Shown one piece after another: positions 1-64,000 of a stretch of DNA of 64,000 nt; position 1 is the first letter of the stretch, and the number at the start of each line of letters is the position of its first letter. The stretch comes from Alphaproteobacteria bacterium. Lineage in GTDB: Bacteria > Pseudomonadota > Alphaproteobacteria > RF32 > CAG-239. The position numbers and the translations under genes were made by a program. Location of the stretch: the NCBI GenBank assembly GCA_017460085.1, contig JAFUBQ010000007.1, positions 1,046 through 65,045 of the forward strand, read 5' to 3'. Under the pieces are notes generated by a model that was given only the letters and a program-made list of their open reading frames with translations, had not been told where the DNA came from and did not search any database.

Positions 1-985
1 GGTAAAAGTCGGCGGCTATCTTTCGGCGCATAAAGGAGTTAATTTGCCAAATGTAAAATTGCCGATTTCCGCCATTACCGAAAAAGATAAAAAAGATTTG
101 GAATTTGCCCTTAATCTGGGTGTTGATTGGGTTTGCCTCTCTTTTGTGCAAAGTGTTCAAGATGTGCGTACGGCACGTAAATTAATTGGTAACCGCGCAT
201 GGATTATATCTAAATTAGAAAAACCAAGTGCTGTTGATGAGCTTGATTTAGTTGTTCGAGAATCAGACGGAATTATGGTTGCCAGAGGCGATTTAGGGGT
301 TGAATGCCCAATTCAAACAGTTCCGGTTTTGCAAAAACGCATTGTAAAAACTTGCCGCAAATATGGCAGACCGGTCATTGTGGCAACTCAAATGCTGGAA
401 TCAATGATTGTTAACCCTACCCCTACCCGTGCCGAAGTTTCCGATGTGGCAACCGCCGTATTTGACGGTGCCGATGCCGTCATGCTTTCAGCTGAAACAG
501 CTGCCGGTGCTTATCCGGCAGAAGCTGTGGCTATGATGCATCAAATTATTACTCAAGTGGAAGATGATGCCTCATATTATGCACGCGTACAAATAGATAA
601 AGATTTATCCGACTGTGATGATATGGCCGATGCCATTACCTATGCCGCCAGTGAAATGAGCAATGTCTTACCGAATATTGCCGCCACCGTAACTTATTCG
701 GCTACCGGATTCACCACTGTTTCTATGGCGCGTGAGCGTCCATCTTTGCCAATTGTAGCCATTACTCTAACGCCGGAAGTAGCTCAACGGCTTGGTTTGG
801 TTTGGGGCGTAAGAGCATTTGTTAATCCTGAAGTATTTACCGATATTACCAAGTTGCAGGAAACTGCGTTGAAAATTGCTAAAGAAGCAAAAATCGGCAA
901 AAAAGGTGAATATCTTGTTATCACCGCCGGGTATCCGATTGGCGTTCCTCGTATGACAAACTTGATTTATACCGTGCAGTTGTAG
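1..985 (+). CDS. pyk: Pyruvate kinase, 5'-partial (runs off the left edge)
   Basis: Frame is open from base 2 (VKVGGYLSAHKGVNLP). Motifs IISKLEKP, DGIMVARGDLGVE, ATQMLESM, PTRAEVSDVA and DAVMLSAETA. Confidence 0.97.
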   Translation, partial: VKVGGYLSAHKGVNLPNVKLPISAITEKDKKDLEFALNLGVDWVCLSFVQSVQDVRTARKLIGNRAWIISKLEKPSAVDELDLVVRESDGIMVARGDLGVECPIQTVPVLQKRIVKTCRKYGRPVIVATQMLESMIVNPTPTRAEVSDVATAVFDGADAVMLSAETAAGAYPAEAVAMMHQIITQVEDDASYYARVQIDKDLSDCDDMADAITYAASEMSNVLPNIAATVTYSATGFTTVSMARERPSLPIVAITLTPEVAQRLGLVWGVRAFVNPEVFTDITKLQETALKIAKEAKIGKKGEYLVITAGYPIGVPRMTNLIYTVQL

Positions 986-998
986 CAATTATGAATGT

Positions 999-1970
999 TT
1001 ACATACCTGTATGTATGTTTAGCTGTAGAAGCCGCACAATAGAGCAAACCGTATAAAATTGCTCAAAAGCTAAATCTATGTTTTGTTTGCGTAAATTACT
1101 TTTGAAAAATGAATTTGTTTCAAACATATTTTGTTTGGTTGCAATGGCAATCAGCAGTTTATTATTATTAAAACTGAACTGAATACTTTTTCCTTCATAA
1201 AGTTTTTGCAGTTTCAGCAAACGTTCCATAAAAGCAGTGGTCAATAAATAGCGCGCTTCTATTTGATTATCGGCATATATTTCAAAAATTTTTTCAAAGC
1301 GGATATCTTCTAAGCGCACATTTTGCAAACCTTCCGGCCGGCAAAACATATTAAACAACCCACGGTCGCACAAACCAATTGTTTGTCCTCTGAAATTTTT
1401 ATTCATTTCCAATAAAATGCACACACCGCAAAATACATTTTTTTTATGTTCATAGCTAATGTTCATAATTGCCATGTCTTGTGGTTTTTGCAATTTTTCC
1501 TCTGCTATGGTAATTTTAACTCCGTCATATATGCCGCAAAAATAATCGTCACCTTGATTAATTGTAAAGTCTTTAAATAGTTTGGATTGACGCAAAATTT
1601 CACTATCTATTGTTTGCTCAAAAACATATTCAAACGTCCCGAAAAAATTAGCAAAAGTTGGCATAATTTGATTTTTAACTTTCTTTTTATAGCGATGTAT
1701 CGGGGCATATAAAAGCATTACAAACAAGCCGGAAACCAACAAAACAGGTCCTACATCAGCACTTTCAAACTGCGCCATAATCCATATTGTTGCAACAATT
1801 AAAAGCGGATAAAAAATTAGCGACAATCCAAATAATAAAAAAAAGCGAGTTAGATATTTACGGCGTATTTTTTCTTGTTCCTGCAATAATGGGTGCAAAT
1901 TTGTTTGATAATATATCTCAAACTTTTGCTTTGCTGTTTGATATTCGATGTTTGCGTTCTTGTCAAACAT
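999..1970 (-). CDS. DUF3137-like membrane protein (LemA-associated)
   Basis: Two N-terminal TM helices; motifs GDDYFCG, LEMNKNFRG, VRLED..FEKIF, NQIEARYLLT; lies downstream of lemA. Confidence 0.75.
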   Translation of the reverse strand: MFDKNANIEYQTAKQKFEIYYQTNLHPLLQEQEKIRRKYLTRFFLLFGLSLIFYPLLIVATIWIMAQFESADVGPVLLVSGLFVMLLYAPIHRYKKKVKNQIMPTFANFFGTFEYVFEQTIDSEILRQSKLFKDFTINQGDDYFCGIYDGVKITIAEEKLQKPQDMAIMNISYEHKKNVFCGVCILLEMNKNFRGQTIGLCDRGLFNMFCRPEGLQNVRLEDIRFEKIFEIYADNQIEARYLLTTAFMERLLKLQKLYEGKSIQFSFNNNKLLIAIATKQNMFETNSFFKSNLRKQNIDLAFEQFYTVCSIVRLLQLNIHTGM

Positions 1971-2890
1971 TATGCTCCCCTGGCAGAAAGTTCCTGCATT
2001 AGTTCAATAAACATAAACACTTCCGCAAATTTTTTATGTAAATTTTTAAAGCTTTCTTTTTTAATTTTAGGCTGCCAAAGGCCGTTTTTTTCAGAATACA
2101 ACGTGCTGCTTTCCATATAAACAAATACCTTATTTTCATTTAAGTATAAATAGATTTTATTGGTTTTGAAAACATCTCGCACATCTAATATTTTTTCAAA
2201 AAAAGGCGAACACAACAGTTTTTTAGGCGCATATTGTTCCGGTGAAAAAATATTAAAATAAGCGGCTGCCGGAATAAAAATTTGTTCGTTAAGCAATGTC
2301 ATATTTTCATATTTGTTTTTGTGATAAAAACCACCTTTGGCAAATAGCAAAATTTGATGCTGTATATTTTGCGGCAACAATATTTCTGCCACAACTCCAC
2401 GACCAACCGTTTTAGTTTGGCGTTTGTAGATAACCTCAGAAAGCTTTACATCGGCACCGCAATACGTTCCTTTTGCTCCATGTTCGGTTTGCACTTTGTC
2501 GTGCAAAGGTAAAATCGGCATATGTGCGCCTTGAAAAACTGTTTCAGACGGCGATAAACTTTGCCAGTCACCATAAAAACGCAAATATTCGGCAAAAATA
2601 TCCGGATGCTGCTTTTTTTTATATTGTCTAAGCGGCCATATAACAACTAAAATAGCTGCTATTAGCAAAAACAATATTTGTTCAATATTCAATGGATGTT
2701 CGTATATCAGATGATTAAACAAAACAAACAATGTATTGGCGCAAATCAAAAACATCATTGTCCACAAAAAGCCCCAAAAACGCCCACGGTACGTGTCTTT
2801 AAGTTTATTAGACTGCTCAATTAAAGGAACTATCTTCTTGTTTAAATATTGTTCAAATAAATCATCTTCAGAATTTTGCGCTTCAGTCAT
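1970..2890 (-). CDS. Divergent DUF3137-like membrane protein
   Basis: Same two-TM plus soluble-domain layout as the neighbour. Start moved to MTEAQ (2890) to avoid overlap with lemA. Confidence 0.6.
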   Translation of the reverse strand: MTEAQNSEDDLFEQYLNKKIVPLIEQSNKLKDTYRGRFWGFLWTMMFLICANTLFVLFNHLIYEHPLNIEQILFLLIAAILVVIWPLRQYKKKQHPDIFAEYLRFYGDWQSLSPSETVFQGAHMPILPLHDKVQTEHGAKGTYCGADVKLSEVIYKRQTKTVGRGVVAEILLPQNIQHQILLFAKGGFYHKNKYENMTLLNEQIFIPAAAYFNIFSPEQYAPKKLLCSPFFEKILDVRDVFKTNKIYLYLNENKVFVYMESSTLYSEKNGLWQPKIKKESFKNLHKKFAEVFMFIELMQELSARGA

Positions 2891-2900
2891 TTTTATTCTT

Positions 2901-3467
2901 TCAATTAAAATAATCCTTTGCATTAACCGGCATACGTTCAGATTCGGCAGCTTCAAAAAACGGTGTTTTTTCATAAGTAATATGCAACCAATCGGCTATT
3001 ATACTGCTTGGAAAAATTTCCACTCTGTTTTTCAGCTCGTTAACATTGGCATTATAAAAACGCCGAGCCGCCGCAATGTGTTCCTCTACTTCGTTCATAC
3101 TTTGCATTGCAGTCATCATTGTTTGATTAGACTTCAAATCCGGATAATTCTCAACTGATAATTTAAATTCTTGCAACTTCTGATTAAGCATATTTTCTAG
3201 TGCTATTTTTTCTTGCGGATTAGCAGCAAAACTATTTTGTATGGCTTTTGTGCGCAAATCAGCAAGCTCCGTCATCAGCTTCTTTTCGTGTTCCATAAAC
3301 TTAGCAGCCATTTGCAGCATATTTGGAATTAAATCATAGCGTTTTTTAAGTTGCACATCAACATCAGCCATAGATTCATGCACTTTATTGCGACAAACAA
3401 TCAGCTGAACATACAGCACAAAAACAAACACTAATGCTAAAGCAACAATTAAGCTTAATATCATCAT
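2901..3467 (-). CDS. lemA: LemA family protein
   Basis: N-terminal TM; motifs DVQLKKRYDLIPN, ENYPDLKSN, AARRFYN, FPSSIIA; AAGGAG SD. Confidence 0.93.
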   Translation of the reverse strand: MMILSLIVALALVFVFVLYVQLIVCRNKVHESMADVDVQLKKRYDLIPNMLQMAAKFMEHEKKLMTELADLRTKAIQNSFAANPQEKIALENMLNQKLQEFKLSVENYPDLKSNQTMMTAMQSMNEVEEHIAAARRFYNANVNELKNRVEIFPSSIIADWLHITYEKTPFFEAAESERMPVNAKDYFN

Positions 3468-3576
3468 CTGAATCTCCTTTGTTCATCAAAAAAATCATAA
3501 CATTATTTAGTTAATTTTCAATAAAAACTTGCATTGAAGTTTTTTTTGTGCTAAAATAAGTCTATAAAGGGGAAAG

Positions 3577-3939
3577 ATGATGGTTAGCAATGCAACATTA
3601 AAACTTTTTGAAGAACAGTTTGCAAAAGCTGTGCAAGATAAAATTGACGCAGAACATAAAAATGATTCTGTTAAAATTGCTGAAGCTGAAAAAGCTGCAC
3701 AAGATGCGCGCGATGCTGTTGCTATTGTAAAACAACAAGAAGAAGTTACCGTTGAAATTTCAAGCGGCGGAGGTAATTTGCCTCGTAAAATGAGTGATGG
3801 CAAGCTAATTCAAACTAAGCGCGGTGTAATAAAAGATAATGAACGCGGCGCACGTGAAAATCCCGATGTTGTTAAAACTTATGAGCGTCAACGCCCAACT
3901 CGCAGCCGCCAACACGTTCGTGAGCGCTCTAGAACATAA
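3577..3939 (+). CDS. Hypothetical 120-aa protein with Arg-rich C-terminus
   Basis: AAGGGG SD, upstream TTGCAT-N17-TAAAAT promoter-like site, coding-like codon use. No family recognised. Confidence 0.7.
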   Translation: MMVSNATLKLFEEQFAKAVQDKIDAEHKNDSVKIAEAEKAAQDARDAVAIVKQQEEVTVEISSGGGNLPRKMSDGKLIQTKRGVIKDNERGARENPDVVKTYERQRPTRSRQHVRERSRT

Positions 3940-4033
3940 TTTTTGTTTTCATTCTACAAATAAATTGCGATAATCAATACATAAAATGATTGACATTTGT
4001 TTTTTTATGCCTTATACAACTGGCAAAGATGAA

Positions 4034-4107
4034 TGCTTCATCGTCTAATGGTAGGACAGCGGATTCTGACTCCGTCAATCTTGGTTCGAGTCCAGGTGAA
4101 GCAGCCA
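4034..4107 (+). tRNA. tRNA-Gln (anticodon CTG)
   Basis: Acceptor stem TGCTTCA/TGAAGCA, anticodon arm GCGGA-TTCTGAC-TCCGT, T loop TTCGAGT, encoded CCA. Confidence 0.97.
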
Positions 4108-4115
4108 ACAAAGTT

Positions 4116-4138
4116 ACGCCCTTTTGGGGCGTTTTTTT
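4116..4138 (+). terminator. Intrinsic terminator after tRNA-Gln
   Basis: ACGCCCT-TTT-GGGGCGT hairpin followed by a T run. Confidence 0.85.
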
Positions 4139-4193
4139 ATTTCAATGTATATTGTCATTTCTGCACCTAAAGCGGCGCACAAAAATATAAACA

Positions 4194-4366
4194 GTCATCC
4201 ATCTCGACTGCGCAAAGCAAAATAAAGATGTCATCGCTCTCGGATGCGCAAAGCGCAGACGAGTCAGAGAATCTACCGATTATTTTAATTCGAAGATCGC
4301 TGGACGATTCCTGCGGAATCGAGCGATGACATAAAATGGACGCACAGCGCCGCGCAAGGAATGACA
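4194..4366. repeat. Nested palindromic (REP/RPE-like) element with GTCAT...ATGAC ends
   Basis: 12-bp perfect IR ATGTCATCGCTC (4228-4239)/GAGCGATGACAT (4321-4332), inner hairpins TGCGC-AAA-GCGCA and GATTCC-TGC-GGAATC, outer imperfect GTCATCC/GGAATGAC. Confidence 0.55.
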
Positions 4367-4448
4367 TTTTTTTTATTTATAAATGCCTTGTTTTTTCGCC
4401 CAAGGGAAAAAAGCAGAGAATAAATTGTTCTCAGCTTTTTTTCGTGTT

Positions 4449-7400
4449 TTAGAATTTATATCGACAGTTCAAAATTCCGCTATGGTCGCGATAATCTTTT
4501 CTGAACAGCCCCTCATAGCCGGCACCAAATTCCCAACTATCACCGAATTCTGCCATAAAACCAAAATCTGCTTCAATGGCAAAGCGTTTCATGGCACGAC
4601 CGTCAACAACATAAGATGAACCATTCGATAATTTAACAACGTTGCCATTATTATCCCGAATAATATCATAATTTACACCTAAATGAGCTTCCGGCGTAAT
4701 AGTTGCTTCATTAGCAATTTCATACGATTTTTTCAGTTTCACACCGGCAGATGCCGTAACCACATCATTATGCACCTTACCAATGCGTTTATCATCGCTG
4801 TCCTTATAATCATCCTGAGTTATATTTACATAGCTCAAACCTAATTCCGGCGTAAGCACTGTCTTTTCAGCAACTTCAATATCATACCCTAAATTAGCCT
4901 GAGCCTGCGCTGCATAAACATCAAAGTCTGACTTTGTTGTGCCTAAAACAGAATATGCTTTACTCTTATAATCAGACCAACCATAGCTCATAAAGCCGTT
5001 AACATACCAATCAGCAGGTTTATATTCGGCGTAGAGCATTGCCATATGTGTGTCTACATCTGTGCGACGACTGCGGTTTTTAATTTCTCCGTCAGTATAT
5101 GCATATCCCAAACCAAGTTTAATATTTTGGCTTAACATTTTATCAGCACCCATAGCAATTCCGTTATTTTTGCTCTTAAATCCGGCATATCCGGCCGAAG
5201 CATCAAGTTTGCTCCGATTATGCAAAGCCTTAGACCATACAGTAATTCCGCTTGGCATATCACCCGAAGCAAGCCCCTTGTTTGCCATACTAACGCTGCT
5301 GCTAGTGCGTTCTTTGGCAGCTGATATAGCTGTGGTAATGGTGCTTAGTGTATTTTCGGTCACCATATTATTGTCATCAGGATTTGCTGCATCTAAAGCT
5401 TCAATAAATTTATTTTCTGCTCCTGCAATTTGCGATAATTCATTTAAGCCTTCAGCAACCGCATTTTGCCGTGCCGAAGTTAAGGCTTGTGCATTATCAA
5501 CAAAGGCACCCGCAGCACGGGCCGCATTAACCTTCTGCGGGTCATAACGAGTAACCGCCTTATTGGCCTTAGTTTTTTCTTCAACCATAAATTGCCCCAC
5601 TTCATTTTCCGTGAAAGCAAAGCGATTATTAGCAATGTTAACCGCATTCAAAACCCCTTCAACACTGCCGTAATCTAAGAATTTGAAGTCATACGATTTT
5701 CCGCCTGATACATCTAACGCCAGTTTTTTATTCAGCGTAACCGTCAAATTAGTCGTCGGCTTGCCGCGTGCATCAGTATCGAGCATAAGATTCCCATCTA
5801 CCAATAATTGGCCATATGTTTCCGCATCTTCAACCTTTAAGGATATGTTAGATTTGTTCGCCAATAACGCATCGCCGTTGACTATTAATTTTCCGGTGCC
5901 TAAATTCAACGTTGATGCATTGCTGCTCAAGCCCGATACCTGAACAATTCCATTATCTGCCAAAACAAGAGTTGAACGTTCAAGCGCCAAATCACCATAT
6001 GCAAAATCATTTTTATCGGCAGTTAATGTAGAATTTTTTAGCTCAGTCCGCCCAATGTTTGCAACATTTCCGGCAAACAAGCTGCTCAGTTTGTTTTTAA
6101 CGTTGCTGAATGTAATATCAACATTGCTGACATCACCGCTTATTAACGCCGCCGAATTAGCAACATTCAACGTACCGCCGTTGCCTTTCACTTCACCGTT
6201 AATTTTACCTTGCAAATTAAACACCGTATTTTCATCTAAGCTAACATCACCATTAAGTTGTTGCTTAGCAGCCAAAGCAGCAATAGCTGTGTTTGCTAAA
6301 TTAACATCAGCATTCATATTGCTGCGAATGTCTAAATAACCCTCGCCGGCAACGTTGATTTCATTGAATGTGTTATTTTTTTGCATAATAGCTTTAGTGT
6401 TTTCTATTTCTAGAACTTCGGCCGATATGCCGGTGAGTGTTGCCGTGTTATAGATATTGTTGCCCTTCTTATCCTTTGCAATATCTGAAGCATAAAATCT
6501 TATCCCAGCTTCACTGTTGATATTATTCAAAGTTGCCGTTGTTGTATCATTAATGTTTAAGTTTCCTAAAAACTCAACATTATTCATTGTTGCCCGCGCA
6601 TTTTTCACACCATAGTTGCTAATGCTTAAACCTTGCGATTTAACATTATTAAAGGTAGTATTTGCCGTCATTAACACCGACATTTCATCAATGTTGGTAT
6701 TAGAAACATTAACGCCGGCCTTAGTATTATTTTCATTATTGATATAAATACCGAAAGCTCGCAATTCATCTGAATATTCTTTTTCATTACGGCCGCGTGC
6801 CTTACCGCTCACCGTTAATGACGAGTCATTGATAGAAATACTATCGGCATAAACTTTTGCACCGGCAGCAACCTTAACGGTAGAACCGTCGCTTACTTCC
6901 ATTTTGCCGATATTTCTCTCTCCGGCAGCTAAAGTTAATGTTGCATTTTCCACATTCAAATTGTCAAATATAATATCTATGCTGTCATCAAGTGTAAGAT
7001 TCGCTTTATCTGTTACTTCAAAAGTATCAAGTGTTTCAGCTCCTCCCATATTCAGATACGTATTATATGCCTTAGCAATATCTTTTTTAGAGCTGATACC
7101 CGAAATACCAAACGAAGTGATACCGCTAAGATTAACATTATATTTATCGCTTGGTGCTGTTGCGCCTAAAATTAAGCTTCTAACTGAACCGCTTAAATCG
7201 GAATTGATAGTACCAATCCATTTAAGGCGAGCGTTTGAAAATACAATTTCGCCACCGCCGATATTGTTCAAAACCGCTCCTTTGGCAACGTCAAGTGTTG
7301 AATTATCAATATTAATGTTGCCAATAGCTTCTATAACATTCTTACCGCGAACATTTAATTTACTGCCGTCATTAAAGTTAATGTCGCCGGAATTTACTTC

Positions 7401-10400
7401 TGCATCAGCCAAATTCTTAATGGCAGATGTGCCGTTCATATTAACAACAGTATTGTTGAAAACAACATTGCCTTTAAGCCCGATAACTTCCTTTGGCAAA
7501 ATTTTACCGCGACCGGAAGTGTCACCGTCTTCAAATATAACATTTTGTTCAATGCTGCTTGAAGCATTCAAATTAACGAGTGAATTTTCAAATGTCATAT
7601 TTGCATCAATATCGCTGTATATTTCATCAGGCTCATATTTATTGCTATATTCAAAATCAGTAACTAAACGCGATTTATCATTCACATTAATTGTTGCATT
7701 AGCAATATATGCATTATTAATGCCGAAAATAGTATTTTTAGATAACGTTAGTTTATTAGAATAAATTTGCGTATTATCAAATCTGATATCTGCATCTTCA
7801 ACACTAAATGAACCGCCTGATAAATATGATTGAGATGCTTGCAGCCATGTACCTCCGGACTTAATGTTAATGCTACTGTCAACAGCTTCTAAAGTATCAC
7901 GAATTAAAATTTCTGCATATTTAGACGTATTTAATTTGGAATTTTCAAGCATCATATTTTCCATACTTAAATACTCAACAGCATTCAAATTAAGCGTTGA
8001 ATTATCATACATTGTAATATCAGGCAAATCCATTTTGAGCATTGAACCGTTAATTGTGGCCACAGCGCCATCATTTAAGTTCAAATGACCATATAATAAA
8101 CCATTATTCGACACTAAAGTTGCATTATCAATATTAATATTTTCTGCCGCCAAAGATTTATTAACTGTCAGTGCGGCTTTGTTAGAAACATTAACATCGC
8201 CTAAAATTTGATTTTCGTAAACTTTTTCTTGGCAATTATTCTCCAAATATTCATCATCATATTCATCAAGCATCCACCAATTTGCTTCATCAATATTTTC
8301 TTTTTCATACTTGTCATAAGCATAGGCCCTTGCAGCTTCACTCACTGTAAACACGGCTGAATCCAATATAACATTCGGTGCGCTTACTTTGCCGTTTGCC
8401 GCAATTGTTCCGGCAATAGTCAGTCCTTCAATATCTCCAAACATTGTCCCCTTTAGCGTAGATGATGTTTTGCCGTTTTGACCACTGCCGAGAGCCAGTT
8501 CTTTCAAACCGACAACTTCACCTTCAATTCTGCCTCCGTTCAAAATAAGAGCAGATTTTGTTTCATCATCGGCATCATTAATATATAGATTAGATTTAAG
8601 AACACCACCTAAGCTGATTTCACTACCACTGACATAAAGTGAATGTTCCGCATTTTCATTATCTGCATAAGTATTAATGCTTAAAGTTGCTCCCTTAGCC
8701 AAATTTAAGCCTGAATTTACTATTCTAACCATACCATTAGCCGCAAGAGTATTATTTTTGCCTTTAACATTCAAAATAGAACCGTTTTCAAAAGCAATAT
8801 TACCGGAAATCATTTCTTCATAGTCTTCGCCAACTTTTGCCGTGTTCTTAATTGAAGATGTGCCATTCATGTTGACTTCGGAATTATCAAATTTAATATT
8901 AGCGTTCAATGCAATATTATCATTGTACATTATCGCGGTTTCAATGGCGCTTGTTCCATTTAAATTAACAGTTGAATCGCTAAAGTTCATATCTAAAGTT
9001 TTGCTCTCATAGCGTTCGGCAAATTCTTGGAAATATGCTTCTTTGTTTTCATAATCTTGATCATCATATCCACCGGTTAACATTTTTGAATTATCATTCA
9101 AAGTTATTATTGTTCCATCAGATATATCTGCTGCACCAATTGCCCAAATTGTTCCTTTGGAAGCTGTTATATTAGCACCGCTAATCGCAGTATTAAAAAA
9201 CCCGATTTCTGAAGCAACCGCGTTCAATGTTCCGCCGCTAATATCCAAGGTACGCTCCGTTGCATCGTCATCTTCCCACATGCAGGCTGAAGATATGGTG
9301 GTTATAGTATCTTTTAGCGAAACTCCGGCAAATGGGTCTAAATCTGCTTTGTTACTGATATTAAGTTTTGAATTATTTGCCGATAGTGAGCGAACTCCCA
9401 TCCAGTCAATTGCATTCAAATTAAGCGTTGAATTATTTTTAAGTTCAATAACACCCATACTAACATCAGATGTTTTACCGCTTATGGTTGCAGTTGAATT
9501 ATTATCTAAACTCAAATTACCGTCAATACGAGCGTTGTTTGCAACCAAAATTGCTTTATTATCTAACTCAAAGGTGTCAGCGGCCAAAGCTGAATTTACG
9601 GTTAAACTTGCACCATCTTTAATTTCAACATTACCTTTAATTTGGTTATCAAAAGCATGAATTTCATATTGGTCATTGTTTGCATAATATTTTGCAACAT
9701 TCTCCCATGTTCCCAAATTTTTATACCCTTTGGCTTTTTTATCATAAGCATAATATTTTTGATTTTCTTCATCACTAATTGCAAACATGGCCGAATCTAA
9801 AATAATTTTCGGTGCCGTAGTTTTACCGTTAACAATAGAACCGGCAATGCTCAGGTTTTTAATATCAGCAAATTTCATACCTTTTAGTGTTGCTGATGTA
9901 TTACCGTTTTGACCGCTGCCGAAAGCTACAGTGTTTAAGCCGCTCACTGTGCCTTCTACCCGACCGCCGTTCAAAATGAACTTGCTGTCATGCAAAATTT
10001 CAACATCATCATCTTCAATTTTTAAATTTGCCTTCAAAACGCCTGCTAAATTAATTTCACTTCCGGCCACATGCAAAGTATTATCGCTCTCTGCTTCTAC
10101 CGCTTCCGAAATTATACTCAGCGTTGCCCCCTTAGCAATATTCAAAGCAGAATTGAGCATTTCAACCCGATTATTAGCTGAAATAACATTATTTTTGCCT
10201 TTAATATTCAAAACAGAATTGTTAGCAAATATAACATTACCCGAACCGTTTTGGTCATCATCAGATGCAATAGCCTTATTGCTGATATGCGCCGTGTCTG
10301 CCATATTTATTGTAGCACTGTCAAACACCACATTACCCCTTAAATCAGCATCTAAATAGCCTAAATCTTTATCACGCCCTTCATCGGCATATTGCAATTT

Positions 10401-13400
10401 TACAATAGCTAAATCTATACCGCCGGAACCATTCAAGTTGACTGTTGCATTATTGATAAATTTCATATCATAATTTGTGCCGTAATCATGCCATTGATAA
10501 ATATTCCCCAAGCTGTCAGTTATAATTTTAGAATTATCATTTACAGTCATCTTTCCACCGGATATAACCGCATTATCTATCGCAAACAAAGTCCGTTTAG
10601 ATGCTGTTACATCAGCGTCTGTTATACTGGTATTGCGGAACTTTACATCGGCATCTGCAATGTTCAATAAACCACCGGTAACATTGGCATTATTAGCTAA
10701 AATCCAAGCTCCGCCGGCGCCAATATTGGTTTTGCTGTTCGTTAGCAACAAATTACCAACTCCCATTTCCGTCCACTTATTTGTGTTGAAATTTGCATTA
10801 TCTGTCACCAGTGAATCCATCTCGATATATTCTACCGAATTAAGATTTAAGGTTGAATTAGCAGCTAATTCCACATCTTTCATCACCATATCCATCTTGT
10901 TGCCGTTAATGGTAACATTAGCCTTATTATCCAAATTCAAATTGCCATACATTAAAGCATTGTTTGAAATAAGTGTTGCATTATCAACATTGAAATTTTT
11001 CGCCGCCATAGCCTTATTTAAGGTTAGTATTGCACCATTTTCAATATTAACATCTCCGCTAATTTGATTATATGCCATAATGTCAACATATTGGCTTTCT
11101 TGTTCTTTGCTAACTCCATCTGAATAATCATAATATTCTTTATCGTATTTATAATATCCGTAATAGCGTCTAGCATCTTCATCGCTAAGTTCAAACAAAT
11201 CTGAATCTAAAGTAATTTTCGGCGCCGTGGTCTTCCCGTTAACAATAGTGCCGGCAATAACCAAATCTTGAATGTCCGTAAATTTCATGCCTTTTAAAGT
11301 TGCTGACGTATTCCCATTTTGACCGACACCGAAAGCTACAGTGTTTAAGCCGCTCACTGTGCCTTCAACCCGACCGCCATTTAAAATGAACTGACTTGCA
11401 ACATCTCCGCTGTCGGCAAAACTTACATTTCCTTTAATCACACCGCCTAAATCAAGCGAAGTACCGTCAAGCGTAATATCTTTCCCAAACTGTTCTTCTG
11501 CCGTATCAGAAATAATATTCAACACTCCGCCGCGCAATATGGTTAAACTCGAATTTGTTAATTTTATATCTTTCGCCGCTGATATTGTTGCATTATTGCC
11601 TTTAACCTCAATGGCGGAATTATATACTTGAATATCACCCGACATATTATCTTCTTGCGTATTTAGGGCCGCATTTATAATAGCAGAAGTTCCATCCATA
11701 ACAATTTTACTGTTATCAATGGTAACAAAAGCCTCATAATTAAGCGCCGCATCAAAGCCGTCTTCAAAGTTTTCAAAATCATATCCGTTAAAACGTTTAT
11801 CTTTTAGGAAAGTGCTAGGATTTTCATATAAATCAGCGGTAATTAAACCCTCAATCACACCTTGTGTTGAGCTTTTCCAATTTACAATGGCTAAGCCTGC
11901 ACCCAAACGAGAATTGCCGCTTAATTTAATTTCAGAATCATCTACATCAAGCACCATATTAAGTTCTGCATGGTGGTCATAGTCATATGGACTGTAATAA
12001 TGCAGCCTGTTCTTTACTTCTCTGTCTTCAACTTCAATCTTAATTGCGTGCTTAAAGACGCCGATGTTTGAATTGTCGGCAACAATGGTTGAACCATATA
12101 TTCCGGTATTTTTTTCAGCCGTTAGGGTGGAATTGGCCTTTAAATTAATATCACTTGCATCGTCAGCGTTTTTGGTAATAAACAAATTACCATCGCTTTG
12201 CACAAATGAGCCGCTGGCATTAAGCTTAGATGCATCAAAATTCATTGCGCTTCCCTTAACTTTAAGCCGTACATTCGTAGCATTAACCGTTGAATTATCA
12301 ACCGCATTCAGCACACCCGTATAAACCTCGCCGTTAGAAACATTATATGTACTGCCGCCGGAAATATTCAGCTCTGCCGTTTCTTCTTTTTCGCTATTTT
12401 CATCACCTATTTGCAAATAATTAGTAGTCAGCGTTGAACCGTTGCTAACATTAACTCTTTCATCAAATCCGCTCAGCGTATAAACATTTTTGCCCAATAA
12501 ACTAACTTTAGAGCCGTTTGTCACATTCAATGTTTTAGCCCCTAAAATGCGGTCAGTCACATTCAGCGTAGAATTATCCACCACAATCTCATCAGCTGCA
12601 AAATTGCTTGATGACGTAACATTCGAATTTTTAATTTGCAGTTTTCCGATAATCTGATTTTCATAATTAAATTTCGGGCCTGCATCATCATCTTCATCGT
12701 CATCATCTATGTTGCTTTCATCAGCATAATATTTCTTACGATTATAATTTCCGCTTTCATATTGGCGGGCATATTCTCTATCATCAACCGACAATACAAA
12801 TATACCGTCTTTATCAATGTTCAAATTTTTGTGGTTCATAATAACCAAATCGCCTAAATTTGTAATTTTACCATTGACCATCGCTGAAATTTTGGCAGCG
12901 TCTGTAGCCACAAATTGGTCTTCTTGCACTGCAGGTCCGCTAATAATAGTCAGCTGCGCCAAGTCTTTAACATTACCGCTTAAATTACTTCCTTCATAAA
13001 TGTTAATAAAGCTGTTATCAAGTTCCACCGCTCCGCCTTCACCAACATTAAAGTTAAGTTGTGCATTTTTCTTAATATTGATAACACTATCATTTAATTC
13101 AATGCTGTTTTGGGCATAAATATCATTATTCGTTCCGGTAACGTTCATAATTGAGCCGTCCGCCAACTTTAAGCTGTCATAAGCTGATAAATATACCCCT
13201 CCTGTTATATCAACGATTGACTTATCAAGAATTATCTCATTTGCCGATAAACTTTGATTTTTAAGTTTGCTATTTGATTCATTGAAAATAATTTTATTCA
13301 AAATGCTGGCATTTCCGTTCAAAACCGCATCATCATAAATATTTAACACAGCATTATTCTTAGCACTAATATCTCCGTTTAATGTTCCTCTCAAATCAAC

Positions 13401-16400
13401 TGTAGTGTTGCTTAAATTAATTTCACGATAGCTTATCGGTTTAATATCATTATTAGGCACAAGCTTAGAGCTTTCAACATTTAAGGTTGCGCCCTTGTTA
13501 ATTATAACATTAGAATTATAAATATCAATCTCATCGCTTGCTGACAAAGTGTTATTGCCGTTAACCGTAATGGTTGAACCGCCGTTAATACTAATTCCAC
13601 CCGAAGCATCGCTTATTTTACCTTCATCAGCATTAAGCATTGCATTAATAATTTTGGCATTATCATTCAAAACAATGTTGCTGCCGACAATATTAATTTG
13701 TGCTTTATATTGGTCGGCATTTTGATAACTGTCGTCATCAAAACGTTGCATCTCATAATTTTTGTATTTTGAATTCAGCGCCTTTAACAAAGTTTCATCT
13801 TTTAACATTTCAGGCGTTAAATAGCCGATAATATTGGAAGTATCGTCCCATTCCATAATTGCCATGGCGACACCTAATTCCGAGTTGCCGTTTAAGGTAA
13901 TTTCCGAATCGCTGACCGTCAAATCGGTCGTAGGCGTTACATCTAAATATAAACCATGCAAAATATCGTTATAAATCGTTTCATCTTCCACATCAATATC
14001 TATAGCGTGCTTAAATGCTCCGACGTGCGAATTATCGGCTGTTATGGTCGAATTTTCTATAATGGTCTGATTGGCAGTCAAAGCCGAGCGATTTTTTATG
14101 GTTGCAGTCGAATCTTCAAGTTTGGTAATACCGTGCGTGTAGGCAAAACCGTTATCCAAATCAATCGTTGCTTTATTGAACACTGCCGACGGATTTCCGT
14201 CATTAAATTTGACCGTAAAGTCGGCATTTTTGGCACTGATGGTAGAATTATCAACCAACAACTGACCAACACCAAAACCGTCATCGGTCATATTTAAGGC
14301 ACTACCGTTCAAAACATGTACATAATCGCTGTGCTGATGATTATTCCCGATATCAAGCGATGTAATATTCAAAACAGAATTGTGGTCCACCACAACACTG
14401 TCACTAAAACCGCTTTCATTCCATAACCGCGAATTTGTATGTTGTAAATATGCGGTAGAATAGTTATCAACCAACAGTGATTTACCGCCGATGATTTTGT
14501 TTTGAGCATTAAGGGTTGAGTGGTTATCTATCACAAATCTTTTGGCCGCTAAATTGGTGTTTAATTTCAGCGTAGAATTATTCAAGCTCAATGTACCTCT
14601 GATTTGATTTTCATAATTACGAATATCTCCGTCTTCATCTTCATCAAAATCATTTTCATCGGTTATTTCGGTATAATATCCATGGTTTACATAGCTATAG
14701 CGGCGTTCATCATCGTTAACCTTTAGAATATTGGCACGATTTAAGATAATGTTTGAGCCTGATGTAATATTCAAATTGCCCACATCAACACCTCCGGTAA
14801 TAAACGATGACATATTACCGCTTTCGCCACTAATTTTGGTATTTTTATACATACCGCCGTTAATAATTCCATCACCGCTAATATCAAGCGAATCGGCTAT
14901 CACATTACCAAGCAATGTACCTTGAACATAAATATGTCCGTCATTAAATCGAGCATAATTTCCCTCACCCACATTCAAAGTTAAGGTGGCGCCGTCTTTA
15001 ATCAGCATATTGCTATTATTAAACACAATATCCTGCGCCGATTCGATTGTGTTTTCACCGCTGTTAATATTGATAAGCGAATCATCAGAAAGTTCAATAT
15101 TTTCCACCAGTGAACGCAAAACCACATCACCGTTAAAATTAAGCGTTGTACTGTTTAAGCTAATATTATCTGCTGTCAACGTCTGATTTTTAAAACTCGT
15201 ATTCGAACCTGTAAATGCAATAGTTCCTAAATCGAGAGCATCACCGTTTAATTTTGCTTTTGTACCGCTAAAAGTTAACCGTGAACTGTTCTTATCTAAA
15301 ATATCTGCATTTAATGTACCATATAAATCGATGTCAGAATTTGCTGCATAAATAGCCTTACTGCTCATCGGCTTAGTTTCGGCTGCCGGCTTAACTTTTA
15401 AACTTTCAACATTTAATGTTGCACCTTCATTTACAACTAAAGAGGCATCATTAACATAAACTTTATAATTTGCTTCAATATCATTATTACCGTTAACGGT
15501 TAAAACAGAGCCGGAATTAATATTAACATTCCCAATGCCGTCATAATCTCTTTCTACATTCAGCATATTGGCAATTTTAGAATTACCATTCATATAAACT
15601 TTGGCATTGTCTTTAATATCTATTTTGCCATGTGCCGCCAAAGCAATCGACGCATCATCATTAAGCGTTACCTCAGTATTAGCACCGCTGATAATAATAT
15701 CGCCTTTTTCCACAATTTCGCCGCTGGCAATTTTTTGTGCCATAGCTTCTCCGGCCTCACCTTCACCGTCTGCACCGCCCAGCCAAATAAGGCTGTTACC
15801 GTTAGCATTAACTGTACCGCCGCTAATTTCAATATTACCTGTAATTTCATCACCAAACTGCTCAATATCCATATCTTCATCAATGTTTGCCGAGCGCCCT
15901 AAAGCCGCATTGTTATATAGCGTAAGCTCTCCGCCTGACATATAAACATTGCCGTCTTTATAATGTGATGAAACAGCGCTCCAAACCGAACCGTCTTCTT
16001 CTAAAGAAACAGGAGCAACATCTGCCTTTCCTATTGTAATATTGCCGCCGGTAATGTTTATATCGCCATAAGCGTCAATTGTGCCGTTGTTATAAAGATT
16101 TATCGTTCCGCCCGAAATGTTAACATCTTGGTCCGAATTGATATGCGAATCATCATAAAGTGTAATATTTGCATTTTCACTTATATTGACATCGCCTTTA
16201 GCACGCTCGCTGCCGTCACGATGATGACCTTTTTGAATATCACCGGCTTGCATTTCCAAAACGGCATTACCTTTAATATTGATATTGCCGTCACCATAAA
16301 TCTGAATCCTACCGGCCGGCCAAATGTCATCGTCTTCCAAATTTGCATTTTGTGGCAAAAATGAGGTAACTTTTCCGCCGGTAATATTTATGCTCGGATT

Positions 16401-18401
16401 GTTGCTACTGTTGGCATATATTCCGGCTCCGTTGCTTAAATTAACCGTTCCGCCAGAAATATTGACATTACTATTATCGGAATTCTCATGGTAATATGAA
16501 TAAATTCCGCCGTGTTTATGTGCCAAATTTACCGTGCCGCCGCGAACATTAACTGTTCCGCCCGCCGTTATATCTTCAACATCAACATAGCTGCCTTCAT
16601 CAATATTGATATTGCCTGCACCTTTAATTGAAATATAACCGTCACCAACAACTCTGGCATTGCTGATATTGATATTGCCGGTGTTTTTATAAGTGGTAGA
16701 AATTCGTGCATCTTCGTCATTTAAATTAATCGTACCTCCGGTAATATTAATATCACCTTGTGAAACGTGATATTGTCCTCTATCTATTGTATACGGGTCT
16801 AAACCTGCAGCACGAATATCATCGTCGGTCACACTTTCTTCAGTCAACCATTTGCCGGTTATATCATGAAATTCATCTTCAGTCATTAAGGCGTTACCAT
16901 CATTGTCATAAATCCAGTCGCCGTCATATCCGCCGCGTTCAATTTTAGCATATTTTCCGCGCAAATTTATGGTTCCGCCCGAAATGTTAATATCACCGCT
17001 TTTACCTTCGTGCAAAATTCCGCCGTCGTGCCCATAGTTATATCTATCTTCTATATCGGCAAAATTCATATTTATCACCGTATTTGCACCGCTAATATTC
17101 AAATTTCCATTGCCTACCAATGTAATTTCACCGGCTTCATCACCGTCTTCTTCATCTCTAATTCCCGATACTGTAATGGTGCCGCCGCTAATGTTTAAAT
17201 CTCCTGCGTCATCACTATATTTATTGGTAGAACTTTCAAGATAAACACCATCACTAACATTTATTGTGCCGCCCTTAATGTTAACTGCGCCGCTTACAGC
17301 CAGCCCCTCTCCTTTAAGCGTAGTTCCGTTGTCCATTGTAAATGATGTAAACATTGTGCTTTCATCATCTGGAATTTTATCAAAGTCCAACACACCTTTA
17401 TATAAATGCAAATTACCCAACGAATTTATATCGCCGGTAATAAATTTGCTTATGGTCGTATTGGCATAAATATTCAAATCTGAACCGGAAAAATCACCAT
17501 CAATAACCGAATTAGCTCTATTAACGTTTATTGTTCCTTCACCGGCAACATTTGCTTCCAACTTTCCGCCATTTAAATTGACAATTCCGTCTTTTGTTAT
17601 AATCAATGTGCCTTTATTAAAAAACTCAATCGTTTCATCATCGTCATCATAATTTTGCCAAATACCAAGCGTAGAACCTTGAGCAATGTTTATAGTGCCG
17701 CTTAAATCAGGTGTGTCCATAACAAGCGCGTTTTTACCGGTTGTCACATTAATAGTACCGCCGGTAATATGACCTTCTCCGGCAGTATATCTCTCATAAC
17801 TGCCAAAATCTTCCATTGTATTGCTAACAATATAGCCCTCGCCTTTAAGGTTTATCGTTCCGCCCCTAATATAGATGCTCGGTTTATCAGTATGGTTTTC
17901 CGGTGTGGCGTATATTGCCGAATTTATTAAATTTATGGTTCCGCCTGAAATATTAAGATATCTTCCGTCTACCCCAACATTAGATTCGTTTTGCGCCGTT
18001 ATTGTTCCGCCGAGAATATTCATTTCTGTTTTGGCTGTTAAATCAGAATCACCATCAAGCACAATTTTCGCATTATTACTTATGTTTGTTATACCGCCAT
18101 CAATACTACCGTTTGTAGAATTTATATTACCGCCGCTAATATCTAAACTGCCGTTACGAGCATTTATTCCACCGCGGTTAATAATAACGCTGCCGCCGCT
18201 AATGGCTGCGTCTGTAACACTATATATGTTGAAATCACTTAAATCAACCGTACCGCCGGATATGATAATGGAATTATAGTTATTGCTCATATTGTTTTTA
18301 TTGTGTGTACCCGAAGAAACAACTAAATCTTCATCGGCAAAAGCCTGAGTATAACCAAACAGCGTAACTAAAGCAGTGGTAATCAATAATAGACGTTTCA
18401 T
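4449..18401 (-). CDS. Giant type Va autotransporter / adhesin-like protein (4650 aa)
   Basis: Signal peptide MKRLLLITTALVTLFGYTQAFA; N/G/S/I-rich beta-helix-type passenger (many ISGGTINL repeats); ~280-aa C-terminal barrel (GADK..LGLGYAY, TPELGLSY, TPEAHLG) ending in YKF. Confidence 0.93.
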   Translation of the reverse strand: MKRLLLITTALVTLFGYTQAFADEDLVVSSGTHNKNNMSNNYNSIIISGGTVDLSDFNIYSVTDAAISGGSVIINRGGINARNGSLDISGGNINSTNGSIDGGITNISNNAKIVLDGDSDLTAKTEMNILGGTITAQNESNVGVDGRYLNISGGTINLINSAIYATPENHTDKPSIYIRGGTINLKGEGYIVSNTMEDFGSYERYTAGEGHITGGTINVTTGKNALVMDTPDLSGTINIAQGSTLGIWQNYDDDDETIEFFNKGTLIITKDGIVNLNGGKLEANVAGEGTINVNRANSVIDGDFSGSDLNIYANTTISKFITGDINSLGNLHLYKGVLDFDKIPDDESTMFTSFTMDNGTTLKGEGLAVSGAVNIKGGTINVSDGVYLESSTNKYSDDAGDLNISGGTITVSGIRDEEDGDEAGEITLVGNGNLNISGANTVINMNFADIEDRYNYGHDGGILHEGKSGDINISGGTINLRGKYAKIERGGYDGDWIYDNDGNALMTEDEFHDITGKWLTEESVTDDDIRAAGLDPYTIDRGQYHVSQGDINITGGTINLNDEDARISTTYKNTGNINISNARVVGDGYISIKGAGNINIDEGSYVDVEDITAGGTVNVRGGTVNLAHKHGGIYSYYHENSDNSNVNISGGTVNLSNGAGIYANSSNNPSINITGGKVTSFLPQNANLEDDDIWPAGRIQIYGDGNINIKGNAVLEMQAGDIQKGHHRDGSERAKGDVNISENANITLYDDSHINSDQDVNISGGTINLYNNGTIDAYGDINITGGNITIGKADVAPVSLEEDGSVWSAVSSHYKDGNVYMSGGELTLYNNAALGRSANIDEDMDIEQFGDEITGNIEISGGTVNANGNSLIWLGGADGEGEAGEAMAQKIASGEIVEKGDIIISGANTEVTLNDDASIALAAHGKIDIKDNAKVYMNGNSKIANMLNVERDYDGIGNVNINSGSVLTVNGNNDIEANYKVYVNDASLVVNEGATLNVESLKVKPAAETKPMSSKAIYAANSDIDLYGTLNADILDKNSSRLTFSGTKAKLNGDALDLGTIAFTGSNTSFKNQTLTADNISLNSTTLNFNGDVVLRSLVENIELSDDSLININSGENTIESAQDIVFNNSNMLIKDGATLTLNVGEGNYARFNDGHIYVQGTLLGNVIADSLDISGDGIINGGMYKNTKISGESGNMSSFITGGVDVGNLNITSGSNIILNRANILKVNDDERRYSYVNHGYYTEITDENDFDEDEDGDIRNYENQIRGTLSLNNSTLKLNTNLAAKRFVIDNHSTLNAQNKIIGGKSLLVDNYSTAYLQHTNSRLWNESGFSDSVVVDHNSVLNITSLDIGNNHQHSDYVHVLNGSALNMTDDGFGVGQLLVDNSTISAKNADFTVKFNDGNPSAVFNKATIDLDNGFAYTHGITKLEDSTATIKNRSALTANQTIIENSTITADNSHVGAFKHAIDIDVEDETIYNDILHGLYLDVTPTTDLTVSDSEITLNGNSELGVAMAIMEWDDTSNIIGYLTPEMLKDETLLKALNSKYKNYEMQRFDDDSYQNADQYKAQINIVGSNIVLNDNAKIINAMLNADEGKISDASGGISINGGSTITVNGNNTLSASDEIDIYNSNVIINKGATLNVESSKLVPNNDIKPISYREINLSNTTVDLRGTLNGDISAKNNAVLNIYDDAVLNGNASILNKIIFNESNSKLKNQSLSANEIILDKSIVDITGGVYLSAYDSLKLADGSIMNVTGTNNDIYAQNSIELNDSVINIKKNAQLNFNVGEGGAVELDNSFINIYEGSNLSGNVKDLAQLTIISGPAVQEDQFVATDAAKISAMVNGKITNLGDLVIMNHKNLNIDKDGIFVLSVDDREYARQYESGNYNRKKYYADESNIDDDDEDDDAGPKFNYENQIIGKLQIKNSNVTSSSNFAADEIVVDNSTLNVTDRILGAKTLNVTNGSKVSLLGKNVYTLSGFDERVNVSNGSTLTTNYLQIGDENSEKEETAELNISGGSTYNVSNGEVYTGVLNAVDNSTVNATNVRLKVKGSAMNFDASKLNASGSFVQSDGNLFITKNADDASDINLKANSTLTAEKNTGIYGSTIVADNSNIGVFKHAIKIEVEDREVKNRLHYYSPYDYDHHAELNMVLDVDDSEIKLSGNSRLGAGLAIVNWKSSTQGVIEGLITADLYENPSTFLKDKRFNGYDFENFEDGFDAALNYEAFVTIDNSKIVMDGTSAIINAALNTQEDNMSGDIQVYNSAIEVKGNNATISAAKDIKLTNSSLTILRGGVLNIISDTAEEQFGKDITLDGTSLDLGGVIKGNVSFADSGDVASQFILNGGRVEGTVSGLNTVAFGVGQNGNTSATLKGMKFTDIQDLVIAGTIVNGKTTAPKITLDSDLFELSDEDARRYYGYYKYDKEYYDYSDGVSKEQESQYVDIMAYNQISGDVNIENGAILTLNKAMAAKNFNVDNATLISNNALMYGNLNLDNKANVTINGNKMDMVMKDVELAANSTLNLNSVEYIEMDSLVTDNANFNTNKWTEMGVGNLLLTNSKTNIGAGGAWILANNANVTGGLLNIADADVKFRNTSITDADVTASKRTLFAIDNAVISGGKMTVNDNSKIITDSLGNIYQWHDYGTNYDMKFINNATVNLNGSGGIDLAIVKLQYADEGRDKDLGYLDADLRGNVVFDSATINMADTAHISNKAIASDDDQNGSGNVIFANNSVLNIKGKNNVISANNRVEMLNSALNIAKGATLSIISEAVEAESDNTLHVAGSEINLAGVLKANLKIEDDDVEILHDSKFILNGGRVEGTVSGLNTVAFGSGQNGNTSATLKGMKFADIKNLSIAGSIVNGKTTAPKIILDSAMFAISDEENQKYYAYDKKAKGYKNLGTWENVAKYYANNDQYEIHAFDNQIKGNVEIKDGASLTVNSALAADTFELDNKAILVANNARIDGNLSLDNNSTATISGKTSDVSMGVIELKNNSTLNLNAIDWMGVRSLSANNSKLNISNKADLDPFAGVSLKDTITTISSACMWEDDDATERTLDISGGTLNAVASEIGFFNTAISGANITASKGTIWAIGAADISDGTIITLNDNSKMLTGGYDDQDYENKEAYFQEFAERYESKTLDMNFSDSTVNLNGTSAIETAIMYNDNIALNANIKFDNSEVNMNGTSSIKNTAKVGEDYEEMISGNIAFENGSILNVKGKNNTLAANGMVRIVNSGLNLAKGATLSINTYADNENAEHSLYVSGSEISLGGVLKSNLYINDADDETKSALILNGGRIEGEVVGLKELALGSGQNGKTSSTLKGTMFGDIEGLTIAGTIAANGKVSAPNVILDSAVFTVSEAARAYAYDKYEKENIDEANWWMLDEYDDEYLENNCQEKVYENQILGDVNVSNKAALTVNKSLAAENINIDNATLVSNNGLLYGHLNLNDGAVATINGSMLKMDLPDITMYDNSTLNLNAVEYLSMENMMLENSKLNTSKYAEILIRDTLEAVDSSINIKSGGTWLQASQSYLSGGSFSVEDADIRFDNTQIYSNKLTLSKNTIFGINNAYIANATINVNDKSRLVTDFEYSNKYEPDEIYSDIDANMTFENSLVNLNASSSIEQNVIFEDGDTSGRGKILPKEVIGLKGNVVFNNTVVNMNGTSAIKNLADAEVNSGDINFNDGSKLNVRGKNVIEAIGNINIDNSTLDVAKGAVLNNIGGGEIVFSNARLKWIGTINSDLSGSVRSLILGATAPSDKYNVNLSGITSFGISGISSKKDIAKAYNTYLNMGGAETLDTFEVTDKANLTLDDSIDIIFDNLNVENATLTLAAGERNIGKMEVSDGSTVKVAAGAKVYADSISINDSSLTVSGKARGRNEKEYSDELRAFGIYINNENNTKAGVNVSNTNIDEMSVLMTANTTFNNVKSQGLSISNYGVKNARATMNNVEFLGNLNINDTTTATLNNINSEAGIRFYASDIAKDKKGNNIYNTATLTGISAEVLEIENTKAIMQKNNTFNEINVAGEGYLDIRSNMNADVNLANTAIAALAAKQQLNGDVSLDENTVFNLQGKINGEVKGNGGTLNVANSAALISGDVSNVDITFSNVKNKLSSLFAGNVANIGRTELKNSTLTADKNDFAYGDLALERSTLVLADNGIVQVSGLSSNASTLNLGTGKLIVNGDALLANKSNISLKVEDAETYGQLLVDGNLMLDTDARGKPTTNLTVTLNKKLALDVSGGKSYDFKFLDYGSVEGVLNAVNIANNRFAFTENEVGQFMVEEKTKANKAVTRYDPQKVNAARAAGAFVDNAQALTSARQNAVAEGLNELSQIAGAENKFIEALDAANPDDNNMVTENTLSTITTAISAAKERTSSSVSMANKGLASGDMPSGITVWSKALHNRSKLDASAGYAGFKSKNNGIAMGADKMLSQNIKLGLGYAYTDGEIKNRSRRTDVDTHMAMLYAEYKPADWYVNGFMSYGWSDYKSKAYSVLGTTKSDFDVYAAQAQANLGYDIEVAEKTVLTPELGLSYVNITQDDYKDSDDKRIGKVHNDVVTASAGVKLKKSYEIANEATITPEAHLGVNYDIIRDNNGNVVKLSNGSSYVVDGRAMKRFAIEADFGFMAEFGDSWEFGAGYEGLFRKDYRDHSGILNCRYKF

Positions 18402-18462
18402 AAGTAATATCCCCGTATTTAATAATGATTTAAAATTTAAGCCAAATTAAACTTTGGTCGAT

Positions 18463-18491
18463 ATTTTACAATAATGTTATTAAAATTGCAA
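18463..18491 (-). promoter_or_regulatory. Sigma70-like promoter of the autotransporter
   Basis: TTGCAA-N17-TAAAAT on the minus strand, about 60 nt upstream of the ATG. Confidence 0.55.
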
Positions 18492-18517
18492 CAACAAATA
18501 TCTCAAAAAAAATTAAA

Positions 18518-19198
18518 TTATTTTATTATTTCGGCTAAGCTTATAATTTCATCTTCATTAACACAGTGAGCTAAATTCGGATATGTTGTAACTTGCAGCG
18601 GCACCAAATTATCTTCTAGCCACTTTTTGCTTTCTGCCAAAGTTTTATATTGCACTTTCATATCTTGCTCACCGTGAAACATATAAACCGTAGGGCGTGA
18701 TTTTATGCTCAACGACAGGCTGTTTTTAGCGGCTACTAATCCTGAAAAAGCAAAAACTCCGCCCAACTTTTTATCTCGCGTTAACGCCGCATAAATTGCC
18801 AACATTGCTCCTTGCGAAAATCCGGCAATATAGGTCTTGTCATCGGAAAAACCTAGCTCTTTTTGCCTAGCTGATACAAAATTGTTAATCAAAGCCGATT
18901 TATCTGCAATTTCAGCTGCTGCTGCTTCATATATAGAAAAAATTTCCGCCGTTTTTGTTTGCGGCATAATCCGACGTGCCTCGGCATCATATTTCAGCAT
19001 TCCGAACCATTGCCGCTTGCGTTGGTTTTTATCGCAAATTTCCGGCGCTAACGGCACTATAACGGCACTATTGGGCAAACAATCCGTTAGCCAATCAATA
19101 ATATATTGATGATCTTTCCAATTACCATTATAGCCATGCAAAAATATCAGCAAATTTTGCGGTTTAGAACTTGATATATATTGCCTAAATTCAAGCAT
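18518..19198 (-). CDS. Phospholipase/carboxylesterase (alpha/beta hydrolase)
   Basis: FLHGY, GFSQG nucleophile elbow, HGEQD and C-terminal AH. Start at MLEF after an AGAGG SD. Confidence 0.9.
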   Translation of the reverse strand: MLEFRQYISSSKPQNLLIFLHGYNGNWKDHQYIIDWLTDCLPNSAVIVPLAPEICDKNQRKRQWFGMLKYDAEARRIMPQTKTAEIFSIYEAAAAEIADKSALINNFVSARQKELGFSDDKTYIAGFSQGAMLAIYAALTRDKKLGGVFAFSGLVAAKNSLSLSIKSRPTVYMFHGEQDMKVQYKTLAESKKWLEDNLVPLQVTTYPNLAHCVNEDEIISLAEIIK

Positions 19199-19250
19199 AA
19201 CATTACCTCTAACAGGCAATATAACTAAATTCGGTTAAAAAAAGGTTCAT

Positions 19251-19283
19251 AAAAAATCCCAACCTTAGAGTTAAAGATTGGGA
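19251..19283 (-). terminator. Intrinsic terminator upstream of the esterase gene
   Basis: Minus strand TCCCAATCTT...AAGGTTGGGA hairpin followed by TTTTTT. Confidence 0.7.
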
Positions 19284-19595
19284 CCACACAGAATGATTGA
19301 ATTACAGCGCACCCTGCGCCGTCATAAAGATTCGCCTTTTAAGATGAATCCTTCATGATATTCATCCGGCCTTTGGGGGCGAGATGCAAAGAATTCATCA
19401 AAGGCGGAGAGTTTTTGTTGCTTGGGATTATTCCCCAGTAAATCTTTCTCCATACCCAATAATTTTTTTTCATTTTGTTCGTAGCAGAAAAAATATTTTA
19501 TGTCAAGATGTTTTAATTTAAACTCAATATTTTTTTATAGCGCTTGACATTTCACATTTTTCTTTTACGATACAAAAAAACATTAGAGATGGTGC

Positions 19596-20429
19596 ATGCA
19601 TAAAATTATACTTTCAATTCTTATATTTATTTCATTTATGGCAACAGCGGCTTTCAGTTGGTGGCCGTTTACAGTTGAGCAGCCGGCAATAAAAGGTAAT
19701 CACCACAGCCAATCGTTCTATACCGTCAAAAAAGAAATGCTGGAGTATATTTATTATGACCATAGGCAAACGCTTTATTGCAATGCCGAATTTACCGCAC
19801 ATAAAAAAATCATCAAGCCACGCGGTTTCAAATTACCTAATTTGCGGAAAGTGGATTTTAAGGTTTATGATAATATTTCGTTTGAAGAATTGCAACGCAA
19901 AGCTGAGCGTATGGAATGGGAACATATTGTTCCGGCACAGAATTTCGGAAAAACTTTTACCGAATGGAAACATGGAAGTAAAAATTGCACATTCGGACAG
20001 GGAAAAAACTTTAAAGGACGCAAATGCGCCGAGCAAGAAAGCGAAGAATTCCGCTATATGTATACCGATATGTATAATTTATATCCAAGTATTGGCGCGG
20101 TTAATTTTTTACGGGCGCACTTTAATTTTACCCAATTTGATGGTAAGGTAGCAAACACTTTCGGCCAATGCGCTTTGAAAATTTCTCAGAATAAAGCAGA
20201 GCCTGCAGATGACATCAAAGGCCTCATTGCCCGCACCTATTTTTATATGGAACAAACCTATCCGCGCTATAAAATCGGAGAACCGATGAAAAGTGTTTTA
20301 AGCGCATGGAATAAAAAATTTCCGCTCACTAAATGGGAATGTGTGCGCGCTTATCGCATAGAAAAGTTGCAAGGCAATGAAAACAGCATTATCAAACCTG
20401 CCTGCCTTCAAAAAGGTTGGTATAAATAA
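19596..20429 (+). CDS. endA: Exported endonuclease I (EndA/Dns family)
   Basis: Signal peptide; motifs TLYC, MEWEHIVPA, DMYNLYPSIGAVN, KGLIARTYFYM, QGNEN; TTGACA/TACGAT promoter at 19544-19571. Confidence 0.9.
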   Translation: MHKIILSILIFISFMATAAFSWWPFTVEQPAIKGNHHSQSFYTVKKEMLEYIYYDHRQTLYCNAEFTAHKKIIKPRGFKLPNLRKVDFKVYDNISFEELQRKAERMEWEHIVPAQNFGKTFTEWKHGSKNCTFGQGKNFKGRKCAEQESEEFRYMYTDMYNLYPSIGAVNFLRAHFNFTQFDGKVANTFGQCALKISQNKAEPADDIKGLIARTYFYMEQTYPRYKIGEPMKSVLSAWNKKFPLTKWECVRAYRIEKLQGNENSIIKPACLQKGWYK

Positions 20430-20446
20430 AAGGAAAGTAATTAAAT

Positions 20447-22081
20447 ATGAAAATTATAGAAAATCTAAAAAAGCTAAAATATAATTTTTTAATGGGTATC
20501 CTATTTGCATTTATGGTCATTCTGCCCGACTATTTATATCAAGCCTTTCTGCCGAACATTCGCTATTTAACAGATGTTTTATTTATTTTGATAATTGCAA
20601 TATTCGGCACTTTTCTTTCCATGGTGAACGTATGGCTATATATTATATTTTGCTGTTTATTTATGGTTATGCAGTTCATTCAGCTTGGGCATATTGCCTA
20701 TTTTTTCCGGCCGATTAATCCGCTTGATATCGGAAAAGTTTTTGCAGAATTCAGTGATGTTTATAATGCTTCAACAACTGATATTGACGATTTTTGGTTT
20801 GTTCCGTTTGCCGCAATTTTGCCGTTTGCCATAATGATTATTATGCGCATAAAATGGCAAAAAAAAATATATACTTCGTTCATAGGCCTCCTTGCGGTTT
20901 TGGTCTTTTTGGGTGTAAAGCCGGAACGCGCCACACGCCGCGGCCTGCATCATTTTTTGCCGCCGGAAACACGCTATTCCATACATAACTCCATTAATTC
21001 GTTTTCTTTCTATTTGGTGCGCGGATTTGATAAAGAAAATTTGGAAGACATTGTTCCTGCTAATTTTTATAAACCTGATATTATCACAAGAACAAATACA
21101 TCAGCAGATTTAGTGGTTTTAGTTATGGGCGAAAGCACCGGCGCAGCCAAAATGCATCTGCTGAATCCGGCGGCAAATATGACAACACCGCAACTTGAAA
21201 AACTGGCCGAAAATGCTGATTTTTCAGCTTCTGTAGCCGTTTCTGACGGAGTTTCCACGCACGCTTCATTACCTTTGTTTTTTAACTTAGTCAAAGAACC
21301 AGGAAATTCGCGTAAAATTATCAATTCGCCGGCAAATTTATTTAAAATTGCCAAAGCAAACGGATATACAACCCATTTTTATTCGGCATACGATATGAAG
21401 CAAACAAATCTGATTGGTGTGCCTTATATTGATTATATTATAACTTCCGAAAGCAATCGTCATAAATTTAAAACCCAAAAGGAAGATTATCTGGTTGAGC
21501 TATTCAAAAACATCGATTTTAAAAAGGGTAAAAACTTTGTGGTTTTAAATTTTCGCAGTACGCATTCGCCATATGAAAAATGTTATGAGCATCATGCCGA
21601 ATTTGACGTATTTAAGCCTAAAGATGACAGCCGATATGAAGAAGAAAATTCAGCATACGATAATGCTGTTTTATATGTTGATTCTGTTTTGGCTCAAATA
21701 ATTAAACATTTTCAAGCTCAAAAAATTGATAATGCTCAATTTTTCTTTACTTCAGACCACGGCGAAATGCTGGGGACAACAAATGGCGAATATGGTCACA
21801 ATAAAATAAATTCAGAAGTGTATTTAGTGCCTTTCATTTGGGTTGGAAAATCTAAAAACGTAAACATTCCGCAAAATTATATCTCTCATTATGAAATTGC
21901 CAAACTAATAGCCCATTACTTAGGTTATGAAATACAAAATCAAAATTTTGCCGATAATGAGCTGTTTGTTCACGGTAATAATTTATTTGAGGACTATGAA
22001 TTTATGAAATTGCAGCGTTTTTCAGATGGCCGTTTAGTTGAAGAAAAATCTGATACGGTCAGGAGGTTTGTAGAAAAATAG
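20447..22081 (+). CDS. Phosphoethanolamine transferase / sulfatase-superfamily membrane enzyme (EptA-like)
   Basis: About five N-terminal TM helices, LVMGES, VSTHASLP (catalytic Thr position), HSPY, YDNAV, SDHGE. Confidence 0.82.
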   Translation: MKIIENLKKLKYNFLMGILFAFMVILPDYLYQAFLPNIRYLTDVLFILIIAIFGTFLSMVNVWLYIIFCCLFMVMQFIQLGHIAYFFRPINPLDIGKVFAEFSDVYNASTTDIDDFWFVPFAAILPFAIMIIMRIKWQKKIYTSFIGLLAVLVFLGVKPERATRRGLHHFLPPETRYSIHNSINSFSFYLVRGFDKENLEDIVPANFYKPDIITRTNTSADLVVLVMGESTGAAKMHLLNPAANMTTPQLEKLAENADFSASVAVSDGVSTHASLPLFFNLVKEPGNSRKIINSPANLFKIAKANGYTTHFYSAYDMKQTNLIGVPYIDYIITSESNRHKFKTQKEDYLVELFKNIDFKKGKNFVVLNFRSTHSPYEKCYEHHAEFDVFKPKDDSRYEEENSAYDNAVLYVDSVLAQIIKHFQAQKIDNAQFFFTSDHGEMLGTTNGEYGHNKINSEVYLVPFIWVGKSKNVNIPQNYISHYEIAKLIAHYLGYEIQNQNFADNELFVHGNNLFEDYEFMKLQRFSDGRLVEEKSDTVRRFVEK

Positions 22082-22098
22082 CTATCGGGAACAAAAAA

Positions 22099-22806
22099 AT
22101 GACAACACAATTTTCGCGCACGGAAATGCTTATCGGTGAAGCAGCGTTGGCTCAATTACAAAAAGCCCGCGTGATTGTTTTCGGCATCGGCGGTGTCGGC
22201 GGATATGTGGCAGAAGCACTTGCGCGCGCCGGTATTGGTGCGCTTGATTTAGTTGATAATGATGTAGTCAGTTTAAGCAATCTCAATCGGCAGATTATCG
22301 CGCTGCACTCAACCATCGGTCAAGCAAAAGTTGATGTTGCCGCACAGCGTCTGCTGGATATTAATCCTAATTTACAAATTGTGGTTCATAAAACATTTTA
22401 TCTGCCGGAAAATAAAGATAATTTTGACTTTAAGCAATATGATTATGTGGTTGACGCCATTGACACGGTGGCCGGCAAAATTGCTTTAATTGAGCAAGCG
22501 CATGATGCCGGTGTGCCGATTATTTCCGCCATGGGCGCCGGTAATAAACTTGATGCCACCAAATTGGAAGTGACCGACATCAGCAAAACTCATACTTGTC
22601 CGTTGGCTAAAGTAATGCGGCAAGAACTCCGGCGACGCGGGATAAATCATGTGCGCGTGGTATATTCCACCGAGCCTGCGCTCAAACCATTTGCCAGCAC
22701 TGAGATAAGCACTAAGCGGCAAACCCCCGGCAGCATTTCTTATGTGCCCTCGGTCATGGGACTGTTAATCGCCGGTGAAATTATCCGTGATTTAATTGAA
22801 ATTTAA
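22099..22806 (+). CDS. tcdA: tRNA threonylcarbamoyladenosine dehydratase (ThiF family)
   Basis: GIGGVGG, SNLNRQ, VDAIDT, SAMGAGNKLD, CPLAKVMR, VYSTE. Confidence 0.92.
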   Translation: MTTQFSRTEMLIGEAALAQLQKARVIVFGIGGVGGYVAEALARAGIGALDLVDNDVVSLSNLNRQIIALHSTIGQAKVDVAAQRLLDINPNLQIVVHKTFYLPENKDNFDFKQYDYVVDAIDTVAGKIALIEQAHDAGVPIISAMGAGNKLDATKLEVTDISKTHTCPLAKVMRQELRRRGINHVRVVYSTEPALKPFASTEISTKRQTPGSISYVPSVMGLLIAGEIIRDLIEI

Positions 22807-22822
22807 ACGACAATTTTTTTTA

Positions 22823-23002
22823 TGAAACTCCACCGGCTTACGCCGGTGGTATCATTTTAGGTCAAGCCAAGCTTGTCCTAAATCTTCGCGTCCTTGATAT
22901 TCTATATTGCGTTGTTTGCTATACTTTATTTCTTCCATAACCGCAGTATAGCGCGAAGATTTAGGATTGTCTACATCTACCTGCTTGCGCAGGCAGTGTT
23001 AC
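22823..23002 (-). mobile_element. Probable internally deleted IS200/IS605-family remnant (MITE-like)
   Basis: Minus-strand GNRA hairpins at both ends (CTGCCTGC-GCAA-GCAGGTAG and CCACCGGC-GTAA-GCCGGTGG) enclose a 28-codon ORF (22852-22938) whose end, IEYQGREDLGQAWLDL, resembles a TnpA C-terminus from memory. Boundaries approximate. Confidence 0.55.
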
Positions 23003-23014
23003 GTTCGAATCATA

Positions 23015-23053
23015 AAAAAAATCCGCCGGAGCAACCTGCTCAGACGGATTTTT
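23015..23053. terminator. Bidirectional terminator
   Basis: A run, ATCCG..GAGCA-ACC-TGCTC..CGGAT hairpin, T run, located between convergent genes. Confidence 0.65.
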
Positions 23054-23059
23054 AAACGA

Positions 23060-24127
23060 TTACAAATTTTCTGTTTTAGACTTCAGTGCTTTCCATATAT
23101 CTTCAGCATATTGCGGAAAATAATATGCCATAAAAGCACACATGCTGGGGCTGAAAGTATGCAGCCACGGCAACAAATAAATTTGAGCAAACTCATCTTT
23201 TTCATCAGCCGGAGTTTCGTAGTACTTCAAAAGCAAATTTACTTCTTTTGCTTTTGGTGCGATGGCTCCGATAAATACACCTTTTTTCTGTTCTTTAATA
23301 AAGCATCGATACCGCTTTTCGGCAATATAATACTGATATTTCAGTTCCGGAATTTCTTGCTTTAATGTTAAGGTAAGAGCCAGTATATTCGGCATAAAAC
23401 TAACTTTTAAGAGCAAACGCAATGCCTCAGTTTTTTTCCGCTTTATCAAAGACGCTATCATATCTTCATGCAACAGCGACGAACTAATTGAGCACCGCTC
23501 AATCAGCATATAAAGCAAGTCATCATCGTCCAAACCCAATAACATCTTTTGCGATTCACGCGAAGCCATTTTTTCCTTACCTACACCGCTCAAATATGCT
23601 TCAAGAGCCTCACGCCAGCCATTAACTTCTTCGCCGCCGAACTTTAATATAGCCATCTTCTCGTCAGGTTCTTGTAAGCTACATCTATATTTTTCAATTA
23701 GCATTTTCTCAAATTTTAACGGCAAAGCAAAATCACGGCAATAAGCCACAATTTTGAGTGGATTGCGTGTTGCAAACAGCATTTGCAGATATTCTTCAGG
23801 CAACTTCTGCGGAAAACGGCGAAATCTGTGCCATGGCATGCGTAACACCAACATTTCCAGCTCTATGTCGGTCAGCTTGCGATCAAAAACGGACTCTATC
23901 CATACATCTTGAATGGTCGAAGAAGCCTTGGCTAAAACATCGACCTCCTGTTTTTGCAACGGATGCCTAAAATAGATTCTGAGCGATTTTTCTGCCCACA
24001 TTTGCTTTTTTGAATTTGCAATAAACTCATAATCATCAACGAGGCCTACCAAAAAGGAAAACTCATCTATCGACAAAGTTCTCCGCCACACTTTCCAAAA
24101 AAGGTGGATAATTTGTAACTTTTTCAT
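23060..24127 (-). CDS. Hypothetical helical protein (355 aa)
   Basis: Long ORF with a terminator downstream; no recognisable motif. Confidence 0.75.
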   Translation of the reverse strand: MKKLQIIHLFWKVWRRTLSIDEFSFLVGLVDDYEFIANSKKQMWAEKSLRIYFRHPLQKQEVDVLAKASSTIQDVWIESVFDRKLTDIELEMLVLRMPWHRFRRFPQKLPEEYLQMLFATRNPLKIVAYCRDFALPLKFEKMLIEKYRCSLQEPDEKMAILKFGGEEVNGWREALEAYLSGVGKEKMASRESQKMLLGLDDDDLLYMLIERCSISSSLLHEDMIASLIKRKKTEALRLLLKVSFMPNILALTLTLKQEIPELKYQYYIAEKRYRCFIKEQKKGVFIGAIAPKAKEVNLLLKYYETPADEKDEFAQIYLLPWLHTFSPSMCAFMAYYFPQYAEDIWKALKSKTENL

Positions 24128-24262
24128 AATTCACATAATTATTGTTAATACTTATTGCTAAGGTAAAATACATCACCGTCAAAGTCAACAAAAAATATTG
24201 AGCTTGTTTTATAAATTAGGCGCCAATTTCAATTATAAATAAACACTTATACAAGGCAATTT

Positions 24263-24970
24263 TTACCTCGCAAACGTGGTCGCCGGCTCTATATTTTCAT
24301 TTTGGCGCATCCAGCAATCAAGCCCGCTGCATTCTATTTTATCCAATTCAATTACAGAATCTATAACACGTAGTGTTTCCGCAACATTACGCCCGATTTT
24401 GGCATCATAAACAGCAATATAGCGAACCTTGAAATTGCGGTCTATTAAAAAACTTGCCCGTTGCGTAAATCCGTCGCTATCCAGCACTCCATAAAGATTT
24501 CCAACCGTTTTTGCCACATCAGAAACCAATGGTATTGATATTTTGCCGACACCGCCTTCGGCAAAAGAAAGCTTTCGCCACGCCTGATGTGCTGCCAATG
24601 AATCAACACTGACTGCAACAACTTTAATTCCGCGCTTTAAAAATTTTTCATATGCCTGATTGAATTCCGTAATTTCTTTAGGACAAACGGCCGAAAAATC
24701 GGCTCGATAAAAAACTAATAGTGCGTAGCTATCCACAATGTAATCCAAAAAATGAAATTCCTGAGTAAAACTATCATCTCCAAATACCGCAGGAGCCGTA
24801 AAATTTGGGGCAATATTTCCTACTTTTACTCCTGAATTAACTACTGATGCCTTAAAATTACTACTATAGCTGCGTGCCATATTTTCCGGATATGTACAAC
24901 CGCATCTGTCATCTTCCGAACATTCGCATCTATCAGCATAGTCATAACTCCATGTTTTTGAATTTACCAT
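24263..24970 (-). CDS. Peroxiredoxin (AhpC/Prx1-like) with Cys-rich N-terminal extension
   Basis: APNFTAPAV, DFSAVCPKE, VSVDS..AH.AW, PLVSD, QRASFLID, GRNVAETLR; AGGAG SD before MVNS. Confidence 0.88.
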   Translation of the reverse strand: MVNSKTWSYDYADRCECSEDDRCGCTYPENMARSYSSNFKASVVNSGVKVGNIAPNFTAPAVFGDDSFTQEFHFLDYIVDSYALLVFYRADFSAVCPKEITEFNQAYEKFLKRGIKVVAVSVDSLAAHQAWRKLSFAEGGVGKISIPLVSDVAKTVGNLYGVLDSDGFTQRASFLIDRNFKVRYIAVYDAKIGRNVAETLRVIDSVIELDKIECSGLDCWMRQNENIEPATTFAR

Positions 24971-25099
24971 TTTATCTCCTTTTTTATTGCTACTAAATAA
25001 CAACTGTTATGTATAGCAAAATATATCTGTTTCAACCTTACTAAATAAAAAGGCGATGTTTTCACACCGCCCTTTTATTGCCATATTTTAGCGTTTTTT

Positions 25100-28000
25100 T
25101 TATTTATATTGCGCTAAATGCTCAAGCAAGGCACGTTTTTCAGTGGCATTTTGCTGGGCTTTTTCAACCAACGTTTCATAACGTGCCGGATTTGATTTAT
25201 TTACTACTTGGAAGCGTGTTTCGCTGGCCATAAATTCAGCGAGCGGCTTTGTAGGAGCTTTAGAATCAAGCATTAACGGAGCTAAACCGTTTTTAGCATT
25301 TTCCGGATTATAGCGATAGAGCGGCCATGAACCGGTTTCTACGGCATTCTTTTGGTGGTTTAAGCCATCAGCCATATTCAAACCTTGGTTAATGCATGGG
25401 CAGTATGCAATAATAATTGACGGACCATCGTATGCTTCGGCCTCATTAAAGGCTTTAATAACTTGCATATCATTTGCGCCCATTGCAACTTGCGCCACAT
25501 AAACATTGCCGTAGCTCATAGCAATCATACCCAAATCTTTTTTAGGCAATTCTTTGCCTGCGGTAGCAAATTTTGCCGAAGCACCCAATGGTGTGGCTTT
25601 AGACTGCTGACCGCCGGTGTTAGAATATACGCCGGTATCAACAACCAAAATATTTACATTGCGACCGCTGGCAATAGCGTGGTCTAAACCGCCGAAGCCA
25701 ATATCATATGCCCAGCCGTCACCGCCGATAATCCATACCGATTTTTTGATTAAATAGTCGGCAACTTCAGCTAAATGCTTAGCTTCATTGGTATTGAGGC
25801 TTGCTAATTTTTCCCGCAATTCTGCCACATTATCACGCTGAGCATCAATTTCCATATCGTTGCTTTGCGGGTTGGTTAGAATTTTGTTGGCAACTTCACC
25901 AAGTTGATTTTGCATACGCTCTAACAAAGATTTTGCCATTTGTTCACCTTGGTCAATAGAAATACGCATACCCAAACCAAATTCGGCATTGTCTTCAAAC
26001 AACGAGTTTGCCCAAGCCGGACCATGACCTTTTTCATCTTTGCAATATGGTGTGGTCGGCAAGTTACCAGAATAAATTGACGAGCAACCTGTTGCGTTTG
26101 CAACCACCATTCTATCACCAAACAATTGTGTCAGCAACTTAATATAAGCAGTTTCGCCACAGCCGGCACAAGCTCCGGAATATTCAAACAATGGTTGAAT
26201 TAACTGCGTTGTTTTCGGCATATTCTTTGCTACTTCGATGCGTTTTACATAAGGCAAGGTTTCAAAAAATTGCCAATTTTCCTTTTCAGCTGCCAAATGA
26301 TTTTCAATATGGTCCATATTGATGGCATGCAATTCCGGATTTTCCTTATTTTTAGCCGGACAAGCAGAAACGCATACGCCGCAACCGGTGCAATCTTCAG
26401 GTGAAATTTGCAAAATAAATTCTTTACCGGCAAATTCTTTACCTTTATACGGAACGTGTTTTAAGGTTACCGGTGCATTTGTCAGTTCATTATTGTCAGC
26501 AACTTTCATTCTTATTACACCATGCGGGCAAACAATGGAACATTTACCGCATTGAATACATGTATTCGGGTCCCATACCGGAATTTCAGTGGCAATGCAA
26601 CGCTTTTCATATTGCGTAGTGCCTGTTGGCCAAGTGCCGTCCACGACTTCCTGCAATTCCGAAGTTTTAACGCTATCTCCTTTATCGGCAATCAGTTTAG
26701 CGGTTAAGCCTTGTACAAATTCAGGAGCATTAGCCGGAACCGGTGCCAAACGATGGAAAGTAGATGTAACGTGGTCCGGATAGTTAACTTCAAACAAATG
26801 CGCCAATGAAGCATCAACCGCCGCATAGTTCTTTTGCACCACGGCATCGCCTTTTTTAGAATATGTTTTCTTAATGGCAGCTTTAATTTTAGCTATAGCT
26901 TCATCTTTCGGCAAAATGTTGGAAATGGCAAAGAAGCAAGTTTGCATAACCGTATTGATGCGTTGTCCCATACCGGTAGCACGGGCAACATCAACCGCAT
27001 TAATTGTATAAAACTTCAGATGTTTTGCTAAAATTTGCTCTTGAACTTCAATCGGCAGTTTATCCCAAACTTCATCAGCCTTATACGGAGCATTTAACAA
27101 GAAAGTTGCACCATCTTTGGCGATGTGCAAAATATCAACCTTTTGCATAAATTGAAATTGGTGGCAAGCCACAAAATCGGCTTTATTTATTAAATAAGCA
27201 CTGCGAATAGGATTATCGGAAAAACGCAAGTGCGAAGTTGTCATTGAGCCGGATTTACGCGAGTCATAAACAAAATAACCTTGTCCGTATTTACCGGCAT
27301 CTTCGGCAATAATTTTAATGGAATTTTTGTTGGCACCAACCGTTCCGTCTGCTCCTAAACCAAAGAACACCGCACGCACCACATCATCAGGTTCAACATC
27401 AAAGTTAGCATCATAAGCCAAAGATTTATGCGTTAAATCATCTTCAATGCCAACCGTAAAACCGTTAATCGGCGCATTAGAAGCAGCATTATCAAACACG
27501 GCTTTAGCCATTGCCGGTGTAAATTCTTTAGAAGACAAGCCATAACGGCCGCCGTAAATTTTCGGTAAGCTAACAATTTTACCATTACTATAGGCTTGTG
27601 ACAAAGCCGTTACCACATCTAAATACAGCGGTTCGCCAAGCGAGCCGGATTCTTTAGTTCTATCCAAAACTGAAACTACTTTTACTGTTTTCGGCAAAGC
27701 CTTCAAGAAAGATTCGGTTGGGAACGGACGATACAAATGAACTTTCAATACTCCCAGTTTTGCACCGTGCGCATTCAAATATTCAATAGCTTCTTCTACT
27801 GTTTCAGCGCCGGAACCCATAACAACCACAACATTTTCGGCATCCGGTGCGCCAACATATTGGGCGACATGATATTGACGGCCGGTAATGGCGGCAAATT
27901 TATCCATTTCTTCTTGCACAATGCTTTCAACCTTTTCGTAATATAAATTAGCGGCTTCGCGTCCTTGGAAGAAAACATCAGGATTTTGTGCCGTTCCGCG

Positions 28001-28648
28001 GATAACCGGTTTTTCCGGCTTCAGCGCGTGTTTAGCATTGAATTTATAGTCAACGCCTTCAAGCATTGCCCGCAAATCATCATCAGAGAGCAATTTTATT
28101 TTCTTAATTTCATGCGATGTGCGGAAACCGTCAAAAAAGTGCATAAACGGAACACGAGAACGCAAAGTTGCTGTTTGTGCAATGGCAGCCATATCACCGG
28201 CTTCTTGCACTGAATTTGAGCAAAGCATTGCAAAACCGGTTTGTCTGCATCCCATAACATCGGAGTGATCACCATAAATTGATAAAGCATGATAAGCAAG
28301 TGAACGTGCCGCCACGTGCATAACAAACGGCATTAATTCACCGGCAATTTTATACATGTTCGGAATCATTAAAAGCAAGCCTTGCGAGGCGGTAAAGGTG
28401 GTTGTTAAAGCGCCTGCTTGCAACGAACCGTGGCAAGCACCTGCCGCACCGGCTTCTGATTGCATTTCTTGCACGCTTGGCGTAATGCCCCAAATATTAG
28501 GCTGCTTTGCTGCCGACCATGCATCTGCCCATTCTCCCATCGGAGAGGACGGTGTAATCGGGTAAATAACACAAACTTCGTTCATGCGATGAGCCACACT
28601 GGCACAAGCCTCGTTGGCATCCATCATTTTCATTTTTGCTTCTGACAT
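25100..28648 (-). CDS. nifJ: Pyruvate:ferredoxin (flavodoxin) oxidoreductase, single-chain
   Basis: YPITPSSPMGE, TTFTASQGLLLMIPNMYKIAGE, GLGADGTVGANKN, two 4Fe-4S motifs (CIQCGKC, CTGCGVC), GACAGCGET, GGDGWAYDIG. Confidence 0.98.
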   Translation of the reverse strand: MSEAKMKMMDANEACASVAHRMNEVCVIYPITPSSPMGEWADAWSAAKQPNIWGITPSVQEMQSEAGAAGACHGSLQAGALTTTFTASQGLLLMIPNMYKIAGELMPFVMHVAARSLAYHALSIYGDHSDVMGCRQTGFAMLCSNSVQEAGDMAAIAQTATLRSRVPFMHFFDGFRTSHEIKKIKLLSDDDLRAMLEGVDYKFNAKHALKPEKPVIRGTAQNPDVFFQGREAANLYYEKVESIVQEEMDKFAAITGRQYHVAQYVGAPDAENVVVVMGSGAETVEEAIEYLNAHGAKLGVLKVHLYRPFPTESFLKALPKTVKVVSVLDRTKESGSLGEPLYLDVVTALSQAYSNGKIVSLPKIYGGRYGLSSKEFTPAMAKAVFDNAASNAPINGFTVGIEDDLTHKSLAYDANFDVEPDDVVRAVFFGLGADGTVGANKNSIKIIAEDAGKYGQGYFVYDSRKSGSMTTSHLRFSDNPIRSAYLINKADFVACHQFQFMQKVDILHIAKDGATFLLNAPYKADEVWDKLPIEVQEQILAKHLKFYTINAVDVARATGMGQRINTVMQTCFFAISNILPKDEAIAKIKAAIKKTYSKKGDAVVQKNYAAVDASLAHLFEVNYPDHVTSTFHRLAPVPANAPEFVQGLTAKLIADKGDSVKTSELQEVVDGTWPTGTTQYEKRCIATEIPVWDPNTCIQCGKCSIVCPHGVIRMKVADNNELTNAPVTLKHVPYKGKEFAGKEFILQISPEDCTGCGVCVSACPAKNKENPELHAINMDHIENHLAAEKENWQFFETLPYVKRIEVAKNMPKTTQLIQPLFEYSGACAGCGETAYIKLLTQLFGDRMVVANATGCSSIYSGNLPTTPYCKDEKGHGPAWANSLFEDNAEFGLGMRISIDQGEQMAKSLLERMQNQLGEVANKILTNPQSNDMEIDAQRDNVAELREKLASLNTNEAKHLAEVADYLIKKSVWIIGGDGWAYDIGFGGLDHAIASGRNVNILVVDTGVYSNTGGQQSKATPLGASAKFATAGKELPKKDLGMIAMSYGNVYVAQVAMGANDMQVIKAFNEAEAYDGPSIIIAYCPCINQGLNMADGLNHQKNAVETGSWPLYRYNPENAKNGLAPLMLDSKAPTKPLAEFMASETRFQVVNKSNPARYETLVEKAQQNATEKRALLEHLAQYK

Positions 28649-28811
28649 TTTAATTATATCCTCAGTTAAAAATATTAGTTAAAGTAAAATACTGGCGTTT
28701 TTATAGCATATTTTATCTTAAAATCAAGCTCAATTAACATTTTTAGCGCAATAAAAAACCCCTTAGGCAAAAAACTCTGTCAAGGGGTGTCGTTTGGTTT
28801 TTTAATATAAG

Positions 28812-29264
28812 TTATTCATCAATAATCATAGCGGTTAAATCAGCTTCCGATACTACTTGATCATCAACTTTTGAAATACCATGAAAAACAAAAATGTTGC
28901 GATGAACTTTAACTTTTTCCAAATGCATTTTCATCTGGTCACCCGGGCGCACCGGCTTGCGGAATTTAACATTATCCACGGCCATAAAAAGCACACTGCG
29001 CTTTTTATCCTGCCAGTCATCTGCTCCGCTCAGCACCACGCAGCCTGCAGTTTGTGCCATGGCTTCAACTTGCAACACACCAGGCATAATCGGATTATTC
29101 GGAAAATGTCCTTGGAAAAACAGTTCATTCATGGTCAAATTTTTTAAGCCGATACCTTTTTCTCCCGGCACTTCCACTTCCAATCTATCCACCAACAAAA
29201 ACGGATAGCGGTGCGGCAACATTTTCATAATTTCATCAATATTATAAATTTTATTTTCTGCCAT
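28812..29264 (-). CDS. fabZ: 3-hydroxyacyl-ACP dehydratase
   Basis: LPHRYPFLLVD, FQGHFP, MPGVLQVEAMAQ, KFRKPVRPGD. Confidence 0.97.
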   Translation of the reverse strand: MAENKIYNIDEIMKMLPHRYPFLLVDRLEVEVPGEKGIGLKNLTMNELFFQGHFPNNPIMPGVLQVEAMAQTAGCVVLSGADDWQDKKRSVLFMAVDNVKFRKPVRPGDQMKMHLEKVKVHRNIFVFHGISKVDDQVVSEADLTAMIIDE

Positions 29265-29273
29265 TTTTTCCTC

Positions 29274-30287
29274 TTATTTTTTAGAATTTTTTTGCAAAAA
29301 CGCCACCTGACGCATAAAGTCTTTGAACGGCACACATGGACTGCCCATCATCACCGCGCCGGCTTCCACATCGCGCATCACACCGCTTTGTGCGGCAATT
29401 TGCGCCATGCTGCCGATGTTTAAGTGGTCAGCCAAACCAACCTGTCCGCCCAAAACCACATAGTCACCCAGCGTGCAGCTGCCGGCAATGCCAACTTGCG
29501 AAACAATCACGCAGCCGCGTCCCAGCTTATCGTTGTGAGCAATCTGCACCAAATTATCAATTCGTGAACCGTCACCGATAACCGTATCATCTAAAGCACC
29601 GCGGTCAATGCAAGTATTAGCACCAATTTCTACATCATTGCCAATAATCACACGCCCTAATTGCGGAATGCGATGATGTTGACCGTTAATCAGCTGAAAA
29701 CCAAAACCGTCACAGCCGATACGCGCTCCGCTGTATATATAGCAGTTGTTTCCAATATGCGCATAAGCAATATAGGCGCTGCTGCCAATCCGGCAATTGT
29801 TACCTATTTTACAATGATGCTCAATGACCGTATGCGGTTCAATGACACAACCATCACCGATTGTTACGTTTTCACCGATAACCGCATAGGCACCGATATG
29901 ACAATTTTGCCCGATTTCAGCGCTTTTTGCAATTTGCGCCGTAGCATCAATGCCTGCTTGAGGCTTATGTTCGGCATACATATATTCGTTTAATGCCACA
30001 AATGCCAACTTCGGATTTTCACAGGTCAGTGCAATGACACTTTGCGGTAAAAATTGCACTAAATCTGCCGTTGTCACACAGGCCTTTGCTTTTATTTCAG
30101 CAGCTTTTTCTTTGCTTTTGCGGTCGTAAAAAAAGCAAATATCTTCCACACCGGCACTTGCCATTGTGGCAATATCGGCAATTTTTTCATTGCCTTTGCT
30201 TTCATCGCTCAAAACGGCAGATGTAACCTTAGCCACATCGGCCAAGGTCACATTTTCTTTTACTTTATAAAAGCTTTTATCTACCAT
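29274..30287 (-). CDS. lpxD: UDP-3-O-acylglucosamine N-acyltransferase
   Basis: Hexapeptide repeats, [34 protein letters not shown]. Confidence 0.96.
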
Positions 30288-30298
30288 TTTAGACCACC

Positions 30299-32560
30299 TT
30301 ATAAGCTGGTACCGAAGTTCAAGCGGAAAACTTCTTTTTCATCGTAACGTTCTTTAACAATCGGAAAACCAAAGTCAAGGTCAATTTTACCCATTGGCGA
30401 CAGCCAGTCAAAACCAAAACCGACCGATTGTCTGATTTTATCCGAATATAATACCGGATGATACGGGTCTTTCATATTATCCGGCTTGCCCAAAGCACCT
30501 AAATCCCAGAACAAACGGCCTTTAACGCCAAGTTCGTCCAAACCGATTGGGAACAAGGTTTCTACGCCTGAATACATCATCCAGTTACCGCCTAAAGCGT
30601 CGTTTGTCTGTGCATCTCTGGCACCTATACCGGCAAATTCAAAACCACGCATATTTTGTCCGCCTAAATAGAAACGGTCAAACAAACGCACATCTTTGCC
30701 GCCGTAGCCTTTAATATATCCGGCTGTTGCAAAGAACTTAAACGTAAAGAAATCGGCAAGTGTGTAGAATTTATAGGCCTTTGCCTCAAATTTATTATAT
30801 TTGTTGTTACCACCCACACCGGCAATATCGTGGCTCAGCGATAAGAAGTAACCTTCTTTGGTATTGTAAGCATTATCACGCTTATCATATACCAAAGTTT
30901 GCCCAATTGCCGAGGTTGTTGTTTTACCTTCTTCATTTTTAATAAAGTAAGAAGCATTGTCTTTAACGTGGCGAACTTCGTTTTCACTCAACGTATAACG
31001 AACATAATGTCCAAAGTCGTCAGTATAGTTCCACCCCATGCGCAAACGGCCGCCGTATGTTGAGGTATCATAAGAAGCCTCATCTTTATAATCTTGCTCT
31101 TGCATAAATAAATCGGCACCGGCGCTCAAACGTCTGTTTAAGAAATATGGTTCCGTAAAGCTCAAAGTAACATCTTGCGTTCTTTGCGAAATACCAAAGT
31201 TAATACCTGCCTGTTGCCCTTTGCCGCGGAAGTTGTTTTCCGTTACACCGGCACGGAACAAAGCACCGTTGGTTGTTGAATAACCGACACCAACGTTGAA
31301 GTAACCGGTAGATTTTTCTTCAACCTTAACATCTAAGTTAGCCTTATCCGGCGCAGTTTGCGTGGTTTCAATATCCACTTTGCTGAAGTAATTCAAATTT
31401 TCTACATTGCGGCGCGAATCACGAATTTTTGAATAGTTCATTGCATCGCCTTCAGCCACGCGAAATTCGCGGCGAATTACTTCGTCCATTGTGCGGTCAT
31501 TACCGGTAATGTTAATGCGATCAATAAAGATACGGTCACCTTCATAAACATTAAACACAATGTCAACTTTGCCGTTTTCGACATCGCGCACCAATTCCGG
31601 TTCCACATTAACAAATGCAACACCGCGTTTTCCTAAATAATCGGTCATCTGCGAAACGGTTTTTTCCACATCGCTCTGTTTATACCAATCACCTTCGTCA
31701 ACTTCAATTTCGCCATATAAATCATCGGCATTAACATTTGCCATATGAGATTTTACGCTTACTTTGTTAACTTCATAGCGCGGACCTTCATCTAAAGAAT
31801 AGGTTAAAATAAACGATTTTTTATCTTCGCTTAATTCTGCCACGGCTGATTTTACCGCAAAATCGGCATAACCGCGGTCGGTATAGAAGCGGCGCAGCAA
31901 TTCTTTATCATATTCCATTTTTTCGGCATCATAATTTTCTTTAGAGCTGAAAATTCGATACCAACGGCTTTCTTTGCTCATAATTTCTTCTTGCAAATCA
32001 GAGCTAGAATAGTGCGTATTACCTAAGAAATTGATTTTATCAATCTTTGCCGTAGCGCCTTCATCAATTTCATAAATTAAATCTACGCGGTTTTCATCAC
32101 GCTCAATAATTTTCGGCTCAACCGTAACCGTATAGCGTCCGGTTTTACGATACACATCTAAAATGCGCTGAACATCTTGCTGAACTTTTGCTTTTTCAAA
32201 AATAGAGCGTGGGCCTAACTGCACCTCTTTTTCTAAAATTTTATCATCAATCTTGTCATTGCCGTCAAAAGCGCGTTTGCCGATAATCGGGTTTTCAACT
32301 ACATTAACTTTAAGTACATTTCCCGTAGTGTCAAAGTTAATATCGCTGAACAGACCCGTTTCATACAAACTCTTAAACGCATTATCCAATGCATCTTGCG
32401 ACACATTGCTGTTTTGCGGCAAGTTCAAATATGACAGCACTGTGGCTTTTTCCACACGCTGCAAACCGTTAACTTCAATGTCTTTAACATACAAACCTTG
32501 CGCGTTTGCCTGCAAAGCCATAAAGCCCGATAATATACCTACATATAATAGTTTTTTCAT
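30299..32560 (-). CDS. bamA: Outer membrane protein assembly factor BamA
   Basis: Signal peptide, POTRA repeats (GLQRV, GNDRT..VIRRE), MRGF motif, SPMG, C-terminal FNFG-like strand. Confidence 0.97.
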
Positions 32561-32576
32561 GTTTTTTTCCCTTATA

Positions 32577-33827
32577 CTAGTCAAACCAACGACTTATTAA
32601 ATGCACAACATCATTCCATGTTGCCAAGACCATTATGGCCAAAATAATAATAATGCCTAACTTAAAGATAAAATCCTTAATTTTAGTATTTAAATCACGA
32701 CCGGTTAACATTTCGATAAAAAATATAACAAAATTACCGCCGTCAAGCACCGGAATCGGCAACAGGTTAATCAACCCCAAATTAACCGATAACAGCGCCA
32801 TAAAATAAATAAAACTGATTAATCCGCCTTTTTTGCTCACATCACCGGACATTTCGGCAATGCGGATAATACCTCCGACTTCTTTTCCGCCGCGCTGACC
32901 GGTAATCATTTGCCCAACCGCGCGCAATGTATTGGCGGTTAAATCATAAGCTTCTTTAAAGCCGGCCTTAATAGCTGCACCGGCTGACATATCTGTTTCT
33001 GCAAACGTAACTTCTTGTGAAGAAATAACTCCAAGCATTCTCCGTTTAATTTTTTCACCGTTTTCCGGTGCATAAGCGGTTTCCCGCAAAATCACATTCA
33101 ATATCATCGGCCGTCTTATTTCTATTTCCGTTGTATCTGCATTTATATCGGCAACAGAAACATCTTTCTGCCCGTTCACGCTAACTAAAACATCAGTCGG
33201 TTGCAACAAATTTATATCATTGCCTTGCAATATCATCGGCCGCTCAATTTCAACTTCTATCTCGTCTTTGTCTGCAAGCATAACTTCATTGCTGATTTGG
33301 CTGAAATCTGTCGTTTCGTTGCCGTTAACCCGCTTAATTACATCTCCAACCATAATACCCGCTTCGGCTGCTGCACCGTTTTCCACCAAACCGCCAACAA
33401 CCGATGGAAACACCATTCTACCGAAGTTATAAAACAATCCGATGAAAATTAAAATGGCAAACAAATAATTAAACAGCGGGCCGGCTGCCACAATTGCCAG
33501 CTTTTTCCACGGCTTTTGCAATTGAAAAGCTCCCTTTTGCGCTTCAGCAGATAAATTTGAAACATCGGTTGATGTTGATGATGAAGCATCACCATCACCC
33601 AAAAACTGGCAATATCCGCCTAATGGTATGGCTGATATTTTCCACTTTGTACCATATTTATCTTTGCGGCTCCACAGTTCTTTGCCGAAACCAATTGAAA
33701 AATCGGTAACCGTTACACCCAGCCATCGTGCAATAATAAAATGCCCGAACTCATGCACAAAAACCAAAATGCCTAATAAAACAATAAACGGCACAATATA
33801 ATAAATAATATTCAGCAATGTCTCCAT
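32577..33827 (-). CDS. rseP: RIP metalloprotease RseP
   Basis: HEFGH, FSIGFG, IPLGGY, AGPLFN, PDZ region, NLLPIPVLDGG. Confidence 0.96.
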   Translation of the reverse strand: METLLNIIYYIVPFIVLLGILVFVHEFGHFIIARWLGVTVTDFSIGFGKELWSRKDKYGTKWKISAIPLGGYCQFLGDGDASSSTSTDVSNLSAEAQKGAFQLQKPWKKLAIVAAGPLFNYLFAILIFIGLFYNFGRMVFPSVVGGLVENGAAAEAGIMVGDVIKRVNGNETTDFSQISNEVMLADKDEIEVEIERPMILQGNDINLLQPTDVLVSVNGQKDVSVADINADTTEIEIRRPMILNVILRETAYAPENGEKIKRRMLGVISSQEVTFAETDMSAGAAIKAGFKEAYDLTANTLRAVGQMITGQRGGKEVGGIIRIAEMSGDVSKKGGLISFIYFMALLSVNLGLINLLPIPVLDGGNFVIFFIEMLTGRDLNTKIKDFIFKLGIIIILAIMVLATWNDVVHLISRWFD

Positions 33828-33846
33828 AATTTATTTTTCTCCTTTT

Positions 33847-34749
33847 TTATAGCAAATACATGAAGAACATATATACGAACGGAGCTGCAAAAATCAATCC
33901 GTCTACCCTATCAAACACTCCACCGTGCCCAGGAATGAGTTTTGAAGAATCTTTAACTCCAACCAAGCGCTTAATTGCCGATTCCACTAAATCACCAATT
34001 TGCGCCAACACCGCAATAACCGCAGCGCAAACAGCATAAAACAACTGACTGTTCACAGTCCATTCTTGATGAATATTTAGTGCTTTGTATGAAAATGAAA
34101 TATAGCGGAATTTACTGAAATCATAAAAAGGCATACCCATAACTTCAACACAAATATACATAAAGATAATACTTACCGAAACCGCAAGCAAAATACCGCC
34201 CATTAAACCTGACCAAGTTTTGTTCGGACTAATTGTCGGAGCCAATTTCGGACCGCGCAAATTACAACCGACAACCAAGCCACCTATATCCATACTCCAT
34301 ACAATGAGGAAGAACCACATCACCATCATAAAGCTATAGTTGTAGCGCGGGTCAAAACTTCCTTCACTAGGGTCAAACAACAAATACATCCAAACCAAAG
34401 CGCCGATACCAACTGAAATATATGGTACGCCAAGCGTTAACAATTTGCGGTGTTTTTCCTCGTTAGCAATAAACCAAGTGAAAAACGTTACAATTGCAAT
34501 CATCGGCAAAGCCAAATCCGTACTCCAAACAGATATAGCCAAACTTATCATATATGCAGTAACGTAATATGATGTTGTTTCCGCTTTTGAGAGCATTGTT
34601 GCCCACTCCCAAGCAAGCAAACCACCAACAACAATTGCCAGTGCCTCAATAAACGGACTGCCCAAATAAAGTGCTTCCAAAGCAATCGGAATCATCACAA
34701 TTGCCGCTAATATGCGTTTTGTAATAGCCCCAAATTTACGACTTACCAT
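33847..34749 (-). CDS. cdsA: Phosphatidate cytidylyltransferase
   Basis: ISPNKTWSG, GDLVESAIKR..GVKDS..IPGHGGVFDRVD. Confidence 0.96.
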   Translation of the reverse strand: MVSRKFGAITKRILAAIVMIPIALEALYLGSPFIEALAIVVGGLLAWEWATMLSKAETTSYYVTAYMISLAISVWSTDLALPMIAIVTFFTWFIANEEKHRKLLTLGVPYISVGIGALVWMYLLFDPSEGSFDPRYNYSFMMVMWFFLIVWSMDIGGLVVGCNLRGPKLAPTISPNKTWSGLMGGILLAVSVSIIFMYICVEVMGMPFYDFSKFRYISFSYKALNIHQEWTVNSQLFYAVCAAVIAVLAQIGDLVESAIKRLVGVKDSSKLIPGHGGVFDRVDGLIFAAPFVYMFFMYLL

Positions 34750-35440
34750 ATCTTCTCTCCCTTGTCTGATAATTTTCAACAATTTTCATCAGTTCTTCTT
34801 TTGTAAAATCCGGCCACAATGTCGGTGTAAAATAAAGCTCCGAATATGCCGCCTGCCATAATAAATAGTTGCTGATACGCATTTCACCGCTGGTGCGAAC
34901 TAGTAAATCAGGTTCCGGCATACCTGCGGTATAAAGCGCATCTGCAAACATTTTTTCATCAATATTTTGCACTGAAATTTCGCCATTTTGCACTTTTTGT
35001 GCCAAACAGCGCGCCGCTGCCGCAATTTCCTGTCGCCCGCCATAGCTTAATGCCACGCATAACGTTACATCGGTATTATTTACGGTTTGCCGTTCAATTT
35101 CCGACATTTTGGTTCTAATATCCTCGGCCAGCATTTGCCGCTCACCAATAAAAACAATGCGGGCATTATTTTCTTGCAGCTCCTTAAAACCACGCTCCAA
35201 ATATTGCCGCAGCAAATCCATTAAAGCTGCAACTTCTTCGGGTTCACGCTGCCAATTTTCGGTAGAAAACGCATACACGGTCATATATTTTATGCCTGCA
35301 GATTTTGCTGCTTTAGCAATTTCTACCAAAGTTTCCGCACCTTTTTTATGCCCTGCTGCAATCGGGAAACCGTGCTTTTTGGCCCAGCGCCGATTGCCGT
35401 CCATAATAAAAGCAATATGTGTCAAAAACTTTGTCGTCAC
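34736..35440 (-). CDS. uppS: Undecaprenyl diphosphate synthase
   Basis: HIAFIMDGNRRWA, YAFSTENW, PDLLVRTSGEMRISNYLLWQ. Confidence 0.97.
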   Translation of the reverse strand: MTTKFLTHIAFIMDGNRRWAKKHGFPIAAGHKKGAETLVEIAKAAKSAGIKYMTVYAFSTENWQREPEEVAALMDLLRQYLERGFKELQENNARIVFIGERQMLAEDIRTKMSEIERQTVNNTDVTLCVALSYGGRQEIAAAARCLAQKVQNGEISVQNIDEKMFADALYTAGMPEPDLLVRTSGEMRISNYLLWQAAYSELYFTPTLWPDFTKEELMKIVENYQTRERRYGKS

Positions 35441-35455
35441 GTTACTATGTCCTTT

Positions 35456-36016
35456 TTATACCTGCATAATATCTTTTTCTTTTGCGGCATATAAATCGTC
35501 AGCCTTTTTAATGGCTTCATCGGTCCATTTTTGAATGTCGTTATTATAGCGCTTTTCTTCATCTTCTGAAATTAACGCATCTTTTTTCATTTTTTTAACT
35601 TCGTCCATTGCATCGCGGCGAATATTGCGAATGGCAATTTTCCCCTGCTCTGCATATTTGCCGGCAACTTTTACCAGCTCTTTGCGGCGTTCTTCGCTCA
35701 GCGGCGGAATCGGAATACGAATAGTTTGGCCGTCGTTCATCGGATTCAAACCCAAATCACTTTCCAACAGAGCTTTTTCCACGCTTTTTAACAAACTTCT
35801 GTCCCATACACTAACCGATAAAGTGCGAGCATCAGGCACACCGATTGTTCCAACTTGATTAAGCGGAGTCATACTGCCATATGCATCAATCATAATCCCG
35901 TCCAGCAAACTGGCATGCGCACGACCGGCACGCAAACCGGCTAAATCGGCTTTTATATTATCCAAAGTTTTTTCCATACGAGCATTTGTATCTGTTTTAA
36001 GTTGATTATAATCCAT
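35456..36016 (-). CDS. frr: Ribosome recycling factor
   Basis: LRAGRA, SDLGLNP, PPLSEERRKELVK, IRNIRRD. Confidence 0.97.
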   Translation of the reverse strand: MDYNQLKTDTNARMEKTLDNIKADLAGLRAGRAHASLLDGIMIDAYGSMTPLNQVGTIGVPDARTLSVSVWDRSLLKSVEKALLESDLGLNPMNDGQTIRIPIPPLSEERRKELVKVAGKYAEQGKIAIRNIRRDAMDEVKKMKKDALISEDEEKRYNNDIQKWTDEAIKKADDLYAAKEKDIMQV

Positions 36017-36028
36017 TTTAACCTCACT

Positions 36029-36739
36029 TTATTTTATTATTGTATTTTTAATTTCACCGCACACGGCTTTAACCAGCGCCTCAGGTTCTTTCAACGCAAA
36101 AATCATCACCGGAAGTTTATTATCGGCCGCCATAGAAATTGCTGCCATATCCATCACATTCAAATGCTTAGCCAAAACATCGGCATAAGAAATATTTTCA
36201 TAGCGTTCCGCATTAGGGTTGCTGCGCGGGTCATCGCTATAAACACCGTCAACCTGCGTTGCTTTTAACAAAACATCACAATGCATTTCAATGGCACGCA
36301 GTGCTGCGCCGGTATCGGTGGTAAAATATGGGCTGCCGGTTCCGCCGGCGAAAATAATCACCGAACCTTGTTCTAGGTCTTGTAAAGCTTTTTCAAACTG
36401 ATATGTTTCACATGCCTGCGGCACGGCAAATCCGGAATATATTGTTGTCTTAACCCCTTTTTTCAATAAAGCCGCTTTCAAAGCCAGTGCATTCATCACC
36501 GTTGCCAACATGCCAACTTGGTCGGCCACACTGCGGTCCATATCGGCCGTAGCATTTTTAGCACCGCGGAAAAAATTGCCGCCACCAACCACAATGCAAA
36601 CTTGAACCCCAAAAGCAACAACGCGGGAAATTTGCGTTACTAATTCCCTTATCACATTTGTATCTATGCCGGTTTTACTTTCTCCCGCCAATCCTTCACC
36701 GGAAAGTTTAAGTAAAACTCTTTTAAACTTAGGTGCCAT
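36029..36739 (-). CDS. pyrH: UMP kinase
   Basis: RVLLKLSGE, GGGNFFRG, GMLATVMN, PYFTTD, VDGVY..DP. Confidence 0.97.
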   Translation of the reverse strand: MAPKFKRVLLKLSGEGLAGESKTGIDTNVIRELVTQISRVVAFGVQVCIVVGGGNFFRGAKNATADMDRSVADQVGMLATVMNALALKAALLKKGVKTTIYSGFAVPQACETYQFEKALQDLEQGSVIIFAGGTGSPYFTTDTGAALRAIEMHCDVLLKATQVDGVYSDDPRSNPNAERYENISYADVLAKHLNVMDMAAISMAADNKLPVMIFALKEPEALVKAVCGEIKNTIIK

Positions 36740-36844
36740 AAATTCCTCTTTGTTTTTGCAAAAACTACCTGTATGTTAGCGATTTTATTTTCTTTGTCAT
36801 TATTATTTTACAGTTTTTCAGCAGAATTTTTTTATAAATTTCAG

Positions 36845-36873
36845 TTGACAGCAATAACAAAATGTTGTAGCAT
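36845..36873 (+). promoter_or_regulatory. Sigma70-like promoter of the paralog cluster
   Basis: TTGACA (36845)-N17-TAGCAT (36868); the predicted TSS near 36880 coincides with the start of leader copy 1. Confidence 0.65.
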
Positions 36874-36880
36874 TTATATT

Positions 36881-37029
36881 AGAGCGTTGGTTAGCGCTTG
36901 CTGCCTGCCTTTAGGCAAATCCGGATGGAATAACCGCTTAAATTTATAAAAATAGTTGAAACTCTTAGCAGAAGGGATTTTTGACAGGCAGGCATCAAAA
37001 GTTTATATCCCGCTTAAGGAGTTAAAGCT
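36881..37029 (+). ncRNA. Conserved structured 5' leader, copy 1 (unknown motif)
   Basis: Shares ordered blocks AGAGCG..TTAGCGCTTGC, CCTGCC, AGGCAAATCCGGAYGGAATAA, AAGGGA, AGGCAGGCAT, TCCCG and AAGGAG with 38390-38533. Confidence 0.7.
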
Positions 37030-38379
37030 ATGACTGATACTAATTCCCTTAATTATGAAATTATCGAGCAACTGTTTCAAAACAGTGCGTGTTTAACGTA
37101 TAATCCTTTGGAACCGATGGCGGCATGGCAATATGCCAAAGAACTGCAGCAAAATTTTGAAAAAGAGCATAACTTAAAATATTCGCGCATCTGTTCAAAA
37201 TTTGCTAAAATGCGGCAAGGTCAATATAATGCCCGTTTTCACTATTTTGCCGATGGCACACTGGTGCATTGCTCAGAGCCGCAAAGTTTTTCTGAAAATG
37301 AAACAAATCGCTATGGAACGGAAGATTTAGAGAGAATTATGACGGCGCTCAAGATTCGCCGCTATCCGGTTAATAAAATTTACGGCCCGCAAAATCAAAT
37401 GGATGTGTTTTATTATTCCGATTTTTTACGCTACATTTCCTCACAGGCATTGTTGAAATATTCATACAAAGAAGACTTATATGTTGAGCCACTGCCCAAT
37501 AAAGAAGATTTCGTGCGCGAATGTTTTGCCAACGGCAATATTTTGCTAACCGCCTCAAAAGATGAGTTATTACCGCCATCTTGCCGTGAGTTTATGGCTT
37601 TGTTTGCCGACGGCCGTTATTATGTTTCTGAAGAATATCGCAGCCATTTAGGAACAAAAAATTATGGTAAAGTCAGCCGTTTTGATGCTGATTATTTGTT
37701 GCATTATTGCGTTATGGCCGAAGAATATATTCCGCAAGACTATCTTAATGCTCTTTATAAAGAAGCCGAAAAATATGAGTGGTTTTCTTCTGCTGAAGAA
37801 ACAATGGCAAGAATGCCTAAGCGCACAAATGTTGATGAATTAGTTAAAATGAACAAATACATTGATGATTTATTTAATAACCGCAATTGTTTAACGGTGG
37901 TCAATCCGGATATAAATTCAACTTTTATGTCGCCTGATTTTCAACAATATGCTGTGTTTTCCGATGGTTTAGTGGTTGCCGTATATCATGATGAAGATGA
38001 CAAGCCGTTTATGAAATCGCTCAAAAAATATTTTCCGGATTTAACTTTTCGTTTTGAAAAAATATCAAAGGAATATATGGAACAGCTATACCGCCGCTTG
38101 CCGGAGTTTCAAAAAGGCGCAACGGTAATATATGTTGAAATGCTTAAGCAAAAAGCTCGAAAATTAAAGCGAATGACTGATTTAACGCACATTGAAGCGC
38201 TTGATGTCGTGGCACAAATGGCCGGTTGGCAAAGTTGGAAAGCGGTTAAAATTGAAGATGAAGCGCACGCGCGGGAATTGATTGACGCCGAAAAATGGCG
38301 CAAAAATATGGCGGCAAATTTTAATGCCGAAAATCCGCTGGCGGAAGAATATCGCCGCTATTTGAAGCACCGCAGATGA
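37030..38379 (+). CDS. Hypothetical protein: three 'LT...F(A/S)DG' repeats plus a C-terminal helical domain (Glyoxalase_8/DUF5623-like from memory)
   Basis: Repeat cores HYFADG, ALFADG, AVFSDG; C-terminus LKQKARKLKRMTDLTHIEALDVVAQMAGWQSW; AAGGAG SD. Confidence 0.8.
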   Translation: MTDTNSLNYEIIEQLFQNSACLTYNPLEPMAAWQYAKELQQNFEKEHNLKYSRICSKFAKMRQGQYNARFHYFADGTLVHCSEPQSFSENETNRYGTEDLERIMTALKIRRYPVNKIYGPQNQMDVFYYSDFLRYISSQALLKYSYKEDLYVEPLPNKEDFVRECFANGNILLTASKDELLPPSCREFMALFADGRYYVSEEYRSHLGTKNYGKVSRFDADYLLHYCVMAEEYIPQDYLNALYKEAEKYEWFSSAEETMARMPKRTNVDELVKMNKYIDDLFNNRNCLTVVNPDINSTFMSPDFQQYAVFSDGLVVAVYHDEDDKPFMKSLKKYFPDLTFRFEKISKEYMEQLYRRLPEFQKGATVIYVEMLKQKARKLKRMTDLTHIEALDVVAQMAGWQSWKAVKIEDEAHARELIDAEKWRKNMAANFNAENPLAEEYRRYLKHRR

Positions 38380-38389
38380 TTGATGGATA

Positions 38390-38533
38390 AGAGCGCCGAT
38401 TAGCGCTTGCATCCTGCCCATAAGGCAAATCCGGACGGAATAATCATTTTTAAAACACAACTTTAATCAAAGGGAAAACAGCAATGAGGCAGGCATTGCA
38501 TATCATTCCCGTATTTTAAAAGGAGTATGTGTT
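38390..38533 (+). ncRNA. Conserved structured 5' leader, copy 2
   Basis: Same ordered blocks as copy 1, with a compensatory change in the GGGAW/WTCCC stem. Confidence 0.7.
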
Positions 38534-39940
38534 ATGAATACGCAAAATTTATTAGAAAAATTATTTAACGAAGGCAACTGCTTAACGTATGACTGGAAAT
38601 TTAATGCTCGCCGCAAGACAGAGAAAATGTGCGAGCAATTTATGCTGGAAAATCCACATAGTTTTTGCTTTGTGCAAAATAATAAAGTGCCGCTGCCACT
38701 ATTGAAACACACTGATTTTCAATATTTTTCCAATGGTGCACTGGTTATTTGTATGTGGCCGCAATGTGCCGATGAAGTTACTGAAAAAGCACGAAAAATT
38801 TTAGGATTGCACGGCTATGTTATAAAAGATGTTTATGCTCCGCAAAACAAAGAAGAATGGCAAGATTACTTCAAATTGCTTATTGATATTTGCGATAAAA
38901 CCAGAGAATTACCGGTTAATGATGAAGATTTAACGCTTCGCACCTTTAATTCGCCGGCCGAATTTGCTGACTATTGTTTTAACGGCAGCAATGTTTTACT
39001 CACTGCCTCCAAAGATAAAATTTTTGAGCCGAAATATCGGAAAATTCTGGCATTATTTAGCAACGGATTATATATGGTTGATGAACAATATAAGCATAGT
39101 GATAATTTTTACGGCGATGTGGAAACTAAGTTTTTTGAAGATTGTGTTTGTAATGAGCCGATGCTGCAACCGCTTTATGTGCCGCAAATTTATCTGCAGG
39201 CGCTCTATCAGCGAGCTAAGCAATATAATTGGTACAGTTCGCCTGAAGATGCAGCAAAAAATATGCCGCAAGTTAAAGATTCCGAGCTGGAAACGGCCGC
39301 CCAATATGCCGAAGATATTTTGCCAAACCGCAAGTGTGTCAGCATATTAACACCGCGTATAATTTATAGAGATATATTGCTTGATGAGATTTTAACATCT
39401 CCGGATTATCATCGCTATGTGTTGTTTGCTGACGGTAAATTAGTGCTTTCACAAAAATATTATAGCAATGAAAGAAAACAAAAGCATCTGTTAGAAGATT
39501 TGAAACGGAGTTTTCCATATATGCAATTTGCGGTGGAACTTGTGCCGGATTATTGCATAGATTATCTATATCAAGAAATTTATAAACGGCAAAAAAGTGC
39601 CCGCGATATATATTTGGAAATGATGCGGCAAAAGGCAATGCTTATTAGCACGGTGTTTGGCGTTCCGGTGGTTTTGGCGCAAGATGCGGCGGCACAGTTT
39701 GTCGGCTGGAAAAATTGGCAAGAAATGCAAACCGTAACAATTCCTCATGCCCGACATTTAATTGCCAACCAGCAAAATTTAGATAGACGCATGGAAAAGA
39801 ATGGTTATCAAAATGACGTTATTTATAACGCCATGGCTTATTTTGACCTATTGAAAGCGCAAAATATTCCATACGAAAATTCACAAGCCGTTTATCGGCA
39901 ACTGAAAGCCAATTTGGCAAATGCTAGAGCCAATAAATAA
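38534..39940 (+). CDS. Paralog 2 of the repeat-domain family
   Basis: LFNEGNCLTY, LLTASKD, LALFSNG, SPDY..YVLFADG, IYLEMMRQKA..GWKNW are collinear with 37030-38379. Confidence 0.8.
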   Translation: MNTQNLLEKLFNEGNCLTYDWKFNARRKTEKMCEQFMLENPHSFCFVQNNKVPLPLLKHTDFQYFSNGALVICMWPQCADEVTEKARKILGLHGYVIKDVYAPQNKEEWQDYFKLLIDICDKTRELPVNDEDLTLRTFNSPAEFADYCFNGSNVLLTASKDKIFEPKYRKILALFSNGLYMVDEQYKHSDNFYGDVETKFFEDCVCNEPMLQPLYVPQIYLQALYQRAKQYNWYSSPEDAAKNMPQVKDSELETAAQYAEDILPNRKCVSILTPRIIYRDILLDEILTSPDYHRYVLFADGKLVLSQKYYSNERKQKHLLEDLKRSFPYMQFAVELVPDYCIDYLYQEIYKRQKSARDIYLEMMRQKAMLISTVFGVPVVLAQDAAAQFVGWKNWQEMQTVTIPHARHLIANQQNLDRRMEKNGYQNDVIYNAMAYFDLLKAQNIPYENSQAVYRQLKANLANARANK

Positions 39941-39951
39941 CGGAGATTATA

Positions 39952-40818
39952 ATGATAAATGCAATTATAACGCAAAAAGATGCGGTTGACGAACTGTATG
40001 AGCGCGGAAAAGTTTGCATAACAGCGCATAAAGAGGCTGATATTGATAAAAAATACCGTCCATATTTAGCCTTGTTTGCTGACGGCACATTTTTAGTAGA
40101 TGAGCGTGCTAAGAACGATATTGTTTTGCAAAATTCAGTGCTGGAATTTTATAAAAATTATCCTTCGCAAAAAAGGTTATTGAAACAATATGTTTCGCCG
40201 CAGCTGCTCAAAGCGGTTTATCATCGCGCGCAAAATTTTGACTGGTATTTGCCGCAATATGACATTCCGACAAATTTAAGCACTGCCGACCGGCAAAAGC
40301 TGCAACATTTTTTAAAACGTATGCTGCAGCGGCAATGTTTGAGCATTACCACACTGACAACGCCGGAGTGGTTTCGCTTTTATTCACCCGATAAAGAAAA
40401 ATTTGCCCTTTTTAGCGGCGGAAGATTTGCAGTGTCGCAAAACAATTTGCAAAAAGATGAACTGCTACGCAATATCAGCACACTATATCCGCAAATTGAA
40501 ATGATTGAAATTGTGCCGGAATATTATATTAATGCCATATACGAAAAACTTTTGTATGTAGAACCAAGCGCGCGTGAAATATATATAGGATTGGTGCAAA
40601 AAAAATTGGCTGAGCGGCTGAAAATAGGTTACAATGAAGCTCTCAAAGTGATGCAAAATCAAACTTACGGATGGCGGAAATTGTTGTTTCTTTCAGAACA
40701 AAACGCGCGCTCTATGATATATAGCGACTATGTTGAAAATTGTTTTATGCGTTCTGATGCAGCCTTTGCCGCACAAATGTTTGCAAAAAAAGATTTTCAT
40801 ATCGGCGTTTTTATGTAG
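39952..40818 (+). CDS. Paralog 3 of the repeat-domain family (two repeats, lacks the first)
   Basis: VCITAHK, YLALFADG, NFDWY, SPDKEKFALFSGG, AREIY..YNEAL..GW. Confidence 0.8.
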   Translation: MINAIITQKDAVDELYERGKVCITAHKEADIDKKYRPYLALFADGTFLVDERAKNDIVLQNSVLEFYKNYPSQKRLLKQYVSPQLLKAVYHRAQNFDWYLPQYDIPTNLSTADRQKLQHFLKRMLQRQCLSITTLTTPEWFRFYSPDKEKFALFSGGRFAVSQNNLQKDELLRNISTLYPQIEMIEIVPEYYINAIYEKLLYVEPSAREIYIGLVQKKLAERLKIGYNEALKVMQNQTYGWRKLLFLSEQNARSMIYSDYVENCFMRSDAAFAAQMFAKKDFHIGVFM

Positions 40819-40932
40819 TTATTGCATAAAAACCCCTAACGGCAACTTTGTAAAAAAGAAAGGATATAAGTTTTTTGCTTGCATTTTGCTGAATTTTATC
40901 AATGTGCGGTTTTGCATTTTGAATGAAAAGAA

Positions 40933-41382
40933 ATGAATAATTTCAATGATGAAGGCATGGGCGTGGCAACCGCGGCTGTGACTTTAAATTCAGATAATTA
41001 TGGCATGGGACGCGATGCTACACGGCAATTGCAAAAAGACTTGCAACAACGGCATCCTTTGGTTTATGGCACATCGGAATTTATCGGTGCGATGACCACG
41101 CCGCTACATTTGGTTAAAGATGCCACTTTTGCCAATAAGGCTTTTAATGCGGCAACCGATACCCTCAATGCTTCAGCCGGATATGCTGAAAATTGGAACG
41201 ATTTCGGAACAAATATGCTGGTGAACGGAATAGCAAATGCAGCAGGATTACAAACCGAATACCTACCAATATTCAGAGCTGCAGGCAGACCTCTTGTTCA
41301 GTGGGGTAAAAAGGCTTTTAAGCAAGGTATAAATTTTTCTGCTGACAAAGCTAAAGATATGTATTATCCTAACGAAGATTAA
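40933..41382 (+). CDS. Hypothetical Ala/Gly/Asn-rich protein, possibly a fragment
   Basis: 149-aa ORF with a weak SD; no family recognised. Confidence 0.55.
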   Translation: MNNFNDEGMGVATAAVTLNSDNYGMGRDATRQLQKDLQQRHPLVYGTSEFIGAMTTPLHLVKDATFANKAFNAATDTLNASAGYAENWNDFGTNMLVNGIANAAGLQTEYLPIFRAAGRPLVQWGKKAFKQGINFSADKAKDMYYPNED

Positions 41383-41404
41383 AAGGTAGCAAAAGGAACA
41401 GAAT

Positions 41405-41752
41405 ATGGAAAAAGAGGTTATACTGATTTTTATCAAAAAAATACTGCTGAAAATTATATACTGGTTTGTATCTTTACTGATTTTGTGTAATGCTTTTATT
41501 ATTTTGGGCTTACATTTAGTTGCGCCTTTTTTTCCAATTCTGTTTTTATTTAATTTTTGTTTTTGGTTGGGACATCCTTTGTTTGTAAAATATGTTTCGA
41601 AAAAAAAGTGGTTTGAATGCACTAAAGATGATTATTTAGCATTAAAATACATTTTATTTCCTTCGTTAATAATGGAAATAATGGTAATAATCTATTATTA
41701 TCCAAAATTAGAACTTGCGATAAATGCTTTTATAGAAATGACCGGCGGATAA
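41405..41752 (+). CDS. Small AT-rich membrane protein
   Basis: Two to three hydrophobic segments; AAGGA SD. Confidence 0.65.
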   Translation: MEKEVILIFIKKILLKIIYWFVSLLILCNAFIILGLHLVAPFFPILFLFNFCFWLGHPLFVKYVSKKKWFECTKDDYLALKYILFPSLIMEIMVIIYYYPKLELAINAFIEMTGG

Positions 41753-41857
41753 TATGAAAAATATGTATTATAATAATAAAGAATAAAACATAGCGTAACG
41801 AAAATACATTTTTATTTTTTTTCCTTGCAATTTATTTTCATTACTTTAATATAATCC

Positions 41858-42005
41858 CTGTCGGCGGGTGTTCTGCCGATGGAGTATCGTCGCTCCTTCT
41901 AAGAAAAACTCCTCTCTAAGGGGAGCCGGCTCAATATATTGAATAAGCCGGACTGAATCTTAGACAGTGACGAACTCCCCTTGCTTTGAGAAAAGCAAGG
42001 TTTTT
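41858..42005 (+). ncRNA. Candidate multi-stem RNA / attenuator ending in an intrinsic terminator
   Basis: Nested stems GGAGT/ACTCC, TCGTCGCT/AGTGACGA and TCTAAGA/TCTTAGA enclose CTCCTC/GGGGAG and CCGGCT/AGCCGG hairpins; terminator CCTTGCTTT/AAAGCAAGG plus T run; G-U pairs favour the + strand. Confidence 0.65.
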
Positions 42006-42044
42006 GTTTTAAATTTTGCAAAAACTTTAAGGGAGTTCTATAAT

Positions 42045-42269
42045 ATGAGTACGAATAATTTAATGAGCAAAGAAATTTTAAAAGATATATGTCCGCAGCT
42101 GAAACAATTGCGGCTTGAGCGCGGTTTAAGCCTTGAAGAAGTGCAGGCATTGGCGCACATCAGCCATAAATTGCTCAGACGGGTTGAACAAAATAAATGC
42201 CTGCCTTTCAGTTGCCTGAGAAAATTGCTTGATTTTTATGGTAAAAAAGTAAAAATTTCGCTGGAGTGA
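42045..42269 (+). CDS. Small XRE-like helix-turn-helix protein
   Basis: LKQLRLERGLSLEEV...LRRVEQ pattern; AAGGGAG SD. Confidence 0.75.
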   Translation: MSTNNLMSKEILKDICPQLKQLRLERGLSLEEVQALAHISHKLLRRVEQNKCLPFSCLRKLLDFYGKKVKISLE

Positions 42270-42397
42270 TAATACCTTTTTTTATAACGCTGTTAATTTT
42301 TTTTATTTTGCGTTTTTTTATCGTTCTTAAAAATAGGGTTGCAATTTTTTTTTATTTCGGCTACACATTGATAAGCAAAATTTGGAGAATAAAAAAA

Positions 42398-43036
42398 ATG
42401 AATACATTATTAATTTGCGCCCTAGGCGGCTATTTAGCGGGTTCAATTCCGTTCGGCTTGGTGTTATGCTATCTTTTCGGATATGGCGACATTCGCAAAA
42501 TCGGCTCCGGCAACATCGGCGCCACCAATGTTTTACGCACCGGTAACAAATGGCTGGCTTTGCTTACGGTAATTTTAGATGCCTTAAAAGCCGGTTTGGC
42601 GGCCTATGCGGCTTATAAAATAGTTCCGGCAACACCGGTTATGCACTTGTGGGGGCTGAATGCACCGCTCAACACGGTTGCATCGCTTATTGCCGGCACT
42701 TGCGGTGTGTTGGGGCACAATTTTCCGATTTGGCTCAAATTTAAAGGCGGGAAAGGTGTTGCTTCAGCCTTTGGTTTCATTTTATTAACTCAGCCGGCTG
42801 TGGCTTTAGTGGCTTTTTTCATTTGGCTGGTTATGGCGTTTGCTTTTCGCTATTCATCATTTGCGGCCATTACGGCTGCAGCGGCAATGCCGTTGATTGC
42901 TTATCTGATGTGTCCGCCGATATATGCCGTGTTTTATAGTGCGCTTGCTTTGCTGGTTGTTGTGCGCCATCATGCCAATATCAAACGCTTGCTTAACGGT
43001 CAGGAAAGCAAAATCAGCTTTAAGAAAAAAGGCTAA
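42398..43036 (+). CDS. plsY: Glycerol-3-phosphate acyltransferase
   Basis: YLAGSIPFG, DIRKIGSGNIGATNVLR, GHNFPIWLKFKGGKGVA, RHHANIKRL. Confidence 0.96.
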   Translation: MNTLLICALGGYLAGSIPFGLVLCYLFGYGDIRKIGSGNIGATNVLRTGNKWLALLTVILDALKAGLAAYAAYKIVPATPVMHLWGLNAPLNTVASLIAGTCGVLGHNFPIWLKFKGGKGVASAFGFILLTQPAVALVAFFIWLVMAFAFRYSSFAAITAAAAMPLIAYLMCPPIYAVFYSALALLVVVRHHANIKRLLNGQESKISFKKKG

Positions 43037-43044
43037 AACACTTA

Positions 43045-44166
43045 ATGTCCGATTTAATTGAAATATTGCAAATCATTAGCACAGACGGCATCGGTCCGGT
43101 AACATTTTATAATGCGCTTAAAAAAGGCGGCAGTGTGGCAGAGGCTATGAACATTATTGCCGCTAAAAAAACGGTTTACAGCCGCTCTCAGGCGGAAGAT
43201 ATTGTGGCGCAAGCACAAAAAATCGGCGTAAAACTGATAACTTATCAGGATAAAGAATATCCCGAAGGCTTAAAACAAATTAACGATGCTCCGCCGATTA
43301 TATATGCGCTGGGCAATATAGATTTATTGCATCATCCGGCGGCGGTGGCAATTGTTGGAGCGCGCAATGCTTCCATTGCCGGCCGCAAAATGGCCTCGCG
43401 CATTGCATATGACTTAACGGAACGCGATGTTTTGGTGGTTTCAGGTATGGCACGCGGTATAGATTGCGCGGCGCATAAAGGCGCATTATATGCCAAAAAC
43501 CGCCGCGGACCGACTATTGCCGTTTTAGGCACCGGCGTTGATGAAATTTATCCGCCGGAAAACGCTGATATTTATCATCAAATTGCTGAGCAAGGCTTGC
43601 TTATAAGCGAATTTACGCTCGGTTTGGCGGCGCAAATGTCTAATTTTCCGCGCCGCAACAGGCTGATTGCCGCTTTAACCGCCGGCACATTGGTTGTGGA
43701 AGCATCTTTGCATTCGGGCTCTCTGATTACCGCTAAATTGGCGGCTGAACATGGCAAAGAAGTTTTTGCCGTTCCCGGCTCCCCAATAGAAAGCCGTGCT
43801 GCCGGTCCGAATTATTTGATAAAACAAGGTGCATTATTAACAGAAAACGCCGATGATATACTTAATACATTAAGTATAACCCAAAATCGGCAAATAAAAA
43901 ATTATCAGCTTGAGTTGATAGGTCTTGACAAACCGCAAAATAAGGCAAATATTTCAGAACATAAAATTGTGGAGCCGGCAATAGTTAAATCACCAACCGA
44001 AAAAGTTCCTCTTTTAGAACTGATTAGTTATGAAGGTGTTGACATTGACGAGCTTCTGCGCAGCAGCGGTTTGGAGCAGGCCGATTTCTTTATGCAAATT
44101 TTAGATTTGGAATTCGGCGGCAAAATTGAGCGACAGGCCGGTAACAAAGTGGCGCGGATAAAATAG
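43045..44166 (+). CDS. dprA: DNA processing protein DprA
   Basis: AIVGARNAS, VSGMARGID..AH, NFPRRNRLI, SGSLITA, EVFAVPG. Confidence 0.96.
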   Translation: MSDLIEILQIISTDGIGPVTFYNALKKGGSVAEAMNIIAAKKTVYSRSQAEDIVAQAQKIGVKLITYQDKEYPEGLKQINDAPPIIYALGNIDLLHHPAAVAIVGARNASIAGRKMASRIAYDLTERDVLVVSGMARGIDCAAHKGALYAKNRRGPTIAVLGTGVDEIYPPENADIYHQIAEQGLLISEFTLGLAAQMSNFPRRNRLIAALTAGTLVVEASLHSGSLITAKLAAEHGKEVFAVPGSPIESRAAGPNYLIKQGALLTENADDILNTLSITQNRQIKNYQLELIGLDKPQNKANISEHKIVEPAIVKSPTEKVPLLELISYEGVDIDELLRSSGLEQADFFMQILDLEFGGKIERQAGNKVARIK

Positions 44167-44177
44167 GGAATAAAAAA

Positions 44178-46643
44178 ATGAAATTAGTGGTTGTGGAATC
44201 TCCGGCGAAAGCCAAAACAATTAATAAATATCTCGGCAGTGATTATAAGGTGCTGGCCAGCTACGGACATATCAGAGATTTGCCGAGCAAAGACGGCTCG
44301 GTTGACCCTGATAAAGATTTTGCCATGCAGTGGGAATTCAGCGGCGGCGGACGTAAACGTTTGAATGATATTATAACTGCGCTTAAAGACTGCGACACGC
44401 TTATTCTCGCCTCCGACCCAGATAGAGAAGGAGAAGCTATTGCGTGGCACATTTTAGAAGAATTAAAAGATAAGAAAAAGCTCGACGGCAAAAAAATTGA
44501 GCGTGTTGTTTTTCACGAAATTACCAAATCGGCCGTTAAAGAAGGAATAGAAAATCCGCGGCAAATTGACCAAGATTTGGTTTCTGCCTATATGGCACGC
44601 CGCGCTTTGGACTATTTAGTTGGTTTTACGCTTTCGCCGGTTTTGTGGCGCAAACTTCCGGGGTCTAAGTCGGCAGGGCGCGTGCAGTCGGTGGCTTTGC
44701 GGCTTATCTGTGAACGTGAAAACGAAATTGAAAAGTTCAAACCGGAAGAATATTGGACCATAGATGTTGATTTAATTACCGCGCATCAGGCGCAAATGAC
44801 CACGCATCTTATCAATTTAGACGGTAAAAAGCTTGCTAAATTTACGCTGAACACAGAAGAAAAAGCTCTTGCTGCCAAAGCTAAGATAGAAGCTGAGGAT
44901 TTTCACATTGCAAACGTTGAGCGCAAAAAAGCTAGCCGCTATCCGGCACCGCCGTTCACAACCTCTACCTTGCAACAAGAGGCTTCGCGCAAATTGCGCT
45001 TTTCGGCCAAAAAGACCATGCAGGTGGCACAAAAACTTTATGAAGACGGTTTCATTACCTATATGCGTACCGATGCCGTTAATCTTTCTCAAGATGCCAT
45101 CAAGGCTTGCCGTGAAGCTATTGAAAAATATTTTGGTGCGCCGTATTTACCGAAAACACCGAAAGAATATAAAAATAAAACCAAAAATGCTCAAGAAGCG
45201 CACGAGGCTATTCGTCCGTCAGATGTGATGAACACACCGAAAAAAATGGAAACTAAGCTGGATAATGATGCATATCGCTTATATGAGCTGATATGGAAGC
45301 GCACGGTTGCCTGCCAGATGAATCCGGCAATTTTGGACCGTGTGGTAGTTGATGCAGCTTCAAGCGATGATAAAATTTTGCTGCGCGCCACCGGACAAGT
45401 TATTCAGTTTGACGGTTTTTTACGGCTCTATCAAGAAGGCAAAGATGACAGCGATGAAGATGATGATAACATCATTCTGCCAAATGTTGAAACCGGTGAA
45501 AATGTGACTAAGGGTGAAATTAAGCCAGCACAACATTTCACCACGCCGCCGCCGCGCTTCACCGAAGCCAGTTTGGTAAAACGGTTGGAAGAACTGGGTA
45601 TCGGCCGTCCTTCGACTTATGCTAATATTATTGCGGTTTTGCAAGAACGTAAATATGTTAAAGTAGATAAAATGCGTTTTATTCCAGAAGACCGCGGCCG
45701 TATTGTGACAGTGTTTTTGGAGAATTTCTTCAAAAAATATGTGGAATATGATTTTACGGCGCAACTGGAAGAATATCTTGATGATATTTCTGCCGGTAAT
45801 ATGGAATGGAAAAAGCTGCTCGGCGGTTTTTGGGCAAAGTTTATTAAAACGGTGGAAGATGTTCAGCCTCTGCAGGTTGCCGAAGTAATTGACCGCATAG
45901 ACGCTGCTCTTTCAACACACCTGTTTCCGCCGCGCGAAGATGGTTCTGACCCGCGCTCTTGTCCGGTTTGCGGTAAAGGGCATTTAAGCATCAAATTCGG
46001 ACGATTCGGAGCATTTATCGGTTGCTCGAATTATCCAACCTGTAATTATACCAAGCAGCTGGCCGATATTAAAGATGAAGAACAGGAAGCAACCGAAAAG
46101 GCTGAAACCCGCATTACAAAGAATGAAGACAAAATACTGGGGCAAATGAGCGGCGCAAACATATATTTGAAAAAAGGGCCATACGGACACTATGTTCAGC
46201 TGGGTGAAGATGCTACAGCCACCACCGAAAAGCCGAAACGCAGCTCGCTGCCGAAGTTTGTTAAACCGGAAGAATTAACGTTAGAGCAAGCGCAAATTCT
46301 TTTAAGTCTGCCGCGCGTTTTAGAAAACGGCATAGAGGTCAATATTGGCAAATTCGGCCAATATTTGAAACAAGGCGCAAAATCGCGTTCGCTTACCGGT
46401 GATGACAATATTTTCAATATTACTGCCGAGCGCGCTGCCGAACTGCTGCAAAATGCGGTAGCTAAAGCCGAGCCAAAGCTTTTAGGCAAACATCCTAAAA
46501 GCGGCGAAGCAATTTATTTAAGCAAAGGGCGCTATGGCATGTATCTTAAATGCGGCAAAAATAATTATGCCATTCCAAAGGGTTATGCGCCAAGCAGCCT
46601 AACCGAAGAAGATGCCGTAAAAATTGTGACGGCAAAAAAATAG
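44178..46643 (+). CDS. topA: DNA topoisomerase I
   Basis: VVESPAKAKTI, ASDPDREGEAI, SAGRVQS, ITYMRTD, GIGRPSTYA, one Zn ribbon and C-terminal repeats. Confidence 0.98.
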   Translation: MKLVVVESPAKAKTINKYLGSDYKVLASYGHIRDLPSKDGSVDPDKDFAMQWEFSGGGRKRLNDIITALKDCDTLILASDPDREGEAIAWHILEELKDKKKLDGKKIERVVFHEITKSAVKEGIENPRQIDQDLVSAYMARRALDYLVGFTLSPVLWRKLPGSKSAGRVQSVALRLICERENEIEKFKPEEYWTIDVDLITAHQAQMTTHLINLDGKKLAKFTLNTEEKALAAKAKIEAEDFHIANVERKKASRYPAPPFTTSTLQQEASRKLRFSAKKTMQVAQKLYEDGFITYMRTDAVNLSQDAIKACREAIEKYFGAPYLPKTPKEYKNKTKNAQEAHEAIRPSDVMNTPKKMETKLDNDAYRLYELIWKRTVACQMNPAILDRVVVDAASSDDKILLRATGQVIQFDGFLRLYQEGKDDSDEDDDNIILPNVETGENVTKGEIKPAQHFTTPPPRFTEASLVKRLEELGIGRPSTYANIIAVLQERKYVKVDKMRFIPEDRGRIVTVFLENFFKKYVEYDFTAQLEEYLDDISAGNMEWKKLLGGFWAKFIKTVEDVQPLQVAEVIDRIDAALSTHLFPPREDGSDPRSCPVCGKGHLSIKFGRFGAFIGCSNYPTCNYTKQLADIKDEEQEATEKAETRITKNEDKILGQMSGANIYLKKGPYGHYVQLGEDATATTEKPKRSSLPKFVKPEELTLEQAQILLSLPRVLENGIEVNIGKFGQYLKQGAKSRSLTGDDNIFNITAERAAELLQNAVAKAEPKLLGKHPKSGEAIYLSKGRYGMYLKCGKNNYAIPKGYAPSSLTEEDAVKIVTAKK

Positions 46644-46725
46644 TCGGCATTTTATAAAAATTGCTTGCAAAATGATAATGATGTGTATATACAAAAAACA
46701 ACGTAATAAATTTTGAGGTTTATGT

Positions 46726-46947
46726 ATGAGTAAAGAAGAATTGCTGGAATTAACCGGCGAAGTGATTGAAAAATTGCCGAATGCCATGTTTAGAGTGCGC
46801 TTGGAAAACGGGGTGGAAATTTTGGCGCATACCGCCGGAAAAATGCGCAAGTTTCGCATTCGCGTTATGGTGGGTGATAAGGTGGATATTGAAATGACTC
46901 CTTATGACTTAACCAAAGGGCGCATCACCTTCCGCCATAAGGATTAA
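46726..46947 (+). CDS. infA: Translation initiation factor IF-1
   Basis: [34 protein letters not shown]. Confidence 0.98.
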
Positions 46948-47098
46948 TTTTACATCATATAAAAAACAAGTTATTTAAATGTTGCAACCATATTATGTTG
47001 CGGCATTTTTTTGTGTTTGATGTGTGCTGATAAAAAAAAGGACTTTTCGCAGTAAAACATTGCCGGAAAAGTCCTTAAATTATTTCTGAAGAAATATA

Positions 47099-49009
47099 CT
47101 ATTTAACTTCTTCGTAGTCGGCATCAACCACATTATCGTCTTTCGGAGCTTCGCTTGATGCACCGGCATCAGCACCTTGTCCGGCACCGGCAGCGCCTTG
47201 AGCTTGCTGAGCTTTATACATTGCCTCGCCAAGCTTCATTGAAGCCTGCATCAAAGCATCTGTTTTAGATTTAATATCAGCCAAATCATCTTTTTCCAAG
47301 CTTGATTTAACGGCATCAACAGCTGTGGTAATATTGCTCTTTTCCGCATCAGAAACTTTATCGCCGAATTCTTTAAGATTCTTTTCAACTTCGTGAACCA
47401 AACCTTCAGCGTGGTTTTTAGCTTCAACTAACTCTTTTTTCTGCTTATCGGCTTCGGCATTGGCTTCGGCATCTTTCACCATTTTATTGATTTCATCTTC
47501 GCTCAAGCCGCCGGAAGCCTGAATGCGAATAGCTTGCTCTTTGTTAGTAGCCTTATCTTTTGCTGAAACATTAACAATGCCGTTGGCATCAATATCAAAA
47601 GTTACTTCAATTTGCGGCATACCGCGCGGTGCCGGCGGAATACCAACCAAATCAAACTGTCCAAGCAATTTGTTGTGTGCGGCAATTTCACGTTCACCTT
47701 GGAACACACGAATGGTTACTGCGGTTTGTCCGTCTTCGGCAGTTGAGAACACTTGACTCTTGCGTGTCGGAATTGTGGTATTGCGGTCAATTAAGCGTGT
47801 AAACACACCGCCCAATGTTTCAATACCGAGTGAAAGCGGAGTAACATCAAGCAGCAACACATCTTTAACATCCCCCATCAGCACACCGCCTTGAATGGAA
47901 GCACCAACAGCCACCACTTCATCAGGGTTAACACCTTTGTGCGGTTCTTTGCCGAAAATTTCTTTTACTTTTTCTTGAACTTTCGGCATACGCGTCATAC
48001 CGCCGACCAAAATAACTTCGCTGATGTCGCTCGGTTTTAAGCCGGCATCTGCCAACGCTTTTTGACACGGACCGGCGGTTTTTTCAATTAAATCTTCAAC
48101 GAGTGATTCCAACTTAGCACGTGTCATCTTAATGTTTAAGTGTTTCGGACCAGTGGCATCAGCCGTGATAAACGGCAAATTGATTTCTGTTTGCGTGGTT
48201 GAAGAAAGCTCAATTTTGGCTTTTTCCGCTGCCTCTTTCAAACGTTGCAAAGCTAGTCTGTCTGTGCGCAAATCAATACCCTGCTCTTTTTTGAATTCAT
48301 CTGCTAAATAGTTAACAATGCGTTGGTCAAAGTCTTCACCGCCCAAGAATGTATCACCATTGGTGGCCTTAACTTCAAACACTCCGTCACCGATTTCCAA
48401 AATAGAAACATCGAACGTACCGCCGCCCAAGTCATAAACAACAATGGTACCGGAAGCTTTTTTATCCATTCCGTAAGCCAAAGCTGCAGCCGTAGGTTCG
48501 TTGATAATACGCAAAACTTCCAAACCGGCAATTTTACCGGCATCTTTGGTTGCCTGACGTTGCGAGTCGTTAAAATATGCCGGCACGGTAATGACGGCTT
48601 TTTCAACTTTTTCACCTAAATAGCTTTCGGCATATTCCTTAATTTTTTGCAACACAATAGCTGAAATTTGTGATGGAGCATATTTATCGCCTTTTGCTTC
48701 AACCCAAGCATCGCCGTTTTCACCGGAAATAATTTTAAACGGCGAATGTTCTTTAAATTTTTTCACTTCTTCCGAATCATAACGACGACCAATTAAACGT
48801 TTAATGGCGAACAATGTGTTTTCCGGATTGGTCACAGCCTGACGCTTTGCTGGATATCCGACCAAACGCTCCGTATCCGTAAATGCCACCATTGATGGCG
48901 TTGTGCGTGCGCCTTCCGAATTTTCCAACACTTTTGCTTCTTTTCCTTCCATAACGGCAAAGCAAGAGTTTGTTGTTCCTAAATCAATACCAATAACTTT
49001 ATTACTCAT
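47099..49009 (-). CDS. dnaK: Chaperone DnaK
   Basis: [39 protein letters not shown]-terminal DADYEEV; true start MSNK with a GGAGG SD. Confidence 0.98.
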
Positions 49010-49224
49010 AATTTTAATCCTCCAAAAATCATTTCTAAAGCTGTATATAGGATGCTGATTTTTGTTCTGCAAGAGTTTGAATAATTTTTTTGCATTTTTT
49101 CGGAATAAATTATCAATTTGTTTGTCTGGCGGTGGATATTTTTTGTGTTTTAAGACAGATTGATTGACAATATAATATTTTATTTTATGATGTAGCAAAT
49201 GAATTATTTGAAAGGATGTAAACT

Positions 49225-50550
49225 ATGAAAATAGGTATTATCGGAACAGGATATGTTGGTTTACCAACTGGTGTCGGGTTTTCTGAATTAGGTAATACGG
49301 TTGTTTGCACCGATAAAATAAAAGAAAAAATTGACGATTTGAAATCCGGTAAACTTACCATATATGAAGACGGGTTATATGATTTGTTTATTAAAAATGT
49401 GCAAAACGGCCGTTTAAGCTTCACTACTAATATGCGAAAAGCCGTGTCTGATGCCGATATTGTATTTTTGGCGGTTGGAACCCCGCCACACCCGCTAACC
49501 TACGAAGCAGACTTAAAATACATTTATGCTGCCGCCGTTGAACTGGCCGACTACTTAACCGACTATACCGTAATTGCAGTTAAATCCACTGTTCCTGTCG
49601 GGACCGGTGATAATATAGAACAACTTATCCGTAACAAAAATCCGGCAGCACGTTTTGATGTGATTTCCGTTCCTGAATTTTTACGCGAAGGGTTTGCTAT
49701 TCATGATTTTTTTAATCCGGACCGCGTTGTTATCGGTACTAATTCGCAAAAGGCCTTGAACATAATAAAAAAATTATATCTGCCGTTTGCCGATAAAACC
49801 AAAATGCTTTATGTAACACGGCGTTCAAGTGAAACTATAAAATATGCTTCCAATGCCTTTTTGGCTATGAAAATTCACTATATTAACGAAATGGCAGATT
49901 TTTGTGAAAAAGCCGGAGCCGATGTGCGCGAAGTTGCAGCAGGAATGGGATTAGATGCCAGAATCGGCAATCGTTTTCTTAATGCTGGACTGGGATTCGG
50001 TGGCAGCTGCTTCCCTAAAGATACTATGGCAATGGCCTATATGGCACGAGCGGTAGGCGCACCGATAGAATTAATTGAAACAACCATATCCGGAAACAAA
50101 AAACGCAAACAAAAAATGGCAAATCGAATTTTAGAGGCAATTGCGGATATTAAGCAAGCCAAAATTGCCATTTGGGGTTTGGCATTTAAGGACGGCACTG
50201 ATGATTGTCGTCAAAGTCCTGCAATAGAAGTAATTGAAGAACTACTGAAGCATAATGCCAATATTACAGCTTTTGACCCGAAGGCAATGGGAACAGCATG
50301 TCAGATTTTGGGAAATAAAGTCAGCTATGCCGATGATATGTATCAAGCCGCCAAAGATGCAGATGTTTTGGTTATATTGACTGAATGGAAACAATTTTCT
50401 GCTGCTGATCTTGAGATGTTATCACAGCTTATGAAGCAACAAAAAATTCTTGATTTCCGCAATATGCTGAATGCCAAAGAAGCCATAAAGGCCGGATTTG
50501 AATATCAATGCATCGGTCGATGCTTTGCAAATAATCAGAAGGAAAAATAA
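49225..50550 (+). CDS. ugd: UDP-glucose 6-dehydrogenase
   Basis: GTGYVG, KSTVPVGT, PEFLREG, KYASNAFLA, GFGGSCFPKD. Confidence 0.95.
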   Translation: MKIGIIGTGYVGLPTGVGFSELGNTVVCTDKIKEKIDDLKSGKLTIYEDGLYDLFIKNVQNGRLSFTTNMRKAVSDADIVFLAVGTPPHPLTYEADLKYIYAAAVELADYLTDYTVIAVKSTVPVGTGDNIEQLIRNKNPAARFDVISVPEFLREGFAIHDFFNPDRVVIGTNSQKALNIIKKLYLPFADKTKMLYVTRRSSETIKYASNAFLAMKIHYINEMADFCEKAGADVREVAAGMGLDARIGNRFLNAGLGFGGSCFPKDTMAMAYMARAVGAPIELIETTISGNKKRKQKMANRILEAIADIKQAKIAIWGLAFKDGTDDCRQSPAIEVIEELLKHNANITAFDPKAMGTACQILGNKVSYADDMYQAAKDADVLVILTEWKQFSAADLEMLSQLMKQQKILDFRNMLNAKEAIKAGFEYQCIGRCFANNQKEK

Positions 50551-50551
50551 A

Positions 50552-51049
50552 ATGAAACAACTTAAATTTTATAAATTTTTATGCCACGCATTATGCAGCG
50601 GATTTGGTGTTGGCTACTGTCCTATTGCATCGGGAACAGCCGGTTCATTAGAAACATTGCCTTTTGCTTTTTTAGTTGCATATTTTTATGGATTTTGTGG
50701 TATTATGGCTGCCACGGCAGTTAGCTTTGTTATTGGTGTAATTGCCAGTAAAGAAGTTTTGAAATATACCAGGCATGACCCTTCGCTGATTATTATTGAT
50801 GAAGTTGCCGGCCAATTGTTGAGTTTTGCTTTGGTTGCCAATGCCTTAATTGGCAATTTACATGCTTGGTGGACTTATATTATCGGATTTGGATTGTTTC
50901 GTTTGTTTGATATAACTAAACCGCAGCCGGCCAAATTTTTTGACGCCAAAGTTCTTAATGCTTGGGGCGTTATGCTTGATGACATTGCTGCCGGAATATA
51001 TGCAGCAATTGTTCTGTATATTATCCAATTATATTTGCCGATTTTATAG
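50552..51049 (+). CDS. pgpA: Phosphatidylglycerophosphatase A
   Basis: GVGYCPIASGTAGS, HDPSLIIIDEVAGQ, FRLFDITKP, GVMLDDIAAG. Confidence 0.93.
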   Translation: MKQLKFYKFLCHALCSGFGVGYCPIASGTAGSLETLPFAFLVAYFYGFCGIMAATAVSFVIGVIASKEVLKYTRHDPSLIIIDEVAGQLLSFALVANALIGNLHAWWTYIIGFGLFRLFDITKPQPAKFFDAKVLNAWGVMLDDIAAGIYAAIVLYIIQLYLPIL

Positions 51050-51050
51050 C

Positions 51051-51743
51051 TTAAAAATATTTCCACACTATGCTGCAACCATTGGTTGAACCGCAACCGC
51101 AAGCAATTGCCGCTTGCGCCTTAGTGATAGGGAGATTAGATTTTTGCCCGCCCGCACATGCAATCATCAAACCTTGTGAGGCATTTTTTCCATCACAACT
51201 TGCACCGTTTTTCTGAAATTGAATCTCAGTAATATCGGCAACGCTTTCAACCGTAGATTCTGAAGCTGATTTTTTAGTTGTACCACTCACTTTAATCCCC
51301 ATAAGTCCGGAAGAACCTGCCCCCCAATCGTTGCTTGCTAAGGCGACACATGCACTACGCGACAATCCAGTAAATTCCAGCAAAAATGTTTTTTTATCAT
51401 TCTTAATTTTTGAAACACCCTGCCCAATATTTCCGCTGCCAATATAAACATCTCCGCCAAAAATATTTGTTAATTTTCCTTCACTGTTCTTATCAACCAT
51501 TTCTTGCGGAACAATTTCAGATTTTACGGCAGAAAGATTATTCAAACCATTATATGAAGTTTGTTGCAAATATAGAGTGCGAATATTGGCCACGATTGAT
51601 GTAATTTGTTTTTCCGTTTCATTCAACCTGTATCTGTTCATCGCCTTAGTATAACCGGCAATTCCGCCAACCGTTAAAACCCCTATAATCGCCAGCACAC
51701 CGAGCATTTCAATCATTGAACGGCCATATTCATTCATCTTCAT
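51051..51743 (-). CDS. Type IV pilin-like protein
   Basis: Short leader, G|RSMIEMLGVLAIIG class III signal-like segment with Glu at +5, NIFGG, C-terminal Cys pairs. Confidence 0.85.
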   Translation of the reverse strand: MKMNEYGRSMIEMLGVLAIIGVLTVGGIAGYTKAMNRYRLNETEKQITSIVANIRTLYLQQTSYNGLNNLSAVKSEIVPQEMVDKNSEGKLTNIFGGDVYIGSGNIGQGVSKIKNDKKTFLLEFTGLSRSACVALASNDWGAGSSGLMGIKVSGTTKKSASESTVESVADITEIQFQKNGASCDGKNASQGLMIACAGGQKSNLPITKAQAAIACGCGSTNGCSIVWKYF

Positions 51744-51865
51744 TAAATTTTCTTTCTAATATTTATTGCCTATAAATAAAGACGTAGCAAAATTTGCCGT
51801 TTAAGTCAATATAAAATACGATATATTACTTTTGGCTGGAATAAAATGAAAAAATATTTTCGGTT

Positions 51866-52879
51866 TTATTGTTTAATACGTTGCGGCATTTTATTTTTAT
51901 GTCCGCCATAGCCTTGCCCGACTTTACGTCCTATAGCAGCAATTTTTGCCCCAATGCAAGTTCGACAGTGTAAAGGTGTATCATCAACACAAGCTTTACC
52001 TGGATATAATTCATAAAGCCGGCGATATTCCCCTTCTGTCACATTAGGCATCACCACATTTGCACCACCTTTAAGCGCCATAATTCTTCCTTGCGGGTGT
52101 AAGCTTTCCATGGCTGTTGTTGCCGGAATATTAATATCTTCCAATAATAGGCGCATAATTGCCATAGTACGCAAAGATAAGTGTAAATTATTACCACCGG
52201 CGTTTTTAAGCGGTGTCTGCGGATGCGGTATAAATGGACCTATACCTGCCATATCAACACCGATTTCTTTTAAATATAGCAAATCTTCGGCTATAGATTC
52301 AACACTCTGATTCGGTAAGCCGACCATAATGCCTGAACCTAGCTCATAACCAAGTTCTTTAATCATCAGCAAACATTCATGCCTATGCTGCCAGCTCATA
52401 CCGGGGTCTAAGCGGTTATACAAGTCTTTATCGGTTGTTTCAATACGCATTAAATAGCGGTCTGCGCCTGCCTCTCGAAAAGCCTTATATTCAGCATAGT
52501 CACGCTCTCCGATACTCAGCGTTAGCGCCACATCATATTTTTTAATACCTTCAATAATTTTGCACATACGCTGCTGGGAATAATACATATCTTCACCCGA
52601 CTGCAAAACCAGTGTTTTGAAGCCCATATCAATAGCTTGCTTGGCTGTATGCAACAGTTCTTCTTCACTCATATGGTAGCGCGCCAATTTCTTATTGTTT
52701 CGCTGCAAACCGCAATATTGGCAATTATTACGACAAATATTGGAAAACTCTATAAGCCCGCGCAAATGCACTTCATCGCCCACAAATTGATGCCGAACCT
52801 CATCGGCGCGGCGCAATAAATTGGCCTCATTTTCCTCGTTTTGCAGCAATTCTGTAATTTGTGCTTTGCTTAAATTCAT
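51866..52879 (-). CDS. hydE: [FeFe]-hydrogenase maturase HydE (radical SAM)
   Basis: RGLIEFSNICRNNCQYC, VLQSGED, LSIGER, GIGPFIPHPQTP, PATTA, GANVVMPN..YELYPGK. Confidence 0.92.
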   Translation of the reverse strand: MNLSKAQITELLQNEENEANLLRRADEVRHQFVGDEVHLRGLIEFSNICRNNCQYCGLQRNNKKLARYHMSEEELLHTAKQAIDMGFKTLVLQSGEDMYYSQQRMCKIIEGIKKYDVALTLSIGERDYAEYKAFREAGADRYLMRIETTDKDLYNRLDPGMSWQHRHECLLMIKELGYELGSGIMVGLPNQSVESIAEDLLYLKEIGVDMAGIGPFIPHPQTPLKNAGGNNLHLSLRTMAIMRLLLEDINIPATTAMESLHPQGRIMALKGGANVVMPNVTEGEYRRLYELYPGKACVDDTPLHCRTCIGAKIAAIGRKVGQGYGGHKNKMPQRIKQ

Positions 52880-52897
52880 CTGAAAAAAGCTCCTAAA

Positions 52898-52920
52898 AGA
52901 AAACCGCTGAAATTCAGCGG
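52898..52920 (-). terminator. Terminator after tRNA-Arg
   Basis: CCGCTGAA-T-TTCAGCGG hairpin followed by TTTTCTTTT on the minus strand. Confidence 0.7.
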
Positions 52921-52933
52921 TCCATAAAGGAAA

Positions 52934-53010
52934 TGGCGCGCTCCGGGCGATTCGAACGCCCGACCCACAGCTTAGAAGGCTGTTGCTCTATCCAACTGAG
53001 CTAGGAGCGC
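52934..53010 (-). tRNA. tRNA-Arg (anticodon TCT)
   Basis: GCGCTCC/GGAGCGC acceptor stem, ACAGC-CTTCTAA-GCTGT anticodon arm, TTCGAAT T loop, encoded CCA. Confidence 0.97.
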
Positions 53011-53142
53011 AGCAAACAATATGTTAATTGCCACATTTTTTTGTGCTTGTCAATAAATTTTTATCATTCTGCTCTAGCAACTAAAATTTATGTTTTCGCT
53101 AGAGAAAAAAAATACCTGCCGCAACACGACAGGTATTTTTTT

Positions 53143-53460
53143 TTATAAACATTTACGACATATTGTCATATTTAATATGTCATAAAACTTATGTCCATCA
53201 ACATGCTCAGTTATTGTAACCAAAATGTGATGTCCAACTTTCATCAAAGCCAGTTCTCGGGCAACGGCGCAAGATAGGGCCTTACCCTGAATAGGAATCT
53301 TTATGAGCGTGTTAACGGCAGATGTCTGCGGTTTGTTCATTTCTACACCATCAGTCATCATCAAGGTCTGACTGTTAACCTCTATGTTAAGCTGCGCAAC
53401 TCCGTCACACAGCGACACATGACGAGCAATGCCGTCATAAATAATAACATTTTTTTTCAT
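53143..53460 (-). CDS. Hypothetical 105-aa protein
   Basis: ORF followed by the terminator hairpin ATACCTG..CAGGTAT; beta-rich; no family recognised. Confidence 0.6.
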   Translation of the reverse strand: MKKNVIIYDGIARHVSLCDGVAQLNIEVNSQTLMMTDGVEMNKPQTSAVNTLIKIPIQGKALSCAVARELALMKVGHHILVTITEHVDGHKFYDILNMTICRKCL

Positions 53461-53608
53461 AATTGTATGTTTTTATGTCAGTTTACATTATTATTTTTAT
53501 TTTGTCAATAAATATTTTTTTATCGTAATAGCAAAATAAAATTTCATAATTTATAAAGGACTTTAATTTAGAATGGAGTGCAATGTAAATAGAAAAAGGA
53601 GAATGTTT

Positions 53609-54982
53609 ATGCCCGTTTTAGCTGCAGTTGCCGTGCCGCATCCGCCGCTCATTTTACCGGCGGTTGGCAAAGGTGAAGAACAAAAAATTGCCCGCACCAT
53701 CAGTGCTTATCGCCAAGCAATGAAATTTCTGAGTGCATATAAGCCGGATACGGTAATTATCACCAGCCCGCACGCACCGCTTTATGCCGACTATTTTCAC
53801 GTCTCCGGCGGAGAACGCGCCACCGGCGATATGATGCGTTTTAATGCGCCGTTTACCAAATTAACCGCTGAATATGACACCGAATTTGTGCGCGAATTGG
53901 AACAACAGTGCGAAGCGCTGCATTTTCCGTGCGGCACCAAAGGCGCAGATGACGGCACACTCGACCACGCCACTTTTATCCCGCTCTATTTTTTGAACGA
54001 AGTTTATCAAAATTATAAAGTTGTGCGAATTGGTATTTCCGGTTTAAGTTTGCTGCACCACTATGATTTGGGGCGAATTATCACTGCTGTTGCCAACAAA
54101 CTTAACCGGCGAATTGCCATTATTGCCAGCGGCGATTTATCTCACAAACTGTTAGCAGAGGGGCCATATGGATTCGCTCCCGAAGGACCTTTGTATGACC
54201 GCAAAATTACCACCGCATTAAATGTGGCGGATTTTGCCACCATGCTGGAAATGCCACCGGAATTATGTGATAACGCAGCCGAATGCGGGCATCGCTCGTT
54301 TGTAATTATGGCCGGAACATTAGACGGTATGTCGGTTAAAAGTGAGCTGCTTTCATATGAAGGACCGTTTGGTGTCGGTTATGGCGTGGCAAAGTTTGAA
54401 ATTGTCGGCACCGATAAAAACCGCTTTTTCGGCGCGCAGCATTTGGCAAAATTAGCCATGTTACGAAATGCCGAAGACCCTTATGTGCATTTGGCGCGGC
54501 AAACGGTGGAACATTTTGTTAAAACCGGTAAAGCGCCGGAAACGGTTGATGCTTTGCCGGAAGAATTACTTAATCAGCGAGCCGGTGCTTTTGTTTCGCT
54601 CAAAAAACACGGGCAGCTGCGCGGCTGCATCGGCACCACACAAGCAACACAAGCCTCATTAGCACTGGAAATTGTGCAAAACGCCATTTCCGCTTGTTCG
54701 CGCGACCCGCGGTTTAAGCCGGTTCGGCCGGAAGAGTTAAGTGAATTGGAATATAGTGTTGATGTGCTTGCACCGGCTGAACCGGTGAAAGACGAAAAAG
54801 AGCTTGATGCCAAAAAATATGGTGTGATTGTGCGCAAAGACAGTCGGCAAGGTTTGTTGCTGCCTGATTTGGAAGGGGTGAATACACCAGCCGAGCAAAT
54901 TGCTATTGCCAAGCAAAAAGCCGGCATTGCGCCGGAAGAAGAAGTTGAGCTGTGGCGCTTTGAGGTGGTGCGACACAAATAA
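53609..54982 (+). CDS. amrA: AmmeMemoRadiSam system protein A fused to a LigB/Memo-like N-terminal domain
   Basis: N-terminal PHPP, SPH, DH, ASGDLSH, ECG, YEGPFGVGY; C-terminal GAFVSL..LRGCIGT, DPRF, GLLLPDL (AMMECR1 motifs). Confidence 0.88.
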   Translation: MPVLAAVAVPHPPLILPAVGKGEEQKIARTISAYRQAMKFLSAYKPDTVIITSPHAPLYADYFHVSGGERATGDMMRFNAPFTKLTAEYDTEFVRELEQQCEALHFPCGTKGADDGTLDHATFIPLYFLNEVYQNYKVVRIGISGLSLLHHYDLGRIITAVANKLNRRIAIIASGDLSHKLLAEGPYGFAPEGPLYDRKITTALNVADFATMLEMPPELCDNAAECGHRSFVIMAGTLDGMSVKSELLSYEGPFGVGYGVAKFEIVGTDKNRFFGAQHLAKLAMLRNAEDPYVHLARQTVEHFVKTGKAPETVDALPEELLNQRAGAFVSLKKHGQLRGCIGTTQATQASLALEIVQNAISACSRDPRFKPVRPEELSELEYSVDVLAPAEPVKDEKELDAKKYGVIVRKDSRQGLLLPDLEGVNTPAEQIAIAKQKAGIAPEEEVELWRFEVVRHK

Positions 54983-54984
54983 GC

Positions 54985-55012
54985 AAAAGGTGGTAACATT
55001 GCTGCTACCACC
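54985..55012 (-). terminator. Minus-strand terminator of the small-peptide gene
   Basis: GGTGGTAGCA-GCAA-TGTTACCACC (10 bp, GNRA loop, one G-U) plus TTTT on the minus strand. Confidence 0.75.
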
Positions 55013-55018
55013 CCATTC

Positions 55019-55081
55019 TTATCGTTTAATTGACAAGAAAATTCGGAGTTTCCGAATAACAATAATAATCCTTATTATCAT
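55019..55081 (-). CDS. 20-aa hydrophobic/basic peptide MIIRIIIVIRKLRIFLSIKR (candidate type I toxin)
   Basis: GAAAGG SD 7 nt upstream, terminator 6 nt downstream, minus-strand TTGACA-N17-TATAAA promoter at 55274-55246. Not in the ORF track. Confidence 0.6.
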   Translation of the reverse strand: MIIRIIIVIRKLRIFLSIKR

Positions 55082-55172
55082 TATTATACCTTTCATAATA
55101 TTGAAAGGGGAAAAACCGCGCATACATTTAAAAACACTTGACAGTGATTTAAATATGTGCTATCATCAACCC

Positions 55173-55248
55173 AGAAATTGGTTAAAGAACGGTTTAACCC
55201 CTTTCGAAGTTGAAAATATGTCCGGTGTCGTGAACCGGACTATTTTTT
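55173..55248 (+). ncRNA. Candidate ~75-nt antisense sRNA (antitoxin-like)
   Basis: TTGACA (55138)-N17-TATCAT (55161) promoter with extended TG, GGTTAAA/TTTAACC hairpin, GTCCGGT/ACCGGAC terminator plus T run. Confidence 0.65.
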
Positions 55249-55365
55249 ATATTATAATAAATTTTCTTTGTCAAACCAAAATAAAACACTAGCTTTTGCA
55301 AAATCCTCTATTGATTTTTATAAAGATGATTTGTATCATAAGCGTGAAAACGAGGAGAAAATGTA

Positions 55366-55806
55366 ATGATTACACAAAACAGATGGCAGCATATTTTAGG
55401 TGTGGCACGAAAGGCTAAAGTGCTGGCGGAAAAGTTGAAGCCGGATAATGCACAATATGCTGAAGATATGTTTTTGCTTGGGGTGATGCATGATTTAGGC
55501 TATGAATTTATGGAAAGCAACGCTTCTCATGCGGCAGTCGGCGGAAAAATATTAAAACGCAATAATTATCAATATTGGCAGGAGGTGGCTTTGCATGGCG
55601 ATGAAACAGTAGAAAATATGTCTGATGAGCTATTTATTTTAAATTGTGCCGATATGATGACAGGCCCCAACGGCGAAGATTTTACTTTTGAAGAAAGGTT
55701 GGAAGAAATTGCCGGCCGCTTCGGCAAAGATACCGCACCGTATCAAAAATGCGTGATTGAAGTGCAGAAGTTAAAAGCCGATGAAAGATATAAAAGGTTA
55801 AAATGA
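55366..55806 (+). CDS. HD-domain phosphohydrolase
   Basis: RWQHILGV, MHDLGY, HA, LH and CAD motifs; GAGGAG SD. Confidence 0.82.
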   Translation: MITQNRWQHILGVARKAKVLAEKLKPDNAQYAEDMFLLGVMHDLGYEFMESNASHAAVGGKILKRNNYQYWQEVALHGDETVENMSDELFILNCADMMTGPNGEDFTFEERLEEIAGRFGKDTAPYQKCVIEVQKLKADERYKRLK

Positions 55807-56123
55807 AATTTTGCAAATTAGAAATATTTATTCCGCAGTCACATTTAGATGTTTTGCAAAAAGCATTACAAAATGTTGATGCCGGACATATCGGAAATTA
55901 TGATTCGTGCTTATCATACAGCGAAGTTATCGGCACATGGCGGCCGCTTAAAAATGCCCAACCATATTCGGGAAAGCTAAATGAAATCAGTCAGGAAAAA
56001 GAACTTAAAGTTGAAGTGCGAGTTTCAGAGCAAAATTTGCAACAAACATTGCAAGCTATAAAGTCTGTTCACCCTTATGAAGAACCTGTCATTAACATTA
56101 TTCCTTTATTAAATGAGGTATAA
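55803..56123 (+). CDS. Nif3/YqfO PII-like insert-domain protein
   Basis: KLEIFIP, AGHIGNYDSC, GTWRP, EVRV, HPYEEP. Confidence 0.85.
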   Translation: MKFCKLEIFIPQSHLDVLQKALQNVDAGHIGNYDSCLSYSEVIGTWRPLKNAQPYSGKLNEISQEKELKVEVRVSEQNLQQTLQAIKSVHPYEEPVINIIPLLNEV

Positions 56124-56125
56124 AA

Positions 56126-56629
56126 ATGCCAACCTATTTAATCATCGGCAATATTTTTTCATTATTATCGGCAATTTGCATTGCGGTTTCAGTGGTTAAA
56201 AAGAGCAAAAAATCTTTAATCGGGTGGCAAATTTTTGATGTGATATTTTGCATATTATCAAATATTGCTCTTTACACATATGCGGCGCTAACCACTAATT
56301 TTATTTCCTTAATCCGTAATATTTTGGCCTATAACAATAAATTAAGCAAAAACATGACATGGTTTTTATTGATTTTATGCATCGTTGCCGGTTTATGGGC
56401 TAACAATCGCGGTATTATCGGTCTGTTTCCCGTTATAGCTTCCGCCGAATATACCCTTCTGATGTATATTACCAAAAATGAACAACAAATGCGCTGGGCG
56501 CTGATGATAAATTTGTTTTTATGGCTCATTCACGATTTTTATGTGCAAGCATATCCCTCTGCTATTACTGATTTAGCGTTAGGTATTTGGATTTTCGTGC
56601 AAATCTATTGCAATAAAAAGAAGAGTTAG
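56126..56629 (+). CDS. YgjV-like inner membrane protein
   Basis: Multiple TM helices; ISLIRN, LFPVIAS, LWLIHD pattern. Confidence 0.65.
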   Translation: MPTYLIIGNIFSLLSAICIAVSVVKKSKKSLIGWQIFDVIFCILSNIALYTYAALTTNFISLIRNILAYNNKLSKNMTWFLLILCIVAGLWANNRGIIGLFPVIASAEYTLLMYITKNEQQMRWALMINLFLWLIHDFYVQAYPSAITDLALGIWIFVQIYCNKKKS

Positions 56630-56701
56630 TATACCAAAGGTGGTATTTATCTTCTGTATTAAACTCATATTTTATTATCCTCAAAACTTCCGTTACAACA
56701 A

Positions 56702-56749
56702 AAAAGCCACCCTAAGAGGTGGCTTTGATTGGTAGGCGCTGAGAGGTTC
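56702..56749 (-). repeat. Duplicated tRNA-Val 3' end plus terminator (att-like direct repeat)
   Basis: 48-bp copy of 57253-57300 with one mismatch. Confidence 0.9.
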
Positions 56750-56750
56750 T

Positions 56751-57214
56751 TCTTGCTCCGTAAGCTCGCGCCTTAAGCGCTTGCTATACTTTGCTTCGGT
56801 CACTCGGTTGCAAGTTGTTCGCTGCGCGTCGCTTGCGCTAGCTTGCTTACAAGCAACCTTCGCCTGTCGTCATAAAACAAGCATTCAGCTTGTTTTATTT
56901 CCTCCTCTTGCTCCGTAAGCTCGCGCCTTAAGCGCTTGCTATACTTTGCTTCGGTCACTTGGTTGCAAGTTGTTCGCTGCGCGTCGCTTGCGCTAGCTTG
57001 CTTACAAGCAACCCTCGCCTGTCGTCATAAAACAAGCATTTAGCTTGTTTTATTTCCTCCTCTTGCTCCGTAAGCTCGCGCCTTAAGCGCTTGCTAACTA
57101 CGCTTCGGTCACTCGGTTGTAAGTTGTTCGCTGCGCGTCGCTTACGCTAGCTTGTTTACAAGCAACCTTCGCCTGTCGTCATAAAACAAGCATTCAGCTT
57201 GTTTTATTTCCTCC
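56751..57214. repeat. Three tandem ~155-bp palindrome-rich repeats
   Basis: Units begin TCTTGCTCCG at 56751, 56906 and 57061 and are near-identical; each has the ATAAAACAAGC/GCTTGTTTTAT hairpin. Confidence 0.95.
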
Positions 57215-57280
57215 AGCTCCCTTTGGTCGTTCGAACCTTTTATACATATAACAAAAGCCACCCTAAGAGGTGGCTTTGAT

Positions 57281-57356
57281 TGGTGGGCGCTGAGAGGTTC
57301 GAACTCCCGACCCTCTCGGTGTAAACGAGATGCTCTTCCAGCTGAGCTAAGCGCCC
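57281..57356 (-). tRNA. tRNA-Val (anticodon TAC)
   Basis: GGGCGCT/AGCGCCC acceptor stem, TCTCG-TTTACAC-CGAGA anticodon arm, TTCGAAC T loop, encoded CCA. Confidence 0.97.
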
Positions 57357-57461
57357 ATCACGTTTTACAAAAGCTGTTATATACGCAAAATTTTTATAAA
57401 TCAAGTGTTTTTTTAAATTATTTTTATTTTTTTTATCTTACTTCAAAAAAATTGTCGTTTT

Positions 57462-60173
57462 TTAATAACTCAATATCTGTTCAATATCATTAGCCTCAAA
57501 TATTTCAGGCAATACCATTCCCTCTCGCATCAGCGGTGTATAAATAATATAAAACGGTAAGCCTTTGCGGCCATAGCGAGCCATATATTGCAATGTTTCT
57601 TCATTATAGTTCGTCCAATCGGCCTTAATAAGGTCAAGATGATAGCGCTCATGCCAATAATCTAAATTTTTCTTAGTGAAAACCACCGCATTATTATAAT
57701 GACAGGTTAAACACCAATCGGCGCTGATTTCAAGCAAAACAGAACGTCCGGCGTTAAGCTTTTCTTTAATAAGATTTGTGTTGACTGTTGTTTGCCTTTC
57801 AGCCAAATTCTGTGCATAGTTTTCATTATAGGCGTTTTGCGCCGTATATATAGCAACCGCAGATAGCAACGCAGTCACAACAAGCACAACATATTTTCCG
57901 TTTTTACGTGCGGACAATTCTATTTCAGAAGGAATTTCCGTTTCAATGCGCTCATCTAAATAAGCCATATAGCGAAAATATACTTTAAGTAATAATATAA
58001 AACACAGCAAAATAAGCACCAATTTCCATATATATCCGGTGCTTGTTTGCCGATATATCAAACTGATAAACCAAACTGCAGTAAGCCAAATTAAAATGCG
58101 GGCAAAAATATTAAGTTTTTGCATCCACGCACCTGGTTTAGGAAATAGAGTTTGCGGATTTTTAAGGCATAAAACCATAAAATACGGCAAACATAAACCA
58201 ATGGCCACAGCATATAAAATTATAATTATATCCGTGCGGCTTCCGGATAAGGCAAAACCAACCACCGTTGCCAAATAAGGACCGGTGCAAGGAGTCGCCA
58301 ATAAAACAATTAACGTGCCGTATAAAATATCTTTAATACAGCTCTTTGAGTGCATATCAGGCATTATATTTGCCGTAAGCTGCCAAGAGTTTGCGCTTAT
58401 TGCAAAATACACAACCATAAAGAGCATAACAACCAAAAACGACATCTGCTGATATTGCATACCCCAACCAAGAGCATAGCCAATGGTTTTTGCAATAAGT
58501 AAAATACCGATAATTAGCGTAAAACCGCACAATATACCCAAAATTGTCAGTCCTAAAGAGCGGCGCAGTTGTTTTGTGTTATAAAGTGCATGACTTATAG
58601 CGGTAATTTTAAACGATAAAACCGGAAAAACACAAGGCATAAAATTTAAAATTAATCCGCCGATAACGGCAATTATTATAAGCCCCAAATTCAGCGTTGG
58701 CTTATCAATATCAAATTCAGAAGGAAGTTTAGCAAAAAGTTCTTGCCGCAAAAATTGATGATTGTTTAAATTAGCGCTGATAATAAACAGCGAATCTATA
58801 AGGTTATATTTGAGCGGTTTTTGCGGTAAAAAGCGCACAAAAATGCGGTTATCGCTAATGCTGATTAGCGGTGCTGCAAAAAGCGTATACCCGTCTTTTT
58901 CTTCTACATAAACTTGAAAATGATGAACATTTTCATCTGCCGCGAATTCCAAGCGCAAAGATTGACCGGCATAATCATTATCTACAACAAATTTTTTCAA
59001 GGTCAGTTTTTGAGGCTTTTCTAAAGGGTTTTGTGCTAGCGATACGGCAAAAAAATTATCAAACCCGTTTTCAAAGATTTCTTCTCCGCTCGGTTTAATT
59101 TCCAGCTCTGGCATAAAATTTTGCACTTCACAATATTGCAGCGCATTGCACAGCGTTGCCGTAATCTTGGCATTAATCTTAAGCGGTTTGTTAACATCTT
59201 TCAGCGTAATTTTTATAGGAACCAAAAAATCTCCGAAATATTTATGCCAAGCAGGAACAGAACGGCTGGAAAACGGAACCGGATATAAAATTTTATAATC
59301 TTCAATATTTTCCGAGTCGCTTAAATCGATATTTAATTTAGGTAAATCTTCAGCTGCATTATTAGCTAAGATAAAATGTCTTTCGTCGGTTAAAAAATGA
59401 ATGGCGGCAATTAATTCTTTTTGCCCGTCAATATAATTTTTTCTAGAAATAATTTGTAAACTTACATTTTTGCCCGATATAAGCTCGGATATGCTTTCTT
59501 CGGAAAATAGCGGATTTTTATATTTATACCCGTAAAAGGGAATTTTTTTCCATTCTATTTTGTTTAATGCATAATTCATTTTATCAAAAAACGACGCATC
59601 TTTTTGGCTGGCTTTTTTAAAATCTTCAATTGCTTTTATTTCATCTTGATTATTAGCGTAGCTCAAAAACTTTTTAAAATTATAAACTTTGATAAACTCA
59701 TCATCATCGGCTTCTATATAAGATACTTCTCCGGTTTTATCAAACTCGGTTTCATTATGCACAGCTTTATATATATGCGGAACCAACGTTTTTTTTATAA
59801 AATCATTATAAATATCTCGTCCCGCATTATACGCGGCAATTATATTGCGCAGTAAAGCTGCTTTGCCATGCAAGTCGTCATCTGTATCGGTTGGAAAAAA
59901 AGGTTTTAATTCATTAATAAAATCATCTTGATAAAAGATGTTTTCATCGGGATATTTTTGGTAAAAATATTGGCCTATTTCCCATAAAATCATACCATAT
60001 CCCTGCGCACTGAGTTCCGAACCGTTTTCACTTTGGCTTTCGCTTATATATTGCAAAGTAAAAGCGCCGGAAAAATCGTCCGGCAACATTGTTTTTTCAT
60101 TAGCAGCGGCAAAACTATTGAAAATCGTTAAGATATAAACTATATAACAAAATAAACACTTTTTCATTTTCAT
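57462..60173 (-). CDS. dsbD: DsbD-family thiol:disulfide interchange protein
   Basis: N-terminal periplasmic region with C.....C, TM domain GGLILNFMPCVFPVLS and ATPCTGP, C-terminal ADWCLTC thioredoxin. Start approximate. Confidence 0.88.
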   Translation of the reverse strand: MKMKKCLFCYIVYILTIFNSFAAANEKTMLPDDFSGAFTLQYISESQSENGSELSAQGYGMILWEIGQYFYQKYPDENIFYQDDFINELKPFFPTDTDDDLHGKAALLRNIIAAYNAGRDIYNDFIKKTLVPHIYKAVHNETEFDKTGEVSYIEADDDEFIKVYNFKKFLSYANNQDEIKAIEDFKKASQKDASFFDKMNYALNKIEWKKIPFYGYKYKNPLFSEESISELISGKNVSLQIISRKNYIDGQKELIAAIHFLTDERHFILANNAAEDLPKLNIDLSDSENIEDYKILYPVPFSSRSVPAWHKYFGDFLVPIKITLKDVNKPLKINAKITATLCNALQYCEVQNFMPELEIKPSGEEIFENGFDNFFAVSLAQNPLEKPQKLTLKKFVVDNDYAGQSLRLEFAADENVHHFQVYVEEKDGYTLFAAPLISISDNRIFVRFLPQKPLKYNLIDSLFIISANLNNHQFLRQELFAKLPSEFDIDKPTLNLGLIIIAVIGGLILNFMPCVFPVLSFKITAISHALYNTKQLRRSLGLTILGILCGFTLIIGILLIAKTIGYALGWGMQYQQMSFLVVMLFMVVYFAISANSWQLTANIMPDMHSKSCIKDILYGTLIVLLATPCTGPYLATVVGFALSGSRTDIIIILYAVAIGLCLPYFMVLCLKNPQTLFPKPGAWMQKLNIFARILIWLTAVWFISLIYRQTSTGYIWKLVLILLCFILLLKVYFRYMAYLDERIETEIPSEIELSARKNGKYVVLVVTALLSAVAIYTAQNAYNENYAQNLAERQTTVNTNLIKEKLNAGRSVLLEISADWCLTCHYNNAVVFTKKNLDYWHERYHLDLIKADWTNYNEETLQYMARYGRKGLPFYIIYTPLMREGMVLPEIFEANDIEQILSY

Positions 60174-60257
60174 TAAAACATAAAAAATCTTTTCTTTTAG
60201 TGGGAATAATGGTAACATATAAAAGGTAAACAAACAATTATTTTTTTAGTGCGGACG

Positions 60258-60830
60258 ATGGATAAATTTGATAGTAAATATGCTCTGACGGGCAAATTTT
60301 TGGTGGCAATGCCTAATAACAACGATGATTTTTTTAATCATTCGCTGGTTTATATATGTTCACACGGACGCAATGGCGCTATGGGGCTAATTGTTAACAA
60401 GCGTTTGGATACATTCACCTTTTCAGATTTAACCTTCCAATTACCTGTGCGCAACTTTGCTAAGCTGAATGAGGTCAGCCTCTATGCCGGAGGGCCTTTG
60501 GAAAAAGTTCGCGGTATGGTATTACATTCTACTGACTATTTCCGTGACGGAACGGTTGAAATAGGCCACGGAATTGCGGTTTCGGCTTCGTCAGAAATTA
60601 TTGCCGATATTGCTTTTGACCGAGGACCTTCCGAAAAACTGGTGGCATTAGGCTATTCTTATTGGGAACCGCATCAACTGGAAAACGAAATTTTTAATAA
60701 TGATTGGTTGGTGCTTGAGGCTCACCGTGATTTGTTGTTTAATACGCCTGATGAAGAAAAATGGCAACGTGCTTTAGATGAAAGCGGCATTAATTTAGAT
60801 AGTTTTGTATCCGTCACCGGTCATAGCTGA
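60258..60830 (+). CDS. YqgE/AlgH family protein
   Basis: LTGKFLVAMP, GAMGLIVN, GGP...RGMVLHS, LGYSYW..QLENEI..NDWL, C-terminal GHS. Confidence 0.92.
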   Translation: MDKFDSKYALTGKFLVAMPNNNDDFFNHSLVYICSHGRNGAMGLIVNKRLDTFTFSDLTFQLPVRNFAKLNEVSLYAGGPLEKVRGMVLHSTDYFRDGTVEIGHGIAVSASSEIIADIAFDRGPSEKLVALGYSYWEPHQLENEIFNNDWLVLEAHRDLLFNTPDEEKWQRALDESGINLDSFVSVTGHS

Positions 60831-60946
60831 TGCACAATATGTTTTATTGGTTTTATTTTAACGATTGGCATTTTTAATTTTTTACCTTGAAACAGAATAT
60901 TTTTTATATTAACATACTGCAGGTTATTTATGTTTTAGAGGGAAAT

Positions 60947-62071
60947 ATGTTTAAGTTTTTCTTTTTTTTATTGCTTATATGCTTAATCGGTCATCCGGCT
61001 GATGCTGAAGAAGTTATGTCGGAAGACATGCTGCTGGGAAATAATGTTGGAAGTCCTACTACGCAAACGGTTGATACAAATGAAGTGCAATCGGATAATG
61101 CGCTTGGTTCATCTTGGTGGAATTTTATTAAGAAACCTTTATCTTTGTTTTCTTCCTCTGCAACAGATACAATATTAAGCGAAGACGGAAAAGAGGAAAC
61201 TTTACTAGAAAAAAGCGAACGGCAAGCAAAAGAAGGAAACTTGGAAGACCAAATGAATTTGGGATACATGTATTTATATGGCAGCAACGGAGTTCAACAA
61301 GATTTTGATAAAGCATTTGAATATTATACTATGGCCGCCAAGCAAAATGATGCCATCGCTTTAAATAATTTAGGAAGTTTGTATTTCAGCGGTATCGGTA
61401 CAAAGCAAGATACACTCTCGGCCTTAAAACTTTTTGCCAAAGCTGCCGAGTTGGGTAATGACAATGCGGCTGTTAATTTAGCATTTATATATTTGAGCGG
61501 CGGCACTAAAGATGAAGAGCGTAACAACAAAGCTATAAAACTTTTTAAACAAGCCGCCGAAAAAGGTAATAATATTGCTAAATTTATGTTAGGATATGCA
61601 TATTATAAAGGTTTCATGCTCGAACCTAATAATGCAAAAGCCTATAAACTTATTACTGCAGCAGCAACAGGTGATGCTTCGTTTGATGAAGCGCAAATAG
61701 TTCAAGGCGAAATGCTGATAGAAGGCAAAGGAACGGTTCAGAACTATCAAAAAGGTATTGCGGCAATTCGCTCGGCAGTAAGTCAGGGAAATTTAGATGC
61801 CATTATTGTAGCTGCCAAAATTTACAGCATAAAAAAATATACGCAGCCTAATTTGTTAATGGCTCATGCACTATATAACATAGCCGCATCGCAAAATGTT
61901 GCCGGAGCTGCCCAAATGCGTGATGAAATTGAAACAAAATTGCCGTTGGAACAACTTTCACAAGCTCAGGCAGAAGCGCAGAAATATACACCGAATCCTT
62001 CAGAATTAACTTCTTATATTCGCCAGACATTCGGTCATAATATTCGTAGCTACATTGATAATAATATGTAA
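60947..62071 (+). CDS. Exported Sel1-repeat protein
   Basis: Signal peptide; repeated NLG.MY..G.GV.QD..KA units. Confidence 0.88.
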   Translation: MFKFFFFLLLICLIGHPADAEEVMSEDMLLGNNVGSPTTQTVDTNEVQSDNALGSSWWNFIKKPLSLFSSSATDTILSEDGKEETLLEKSERQAKEGNLEDQMNLGYMYLYGSNGVQQDFDKAFEYYTMAAKQNDAIALNNLGSLYFSGIGTKQDTLSALKLFAKAAELGNDNAAVNLAFIYLSGGTKDEERNNKAIKLFKQAAEKGNNIAKFMLGYAYYKGFMLEPNNAKAYKLITAAATGDASFDEAQIVQGEMLIEGKGTVQNYQKGIAAIRSAVSQGNLDAIIVAAKIYSIKKYTQPNLLMAHALYNIAASQNVAGAAQMRDEIETKLPLEQLSQAQAEAQKYTPNPSELTSYIRQTFGHNIRSYIDNNM

Positions 62072-62080
62072 GAGAAACAA

Positions 62081-63028
62081 ATGCTGATAAAAAATAAAAA
62101 ACGTTTTTTCAAAAAATTAATTTCATGGTCGGGACTTTTCTTTTTCGGGTTGGCTGCTTTTATGATATACCGGCAATTGGCAAAATATACATTGGTGGAA
62201 ATTAAAGACGCAATTATAGCCGTGCCGAATAAAAATATTTTTTATGCTTGCGTAGCATCTTTTTTGGGTTATATGGCGTTATCATCTTACGATTTTTTAG
62301 CGTTGAAATATATAAAGCATAAATTAGCAACGTGGAAATGGATTTTTGCCGGTTTCATCGGCTTTGCCGTTAGCAACAATGCTGGACACGCTATTGTTTC
62401 CGGCGGTGCAATCAGATATAGGCTATATACACGTTGGCGCGTTCAAGCTGCAGAAATTGTAAAAATGGTTATGTTTTCCGGTTTCACTTATTTGGTAGCA
62501 TGCTGCTTTTTGGTTATGCTTGGCTTCTTTTTATCTCCTGGACATTTGTTGGCATCAATTTCTTCTCCGCTGATAAATTGGAGCTTAATGATTTTTTCTA
62601 TTGGCGGGCTAATATTCTATTTGTGGGTATGTGCTTATTATAAAAAGCCTATTATAATTAAAGAAGTTGAATTTAATGCCCCAAGTGTTAAGATGGCAAT
62701 AGCTCAAATGATTATAGGAAGCGCCGATATTTTAATGGCTTCGCTGGTTTTATATTTTGTTATGGAAAGCTATGTTGACATTCCGTTTGTCACATTTATC
62801 GGCGCATTTATCGTGGCACAGGTTCTTGGCGTATATAGTCAGGTTCCGGGTGGGCTTGGTGTGTTTGAACTGGTATTCACAAATCTGATGCCGGAAGAAG
62901 AAAATCAAGCCAATTTATTTGCCATTTTGGTTTTATATCGCATAATTTACTATTTATTGCCGCTGGTTATTTCCGGTATTGTTTTGTTTTCATATGAAAT
63001 CCGTTTGGCTCGCCGCAAAAAAAAGTAA
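62081..63028 (+). CDS. MprF-like transmembrane domain protein (lysylphosphatidylglycerol synthase TM region only)
   Basis: SYDFLAL, SGGAIRYRLY, SQVPGGLGVFE, YRIIYYLLP; no C-terminal synthase domain. Confidence 0.85.
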   Translation: MLIKNKKRFFKKLISWSGLFFFGLAAFMIYRQLAKYTLVEIKDAIIAVPNKNIFYACVASFLGYMALSSYDFLALKYIKHKLATWKWIFAGFIGFAVSNNAGHAIVSGGAIRYRLYTRWRVQAAEIVKMVMFSGFTYLVACCFLVMLGFFLSPGHLLASISSPLINWSLMIFSIGGLIFYLWVCAYYKKPIIIKEVEFNAPSVKMAIAQMIIGSADILMASLVLYFVMESYVDIPFVTFIGAFIVAQVLGVYSQVPGGLGVFELVFTNLMPEEENQANLFAILVLYRIIYYLLPLVISGIVLFSYEIRLARRKKK

Positions 63029-63038
63029 AAAATTTCAT

Positions 63039-63557
63039 TTATTGAATAATACCGCAGGCAATACGCTCCCCTCCTCCACCTAAAGGTTGCGGTTGGTCAC
63101 TATAGTTGTCACCGCCGGCATGAATGACTATTGCTCGGTTTTTAATTTTCTCGGCTGTAAGTTTCGGCATATAAAATGAAGTTTTTACCGTACCATCAGC
63201 TAACACATTAAGCGCAGGTAAATCCCCTAAATGTCCGTGCCCATCCGGTCCTAAATGCTGTTTTGTGTGCATAGGGTCAAAATGGTCGCCAGCAGCAAGT
63301 GCCGGTTGCATATTTCCGCTTTTATCCGCTGCTGCAGCACAACTGGCATTTTCGTGAATGTGAAAACCATGCACTCCTGATGGTAAATTTTGTAAATCAA
63401 CCTCCACCAACAAACCTTGCGGAGTGTCTGTGAATAAAACTTCGCCTATTTTTGCTCCGCGCCCCTCAATTTGCGCTGCATAAATTTCTGATTTTGCCTG
63501 ATTGTCTTTGGCTTGACATGCACTAAGTATTACCATTAGCAGTATCCATCCTTTCAT
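63039..63557 (-). CDS. sodC: Cu/Zn superoxide dismutase, lipoprotein-type
   Basis: Lipobox LSAC; HGFHIH, GDHFDP, HLGP, GHLGDLP, IHAGGDN, RIACG. Confidence 0.93.
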   Translation of the reverse strand: MKGWILLMVILSACQAKDNQAKSEIYAAQIEGRGAKIGEVLFTDTPQGLLVEVDLQNLPSGVHGFHIHENASCAAAADKSGNMQPALAAGDHFDPMHTKQHLGPDGHGHLGDLPALNVLADGTVKTSFYMPKLTAEKIKNRAIVIHAGGDNYSDQPQPLGGGGERIACGIIQ

Positions 63558-63716
63558 TTTTTTCTCCAACAAATTTGAACAATAAACAATATAAATTTTT
63601 ATGTTGCAAAAACAGCCTGACCAAAATATCTGCATAAACGGCAATATATTTTATTTTTTCAACTTATTTTTAAAGATTCTGCTCTAGAATCTGTTGCAGA
63701 TTGAAAGGGAAAAATT

Positions 63717-64000
63717 TTGTTACAAAACATAGCAGAAAGCATAAGCTACATTTGTTCAACCATAAAAAGTTCGTTTGTGTCGGCATTTTTTTTAGCAGCG
63801 GCACTAATGGTCTTTTATGCACAAAATCCTTTTGAACCGATAATAGGGCAAACATTTTACGGCATATTTCTTGCAGCTTCGTGCTGTGGCTTGGTTTTAT
63901 TATATTTGATAAATCGCACAAAACCGTTTTTCAGTTTTTTAATTGGTGTAACAACATTTATATTTATTAATCATTTGAAAAAAACATACGGAGCCGAATT
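63717..64000 (+). CDS. Membrane protein, 3'-partial (runs off the right edge)
   Basis: GAAAGGGA SD, then TTG and an open frame MLQNIAES...KKTYGAE with three hydrophobic segments. Not in the ORF track. Confidence 0.65.
   Translation, partial: MLQNIAESISYICSTIKSSFVSAFFLAAALMVFYAQNPFEPIIGQTFYGIFLAASCCGLVLLYLINRTKPFFSFLIGVTTFIFINHLKKTYGAE

Follow-up and report, generated by a model that had tools for sequence, protein, structure and literature searches.

A previously undescribed pseudoknotted leader RNA, a candidate translational switch, upstream of paralogous genes with pilus ATPase-like repeats in an alphaproteobacterium

We analysed a 64,000-nt stretch of contig JAFUBQ010000007.1 (assembly GCA_017460085.1, Alphaproteobacteria bacterium), hereafter the window, to which all coordinates refer. 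The locus comprises the following features:

36845..36873, + strand: sigma-70-like promoter, TTGACA-17 nt-TAGCAT, 10/12 hexamer matches
36878..37029, + strand: leader 1, the structured 5' UTR of ORF1 (CM R1, 165 bits)
37017..37032, + strand: SD AGGAG and ATG of ORF1, base-paired in helices P4b and P4a
37030..38379, + strand: ORF1, 449 aa, architecture D1-D2-D3-C
38387..38533, + strand: leader 2, the intercistronic copy 5' of ORF2 (CM R1, 69 bits)
38534..39940, + strand: ORF2, 468 aa, D1-D2-D3-C paralog
39952..40818, + strand: ORF3, 288 aa, paralog of architecture D2-D3-C, C domain degenerate

The three ORFs are paralogs, as an earlier note made from the sequence alone had claimed, with ORF1 sharing 32% identity with ORF2 (E 1.9e-52) and 24% with ORF3 (E 9.9e-19) in protein comparisons. 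Its description of ORF1 and ORF2 as each standing behind a homologous leader of approximately 150 nt was likewise correct; leader 2 begins 8 nt downstream of the ORF1 stop codon, and ORF3 follows ORF2 after an 11-nt gap with its own GGAG and, as described, without a leader. None of the five ORF3-type genes examined had one. The promoter that the same note had placed at 36845 stands in part: both hexamers are present and, in other genomes, orthologous ORF1-type leaders are preceded at equal distance by TTGACA and an equally spaced TAnnnT box, but promoter-like sites occur in this region at chance frequency. Transcription is predicted to start a few bases 5' of helix P1. ORF1, leader 2 and ORF2 are weakly linked by one bridging contig from an RNA library that may include DNA; such contigs prove neither transcription nor the ends of a transcript.

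Alignment of leader 1 with leader 2 shows the blocks of near identity and the diverged spacers noted before. A degenerate 35-nt pattern derived from both leaders matches the window only twice, at the leaders themselves, while none of 100 shuffles held any match, and the 1.59-Mb genome contains only these two leader copies. The co-occurrence of leader and homologs, proposed earlier as a check, was evident with a covariance model (CM R1), which, among 151 genomes of the family, found 31 leader matches in 29, with one or two in each; 30 lie directly upstream of a gene of the ORF1-3 protein family and the other is a gene-less relic. All 26 leaders in named MAG records, a set that partly overlaps the 151 genomes in species, precede such a gene, and CM R1 also gave 50 matches in 43 loci. 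When the region 36000-41500 was searched on both strands against Rfam 15 with permissive filters, only three chance-level matches were obtained at E<=10 (E 4.3-9.8), with no riboswitch, leader or ribozyme family among them; one, to a CRISPR direct repeat, falls within leader 1 (36936-36962, opposite strand). The leader is a previously undescribed structured RNA without an Rfam 15 match, and the claim that an undescribed RNA is tied to one protein family holds.

Beyond its own lineage the leader was found in one other genome only. This divergent copy (46 bits), in another alphaproteobacterial family, keeps P1, PK1, P2 and P3 by compensating changes, as read by eye, and precedes a gene for an orphan 195-aa protein without the repeat domain, residues 21-52 of which weakly match our HMM of the C domain (E 2.6e-4).

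Covariation supports a leader fold of six helices and two pseudoknots, the elements of which are, on the + strand:

36882-86/36895-99, leader 1: P1, helix
36889-93/36931-35, leader 1: PK1, pseudoknot of the P1 loop with a downstream strand
36902-09/36987-94, leader 1: P2, pseudoknot with the P6 loop
36920-22/36927-29, leader 1: P3, small hairpin
36952-57/37026-31, leader 1: P4a, reaching the ATG
36960-66/37017-23, leader 1: P4b, anti-SD with SD, masking the SD
36974-78/37007-11, leader 1: P5, helix
36979-84/36995-37000, leader 1: P6, helix
38391-95/38403-07, leader 2: P1, helix
38398-402/38441-45, leader 2: PK1, pseudoknot
38413-18/38488-93, leader 2: P2, pseudoknot
38430-32/38437-39, leader 2: P3, hairpin
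38472-76/38507-11, leader 2: P5, helix
38481-85/38495-99, leader 2: P6, helix
38455-67, leader 2: anti-SD, pairing with the SD/start region at 38514-32

The 5' domain consists of the P1 hairpin, PK1 and the small hairpin P3, and the 3' domain of the stacked helices P4-P5-P6; the two are clamped by P2, in which the strand UGCCUGCC pairs with the P6 loop GGCAGGCA. Over 49 distinct leaders, 93.0% of cells pair, compared to 40-49% with slid partners, and 37 of 46 pairs changed on both sides, values that were reached by none of 500 shuffles. PK1 (98% paired, double changes in 18/49 at two positions) and P2 (95.8% paired, double changes at three positions) are absent from the covariance model, so that their counts were not fitted to it. 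A structure-blind MAFFT alignment of 35 leaders (A2) gave similarly paired P1 (97.7%), PK1 (99.4%), P2 (94.6%) and P3 (100%); over both alignments, slid partners paired in 32-49% of cells. The MFE z-score of leader 2 is -2.95, with none of 200 shuffles equally stable, and orthologous ORF2-type leaders were seen in other genomes. About 40 unpaired or loop positions are conserved at >=80-95% and are identical in ORF1-type and ORF2-type leaders, and the 5' domain is 65-82% identical while the proteins are only 31-40% identical; together with the covariation, the latter supports the selection on the RNA that had been deduced from the leader blocks. The leader thereby represents a well-supported orphan regulatory fold with two covarying pseudoknots and a masked start site, in a family of Alphaproteobacteria from animal guts and rumens that has not been cultured. 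A single RNA that goes with a single protein family, present twice in one operon, forms a testable system, in which natural compensatory variants can guide mutants.

The SD lies within the fold, the 3' end of which always coincides with the start codon. In helix P4, an anti-SD located further upstream is paired with the SD and with the initial bases of the AUG (P4b 88.6% and P4a 78.4% paired in the 49 leaders, including ORF2-type rows misaligned here), and since SD and AUG are held in one helix, the conserved fold should block translation. No terminator-like site was present on the + strand within leader 1 or leader 2, which, along with the position of leader 2 directly after the ORF1 stop and the bridging RNA-library contig, argues for translational over transcriptional control. 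For an ON state, the expected sign would be an alternative anti-SD:pseudo-SD hairpin, but this pairs in only 75% and shows few double changes, and local P2a hairpins are invariant and thus uninformative on an alternative conformation. Since all covarying helices fit one fold, we infer switching rather than observe it.

Our own domain HMMs assign D1-D2-D3-C to ORF1 and ORF2 and D2-D3-C to ORF3. In ORF1, modelled by AF2 with a pLDDT of 91.7 and a pTM of 0.86, the domains are located as follows:

37045-37395, + strand: D1, pilus ATPase N-domain-like repeat
37477-37809, + strand: D2, pilus ATPase N-domain-like repeat
37834-38109, + strand: D3, pilus ATPase N-domain-like repeat
38113-38373, + strand: C-terminal four-helix domain (domain HMM and AF2 model)

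As judged by sequence, the repeats share ancestry with the N-terminal domain of the type IVb pilus ATPase encoded in the same genome. The D2 HMM matches residues 49-135 of a 571-aa ATPase of the GspE/PilB family (E 1.1e-13), and ORF1 residues 158-258 are 36% identical to the same protein (E 3.1e-6), the gene of which is clustered with TcpQ, secretin, PilO2 and T2SSF; the type IVb pilus is a core machine of the bacterial family (149/151 genomes). The six best structural matches of ORF1 (VIA) are all N-terminal domains of T2SS/T4P ATPases (5htl, Z 6.7; 3jc8, 6.3; 7lkm, 5.6; 2d28, 5.3; 6f8l, 5.2; 2bh1, 5.0), covering D3 only (61-77 residues, ORF1 273-363) at Z values below the safe level of the tool. 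Foldseek returned nothing for the ORF1 structure at E<=0.001, and Pfam T2SSE_N (PF05157) had no match at E<=1 in ORF1-3 or the ATPase N-terminus. The kinship of the repeats to the pilus ATPase had been missed in the earlier note. The closest known counterparts of the repeats are ATPase N-domains (EpsE N1E bound to EpsL, XpsE-N, PilB-N bound to PilZ, the MshEN C-terminal subdomain and PilF GSPII), but here the domain occurs in two to three tandem copies, without an ATPase and fused to a helical C domain. Because the ORF1-3 proteins are arrays of the N-terminal docking domain of the pilus ATPase, their most likely role is to modulate the type IVb pilus machine or to act as its adaptors; the copying of a motor docking domain into free-standing tandem arrays suggests an unrecognised layer of control of this pilus.

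Based on these observations, we tentatively propose, with a probability of about 0.4 for the reading as a whole, that the leaders are cis-acting translational switches of a new RNA family set by a small ligand, and that their products are pilus modulators. The conserved fold would be the OFF state, in which the 5' domain, docked on the P6 loop, would stabilise P4-P6, whereas undocking would free the SD. In what is the weakest step, docking would be set by an effector that does not co-evolve with the proteins, most likely a small ligand, e.g., a second messenger, held by 5'-domain nucleotides that are unpaired and hardly vary. The pilus ATPase-domain proteins would then be made only upon opening of the switch, with ORF1 and ORF2 under separate control on one transcript and ORF3 probably translationally coupled to ORF2. 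An invariant effector is suggested by the conservation of the 5' domain relative to the proteins and by the unpaired positions shared between both leader types, and two features of riboswitches are found in the leader, namely a covariation-backed structured fold and a platform overlapping the SD. A small molecule as effector would make the leader a new riboswitch class. On the other hand, all copies precede a single protein family, which is typical of autogenous leaders, whereas most riboswitch classes control several gene families, and no role of the regulated proteins in metabolism or transport hints at a ligand.

Alternatively, the protein could bind its own leader through the basic C-terminal helical domain and lock the SD-masking fold, each paralog then capping its own synthesis, or form a lasting RNP with it, in line with the autoregulation or RNP proposed in the earlier note. 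The restriction of the leader to the ORF1-3 family, its decay where the gene is lost and the weak C-domain motif of the orphan protein behind the divergent leader all favour such autogenous control, although the latter is a single weak match. Moreover, the C domain is present in all complete leader-preceded proteins, even a minimal one of 162 aa with one repeat, and its Lys/Arg-rich first helix is conserved, with K12, A15, H26, A29 and L30 nearly invariant. However, the C domains of ORF1 and ORF2 are only 25% identical, yet their leaders share one unpaired core; the proteins evolve fast, and the RNA core opposite them hardly varies. The domain has no significant structural relative, RNA-binding or otherwise (best Z 5.1; nothing found with Foldseek), and no recognised RNA-binding domain was detected in proteins of the ORF1-3 family. 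Its first two helices form a 45-residue hairpin that heads hundreds of unrelated proteins, e.g., Glyoxalase_8-type and DUF5623-containing ones, also in organisms where the RNA was not found; the leader was found only in its own lineage and one further genome, and one second full-length paralog lacks a leader. We regard autogenous control as rather doubtful and rank an invariant small ligand slightly ahead of it. Somewhat less probable still is a dedicated RNA-protein pair in which the hairpin would be the RNA-binding domain and decoys with pilus ATPase domains would set their own level. With a protein as effector, a widespread orphan helical module would gain an RNA-binding role as its first function, and a new class of autoregulatory RNP would be defined.

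A constitutive or physically triggered element with no dedicated ligand would keep translation low and be opened by temperature, by a ribosome or helicase, or by RNase cleavage, which would part the cistrons and determine how stable the mRNA is. Such an element would agree with covariation for one fold only, SD and AUG included, and with the intercistronic position of leader 2; in addition, P4b contains a conserved G-U pair and a frequently unpaired position (pair 125-200, open in 18/42 leaders), a thermometer-like weak point. This is nevertheless unlikely, since SD masking or processing needs far less than two pseudoknots with covariation and some 40 unpaired positions under conservation, and known RNA thermometers are simple hairpins. 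The leader might instead be a self-cleaving ribozyme, or a small RNA acting in trans, with its place before the genes incidental; its compact, pseudoknotted shape and conserved unpaired nucleotides would suit this, and one genome has an isolated 5' domain followed by a terminator-like hairpin. This copy, however, is degenerate (43 bits) and sits at a site where relatives carry the gene, no Rfam ribozyme family was matched, and the fold always ends at the start codon with the SD inside, making this explanation highly improbable.

The proposed ligand-gated switch has parallels among known systems. SAM-II/SAM-V and preQ1-II/III are translational OFF riboswitches in which a pseudoknotted aptamer includes or clamps the SD; the leader is similarly compact and pseudoknotted, with many conserved unpaired nucleotides, a paired SD and no terminator, but is larger, has two domains, a variable linker and a clamp between loop and strand, and serves one non-metabolic protein family. 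Autogenous leaders of the ribosomal-protein type are bound by known RNA binders and mimic rRNA or tRNA sites. Like these, the RNA occurs only before the family that it would regulate, also before an internal cistron, and masks the start site, whereas the protein lacks a recognised RNA-binding domain and evolves much faster than the RNA. In Clostridioides difficile, for example, genes for type IV pili lie behind c-di-GMP-I/II riboswitches, and here too a structured leader precedes proteins linked to type IV pili; however, it matches neither the c-di-GMP-I nor the c-di-GMP-II model. The genome encodes one GGDEF cyclase, making c-di-GMP signalling possible, but c-di-GMP as ligand of the leader would be pure conjecture.

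The C domain is clearest in ORF1 and weaker in ORF2 and ORF3, in agreement with the earlier note (HMM E 1e-42, 5e-29 and 5e-5). The resemblance to Glyoxalase_8 and DUF5623 suggested there is partly right, namely for the first two helices: the segment LKQKARKLKR...HIEALDVVAQMAGWQSW aligns with N-terminal segments of PF20066 Glyoxalase_8 and of NF004629 (PRK05973, 'DNA helicase', 8-58), and 25 of 30 C domains of the family match PF20066 at E<=1 (best 2.8e-5). These matches are confined to profile positions ~7-52 of 143, and those of ORF1 score below the gathering cut-off of 23.7 bits (13.3 for ORF1, 17.3 for its C domain alone); unlike in PF20066, the module is C-terminal, with two added helices and without a glyoxalase fold. 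PF18536 (DUF5623) had no match at E<=1 in ORF1-3; the hairpin was found N-terminal to DUF5623 in three other proteins, and the last two helices of the C domain are specific to the ORF1-3 family.

The three consecutive forward-strand open reading frames proposed in the earlier note were confirmed as follows:

37030-38379, + strand, ORF1, 449 aa
38534-39940, + strand, ORF2, 468 aa
39952-40818, + strand, ORF3, 288 aa, beginning 11 nt after ORF2 and without a leader

When ORF1 was compared with its own genome (1.59 Mb, 23 contigs, completeness rating 100%), both ORF2 (32% identity, E 1.9e-52) and ORF3 (24% identity, E 9.9e-19) were recovered. Alignment of the stretch before ORF1 (leader 1, 36878-37029) with the ORF1-ORF2 spacer (leader 2, 38387-38533) bore out the claim that the two leaders share identical blocks with diverged spacers between them, and a degenerate 35-nt pattern taken from the best block matched these two sites only in the window, with no match at all in 100 shuffles. 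A weak 24-nt DNA match on contig C5 of the same genome was considered as a third leader copy and dismissed as chance, since it lies inside a coding region. A promoter-like site (TTGACA-17-TAGCAT) is present at 36845-36873; as such sites occurred at chance frequency in the region in a site scan, the support for it is comparative, its hexamers being found again at equal distance upstream of orthologous leaders.

We conclude, with a probability of about 0.85, that the leader is a genuine new cis-acting structured RNA masking the start site. The finding is real and stands on firmer ground than the earlier note could know. The fold was counted on a covariance-model-guided alignment of 49 distinct leaders, which had been fitted to the nested helices and not to the pseudoknots. 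It consists of six nested helices (P1, P3, P4a, P4b, P5, and P6) and two pseudoknots, namely PK1, in which GGUUA of the P1 loop pairs with UAACC, and P2, in which UGCCUGCC pairs with GGCAGGCA in the loop of P6. Pairing was seen in 93.0% of the cells as compared to 40-49% when the partners were slid by 1-3 columns, both sides had changed in 37 of the 46 pairs, and the observed values were reached by none of 500 shuffles. Pairing reaches 98% in PK1, where 18 of the 49 leaders show GC-to-AU exchanges at two positions, and 95.8% in P2, three positions of which show changes on both strands; wherever the 5' strand of P2 varies, the P6 loop compensates. A structure-blind MAFFT alignment of 35 leaders likewise gave 97.7% pairing for P1, 99.4% for PK1, 94.6% for P2, and 100% for P3, with slid controls at 32-46%.

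In helix P4, an upstream anti-Shine-Dalgarno sequence (AACUCUU and its flanks) pairs with the Shine-Dalgarno sequence AGGAGUU, and the pairing extends outward to the first bases of the AUG; thus, the evolutionarily preserved fold masks the start site. The start site behind leader 2 is likewise paired, by a different sequence, and the minimum-energy fold of this leader exceeded all 200 shuffles in stability (z -2.95). No terminator-like sites were found on the + strand inside leader 1 or leader 2, and leader 2 starts 8 nt past the stop codon of ORF1, which together with the masked start indicates that control acts on translation and on each cistron separately. Since an alternative hairpin between the anti-Shine-Dalgarno sequence and the Shine-Dalgarno-like 5' strand of P5 was weak (75% paired), and since the local hairpins that would compete with P2 (GCC-loop-GGC or UGCC-loop-GGCA) are uninformative because their columns are invariant, it is from the architecture that we infer that the leader would switch between states. 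Two runs of a single bovine-gut metatranscriptome sample contain contigs that match the window at 88-99% identity (mostly 90-99%). Both leaders are covered, the spans being 36910-37218 and 38154-38552, of which the second bridges ORF1, leader 2, and ORF2. These contigs may originate from DNA and do not reveal transcript ends, the gap at 36747-36893 carries no weight, and we regard them as weak evidence of expression.

A search of a large protein collection returned 107 ORF1 homologs, all unnamed or 'hypothetical', all from uncultured Alphaproteobacteria, and none with a Pfam domain. Within 201 genomes of the same order, matches to ORF1 at E<=1e-5 were obtained in 63, of which about 37 contain a true family member (best E <= 2.5e-16) and the others have a weak match to a pilus ATPase. 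Upstream DNA was taken for every full-length ORF1 homolog in 30 loci, and the leader was present before nearly all of them, even at 31-40% protein identity. It was found before none of five ORF3-type genes and was lacking before a second paralog in locus L023, and in L014 (genome G170) the ORF1-type leader (1321-1477) has kept only its 3' half, the 5' half being unrelated sequence. The downstream ORF2-type leader of L014 is intact.

A covariance model of the leader (R1), built from 18 ORF1-type leaders in a MAFFT-only alignment (A3), gave 31 matches in 29 of 151 genomes of the same family, one or two per genome. For thirty of these, the 3' end coincides with the start codon of a family gene. 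The family member was recognized with a phmmer E <= 4e-53 in 26 cases; the other four are a one-repeat protein of 162 aa, a truncated one that has the repeat, and two ORF2-type genes. The remaining match, in genome G091 (L069 1501-1609, equal to G091:C8:2437-2545; 43 bits), has a degenerate 5' domain and no repeat-protein gene, lies between a comEC-like gene and prfC, and is followed by a GC-rich terminator-like hairpin and a T run. Because it is located where relatives carry the gene, namely at what is apparently the same upstream flank as that of the module in the related genomes of L034 and L037, we read it as a relic. When 185,579 species, each represented by one genome, were scanned for an exact pattern, 25 loci were obtained, which overlap partly with the family genomes counted before and all come from animal gut or rumen Alphaproteobacteria MAGs; in these loci R1 identified 26 leaders, 26 of 26 directly before a family member. 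The co-occurrence of leader and C-domain-carrying gene family that the earlier note had asked about was seen in 30 of 31 R1 matches and throughout the species-wide set.

Rfam 15 gave no match at E<=10 except three rows at chance level, and the portions of the literature on riboswitches, type IV pili, and Glyoxalase_8/PF20066 that were searched yielded no description of the leader RNA or of the protein family. A structured leader that masks the Shine-Dalgarno sequence is already known as a kind of element; the leader RNA family is undescribed in Rfam and in those portions of the literature, as is, in the latter, the protein family in which a helical C domain follows tandem N-domains of the pilus-ATPase type.

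The predicted model of ORF1 (55 homologs) was confident (pLDDT 91.7, pTM 0.86), and domain HMMs gave the order D1-D2-D3-C in the ORF1 and ORF2 types and D2-D3-C in ORF3, where D1-D3 are the repeats and C is the C-terminal domain; shorter natural forms are D1-D2-C (342 aa) and D-C (162 aa). The same genome encodes a 571-aa GspE/PilB-family ATPase whose residues 49-135 are homologous to the repeat (D2 HMM, E 1.1e-13) and whose residues 159-560 match Pfam T2SSE (1.4e-64). This ATPase is encoded outside the window, on the minus strand of G000:C1:61000-71037 (L071), in a cluster with a TcpQ-like protein, a secretin, PilO2 (PAP_PilO), a 499-aa coiled-coil protein, and a T2SSF platform protein, and is therefore assigned to a type IVb pilus. 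Its N-domain, taken to be what the ORF1-3 repeats derive from, was found in 149 of the 151 genomes of the family, including all 134 of good quality, which argues that the pilus is core and the leader-gene module accessory. Foldseek against the PDB returned no match for whole ORF1 at E<=0.001. The top six matches of a VIA structure search were N-terminal domains of T2SS/T4P ATPases (MshE, PilB, PilB-N with PilZ, XpsE-N, PilF, and EpsE-N1 with EpsL), all on D3 with Z 5.0-6.7; these are modest in score, yet consistent and in agreement with the sequence homology. Since the N-terminal domain of T2SS/T4P ATPases docks the ATPase on its membrane partner, free tandem copies are, by analogy, best interpreted as putative adaptors or competitors acting at the platform of the pilus. 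A predicted complex of the PilO2 cytoplasmic domain (1-178) with D2-D3 (ORF1 146-362) scored 0.00, which speaks neither for nor against binding. At G095:C28:18196-19080, in another genome, a 758-aa open frame carries two consecutive pilus-ATPase N-domain matches and may encode an ATPase whose N-terminal domain was duplicated, which would make it a candidate intermediate on the way to free tandem arrays.

The C domain (38113-38373 in ORF1), modelled alone, forms four helices (pLDDT 95.7). Foldseek with this domain against the PDB gave no match at E<=0.001, VIA gave generic helical matches only (best Z 5.1) and no significant structural relative, a C-domain profile against PDB sequences found nothing under E 0.07, and the Protein Atlas scores of 0.81-0.82 are rated as leads only. 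Helices 1-2 matched positions ~7-52 of the 143 of Pfam Glyoxalase_8 in 25 of 30 family members (best E 2.8e-5), the window's own C domain scoring below the cut-off, and positions 8-58 of NCBIfam PRK05973 (E 3e-5). In a profile search of 1.8 billion representatives the full C domain was confined to the ORF1 family, and its positions 8-50 alone turned up N-terminally in numerous unrelated proteins (431 matches at E<=1e-3). Among 23 proteins scanned from the 150 matches listed, 13 had a Glyoxalase_8 match over the segment, three had DUF5623 downstream of it, and one had a VapE-like domain. The resemblance to Glyoxalase_8/DUF5623 proposed in the earlier note was thus a good lead, but the domain could be placed in neither Pfam family.

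As to what sets the switch, a small ligand is a tentative answer to which we give somewhat less than even odds. An effector evolving independently of the proteins would fit the conservation of the RNA core far beyond that of the proteins, the unpaired nucleotides shared by the leaders even though the C domains of ORF1 and ORF2 are 25% identical, and the aptamer-like size and complexity of the fold. The earlier note had instead proposed that the C domain binds the leader RNA. Such autoregulation agrees with the leader being found only with the ORF1 protein family, with the presence of the C domain in every complete protein behind it, and with its decay at gene loss; the helical hairpin, however, is common in organisms where the leader RNA was not found, which counts against autoregulation and for an effector that does not co-evolve, and we rank autoregulation slightly below a small ligand. 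An element working free of any ligand, e.g., a thermometer or processing site, seems improbable, and a ribozyme or sRNA highly improbable. With respect to individual effectors, c-di-AMP was rejected as no DAC-domain cyclase was found in the genome, and CsrA, as a trans-acting binder of GGA-containing loops, because the complete genome yielded no gene for it. The genome encodes a single GGDEF protein.

One case outside the family also bears on autoregulation, in its favor. When R1 was run on a sample of 150 genomes, each representing a different alphaproteobacterial family other than this one, a single genome matched (G225; L097 1501-1665, minus strand, 46 bits). By eye, this divergent leader has kept P1, PK1 (GAUUG with CAAUC), and P3, and P1, PK1, and P2 are compensated, P2 pairing UGGCUG with CAGCCG in a hairpin loop. 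Behind this leader lies the gene of an orphan 195-aa protein without a repeat domain, in which residues 21-52 show a weak resemblance to the helical hairpin (one-sequence search, E 2.6e-4); the upstream neighbor on the same strand is a TadE-like pilus gene. A search for relatives of this protein gave no homolog, no related locus, and no other genome in the order, so that the association is a single case.

In this genus, the module is located between pyrH and plsY. In the window, its flanks (33847-36739 and 42266-44166), as read from translations, appear to be housekeeping genes, the minus-strand genes cdsA, uppS, frr, and pyrH lying upstream and plsY and dprA downstream. The related genomes of L025 and L026 each have a single repeat gene with plsY and dprA immediately behind it, and the extra genes 3' of ORF3 are hence a genome-specific insertion. 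They include (40933-41752, 41967-42269) a pair of ORFs of 149 aa and 115 aa (membrane-like), which has a paralogous pair on contig C5 at 63% and 59% identity, and a 100-aa ORF, read from its sequence as a putative helix-turn-helix protein, with at least six paralogs genome-wide (40-83% identity).

Follow-up and report, generated by a model that had tools for sequence, protein, structure and literature searches.

A probable translation-gating mRNA leader family with two covarying pseudoknots in uncultured gut and rumen Alphaproteobacteria

Genomic Organisation of the Locus

Three genes for paralogous proteins follow one another on the forward strand of the 64-kb window (the whole stretch of DNA that was analysed), and each of the first two, encoding proteins of 449 and 468 aa, has its own copy of a sequence block of about 150 nt in front of it, the third paralogue having none (Table 1). 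The two blocks recognised in the initial annotation were located at 36881–37029 and 38390–38533 (+), with every sequence element described for them in place. Copy 2 is intercistronic: it begins 11 nt past the TGA stop codon of gene 1, lies between gene 1 and gene 2, and has no promoter. The sequence AGGCAAATCCGGAYGGAATAA is matched exactly twice in the window, where 0.02 matches would be expected by chance and none of 100 shuffles gave two, and occurs just twice across the whole 1.59-Mb genome. The two blocks very probably belong to a family of structured mRNA leaders that had not been described before, has no match among curated RNA families and acts in cis to gate translation, whatever its effector may be.

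Table 1. Positions of the promoter, leader elements and genes in the window
Feature	Position	Strand	Description
Promoter of copy 1, sigma-70 type (predicted)	36845..36873	+	TTGACA, 17-nt spacer, TAGCAT; 10/12 consensus matches
P1 hairpin, copy 1	36882-36886/36895-36899	+	GAGCG with CGCTT; all 5 pairs changed on both sides; 99.2% paired
PK2, copy 1	36889-36893/36931-36935	+	GGTTA (P1 loop) with TAACC; covariation
PK1, copy 1	36902-36909/36987-36994	+	TGCCTGCC with GGCAGGCA; 99.8% paired; 2 pairs with double changes
P1b mini-hairpin, copy 1	36920..36929	+	TCC, loop GGAT, GGA; flanked by conserved GCRAA (5') and A (3')
Linker, copy 1	36936..36951	+	Sequence variable, length constrained
P2 5' (anti-SD) strand, copy 1	36952..36969	+	ATAGTT (P2a), AACTCTT (P2b); pairs with 37017-37031
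P3 enclosing P4, copy 1	36974..37011	+	P3 GGGAT 36974-36978/ATCCC 37007-37011; P4 TTTTGA 36979-36984/TCAAAA 36995-37000
SD and start, copy 1	37016..37032	+	AAGGAG 37016-37021, ATG 37030-37032; 3' strand of P2b (37017-37023) and P2a (37026-37031)
Controlled gene 1	37030..38379	+	449-aa orphan protein
Leader, copy 2	38390..38536	+	Intercistronic; coordinates and letters read off; MFE fold gives the P2-P3-P4 nest
P1, copy 2	38391-38395/38404-38408	+	Coordinates and letters
PK1, copy 2	38413-38418/38488-38493	+	CCTGCC with GGCAGG; 6 bp
P1b, copy 2	38430-38432/38437-38439	+	Coordinates and letters
PK2, copy 2	38398-38402/38441-38445	+	GATTA with TAATC; coordinates and letters
P2a, copy 2	38454-38459/38528-38533	+	AACACA with TGTGTT; coordinates and letters
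P2b, copy 2	38460-38464/38522-38526	+	ACTTT with GGAGT; coordinates and letters
P3, copy 2	38472-38476/38506-38510	+	GGGAA with TTCCC; compensatory relative to copy 1
P4, copy 2	38481-38486/38494-38499	+	GCAATG with CATTGC; coordinates and letters
SD and ATG, copy 2	SD 38520-38525; ATG 38534	+	Coordinates and letters
Controlled gene 2	38534..39940	+	468-aa paralogue of gene 1
Third, shorter paralogue	39952-40818	+	12 nt after gene 2; no leader of its own

Controlled Proteins

In the 449-aa protein, three repeats that resemble the N-terminal domain of T2SSE ATPases precede a conserved C-terminal domain, which is basic and helical. The middle repeat aligned with residues 51–136 of the T2SSE ATPase encoded in the same genome (assigned by PF00437 with an E-value of 1.4e-64) with an hhalign probability of 96.4%, an E-value of 1e-9 and 33% identity over 83 columns. 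For the third repeat, superposition on the N domains of MshE, PilB, XpsE and PilF gave Z scores of 5.2–6.7, which are middling by the scale of the tool, and an rmsd of 2.2–3.0 over 61–78 residues; VIA-align gave a Z score of 6.7 to 5htl_B and related chains, below the confidence level of the tool. Searches against Pfam yielded only chance-level matches at E-values up to 1, with no T2SSE_N or GSPII family for any of the three paralogues; nothing was found with Foldseek in the PDB at E-values up to 0.001 (best E-value 0.28), and the ESM Atlas returned no usable match for the controlled protein.

Judging from these profile and model comparisons, the repeats that make up the controlled protein appear to share common descent with the N-terminal domain of the pilus-type (T2SSE) ATPase of this genome. 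The likeness to the GSPII/T2SSE N-terminal domains of MshE, PilB, XpsE, EpsE and PilF consists of the middle-repeat alignment and the third-repeat superposition, whereas, unlike T2SSE ATPases, the protein has no ATPase domain and combines three repeats with an unrelated helical C-terminal domain. The family resembles a decoy or adaptor of a type IV pilus or secretion ATPase.

Distribution of the Leader

A covariance model of the leader, of the kind proposed in the initial annotation, was built and searched against metagenome-assembled genomes (MAGs) of the bacterial family, and homologous leaders were detected in 29 of the 151 genomes. A total of 85 unique copies were gathered. All of them come from one family of Alphaproteobacteria (CAG-239, order RF32) represented by MAGs from gut and rumen, and they precede homologues of one orphan protein family, the next gene being a homologue of the same protein for 60 of 65 unique copies. 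Eighteen unique copies belong to type 2 (intercistronic), and all of them lie downstream of the end of an upstream paralogue; gene and leader positions were read for genomes G176, G161 and G196. Among five protein-positive genomes that were searched, a leader was found in G190; G164 carries a full-length gene with no leader found, and thus at least one full-length homologue lacks it, and no leader was found in G016, G029 and G113, in which the gene is represented by fragments located at contig ends or carrying stops.

The spacing between the leader and the start codon is fixed, with GGAG followed by ATG 8 nt later in 33 of the 36 extracted sequences, the other three being cut by locus ends. 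The 5' domain is near-identical in type-1 and type-2 copies, and P2 and P4 differ between the types. The same 5' domain precedes paralogues only about 30% identical to one another, and its DNA retains about 70% identity where the downstream proteins share only 26–37%.

Promoter and Transcript Evidence

The promoter predicted upstream of copy 1 places the start of the transcript at about 36880–36881, at the foot of P1, with P1 at the predicted +1/+2. The same geometry, defined as a -35 element with no more than one mismatch, a spacer of 16–18 nt and TAnnnT ending 6–9 nt before the first P1 pair, was observed in 57 of the 66 type-1 homologues for which the upstream sequence was long enough, and the conserved blocks of the leader are located downstream of the conserved -10 box. 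Metatranscriptome contigs from two runs of one study, the libraries of which may contain DNA, span 36910–37218, from the leader of copy 1 into gene 1, and 38154–38552, comprising the end of gene 1, copy 2 and the start of gene 2. Such contigs cannot show a 5' end, and the gap left uncovered by them at 36747–36909 says nothing about its position. No terminator-like site was found on the + strand within either leader.

Secondary Structure and Covariation

Comparison of the homologous sequences supports, through covariation, eight helices in the leader. For 52 distinct type-1 sequences, 94.5% of the cells are paired and double-sided changes occur at 30 of the 42 pairs, a level not reached in any of 500 shuffles. 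For the nested helices, the alignment behind this count had been fitted to the model, and kinship among the sequences inflates the shuffle statistics. Slid controls left only 41–48% of the cells paired, and an unbiased mutual information scan put the proposed pairs at the top, P3 pairs ranking first and fifth. The pseudoknots PK1 and PK2 were absent from the model used for the alignment, and alignment-free checks of P1b, PK2, PK1 and the P2 duplex energy were run on 82 unique copies.

The 5' domain opens with the P1 hairpin, annotated initially as GAGCG-8 nt-CGCTT and present in both copies, the first pair of which is GU in 28 sequences. The G-U pairs work only on the + strand, and the RNA strand is therefore the + strand. 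The loop of P1 pairs with a downstream segment to form PK2, which is 97.6% paired, with one pair being AU in 28 and GC in 21 sequences and another GC in 34 and AU in 12; none of 500 shuffles attained its covariation score, and the alignment-free check found the partner in 78 of 82 sequences, whereas with permuted partners the count averaged 42 and never exceeded 51. Together, P1 and PK2 make an H-type pseudoknot with both stems supported, and the same is true of P4 with PK1. The 3-bp mini-hairpin P1b is formed by TCC/GGA, CTC/GAG or CCC/GGG, its pairs changing between CG (29) and UA (22) at one position and between CG (35) and UA (16) at another, and was paired in 82 of 82 sequences without an alignment. 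Both this covarying hairpin and the 3' strand of PK2 lie in the block which the initial annotation had presented as almost invariant, and which is thus not an unpaired box. P1b, PK2 and P2 did not figure in that annotation. Many unpaired letters of the leader are invariant, among them GCRAA, those of the GGAY loop, and the G and A of the junction. The linker has no conserved letters, and its length in 51 distinct type-1 sequences is 10–17 nt, most often 13 nt.

Downstream of the linker, P3 encloses P4. The suspected covariation of the 3' stem, now P3, was borne out well beyond the two copies (GGGAT/ATCCC versus GGGAA/TTCCC), with double changes at 6 of 6 pairs and 95.3% pairing; P4 is 94.5% paired, and its loop, CAGGCAGGCA in copy 1, carries the 3' strand of PK1. 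The long-range helix of pseudoknot topology proposed for this loop also stood up to comparison: in PK1 both strands changed in a compensatory manner on two independent occasions, TGTCTGCC/GGCAGACA and TACCTGCC/GGCAGGTA, and 6 bp could be formed in 81 of 82 sequences without an alignment, its variation being low and its covariation consisting of two lineages, wobble changes and one mismatch. The initial annotation gave it 9 bp in copy 1; the pairing of the two strands listed in Table 1 was retained, but the ninth pair, T36910-A36986, is by eye not conserved in relatives. PK1 takes up nearly the whole P4 loop, leaving 0 nt free on the 3' side and 1–2 nt on the 5' side.

RNAalifold applied to a plain MAFFT alignment, in which P2 and P3 are misaligned in divergent sequences, drew only 12 pairs, namely P1b, a local hairpin and a non-covarying long-range GCTTGC/GCAGGC helix. 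On alignment A7 it drew P1, P1b and, as a nested helix, PK1, pseudoknots being beyond this program. Two further helices were considered and rejected: GGC/GCT around P1b, obtained in a constrained fold, is by eye not conserved in the alignment of relatives, and for a closing helix between letters 5' of P1 and codons 2–4 (TATTAG/CTGATA) the 5' partner is upstream of the predicted transcript start.

Probable Sequestration of the Ribosome-Binding Site

The SD sequence and the first letters of the start codon are paired with the upstream anti-SD strand in the long helix P2, which encloses P3 and P4. The initial annotation had the 3' stem ending just before the SD; the SD indeed adjoins the structure, but together with the AUG it forms the 3' strand of P2, around that stem. 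Double changes were found at 6 of 6 pairs of P2a and 6 of 7 pairs of P2b on the alignment fitted to the model. In the alignment-free check, the median duplex energy of P2 was -11.65 kcal/mol versus -5.5 kcal/mol for a shuffled strand, with z below -1 in 76 and below -2 in 56 of the 82 sequences. The predicted ensemble accessibility of the SD is only modestly lower than in shuffled leaders: the median unpaired probability was 0.22, compared with 0.32 after shuffling, and in 61 of 82 sequences it was below the mean of their own shuffles.

An alternative "ON" hairpin between the anti-SD strand and the 5' strands of P3 and P4, hinted at by the MFE fold of copy 1 and by RNAalifold on alignment A7, proved not to be conserved: the median was -4.5 kcal/mol, as compared with -3.7 kcal/mol when the strands were shuffled, with a median z of -0.54 and z below -2 in 2 of 82 sequences. 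No conserved alternative partner of the anti-SD strand was found, and no second state of a switch emerged from this search. An anti-anti-SD role of the P1 5' arm (AGAG with CTCT) was also rejected, as it would involve 4–5 bp only and, by eye, the CCCTT and AAAG variants lack compensation.

Comparison with Known RNA Families

A search of the whole window against Rfam 15 returned three tRNAs only, and none of its 4227 models reached the gathering threshold for the leader, in agreement with the initial annotation, which recognised no Rfam family in it. At E-values up to 10, in searches of 2 kb and of the 166-nt leader, the best match was to a CRISPR repeat model (20.4 bits versus a gathering score of 39), and all matches were unrelated. 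No paper on this motif was found in the portion of the literature covered by our search.

SAM-II, preQ1-II/III and ZTP are translational riboswitch classes with a pseudoknotted aptamer and an SD-sequestering platform, and in the ZTP class a variable linker separates two subdomains tied by a long-range pseudoknot. By these descriptions, the leader shares with them a predicted 5' UTR site, a compact pseudoknotted domain that is the putative sensor, invariant unpaired letters and an SD paired in a conserved helix, and its sequence-variable linker between two subdomains joined by PK1 is ZTP-like. In contrast to these riboswitches, it has two pseudoknots and a long four-helix rod, is associated with a single orphan gene family and has no sequence or structure match in Rfam. 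In the kissing loops that are fully paired, nearly all loop letters are engaged, and PK1 is similar to kissing-type loop-strand pseudoknots in filling nearly the whole P4 loop; it differs in that its partner is a single strand within the second pseudoknotted domain of the same RNA, the steric fit having been judged by reasoning.

In autogenous ribosomal-protein leaders, pseudoknots and SD masking are common and the phylogenetic range is narrow. The features that the leader shares with these and other protein-binding leaders are one protein family, pseudoknots, SD masking and a narrow range, whereas the protein controlled here is not a known RNA-binding one, and the RNA is conserved far more than the protein. 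S15 leaders are the subject of PMC4137082.

Proposed Mechanism and Alternative Explanations

Most likely, the leader acts as an on/off control of translation in which the ribosome-binding site is concealed. The RNA is predicted to begin at P1, the loop of which pairs with the downstream TAACC (PK2) and closes a compact 5' domain also holding TGCCTGCC, the conserved GCRAA and P1b with its GGAY loop. The variable linker of 10–17 nt leads to a rod of helices P2a-P2b-P3-P4, and the P4 loop, GGCAGG(CA), docks on TGCCTGCC of the 5' domain through PK1. The rod may keep the ribosome-binding site closed by default, and the double-pseudoknotted 5' domain may act as the sensor, its occupancy altering the stability of the rod via PK1. 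Translation of each paralogue would then be set separately by its own leader.

The likeliest candidate effector is of the riboswitch type, a small ligand, which we put forward tentatively. The leader has a conserved structured candidate aptamer with covariation and an expression platform consisting of the SD/AUG in the covarying P2, and its sole downstream association is a single gene family with domains related to pilus-ATPase N domains. A lineage-restricted link to a single family is seen as typically in autoregulatory leaders that bind a protein as it is in riboswitches. With still more reserve, one could hypothesise a new riboswitch class, in which a double-pseudoknot aptamer (P1/PK2 and PK1 docking of the P4 loop) would serve as a putative small-molecule sensor for gene-by-gene control of pilus-ATPase N-domain repeat proteins. 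Since the GSPII domains of MshE and PilF, relatives of the repeats, were crystallised with c-di-GMP according to the titles of the structure entries, and the genome encodes one GGDEF protein, a signalling nucleotide governing pilus activity is the most daring specific proposal that can be made for the ligand. Neither an EAL nor a DAC protein was found in the genome. As the ligand, c-di-GMP itself is very improbable.

Alternatively, the leader could be protein-responsive or autogenous, the encoded protein or another conserved protein (e.g., the pilus-type ATPase) binding the 5' domain and stabilising or opening the SD-sequestering rod, as in ribosomal-protein leaders; we regard this as somewhat unlikely. 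The restriction of the motif to one lineage-specific protein family in one bacterial family and the separate copies in front of the tandem paralogues would suit such regulation. Moreover, the best-conserved part of the protein is the basic helical C-terminal domain, with near-invariant residues clustering at 354–418, and its weak structural neighbours include CUT, MLLE and RsaL, DNA- or RNA-associated helical domains, but these matches, with Z scores of 4.1–4.8, are below the level considered meaningful for the tool. The 5' domain is nearly constant while the proteins have diverged, and this is better accounted for by a ligand that does not vary, or by some conserved factor of the cell, than by a fast-evolving protein partner.

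It is distinctly unlikely that the leader has no specific effector and is a constitutive fold setting a low fixed translation rate, a 5' end protection element, a thermometer or a kinetic trap. The position of P1 at the predicted beginning of the transcript, the interruption of P2 by internal loops and G-U pairs, and the lack of a conserved alternative anti-SD pairing are consistent with this explanation; however, two pseudoknots and many invariant unpaired letters exceed the needs of SD masking or 5' protection, and the 5' domain is kept in the intercistronic copy, where protection of a 5' end is impossible.

The two-state switch suggested by the initial annotation, in which PK1 would compete with the local TGCC-loop-GGCA hairpin, is less probable still. 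This hairpin can be formed in both copies and in 98.5% of the cells, with U-A/U-G as the sole varying pair, and it shares letters with PK1 and is the local hairpin drawn by RNAalifold. Nevertheless, no pair in it shows a double-sided change, every measure equals the shuffled value, the fourth pair is missing in 7 of 52 sequences (leaving 3 bp), and its formation or melting would leave the SD, held by P2, untouched. Finally, the blocks can hardly be a mobile repeat, or operators or promoter elements acting at the level of DNA, rather than folded RNA. Although there are only two copies per genome and they adjoin a strong promoter, RNA pairing is maintained by compensatory changes in each of eight helices, and the G-U pairs among them would form on one strand only. 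In addition, the -10 box precedes the blocks, copy 2 stands between two genes with no promoter, and the position relative to the SD and ATG is fixed, all in keeping with the RNA leader adjoining the SD that was originally proposed.

Biological Significance

Structured leaders with so much covariation and two pseudoknots are rare, and most of them have proved to be riboswitches or specific protein sensors. The leader described here is a clean, testable orphan RNA and putative sensor; the alphaproteobacterial family in which it occurs is uncultured and host-associated and has small genomes. It also gives a handle on a fully uncharacterised protein family. In its two types, one at the 5' end and the other between genes, the same putative sensor domain can be compared in combination with two different expression platforms. 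Should a ligand be found, the leader would represent a new riboswitch class and would point to the signal governing pilus-related functions in these gut bacteria.

Two leader copies and their conserved fold

The two leader copies in the window precede genes 1 and 2, whose products are paralogues, and share 77% identity when compared column by column. A check of coordinates and letters located all the sequence blocks listed in the initial annotation at their claimed positions in both copies. The 21-nt conserved core occurs twice in the window, versus 0.02 occurrences expected, and nowhere else in the 1.59-Mb genome.

Features of the leader and its loci, with double changes and pairing of the helices in the type-1 alignment
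Feature	Position	Description
Copy 1	36881-37029	directly 5' of ORF 37030-38379 (449 aa)
Copy 2	38390-38533	directly 5' of ORF 38534-39940 (468 aa)
Copy 1 promoter	36845-36873	TTGACA, 17 nt, TAGCAT
Copy 1 P2a	36952-36957 with 37026-37031	ATAGTT with AGCTAT
Copy 1 P2b	36960-36966 with 37017-37023	AACTCTT with AGGAGTT
P1		GAGCG/CGCTT; 5/5 pairs changed on both sides
P1b		TCC/GGA, CTC/GAG, CCC/GGG; covariation at 2/3 pairs
P2a, P2b		anti-SD strand with SD and AUG; double changes in 6/6 (P2a) and 6/7 (P2b) pairs
P3		GGGAT/ATCCC and variants; double changes in 6/6 pairs
P4		TTTTGA/TCAAAA; 94.5% paired
PK1		TGCCTGCC/GGCAGGCA; 99.8% paired
Third paralogue	39952-40818	288 aa, two repeats and C-terminal domain; without leader
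ORF, 149 aa	40933-41382	3' of third paralogue; no Pfam family
Pilus cluster (locus L112)	G000:C1:62000-66500	T2SSE ATPase (571 aa), 499-aa coiled-coil protein, PilO-like protein; type IV pilus or secretion-like

The fold comprises six nested helices, of which P2a, P2b, P3 and P4 form a rod, and two pseudoknots, PK1 and PK2. Helix statistics were calculated for 52 distinct type-1 sequences (leaders like copy 1) aligned to R1, a covariance model built from eight close sequences with nested helices only. All helices together had 94.5% of cells paired and double changes in 30 of 42 pairs, counts that are flattered by an alignment fitted to the nested helices and by the relatedness of the sequences. 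The covariation score of 0.327 compares with 0.172 for shuffled alignments (none of 500 reached it) and 0.06–0.09 when partners were slid. When every pair of columns was scanned for mutual information without bias, pairs of P3, PK2, P1b, P2 and P1 ranked at the top.

The two pseudoknots are absent from the model and therefore provide independent checks. PK1, the long-range helix proposed in the initial annotation, has two compensatory variants that are independent of each other, TGTCTGCC/GGCAGACA and TACCTGCC/GGCAGGTA, along with one mismatch and several single changes that wobble pairing tolerates. PK2, an addition to that annotation, joins the P1 loop (GGTTA) to TAACC, immediately past P1b on its 3' side. 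Paired cells make up 97.6% of PK2; one of its pairs is AU in 28 and GC in 21 sequences, another is GC in 34 and AU in 12. The proposed local TGCC/GGCA hairpin was uninformative in the covariation check.

Alignment-free checks, anchored by regular expressions, covered 82 of the 85 unique copies, the remaining three being without the core. P1b formed in 82/82 and PK2 in 78/82 (permuted partners: mean 42, maximum 51 in 500 trials), while PK1 reached 6 bp in 81/82 and 8 bp in 64/82. G-U pairs at several positions identify the plus strand as the one that folds. All eight helices recur in copy 2, where P2a (AACACA/TGTGTT) and P4 (GCAATG/CATTGC) are spelled differently and PK1 is 6 bp long.

RNAalifold on a MAFFT alignment paired GCTTGC (36896-36901) with GCAGGC (36989-36994), a register that overlaps the 3' arm of P1 and the P4 loop; this helix was rejected, showing no covariation and being mismatched where P1 covaries. 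A terminator scan flagged the minus strand at 38481-38499, the reverse complement of the copy 2 P4 hairpin, most likely a by-product of the plus-strand hairpin.

Pairing of the SD sequence and start codon

In the initial annotation the 3' stem ended just before the SD; instead, the SD and AUG themselves make up the 3' side of P2, the helix enclosing P3 and P4. Computed without alignment, the duplex between the 22 nt 5' of P3 and the SD-to-AUG segment had a median energy of -11.65 kcal/mol versus -5.5 for shuffled strands (median z of -2.9, with z < -1 in 76/82 and z < -2 in 56/82 copies). Predicted ensemble accessibility of GGAG was modestly lowered (0.22 versus 0.32), partly because PK1 competes with the rod under nested folding. 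With the pseudoknot letters of copy 1 barred from pairing, the rod-containing fold had -33.1 kcal/mol, and the PK1 duplex alone about -15 on the same scale. A search for a conserved competitor pairing of the anti-SD strand found none.

Distribution, transcript context and natural variants

In the same taxonomic family, BLAST with copy 1 gave matches, some of them partial, in 43 of 201 genomes and 12 of 23 genera at E <= 0.01. The covariance-model approach suggested in the initial annotation recovered the leader with R1 in 29 of 151 genomes of this family; across the order, 23 of 151 genomes matched, every one in the same family, and 150 other genomes of the class (149 other families with one genome each, and one of this family) yielded none. 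A degenerate core pattern found 50 stretches among all species representatives, and a looser one found 37 in metagenome contigs, 23 of which held 27 model matches. The titles of the 50 stretches name rumen or gut MAGs of uncultured Alphaproteobacteria, 'proteobacterium', Azospirillum or Rhodospirillaceae, with one exception: a 75-nt contig end carrying the core motif (L069), binned as Candidatus Gastranaerophilaceae, the sole non-alphaproteobacterial label and probably a mis-binned contig. The unique copies gathered comprise 67 of type 1 and 18 of type 2 (like copy 2, intercistronic).

The copy 1 promoter geometry, ending 6–9 nt before the first P1 pair, recurs in 57 of the 66 type-1 copies whose upstream sequence is long enough, and this conserved position makes P1 the most likely start of the RNA. 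Type-2 copies lack such a promoter and start a few nucleotides past the upstream paralogue's stop codon; three further genomes also give gene and leader positions. Two metatranscriptome runs of a single study yielded contigs over 36910-37218 and 38154-38552, which is weak support, as contigs do not show transcript ends and DNA may be present. Neither leader contains a plus-strand terminator-like site, so that control is most likely exerted at translation.

Three loci depart from the usual arrangement. At L096:1321-1477 (+), a type-1 leader lacking the TTGACA promoter has its entire 5' domain (P1, PK1 5' strand, P1b and PK2) swapped for unrelated sequence and retains P2-P3-P4 with the GGCAGGCA loop before an 86%-identical gene; it is a natural 'sensor-less' variant, and the same locus carries an intact type-2 copy at 2830-2981. 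At L060:1501-1611 (genome G094), a decayed 5' domain with mutated PK1 strand and P1b lies behind a promoter-like site; after it come a GC-rich hairpin and its T-run, but no homologous gene, and the domain is probably a remnant after gene loss. Upstream of a full-length homologue of the 449-aa protein, at 5446-6711 in L158 (G164:C57), only a terminator-like hairpin and AT-rich sequence were found, and no leader.

Putatively controlled proteins

A homologue of the window's proteins comes next in 60 of 65 unique copies; the other five are cut by locus ends, a remnant, or followed by a partial ORF without BLASTP match (L030). A large protein collection contains 107 relatives, all hypothetical proteins of Alphaproteobacteria MAGs without a Pfam domain. 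The AlphaFold2 model was confident (pLDDT 91.9), and Foldseek found no match to it in the PDB.

The family profile matched about 100 residues within an open frame of 550–600 aa in 195 of 201 genomes of the bacterial family. In G000, the genome containing the window, this frame encodes a T2SSE ATPase (PF00437, E 1.4e-64) adjoining a PilO-like gene, and hhalign places the match on the N-terminal domain of the ATPase (96.4%, E 1e-9). In agreement, VIA-align fitted the third repeat onto the MshE, PilB, XpsE and PilF N domains with middling scores (Z <= 6.7). The controlled proteins thus appear to be triple repeats of a pilus-/secretion-ATPase N-domain followed by a basic helical C-terminus that is conserved; the repeats apparently derive from the N-terminal domain of the L112 ATPase, whose coiled-coil neighbour has no Pfam family. 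The proteins may be adaptors or decoys of the pilus or secretion machine.

The third paralogue begins 12 nt past gene 2, which suggests translational coupling. The neighbourhood is housekeeping, with pyrH, frr, uppS and cdsA upstream and plsY, dprA and topA downstream. G000 encodes one GGDEF protein (C16:16455-16925, 155 bits), with one sub-threshold match just past the window end, and no EAL or DAC domains.

Proposed mechanism and novelty

The fold, the pairing of SD and AUG and the exclusive gene link can be regarded as shown, and the place of the leader in the transcript, with a predicted start at P1, as probable. The 5' domain is kept across types and genera, and the proteins diverge to 26–37% identity. 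We propose that the 5' domain (P1, PK2, GCRAA and P1b) and the docked P4 loop would serve as a sensor, whose state would make the SD-sequestering rod more or less stable. Between the two domains lies a linker of 10–17 nt, variable in sequence; rough geometry puts this close to the length required to span the rod, so PK1 and a fully formed P2 may either just fit together or strain each other. The response may be on or off. As effector, a small ligand is put forward tentatively; a protein is somewhat less likely and the absence of any effector improbable, the remainder falling to other possibilities.

The proposed mode of working is similar to that of a pseudoknotted translational riboswitch or an autogenous leader, but the present leader belongs to no described family. 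As the initial annotation had surmised, no Rfam 15 family matched it at any threshold tried, and a full-text literature search found no description of the motif. The leader is probably a cis-acting translational control RNA. It represents a new family of RNAs, unusual in combining a double pseudoknot with a rod and restricted to one uncultured gut lineage.

Follow-up and report, generated by a model that had tools for sequence, protein, structure and literature searches.

Within the 64,000-nt stretch of DNA analysed here (the window), 290 bases at positions 54985–55274 raise the question of whether so small an intergenic space harbours a gene of its own and, if so, of which kind. The original prediction described a type I toxin-antitoxin-like module, and direct reading of the sequence recovers all of the elements that it listed, each in its place. 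The 290 bases represent one copy of a repeated mini-gene cassette, which is found in uncultured gut Alphaproteobacteria and in their phages. The structural parts of the type I interpretation are backed by comparative data, as the ORF, the promoters, the shared hairpin, the terminator and the pairings recur among the copies. We estimate at roughly 60% the probability that the cassette, with its candidate toxin peptide and candidate antitoxin sRNA, constitutes a new type I toxin-antitoxin-like family, previously undescribed and restricted to a single bacterial family.

Genetic Organization of the Cassette

The putative peptide mRNA is encoded on the minus strand. Its promoter (55246–55274), present as predicted, is composed of TTGACA (55274–55269), a 17-nt spacer and TATAAA (55251–55246), read directly from the sequence, and this form is found family-wide. 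Among the 45 copies with at least 95 nt of upstream DNA, the −10 box is TATAAA in 31, the spacer measures 17 nt in 42, and the −35 box is TTGACA in 18 and a one-off variant in most others. The promoter columns are conserved in alignment A1. A consensus promoter scan of 2.5 kb does not list this promoter, because its −10 box ends in A and the conserved final T is missing. The A-rich stretch at this −10 box is also the complement of the U-run of the sRNA terminator.

A GC-rich hairpin at 55220–55240, found on both strands by the scan, would act both as the 5'-terminal hairpin of the mRNA and as the intrinsic terminator of the sRNA. The 5' hairpin is predicted in 44 of the 45 copies, and its stem occurs in variants in which the pairing is kept (GTCCGG/CCGGAC, TGTCGG/CCGACA, TGCCGA/TCGGCA and GTCGGC/GCCGAC). 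At the opposite end, the predicted intrinsic terminator of the mRNA (54975–55014, minus strand) is made of a stem-loop (55014–54987) with a 10-bp core stem, a GCAA loop and a T-rich tail; the scan counts 12 pairs in the stem. This agrees with the GNRA terminator and T run proposed originally. Of the 60 copies whose downstream DNA is long enough, 53 have a hairpin and a T-run behind the stop codon, and the sequence of the hairpin stem varies among copies. In total, 10 terminator-like sites are present in the 2.5 kb, versus 3.0 ± 1.6 in shuffled sequences. A 261-nt minus-strand RNA reaches a folding energy of −96 kcal/mol (z = −9.69), and none of 200 shuffles is as stable. The mRNA, coding for the candidate toxin peptide, would be ~260 nt long and run from about 55240 to 54980.

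The plus strand carries the near-consensus promoter that had been predicted at 55138–55166: TTGACA, 17 nt and TATCAT, preceded by the TG of an extended −10. With 11 of 12 matches, this promoter ranks first among the sites of the 2.5-kb scan. Its GTCAA is near-invariant in alignment A3 (31 model-found copies). Over 74 copies the −10 box is TATCTT in 51 and the spacer 17 nt in all, values that the collection pattern partly forced. The corresponding terminator is the hairpin at 55220–55240, followed on the plus strand by TATTTTTTAT. Together, promoter and terminator predict an antisense sRNA of ~76 nt (55173–55248), whose ends we infer from the scan; the original prediction had given ~75 nt. This sRNA is predicted to hold two hairpins and is complementary to mRNA nucleotides 1 to ~68, outside the ORF. 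The covered part includes the 5' hairpin, the 5' arm of a long-range helix and a local stem-loop, so that the 5' arm, or activator segment, lies wholly inside it, as had been claimed. A 79-nt plus-strand RNA has a folding energy of −24.9 kcal/mol (z = −3.95), again with none of 200 shuffles as stable. Convergent with the mRNA, strongly promoted and a perfect complement of its first ~68 nt, this RNA is the candidate antitoxin.

Distribution and Genomic Context

Paralogous cassettes, for which the original prediction had suggested a search, exist. Searching 30 genomes of the genus with a covariance model of the leader gave 42 copies, distributed over 9 of them. At the family level, matches are found in 37 of 121 genomes and 12 of 23 genera, with up to 16 copies per genome, and none in 150 other genera of the class. 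Just one copy is present in the genome from which the window derives. The cassette was also found in 62 stretches of species-representative genomes, most of which bear titles of uncultured Alphaproteobacteria from gut or rumen, and in 36 metagenome stretches, where the conserved ORF is present at 33 of 38 matches. A TARA ocean contig that fits the search pattern was rejected, as it lacks the cassette features. The cassette is often tandem, as seen from the tandem pairs present.

The cassette is flanked by unrelated housekeeping genes, and its intergenic sites are mutually unrelated. In five phage records it is located among neck, head, tail-fibre, endolysin and anti-repressor genes, that is, within structural and lysis modules. 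The plasmid search gave no match, and the sole match among GenBank phages, 33 AT-rich nt of Bacillus phage G, is attributed to chance. Occurrence in one family, at up to 16 copies per genome and in phages, corresponds to the lineage-restricted, multi-copy or tandem distribution over chromosomal loci, and sometimes over mobile elements, that characterizes type I systems.

In the window, the plus-strand promoter at 55138 and the terminator at 55220–55240 are situated upstream of an HD-domain gene (at 55366) and co-directional with it, so they might be taken for its regulatory leader or attenuator. This explanation is already contradicted by the varied contexts and is extremely unlikely: the cassette adjoins many unrelated genes, also in phages, and the HD-domain orthologues of seven relatives are preceded by other DNA, with no model match in those genomes. 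Orthologues of the HD-domain gene are present in 13 of 29 other genomes of the genus, with a different upstream neighbour. The insertion boundaries of the cassette are unreadable from these orthologues, the closest of which (90% identity) shares no upstream DNA.

The Encoded Peptide

The ORF is located at 55019–55081 on the minus strand, as predicted, with its ATG at 55081. Its 20 codons and stop encode MIIRIIIVIRKLRIFLSIKR, a class A peptide with a net charge of +6. Part of the window ORF is a self-complementary ATA/ATT-rich stretch, predicted to fold on itself. With a length far within the limit of ~60 aa and a promoter and terminator of its own, this 20-aa ORF has the form expected of a type I gene.

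The original prediction had named lack of conservation at homologous loci as a point that would count against it. An SD-preceded ORF of 20–24 codons is conserved in 61 of 75 distinct copies, in two peptide classes. Among class B copies, differences per site at codon positions 1, 2 and 3 amount to 0.279, 0.113 and 0.391, respectively, with a pN/pS of 0.37. Class A gives a pN/pS of 0.56–0.63, and its codon statistics are only weakly coding-like. Arg/Lys positions alternate among CGG, CGC, AGG, AGA and AAA. No more than 2 of 64 copies have an antisense frame that stays open throughout the core, and a 130-aa plus-strand frame (54900–55292) is accordingly regarded as a chance occurrence.

These data bear on whether the 20-codon frame is a gene at all, or a by-product of AT-rich palindromes in a non-coding element. 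In that case the element would yield the plus-strand sRNA as its sole functional product, or would represent a structured repeat between genes. The self-complementary stretch of the window ORF and the class A pN/pS are in line with this, as are six copies in which the sRNA and leader part is retained and is followed by another sequence that does not code. Such an origin is nevertheless very improbable, since start, stop, length and spaced SD are kept in the 61 copies across two sequence-distinct peptide classes, conservation in class B is highest at codon position 2 and lowest at position 3, and Arg codons swap between the CGN and AGR families. Furthermore, a dedicated promoter and terminator frame the ORF, and other frames are not kept open. 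The ~200-nt sequence that replaces the ORF in some copies has no Rfam match, and it occurs once per genome, so it is no dispersed repeat and a transposon origin was rejected.

The peptides of both classes are hydrophobic, with a GRAVY of 1.08 for class A and 2.01 for class B. Class A has a hydrophobic moment of 1.16 at 170 degrees versus 0.29 at 100 degrees, a beta-type periodicity that fits the earlier description of the peptide as beta-hairpin-like. Class A peptides, including that of the window, carry a charge of +5 to +7, and their uncharged runs do not exceed 5–6 residues. They are thus unlike the usual transmembrane type I toxin and atypically cationic. The candidate toxin would be this 20-residue peptide, strongly cationic and hydrophobic, and its synthesis would harm the cell.

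Since class A has no continuous hydrophobic span and a beta-type periodicity, the same anatomy might instead serve a small protein, cationic or membrane-associated, whose role is physiological or linked to phages. It could, for example, modulate a membrane protein or act in superinfection or in the timing of lysis, and the cis-antisense RNA and the switch would tune its synthesis. The single copy in the window's genome and the copies that are phage morons beside lysis and structural genes also point in this direction. We regard a harmless product as unlikely. As far as the available part of T1TAdb describes type I systems, they combine a tiny hydrophobic or cationic ORF, SD sequestration and a strong, fully complementary antisense RNA, and they too are multi-copy and tandem, lineage-restricted and scattered over intergenic and phage sites. 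Decayed copies, in which the start or stop is lost or the ORF is replaced with the sRNA part kept, likewise fit a gene that is costly to keep.

Predicted Structure of the Leader RNA

The type I interpretation assigns the control of peptide synthesis to the leader of the mRNA, in which four elements can be distinguished on the minus strand. The SD, GAAAGG (55089–55094), is placed 7 nt 5' of the ATG. The anti-SD (55103–55118; CGGTTT..CCCCTTTC) can be the partner of either the SD or the 5' arm of a long-range helix, of which it forms the 3' arm. This 5' arm (55190–55205) is an SD mimic, GAAAGGGG..AAACCG, able to capture the anti-SD. The fourth element is a local stem-loop, GGTTAAA/TTTAACC (55180–55199), which predicted folds of both RNAs contain: in the mRNA it is a rival of the long-range helix, and on the other strand it forms the 5' stem-loop of the sRNA. 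Its GTTAAAC and TTAAC are nearly invariant and its loop is variable.

The hairpin said to lock the SD, CCTTTCA (55108–55102) with TGAAAGG (55095–55089), is located where it had been predicted and is part of the minimum free energy (MFE) structure. Of 61 copies, 49 have at least three SD-core nucleotides paired, and 47 have them paired to the anti-SD arm. Strict SD-core pairing is absent from 14 of 61 copies, mostly class B; several of the 14 have the 3' arm paired to GUGAAAG immediately 5' of the AUG instead. Sequestration of the SD by intramolecular structure in the primary mRNA, as seen in these predicted folds, is a further trait of type I systems.

For the alternative pairing of the leader segment with the anti-SD, 14 of 16 positions had been claimed. 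RNAduplex predicts 15 pairs between GAAAGGGGTTAAACCG (55205–55190) and CGGTTTTTCCCCTTTC (55118–55103), with a 2x2 internal loop and −25.6 kcal/mol, and compensatory change is abundant across copies. Of the two states, the long-range helix has the more favourable predicted energy, with an RNAduplex mean over 61 copies of −21.5 kcal/mol, versus −11.0 kcal/mol for the other. In the window mRNA, the SD hairpin appears in the MFE structure and the long-range helix in the centroid; therefore, the energies of the two states differ little.

From a plain MAFFT alignment, RNAalifold recovered nothing but the local stem-loop (9 pairs) and missed the long-range helix, because the two arm classes are misaligned there. 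The helix was therefore scored per copy and on a model-guided alignment. On this alignment A5, which was fitted to the same helix, 95.7% of 909 cells are paired versus 84.5% in shuffles, and 96 cells are compensatory versus 23.6. Both-side changes occur in 9 of 12 pairs, and none of 500 shuffles reaches the values of the helix. With the 3' partner slid by one column, 70–72% are paired.

These results support an RNA switch built from SD, anti-SD and SD mimic, in which translation would be set by three mutually complementary segments. In the OFF state, the anti-SD (55118–55103) would be on the SD just downstream, in a local hairpin. In the ON state, it would be engaged by the SD-mimicking segment ~85 nt upstream (55205–55190), leaving the SD free. 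The local hairpins would form first during transcription, so the nascent mRNA would be silent; upon refolding into the more stable long-range form it would become translatable, making nuclease processing unnecessary. If present, the sRNA would pair with the 5' region, starting from the conserved stem-loop, and remove the SD mimic, so the SD would stay locked. The long sRNA-mRNA duplex is probably also a substrate of RNase III. When the sRNA-covered nucleotides are blocked, the predicted accessibility of the RBS is lower in 47 of 54 copies, counts that are not independent as the copies are related. At equilibrium folding the predicted effect is modest, with mean values of 0.41 unblocked and 0.30 blocked for class A, and of 0.51 and 0.455, respectively, for class B.

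This modest change, together with the SD-like nature of the 5' arm itself (GAAAGGGG), is also what one might see in a type I system controlled at another step. The 5' arm would then be a ribosome standby site blocked by the sRNA, or the sRNA would act mainly through duplex cleavage and mRNA decay, and the long-range helix would serve mRNA stability or compaction rather than SD release. Standby sites and RNase III cleavage are both documented in tisB/IstR-1, according to the accessible text of PMC13000454. Control of this kind seems decidedly unlikely here. Besides its covariation with the 5' arm and its pairing with the SD in those 47 copies, the 3' arm is a complement of the SD as well as of the 5' arm, and a pure standby site has no need of such three-way complementarity.

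Comparison with Known Type I Systems

Searches of Rfam, Pfam and NCBIfam agree with the earlier statement that the peptide could not be assigned to a known toxin family. Rfam gave only chance-level matches on 54000–56500 (E of at least 2), and the identities YenS, psRNA6 and snoRNA were rejected, their scores being far below the gathering scores. At the gathering threshold, six other copies gave only a neighbouring 6S RNA. Five peptides had no match in Pfam and NCBIfam at E up to 10, searches in which 20-aa queries give profiles little power. Models of Ldr/Rdl, Ibs/Sib, TisB/IstR, ShoB/OhsC, Fst/RNAII, TxpA/RatA and the other families modelled there gave no Rfam or Pfam match, and HOK_GEF and the Sok RNA family none in Pfam, NCBIfam and Rfam. 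The cassette is type I-like in its build and, judged from these sequence searches, unrelated to any known type I system.

The genetic layout is that of Hok/Sok and Ldr/Rdl, which also have multiple chromosomal copies. In hok, a 5' element opens a sequestered SD. The toxins of Hok/Sok and of Ldr/Rdl comprise ~50 and 35 residues, respectively, and the cassette peptides 20–24. On inspection of its sequence, the cassette differs from Hok/Sok in having neither an overlapping leader ORF such as mok nor 5'-3' end pairing, and from both systems in that its model needs no 3' processing. Ibs/Sib shares the very short peptide (Ibs has ~18–19 aa) and the repeated chromosomal copies. Going by the available T1TAdb record, Sib spans the whole ibs ORF, whereas the cassette sRNA misses its ORF. 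In addition, class A is highly cationic and Ibs purely hydrophobic.

The AapA mRNA has its SD locked by long-distance pairing and becomes active upon 3' processing. The long-range helix of the cassette is, in contrast, the state predicted to free the SD. The accessible portion of PMC6733600 reports that, in AapA/IsoA, local anti-SD hairpins sequester the SD co-transcriptionally, in addition to a long-distance interaction in the mRNA. The likeness to the cassette lies in the SD sequestration, the long-distance pairing, the antisense RNA inside the mRNA span and the multi-copy loci. IsoA overlaps the ORF in the T1TAdb record available, which the cassette sRNA does not, and there is no sequence match.

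The regulatory logic appears closest to that of timP/TimR. In the part of PMC13000454 accessible to us, a long-range interaction in timP rivals an SD-sequestering stem-loop, which TimR, pairing in the 5' UTR, keeps closed. The primary mRNA is described there as a purely structural switch for which nuclease processing is unnecessary. It was as late as 2026 that experiments on timP established this processing-independent principle. Likewise, an SD-freeing long-range pairing that competes with an SD stem-loop, and an sRNA in the 5' UTR, are predicted for the cassette. As far as that text goes, timP needs a pseudoknot between 5' UTR stem-loops, whereas non-systematic inspection identified none in the cassette. 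In the cassette, the activating arm mimics an SD, and a cis-antisense RNA with full complementarity covers it. The balance of the states also differs, the long-range state being the weaker one in timP (−7 versus −11 kcal/mol in the same text) and the stronger one in the cassette. Rfam, Pfam and NCBIfam gave no sequence match to timP/TimR, as far as these libraries model that system.

RNA-Library Contigs

Two metatranscriptome contigs of 220–221 nt cover just the cassette (55021–55230 and 55011–55229); they carry no strand information. Their depth is 12 and 3.1, compared to 1.3–3.6 for the neighbouring pieces, and one of them ends in adapter sequence at 55230. The contigs have a C>T change at 55071, by which codon 4 turns from AGG to AAG, the same Arg/Lys alternation as across the family. 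A third contig (54835–55046) extends from the upstream gene to within the ORF, and this RNA library may contain DNA. Only two RNA runs contain part of the stretch (shares of 0.12 and 0.09), both from one sample and study, and they provide weak evidence for expression of the cassette; parts of the region that no contig covers are uninformative.

Biological Significance

A wider interpretation, which we put forward only tentatively and think somewhat doubtful, is that the copies make up a new type I superfamily of gut and rumen Alphaproteobacteria and their phages, in which a portable regulatory chassis carries different payloads. This chassis would consist of the promoter, the shared bidirectional hairpin, the SD mimic, the cis-antisense sRNA and the anti-SD, and would work as a processing-free three-way RNA switch. 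One payload would be the peptide of 20–21 residues with a charge of +5 to +7 and beta-strand periodicity, a toxin type that would be without precedent among type I systems. The second would be an amphipathic-helix peptide of 23–24 residues, and the third a conserved non-coding sequence of ~200 nt. If this is true, the copies that keep the sRNA and have no ORF could protect against phage-borne copies, as anti-addiction or immunity modules.

Most known type I systems come from Enterobacteria, Firmicutes, and Helicobacter or Campylobacter. The part of T1TAdb available gives 24 type I families, and the word Alphaproteobacteria is absent from the type I survey literature searched. The family described here would extend this kind of system to an uncultured, host-associated alphaproteobacterial lineage and its phages, and the very short cationic peptide of class A would broaden the known type I toxin peptides. 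Its more than 100 natural copies represent a ready compensatory-mutation experiment for a processing-independent switch of SD, anti-SD and SD mimic. The cassette can also serve as an annotation marker in genomes where 20-codon genes and sRNAs go uncalled.

Organization of the window copy

The cassette occupies a gap (54983-55365) between two plus-strand genes, an AMMECR1/LigB-Memo fusion gene upstream (53573-54982) and a small HD-domain gene downstream (55366-55806). A radical SAM gene (51866-52879, minus strand) is found near the fused gene. Radical SAM, Memo and AMMECR1 make up the gene set of the AmmeMemoRadiSam system, to which the genes here putatively belong, two of its members forming a single gene in the window.

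Reading both strands located all elements of the cassette that had been listed in the original prediction, each at the position given there. The minus strand carries an mRNA promoter (TTGACA-17-TATAAA, 55274-55246), the Shine-Dalgarno (SD) sequence GAAAGG (55094-55089) within a CCTTTCA/TGAAAGG hairpin, an ORF of 20 codons (55081-55019) and a terminator with a GCAA loop (55014-54987). An extra in-frame ATG within the SD region (55096-55081) would give a 25-residue form; as it is not conserved in the other copies, the ATG at 55081 was taken as the start. On the plus strand, the sRNA promoter (TTGACA-17-TATCAT with an extended -10 TG, 55138-55166) matches at 11 of 12 positions, the best in a 2.5-kb scan, which also identified a hairpin followed by a T-run (55220-55240). 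Compared with shuffled sequences, the minus-strand RNA has far more structure (z = -9.69, none of 200 as stable), as does the plus-strand RNA of 79 nt (z = -3.95).

These signals recur in other copies. The mRNA -10 box reads TATAAA in 31 of 45 copies, with a 17-nt spacer in 42 and a predicted 5' hairpin in 44; a hairpin and T-run follow the stop codon in 53 of 60. The U-run of the sRNA terminator is complementary to the A-run at the mRNA -10 box, which may be why the box ends in A. GTCAA, the complement of the sRNA promoter -35, is near-invariant in the 31 copies found by covariance model. For the full set of 74 copies, the promoter counts are in part a consequence of the pattern used to collect them. 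The local hairpin has a variable loop and an almost invariant stem, GTTAAAC/GTTTAAC, which serves at once in the hairpins of the mRNA and of the sRNA and in the long-range helix.

Conservation and properties of the peptide

Pooling yielded 99 copies, 75 of them distinct. Conservation of the ORF, proposed earlier as a check, is evident: an SD-preceded ORF of 20-24 codons is kept at the same place in 61 of the 75. Two classes were distinguished, two class B copies and one class A copy being assigned by eye after the automatic sort. Class A (n = 41), which includes the window copy, has 20-21 residues; a run of Ile/Leu/Val at the N terminus is followed by the core I-[RK]-K-x-[RK]-I-[FY], and the end is basic. 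Class B (n = 20) has 23-24 residues, with K-V-L-x-I as its core and a hydrophobic stretch, interspersed with Lys, at the C terminus.

The substitutions in class B show the classic coding pattern, with 0.279, 0.113 and 0.391 differences per site at codon positions 1, 2 and 3 and a pN/pS of 0.37. The signal is weaker in class A (pN/pS 0.56-0.63), where the basic positions swap among CGG, CGC, AGG, AGA and AAA. The antisense frame across the core is open in only two of 64 copies. Judged from its sequence, the ORF is a real gene. Within the window ORF, a perfect 7-bp hairpin (ATTCGGA AAC TCCGAAT, 55041-55057) precedes a T-run and spans the Ile-Arg-Lys-x-Arg-Ile codons; it is kept in the closest subclass and absent from other class A copies and from class B.

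Class A peptides carry a charge of +5 to +7, with uncharged runs of at most 5-6 residues. The description of the window peptide as beta-hairpin-like agrees with a class A hydrophobic moment of 1.16 at beta-strand against 0.29 at helical periodicity. Class B is reversed (0.32 against 1.13) and more hydrophobic. As already noted for the window peptide, no known toxin family can be assigned: five representative peptides gave no match in Pfam and NCBIfam at E-values up to 10, although such short queries have little power.

The remaining 14 distinct copies comprise three cut by contig or unit ends, six with a replaced ORF, one degenerate, one with its start codon lost, one with its stop lost and an Arg-to-Trp change, one divergent 17-codon frame and one unrelated. 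Two decaying copies are L033 (genome and contig G013:C1) and L096. In one, loss of the stop gives a 40-codon frame with Trp at the conserved Arg-10 position; in the other, ATA replaces the start codon.

The six copies with a replaced ORF, on stretches L026 (G013:C44), L030 (G011:C10), L061 and L066, and L044 (G045:C13) and L071, retain the part with promoter, leader and sRNA. Beginning near the start codon, a conserved, apparently non-coding sequence of ~200 nt stands in place of the peptide ORF. It exists in two versions, one after class-A-type and the other after class-B-type leaders. A dispersed repeat is ruled out by its single occurrence per genome, and it has no match in Rfam. Possible roles for the replacement are that of a third payload or of an antitoxin without its toxin. 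Downstream of the L030 copy, a 221-aa protein (L030 2313-2978) without a Pfam match at 1e-5 shows, by eye, an N-terminal leader like that of prepilins (type IV pilin or pseudopilin) and a hydrophobic segment.

A proposed switch in the leader and its conservation

The upstream leader segment had been proposed to capture the anti-SD, and the family supports this. Duplex prediction for each copy pairs this 5' arm (55205-55190 in the window) with the anti-SD or 3' arm (55118-55103) in 30 of 30 copies, at -11.7 to -25.8 kcal/mol. Several classes of arms are each internally complementary, for instance GAAAGGGG with CCCCTTTC, GAACAAAG with CTTTGTTC, and CAAGAGG with CCTCTTG. A model built from eight window-like copies, with the long-range helix alone specified, aligned 101 matches (77 distinct). 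In this alignment, which was fitted to the helix that it scores and is biased in its favor, standard pairs fill 95.7% of 909 cells against 84.5% in shuffles, both sides change in nine of the 12 pairs, and 96 cells are compensatory against 23.6. None of 500 shuffles reached the observed values, and shifting the partner by one column lowers pairing to 70-72%. The class-wise complementarity of the arms is visible in plain MAFFT alignments too.

The proposed locking of the SD also recurs: in 47 of 61 copies, the 3' arm is predicted to pair with the core of the SD, and in several of the others, mostly class B, with GUGAAAG right before the AUG. As the same 3' arm pairs with the 5' arm and with the SD, the 5' arm is an SD mimic, and the two pairings are mutually exclusive. 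In the window mRNA, the minimum-energy fold holds the SD hairpin and the centroid fold the long-range helix, indicating two states close in energy.

The predicted sRNA is complementary to mRNA nt 1 to ~68, and thus antisense to the entire 5' arm, the proposed activator, as first described. Barring the sRNA-covered nucleotides from pairing lowers predicted accessibility of the ribosome-binding site in 47 of 54 copies; the drop is modest, from 0.41 to 0.30 in class A and from 0.51 to 0.455 in class B.

Possible transcript traces

Only two RNA runs, bovine-gut metatranscriptomes from one sample of one study, cover part of the window. Contigs of 220-221 nt span 55021-55230 (depth 12, with adapter sequence at the end) and 55011-55229 (depth 3.1), next to pieces of depth 1.3-3.6; another contig bridges the upstream gene and the ORF. 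The limits near the predicted mRNA body are only a hint, the contigs being strandless and DNA possibly being present in the library. Their variants respect the cassette model: C>T at 55071 converts the AGG of codon 4 into AAG, and with A>C at 55165 the -10 box reads TATCCT, as it does in five other copies.

Spread and genomic context

Paralogous cassettes, sought in relatives, were found in multiple and tandem copies. By BLAST, the 1.59-Mb genome of the window holds one copy and some relatives several, with matches in seven of 40 genomes and in none of 16 outside the genus. R1, a covariance model of the leader, gave 42 matches in nine of 30 genomes of the genus. Across the family, it matched 37 of 121 genomes in 12 of 23 genera, with up to 16 copies per genome; among other genera of the class, under stricter filters, it matched none of 150.

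A degenerate DNA pattern, which recovered 25 of the 30 copies known by then, retrieved 62 stretches from species-representative genomes, seven from IMG/VR viral contigs and 36 from metagenomes, a good number of them under human-gut titles. By title, most of the 62 genome records belong to uncultured Alphaproteobacteria of the human, mouse, rabbit or ruminant gut. Several bins (among L047-L108), all following one naming scheme, bear the names Bacteroidaceae, Eubacteriales, [Ruminococcus] gnavus or Lachnospiraceae. These names are probably mis-assigned, since each bin is rich in copies of an element that was otherwise encountered in Alphaproteobacteria MAGs alone.

Tandem pairs are common, spaced by ~300-350 nt. 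At 28 loci, the neighbors are housekeeping genes with no relation to one another, for example those for pyruvate kinase, DXP synthase, RecG, adenylate kinase, MetRS and ZapA. One copy lies ~140 nt from a 6S RNA gene (L019, G013:C8, 1810-1966; 58.1 bits, above the gathering score).

Five phage or prophage records have the cassette among neck, head, tail-fiber, endolysin and anti-repressor genes. In the IMG/VR contigs (L124-L135), it is a moron carried by phages or prophages, of which two have genomes with a completeness rating of 100%; it is located between neck/tail-completion and head genes or adjoining the endolysin, tail-fiber or anti-repressor gene. Four of these phage contigs carry a peptide variant that ranks first among metagenome contigs as well (17 of 38 matches). 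Plasmids gave no match, and GenBank phages a chance match only.

Proposed mechanism and relation to known systems

During transcription, the local hairpins would form first, leaving the nascent mRNA untranslated. The mRNA could then refold into the long-range form, freeing the SD; the long-range helix is predicted to be far stronger, with a mean of -21.5 kcal/mol, a duplex figure that ignores the cost of loop closure, against -11.0 for the SD hairpin segment. Abundant sRNA would enter via the conserved stem-loop and remove the SD mimic, so that the SD remains locked, and the 68-bp sRNA:mRNA duplex would be a substrate for RNase III. If the sRNA gene were lost or no longer transcribed, the peptide could be made.

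According to T1TAdb, Hok/Sok and Ldr/Rdl have the same layout: their antisense RNAs likewise fall inside the span of the mRNA and 5' to the ORF. The closest logic is that of timP/TimR, where a long-range interaction opposes an SD-sequestering stem-loop without processing, and the TimR sRNA keeps the timP mRNA in its closed form (PMC13000454). The narrow, lineage-specific spread of the cassette resembles that described as typical of type I systems in a distribution survey (PMC5367252). The word "Alphaproteobacteria" is absent from that survey and from the T1TAdb paper. Among the papers listed by a full-text literature search, none describes a type I toxin-antitoxin system of this sort in Alphaproteobacteria; candidates might be present in the organism and candidate lists that supplement T1TAdb and Fozo et al. 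2010. The cassette has no sequence or model match to any known family in Rfam, Pfam or NCBIfam.

Anatomy, conservation and covariation support the reading as a type I module, of which toxicity, the sRNA effect and the transcript ends remain predictions. With its candidate toxin and predicted sRNA, the cassette is best classed with the type I toxin-antitoxin kind, as a new family that is not homologous to the known ones and has a structural switch like that of timP.
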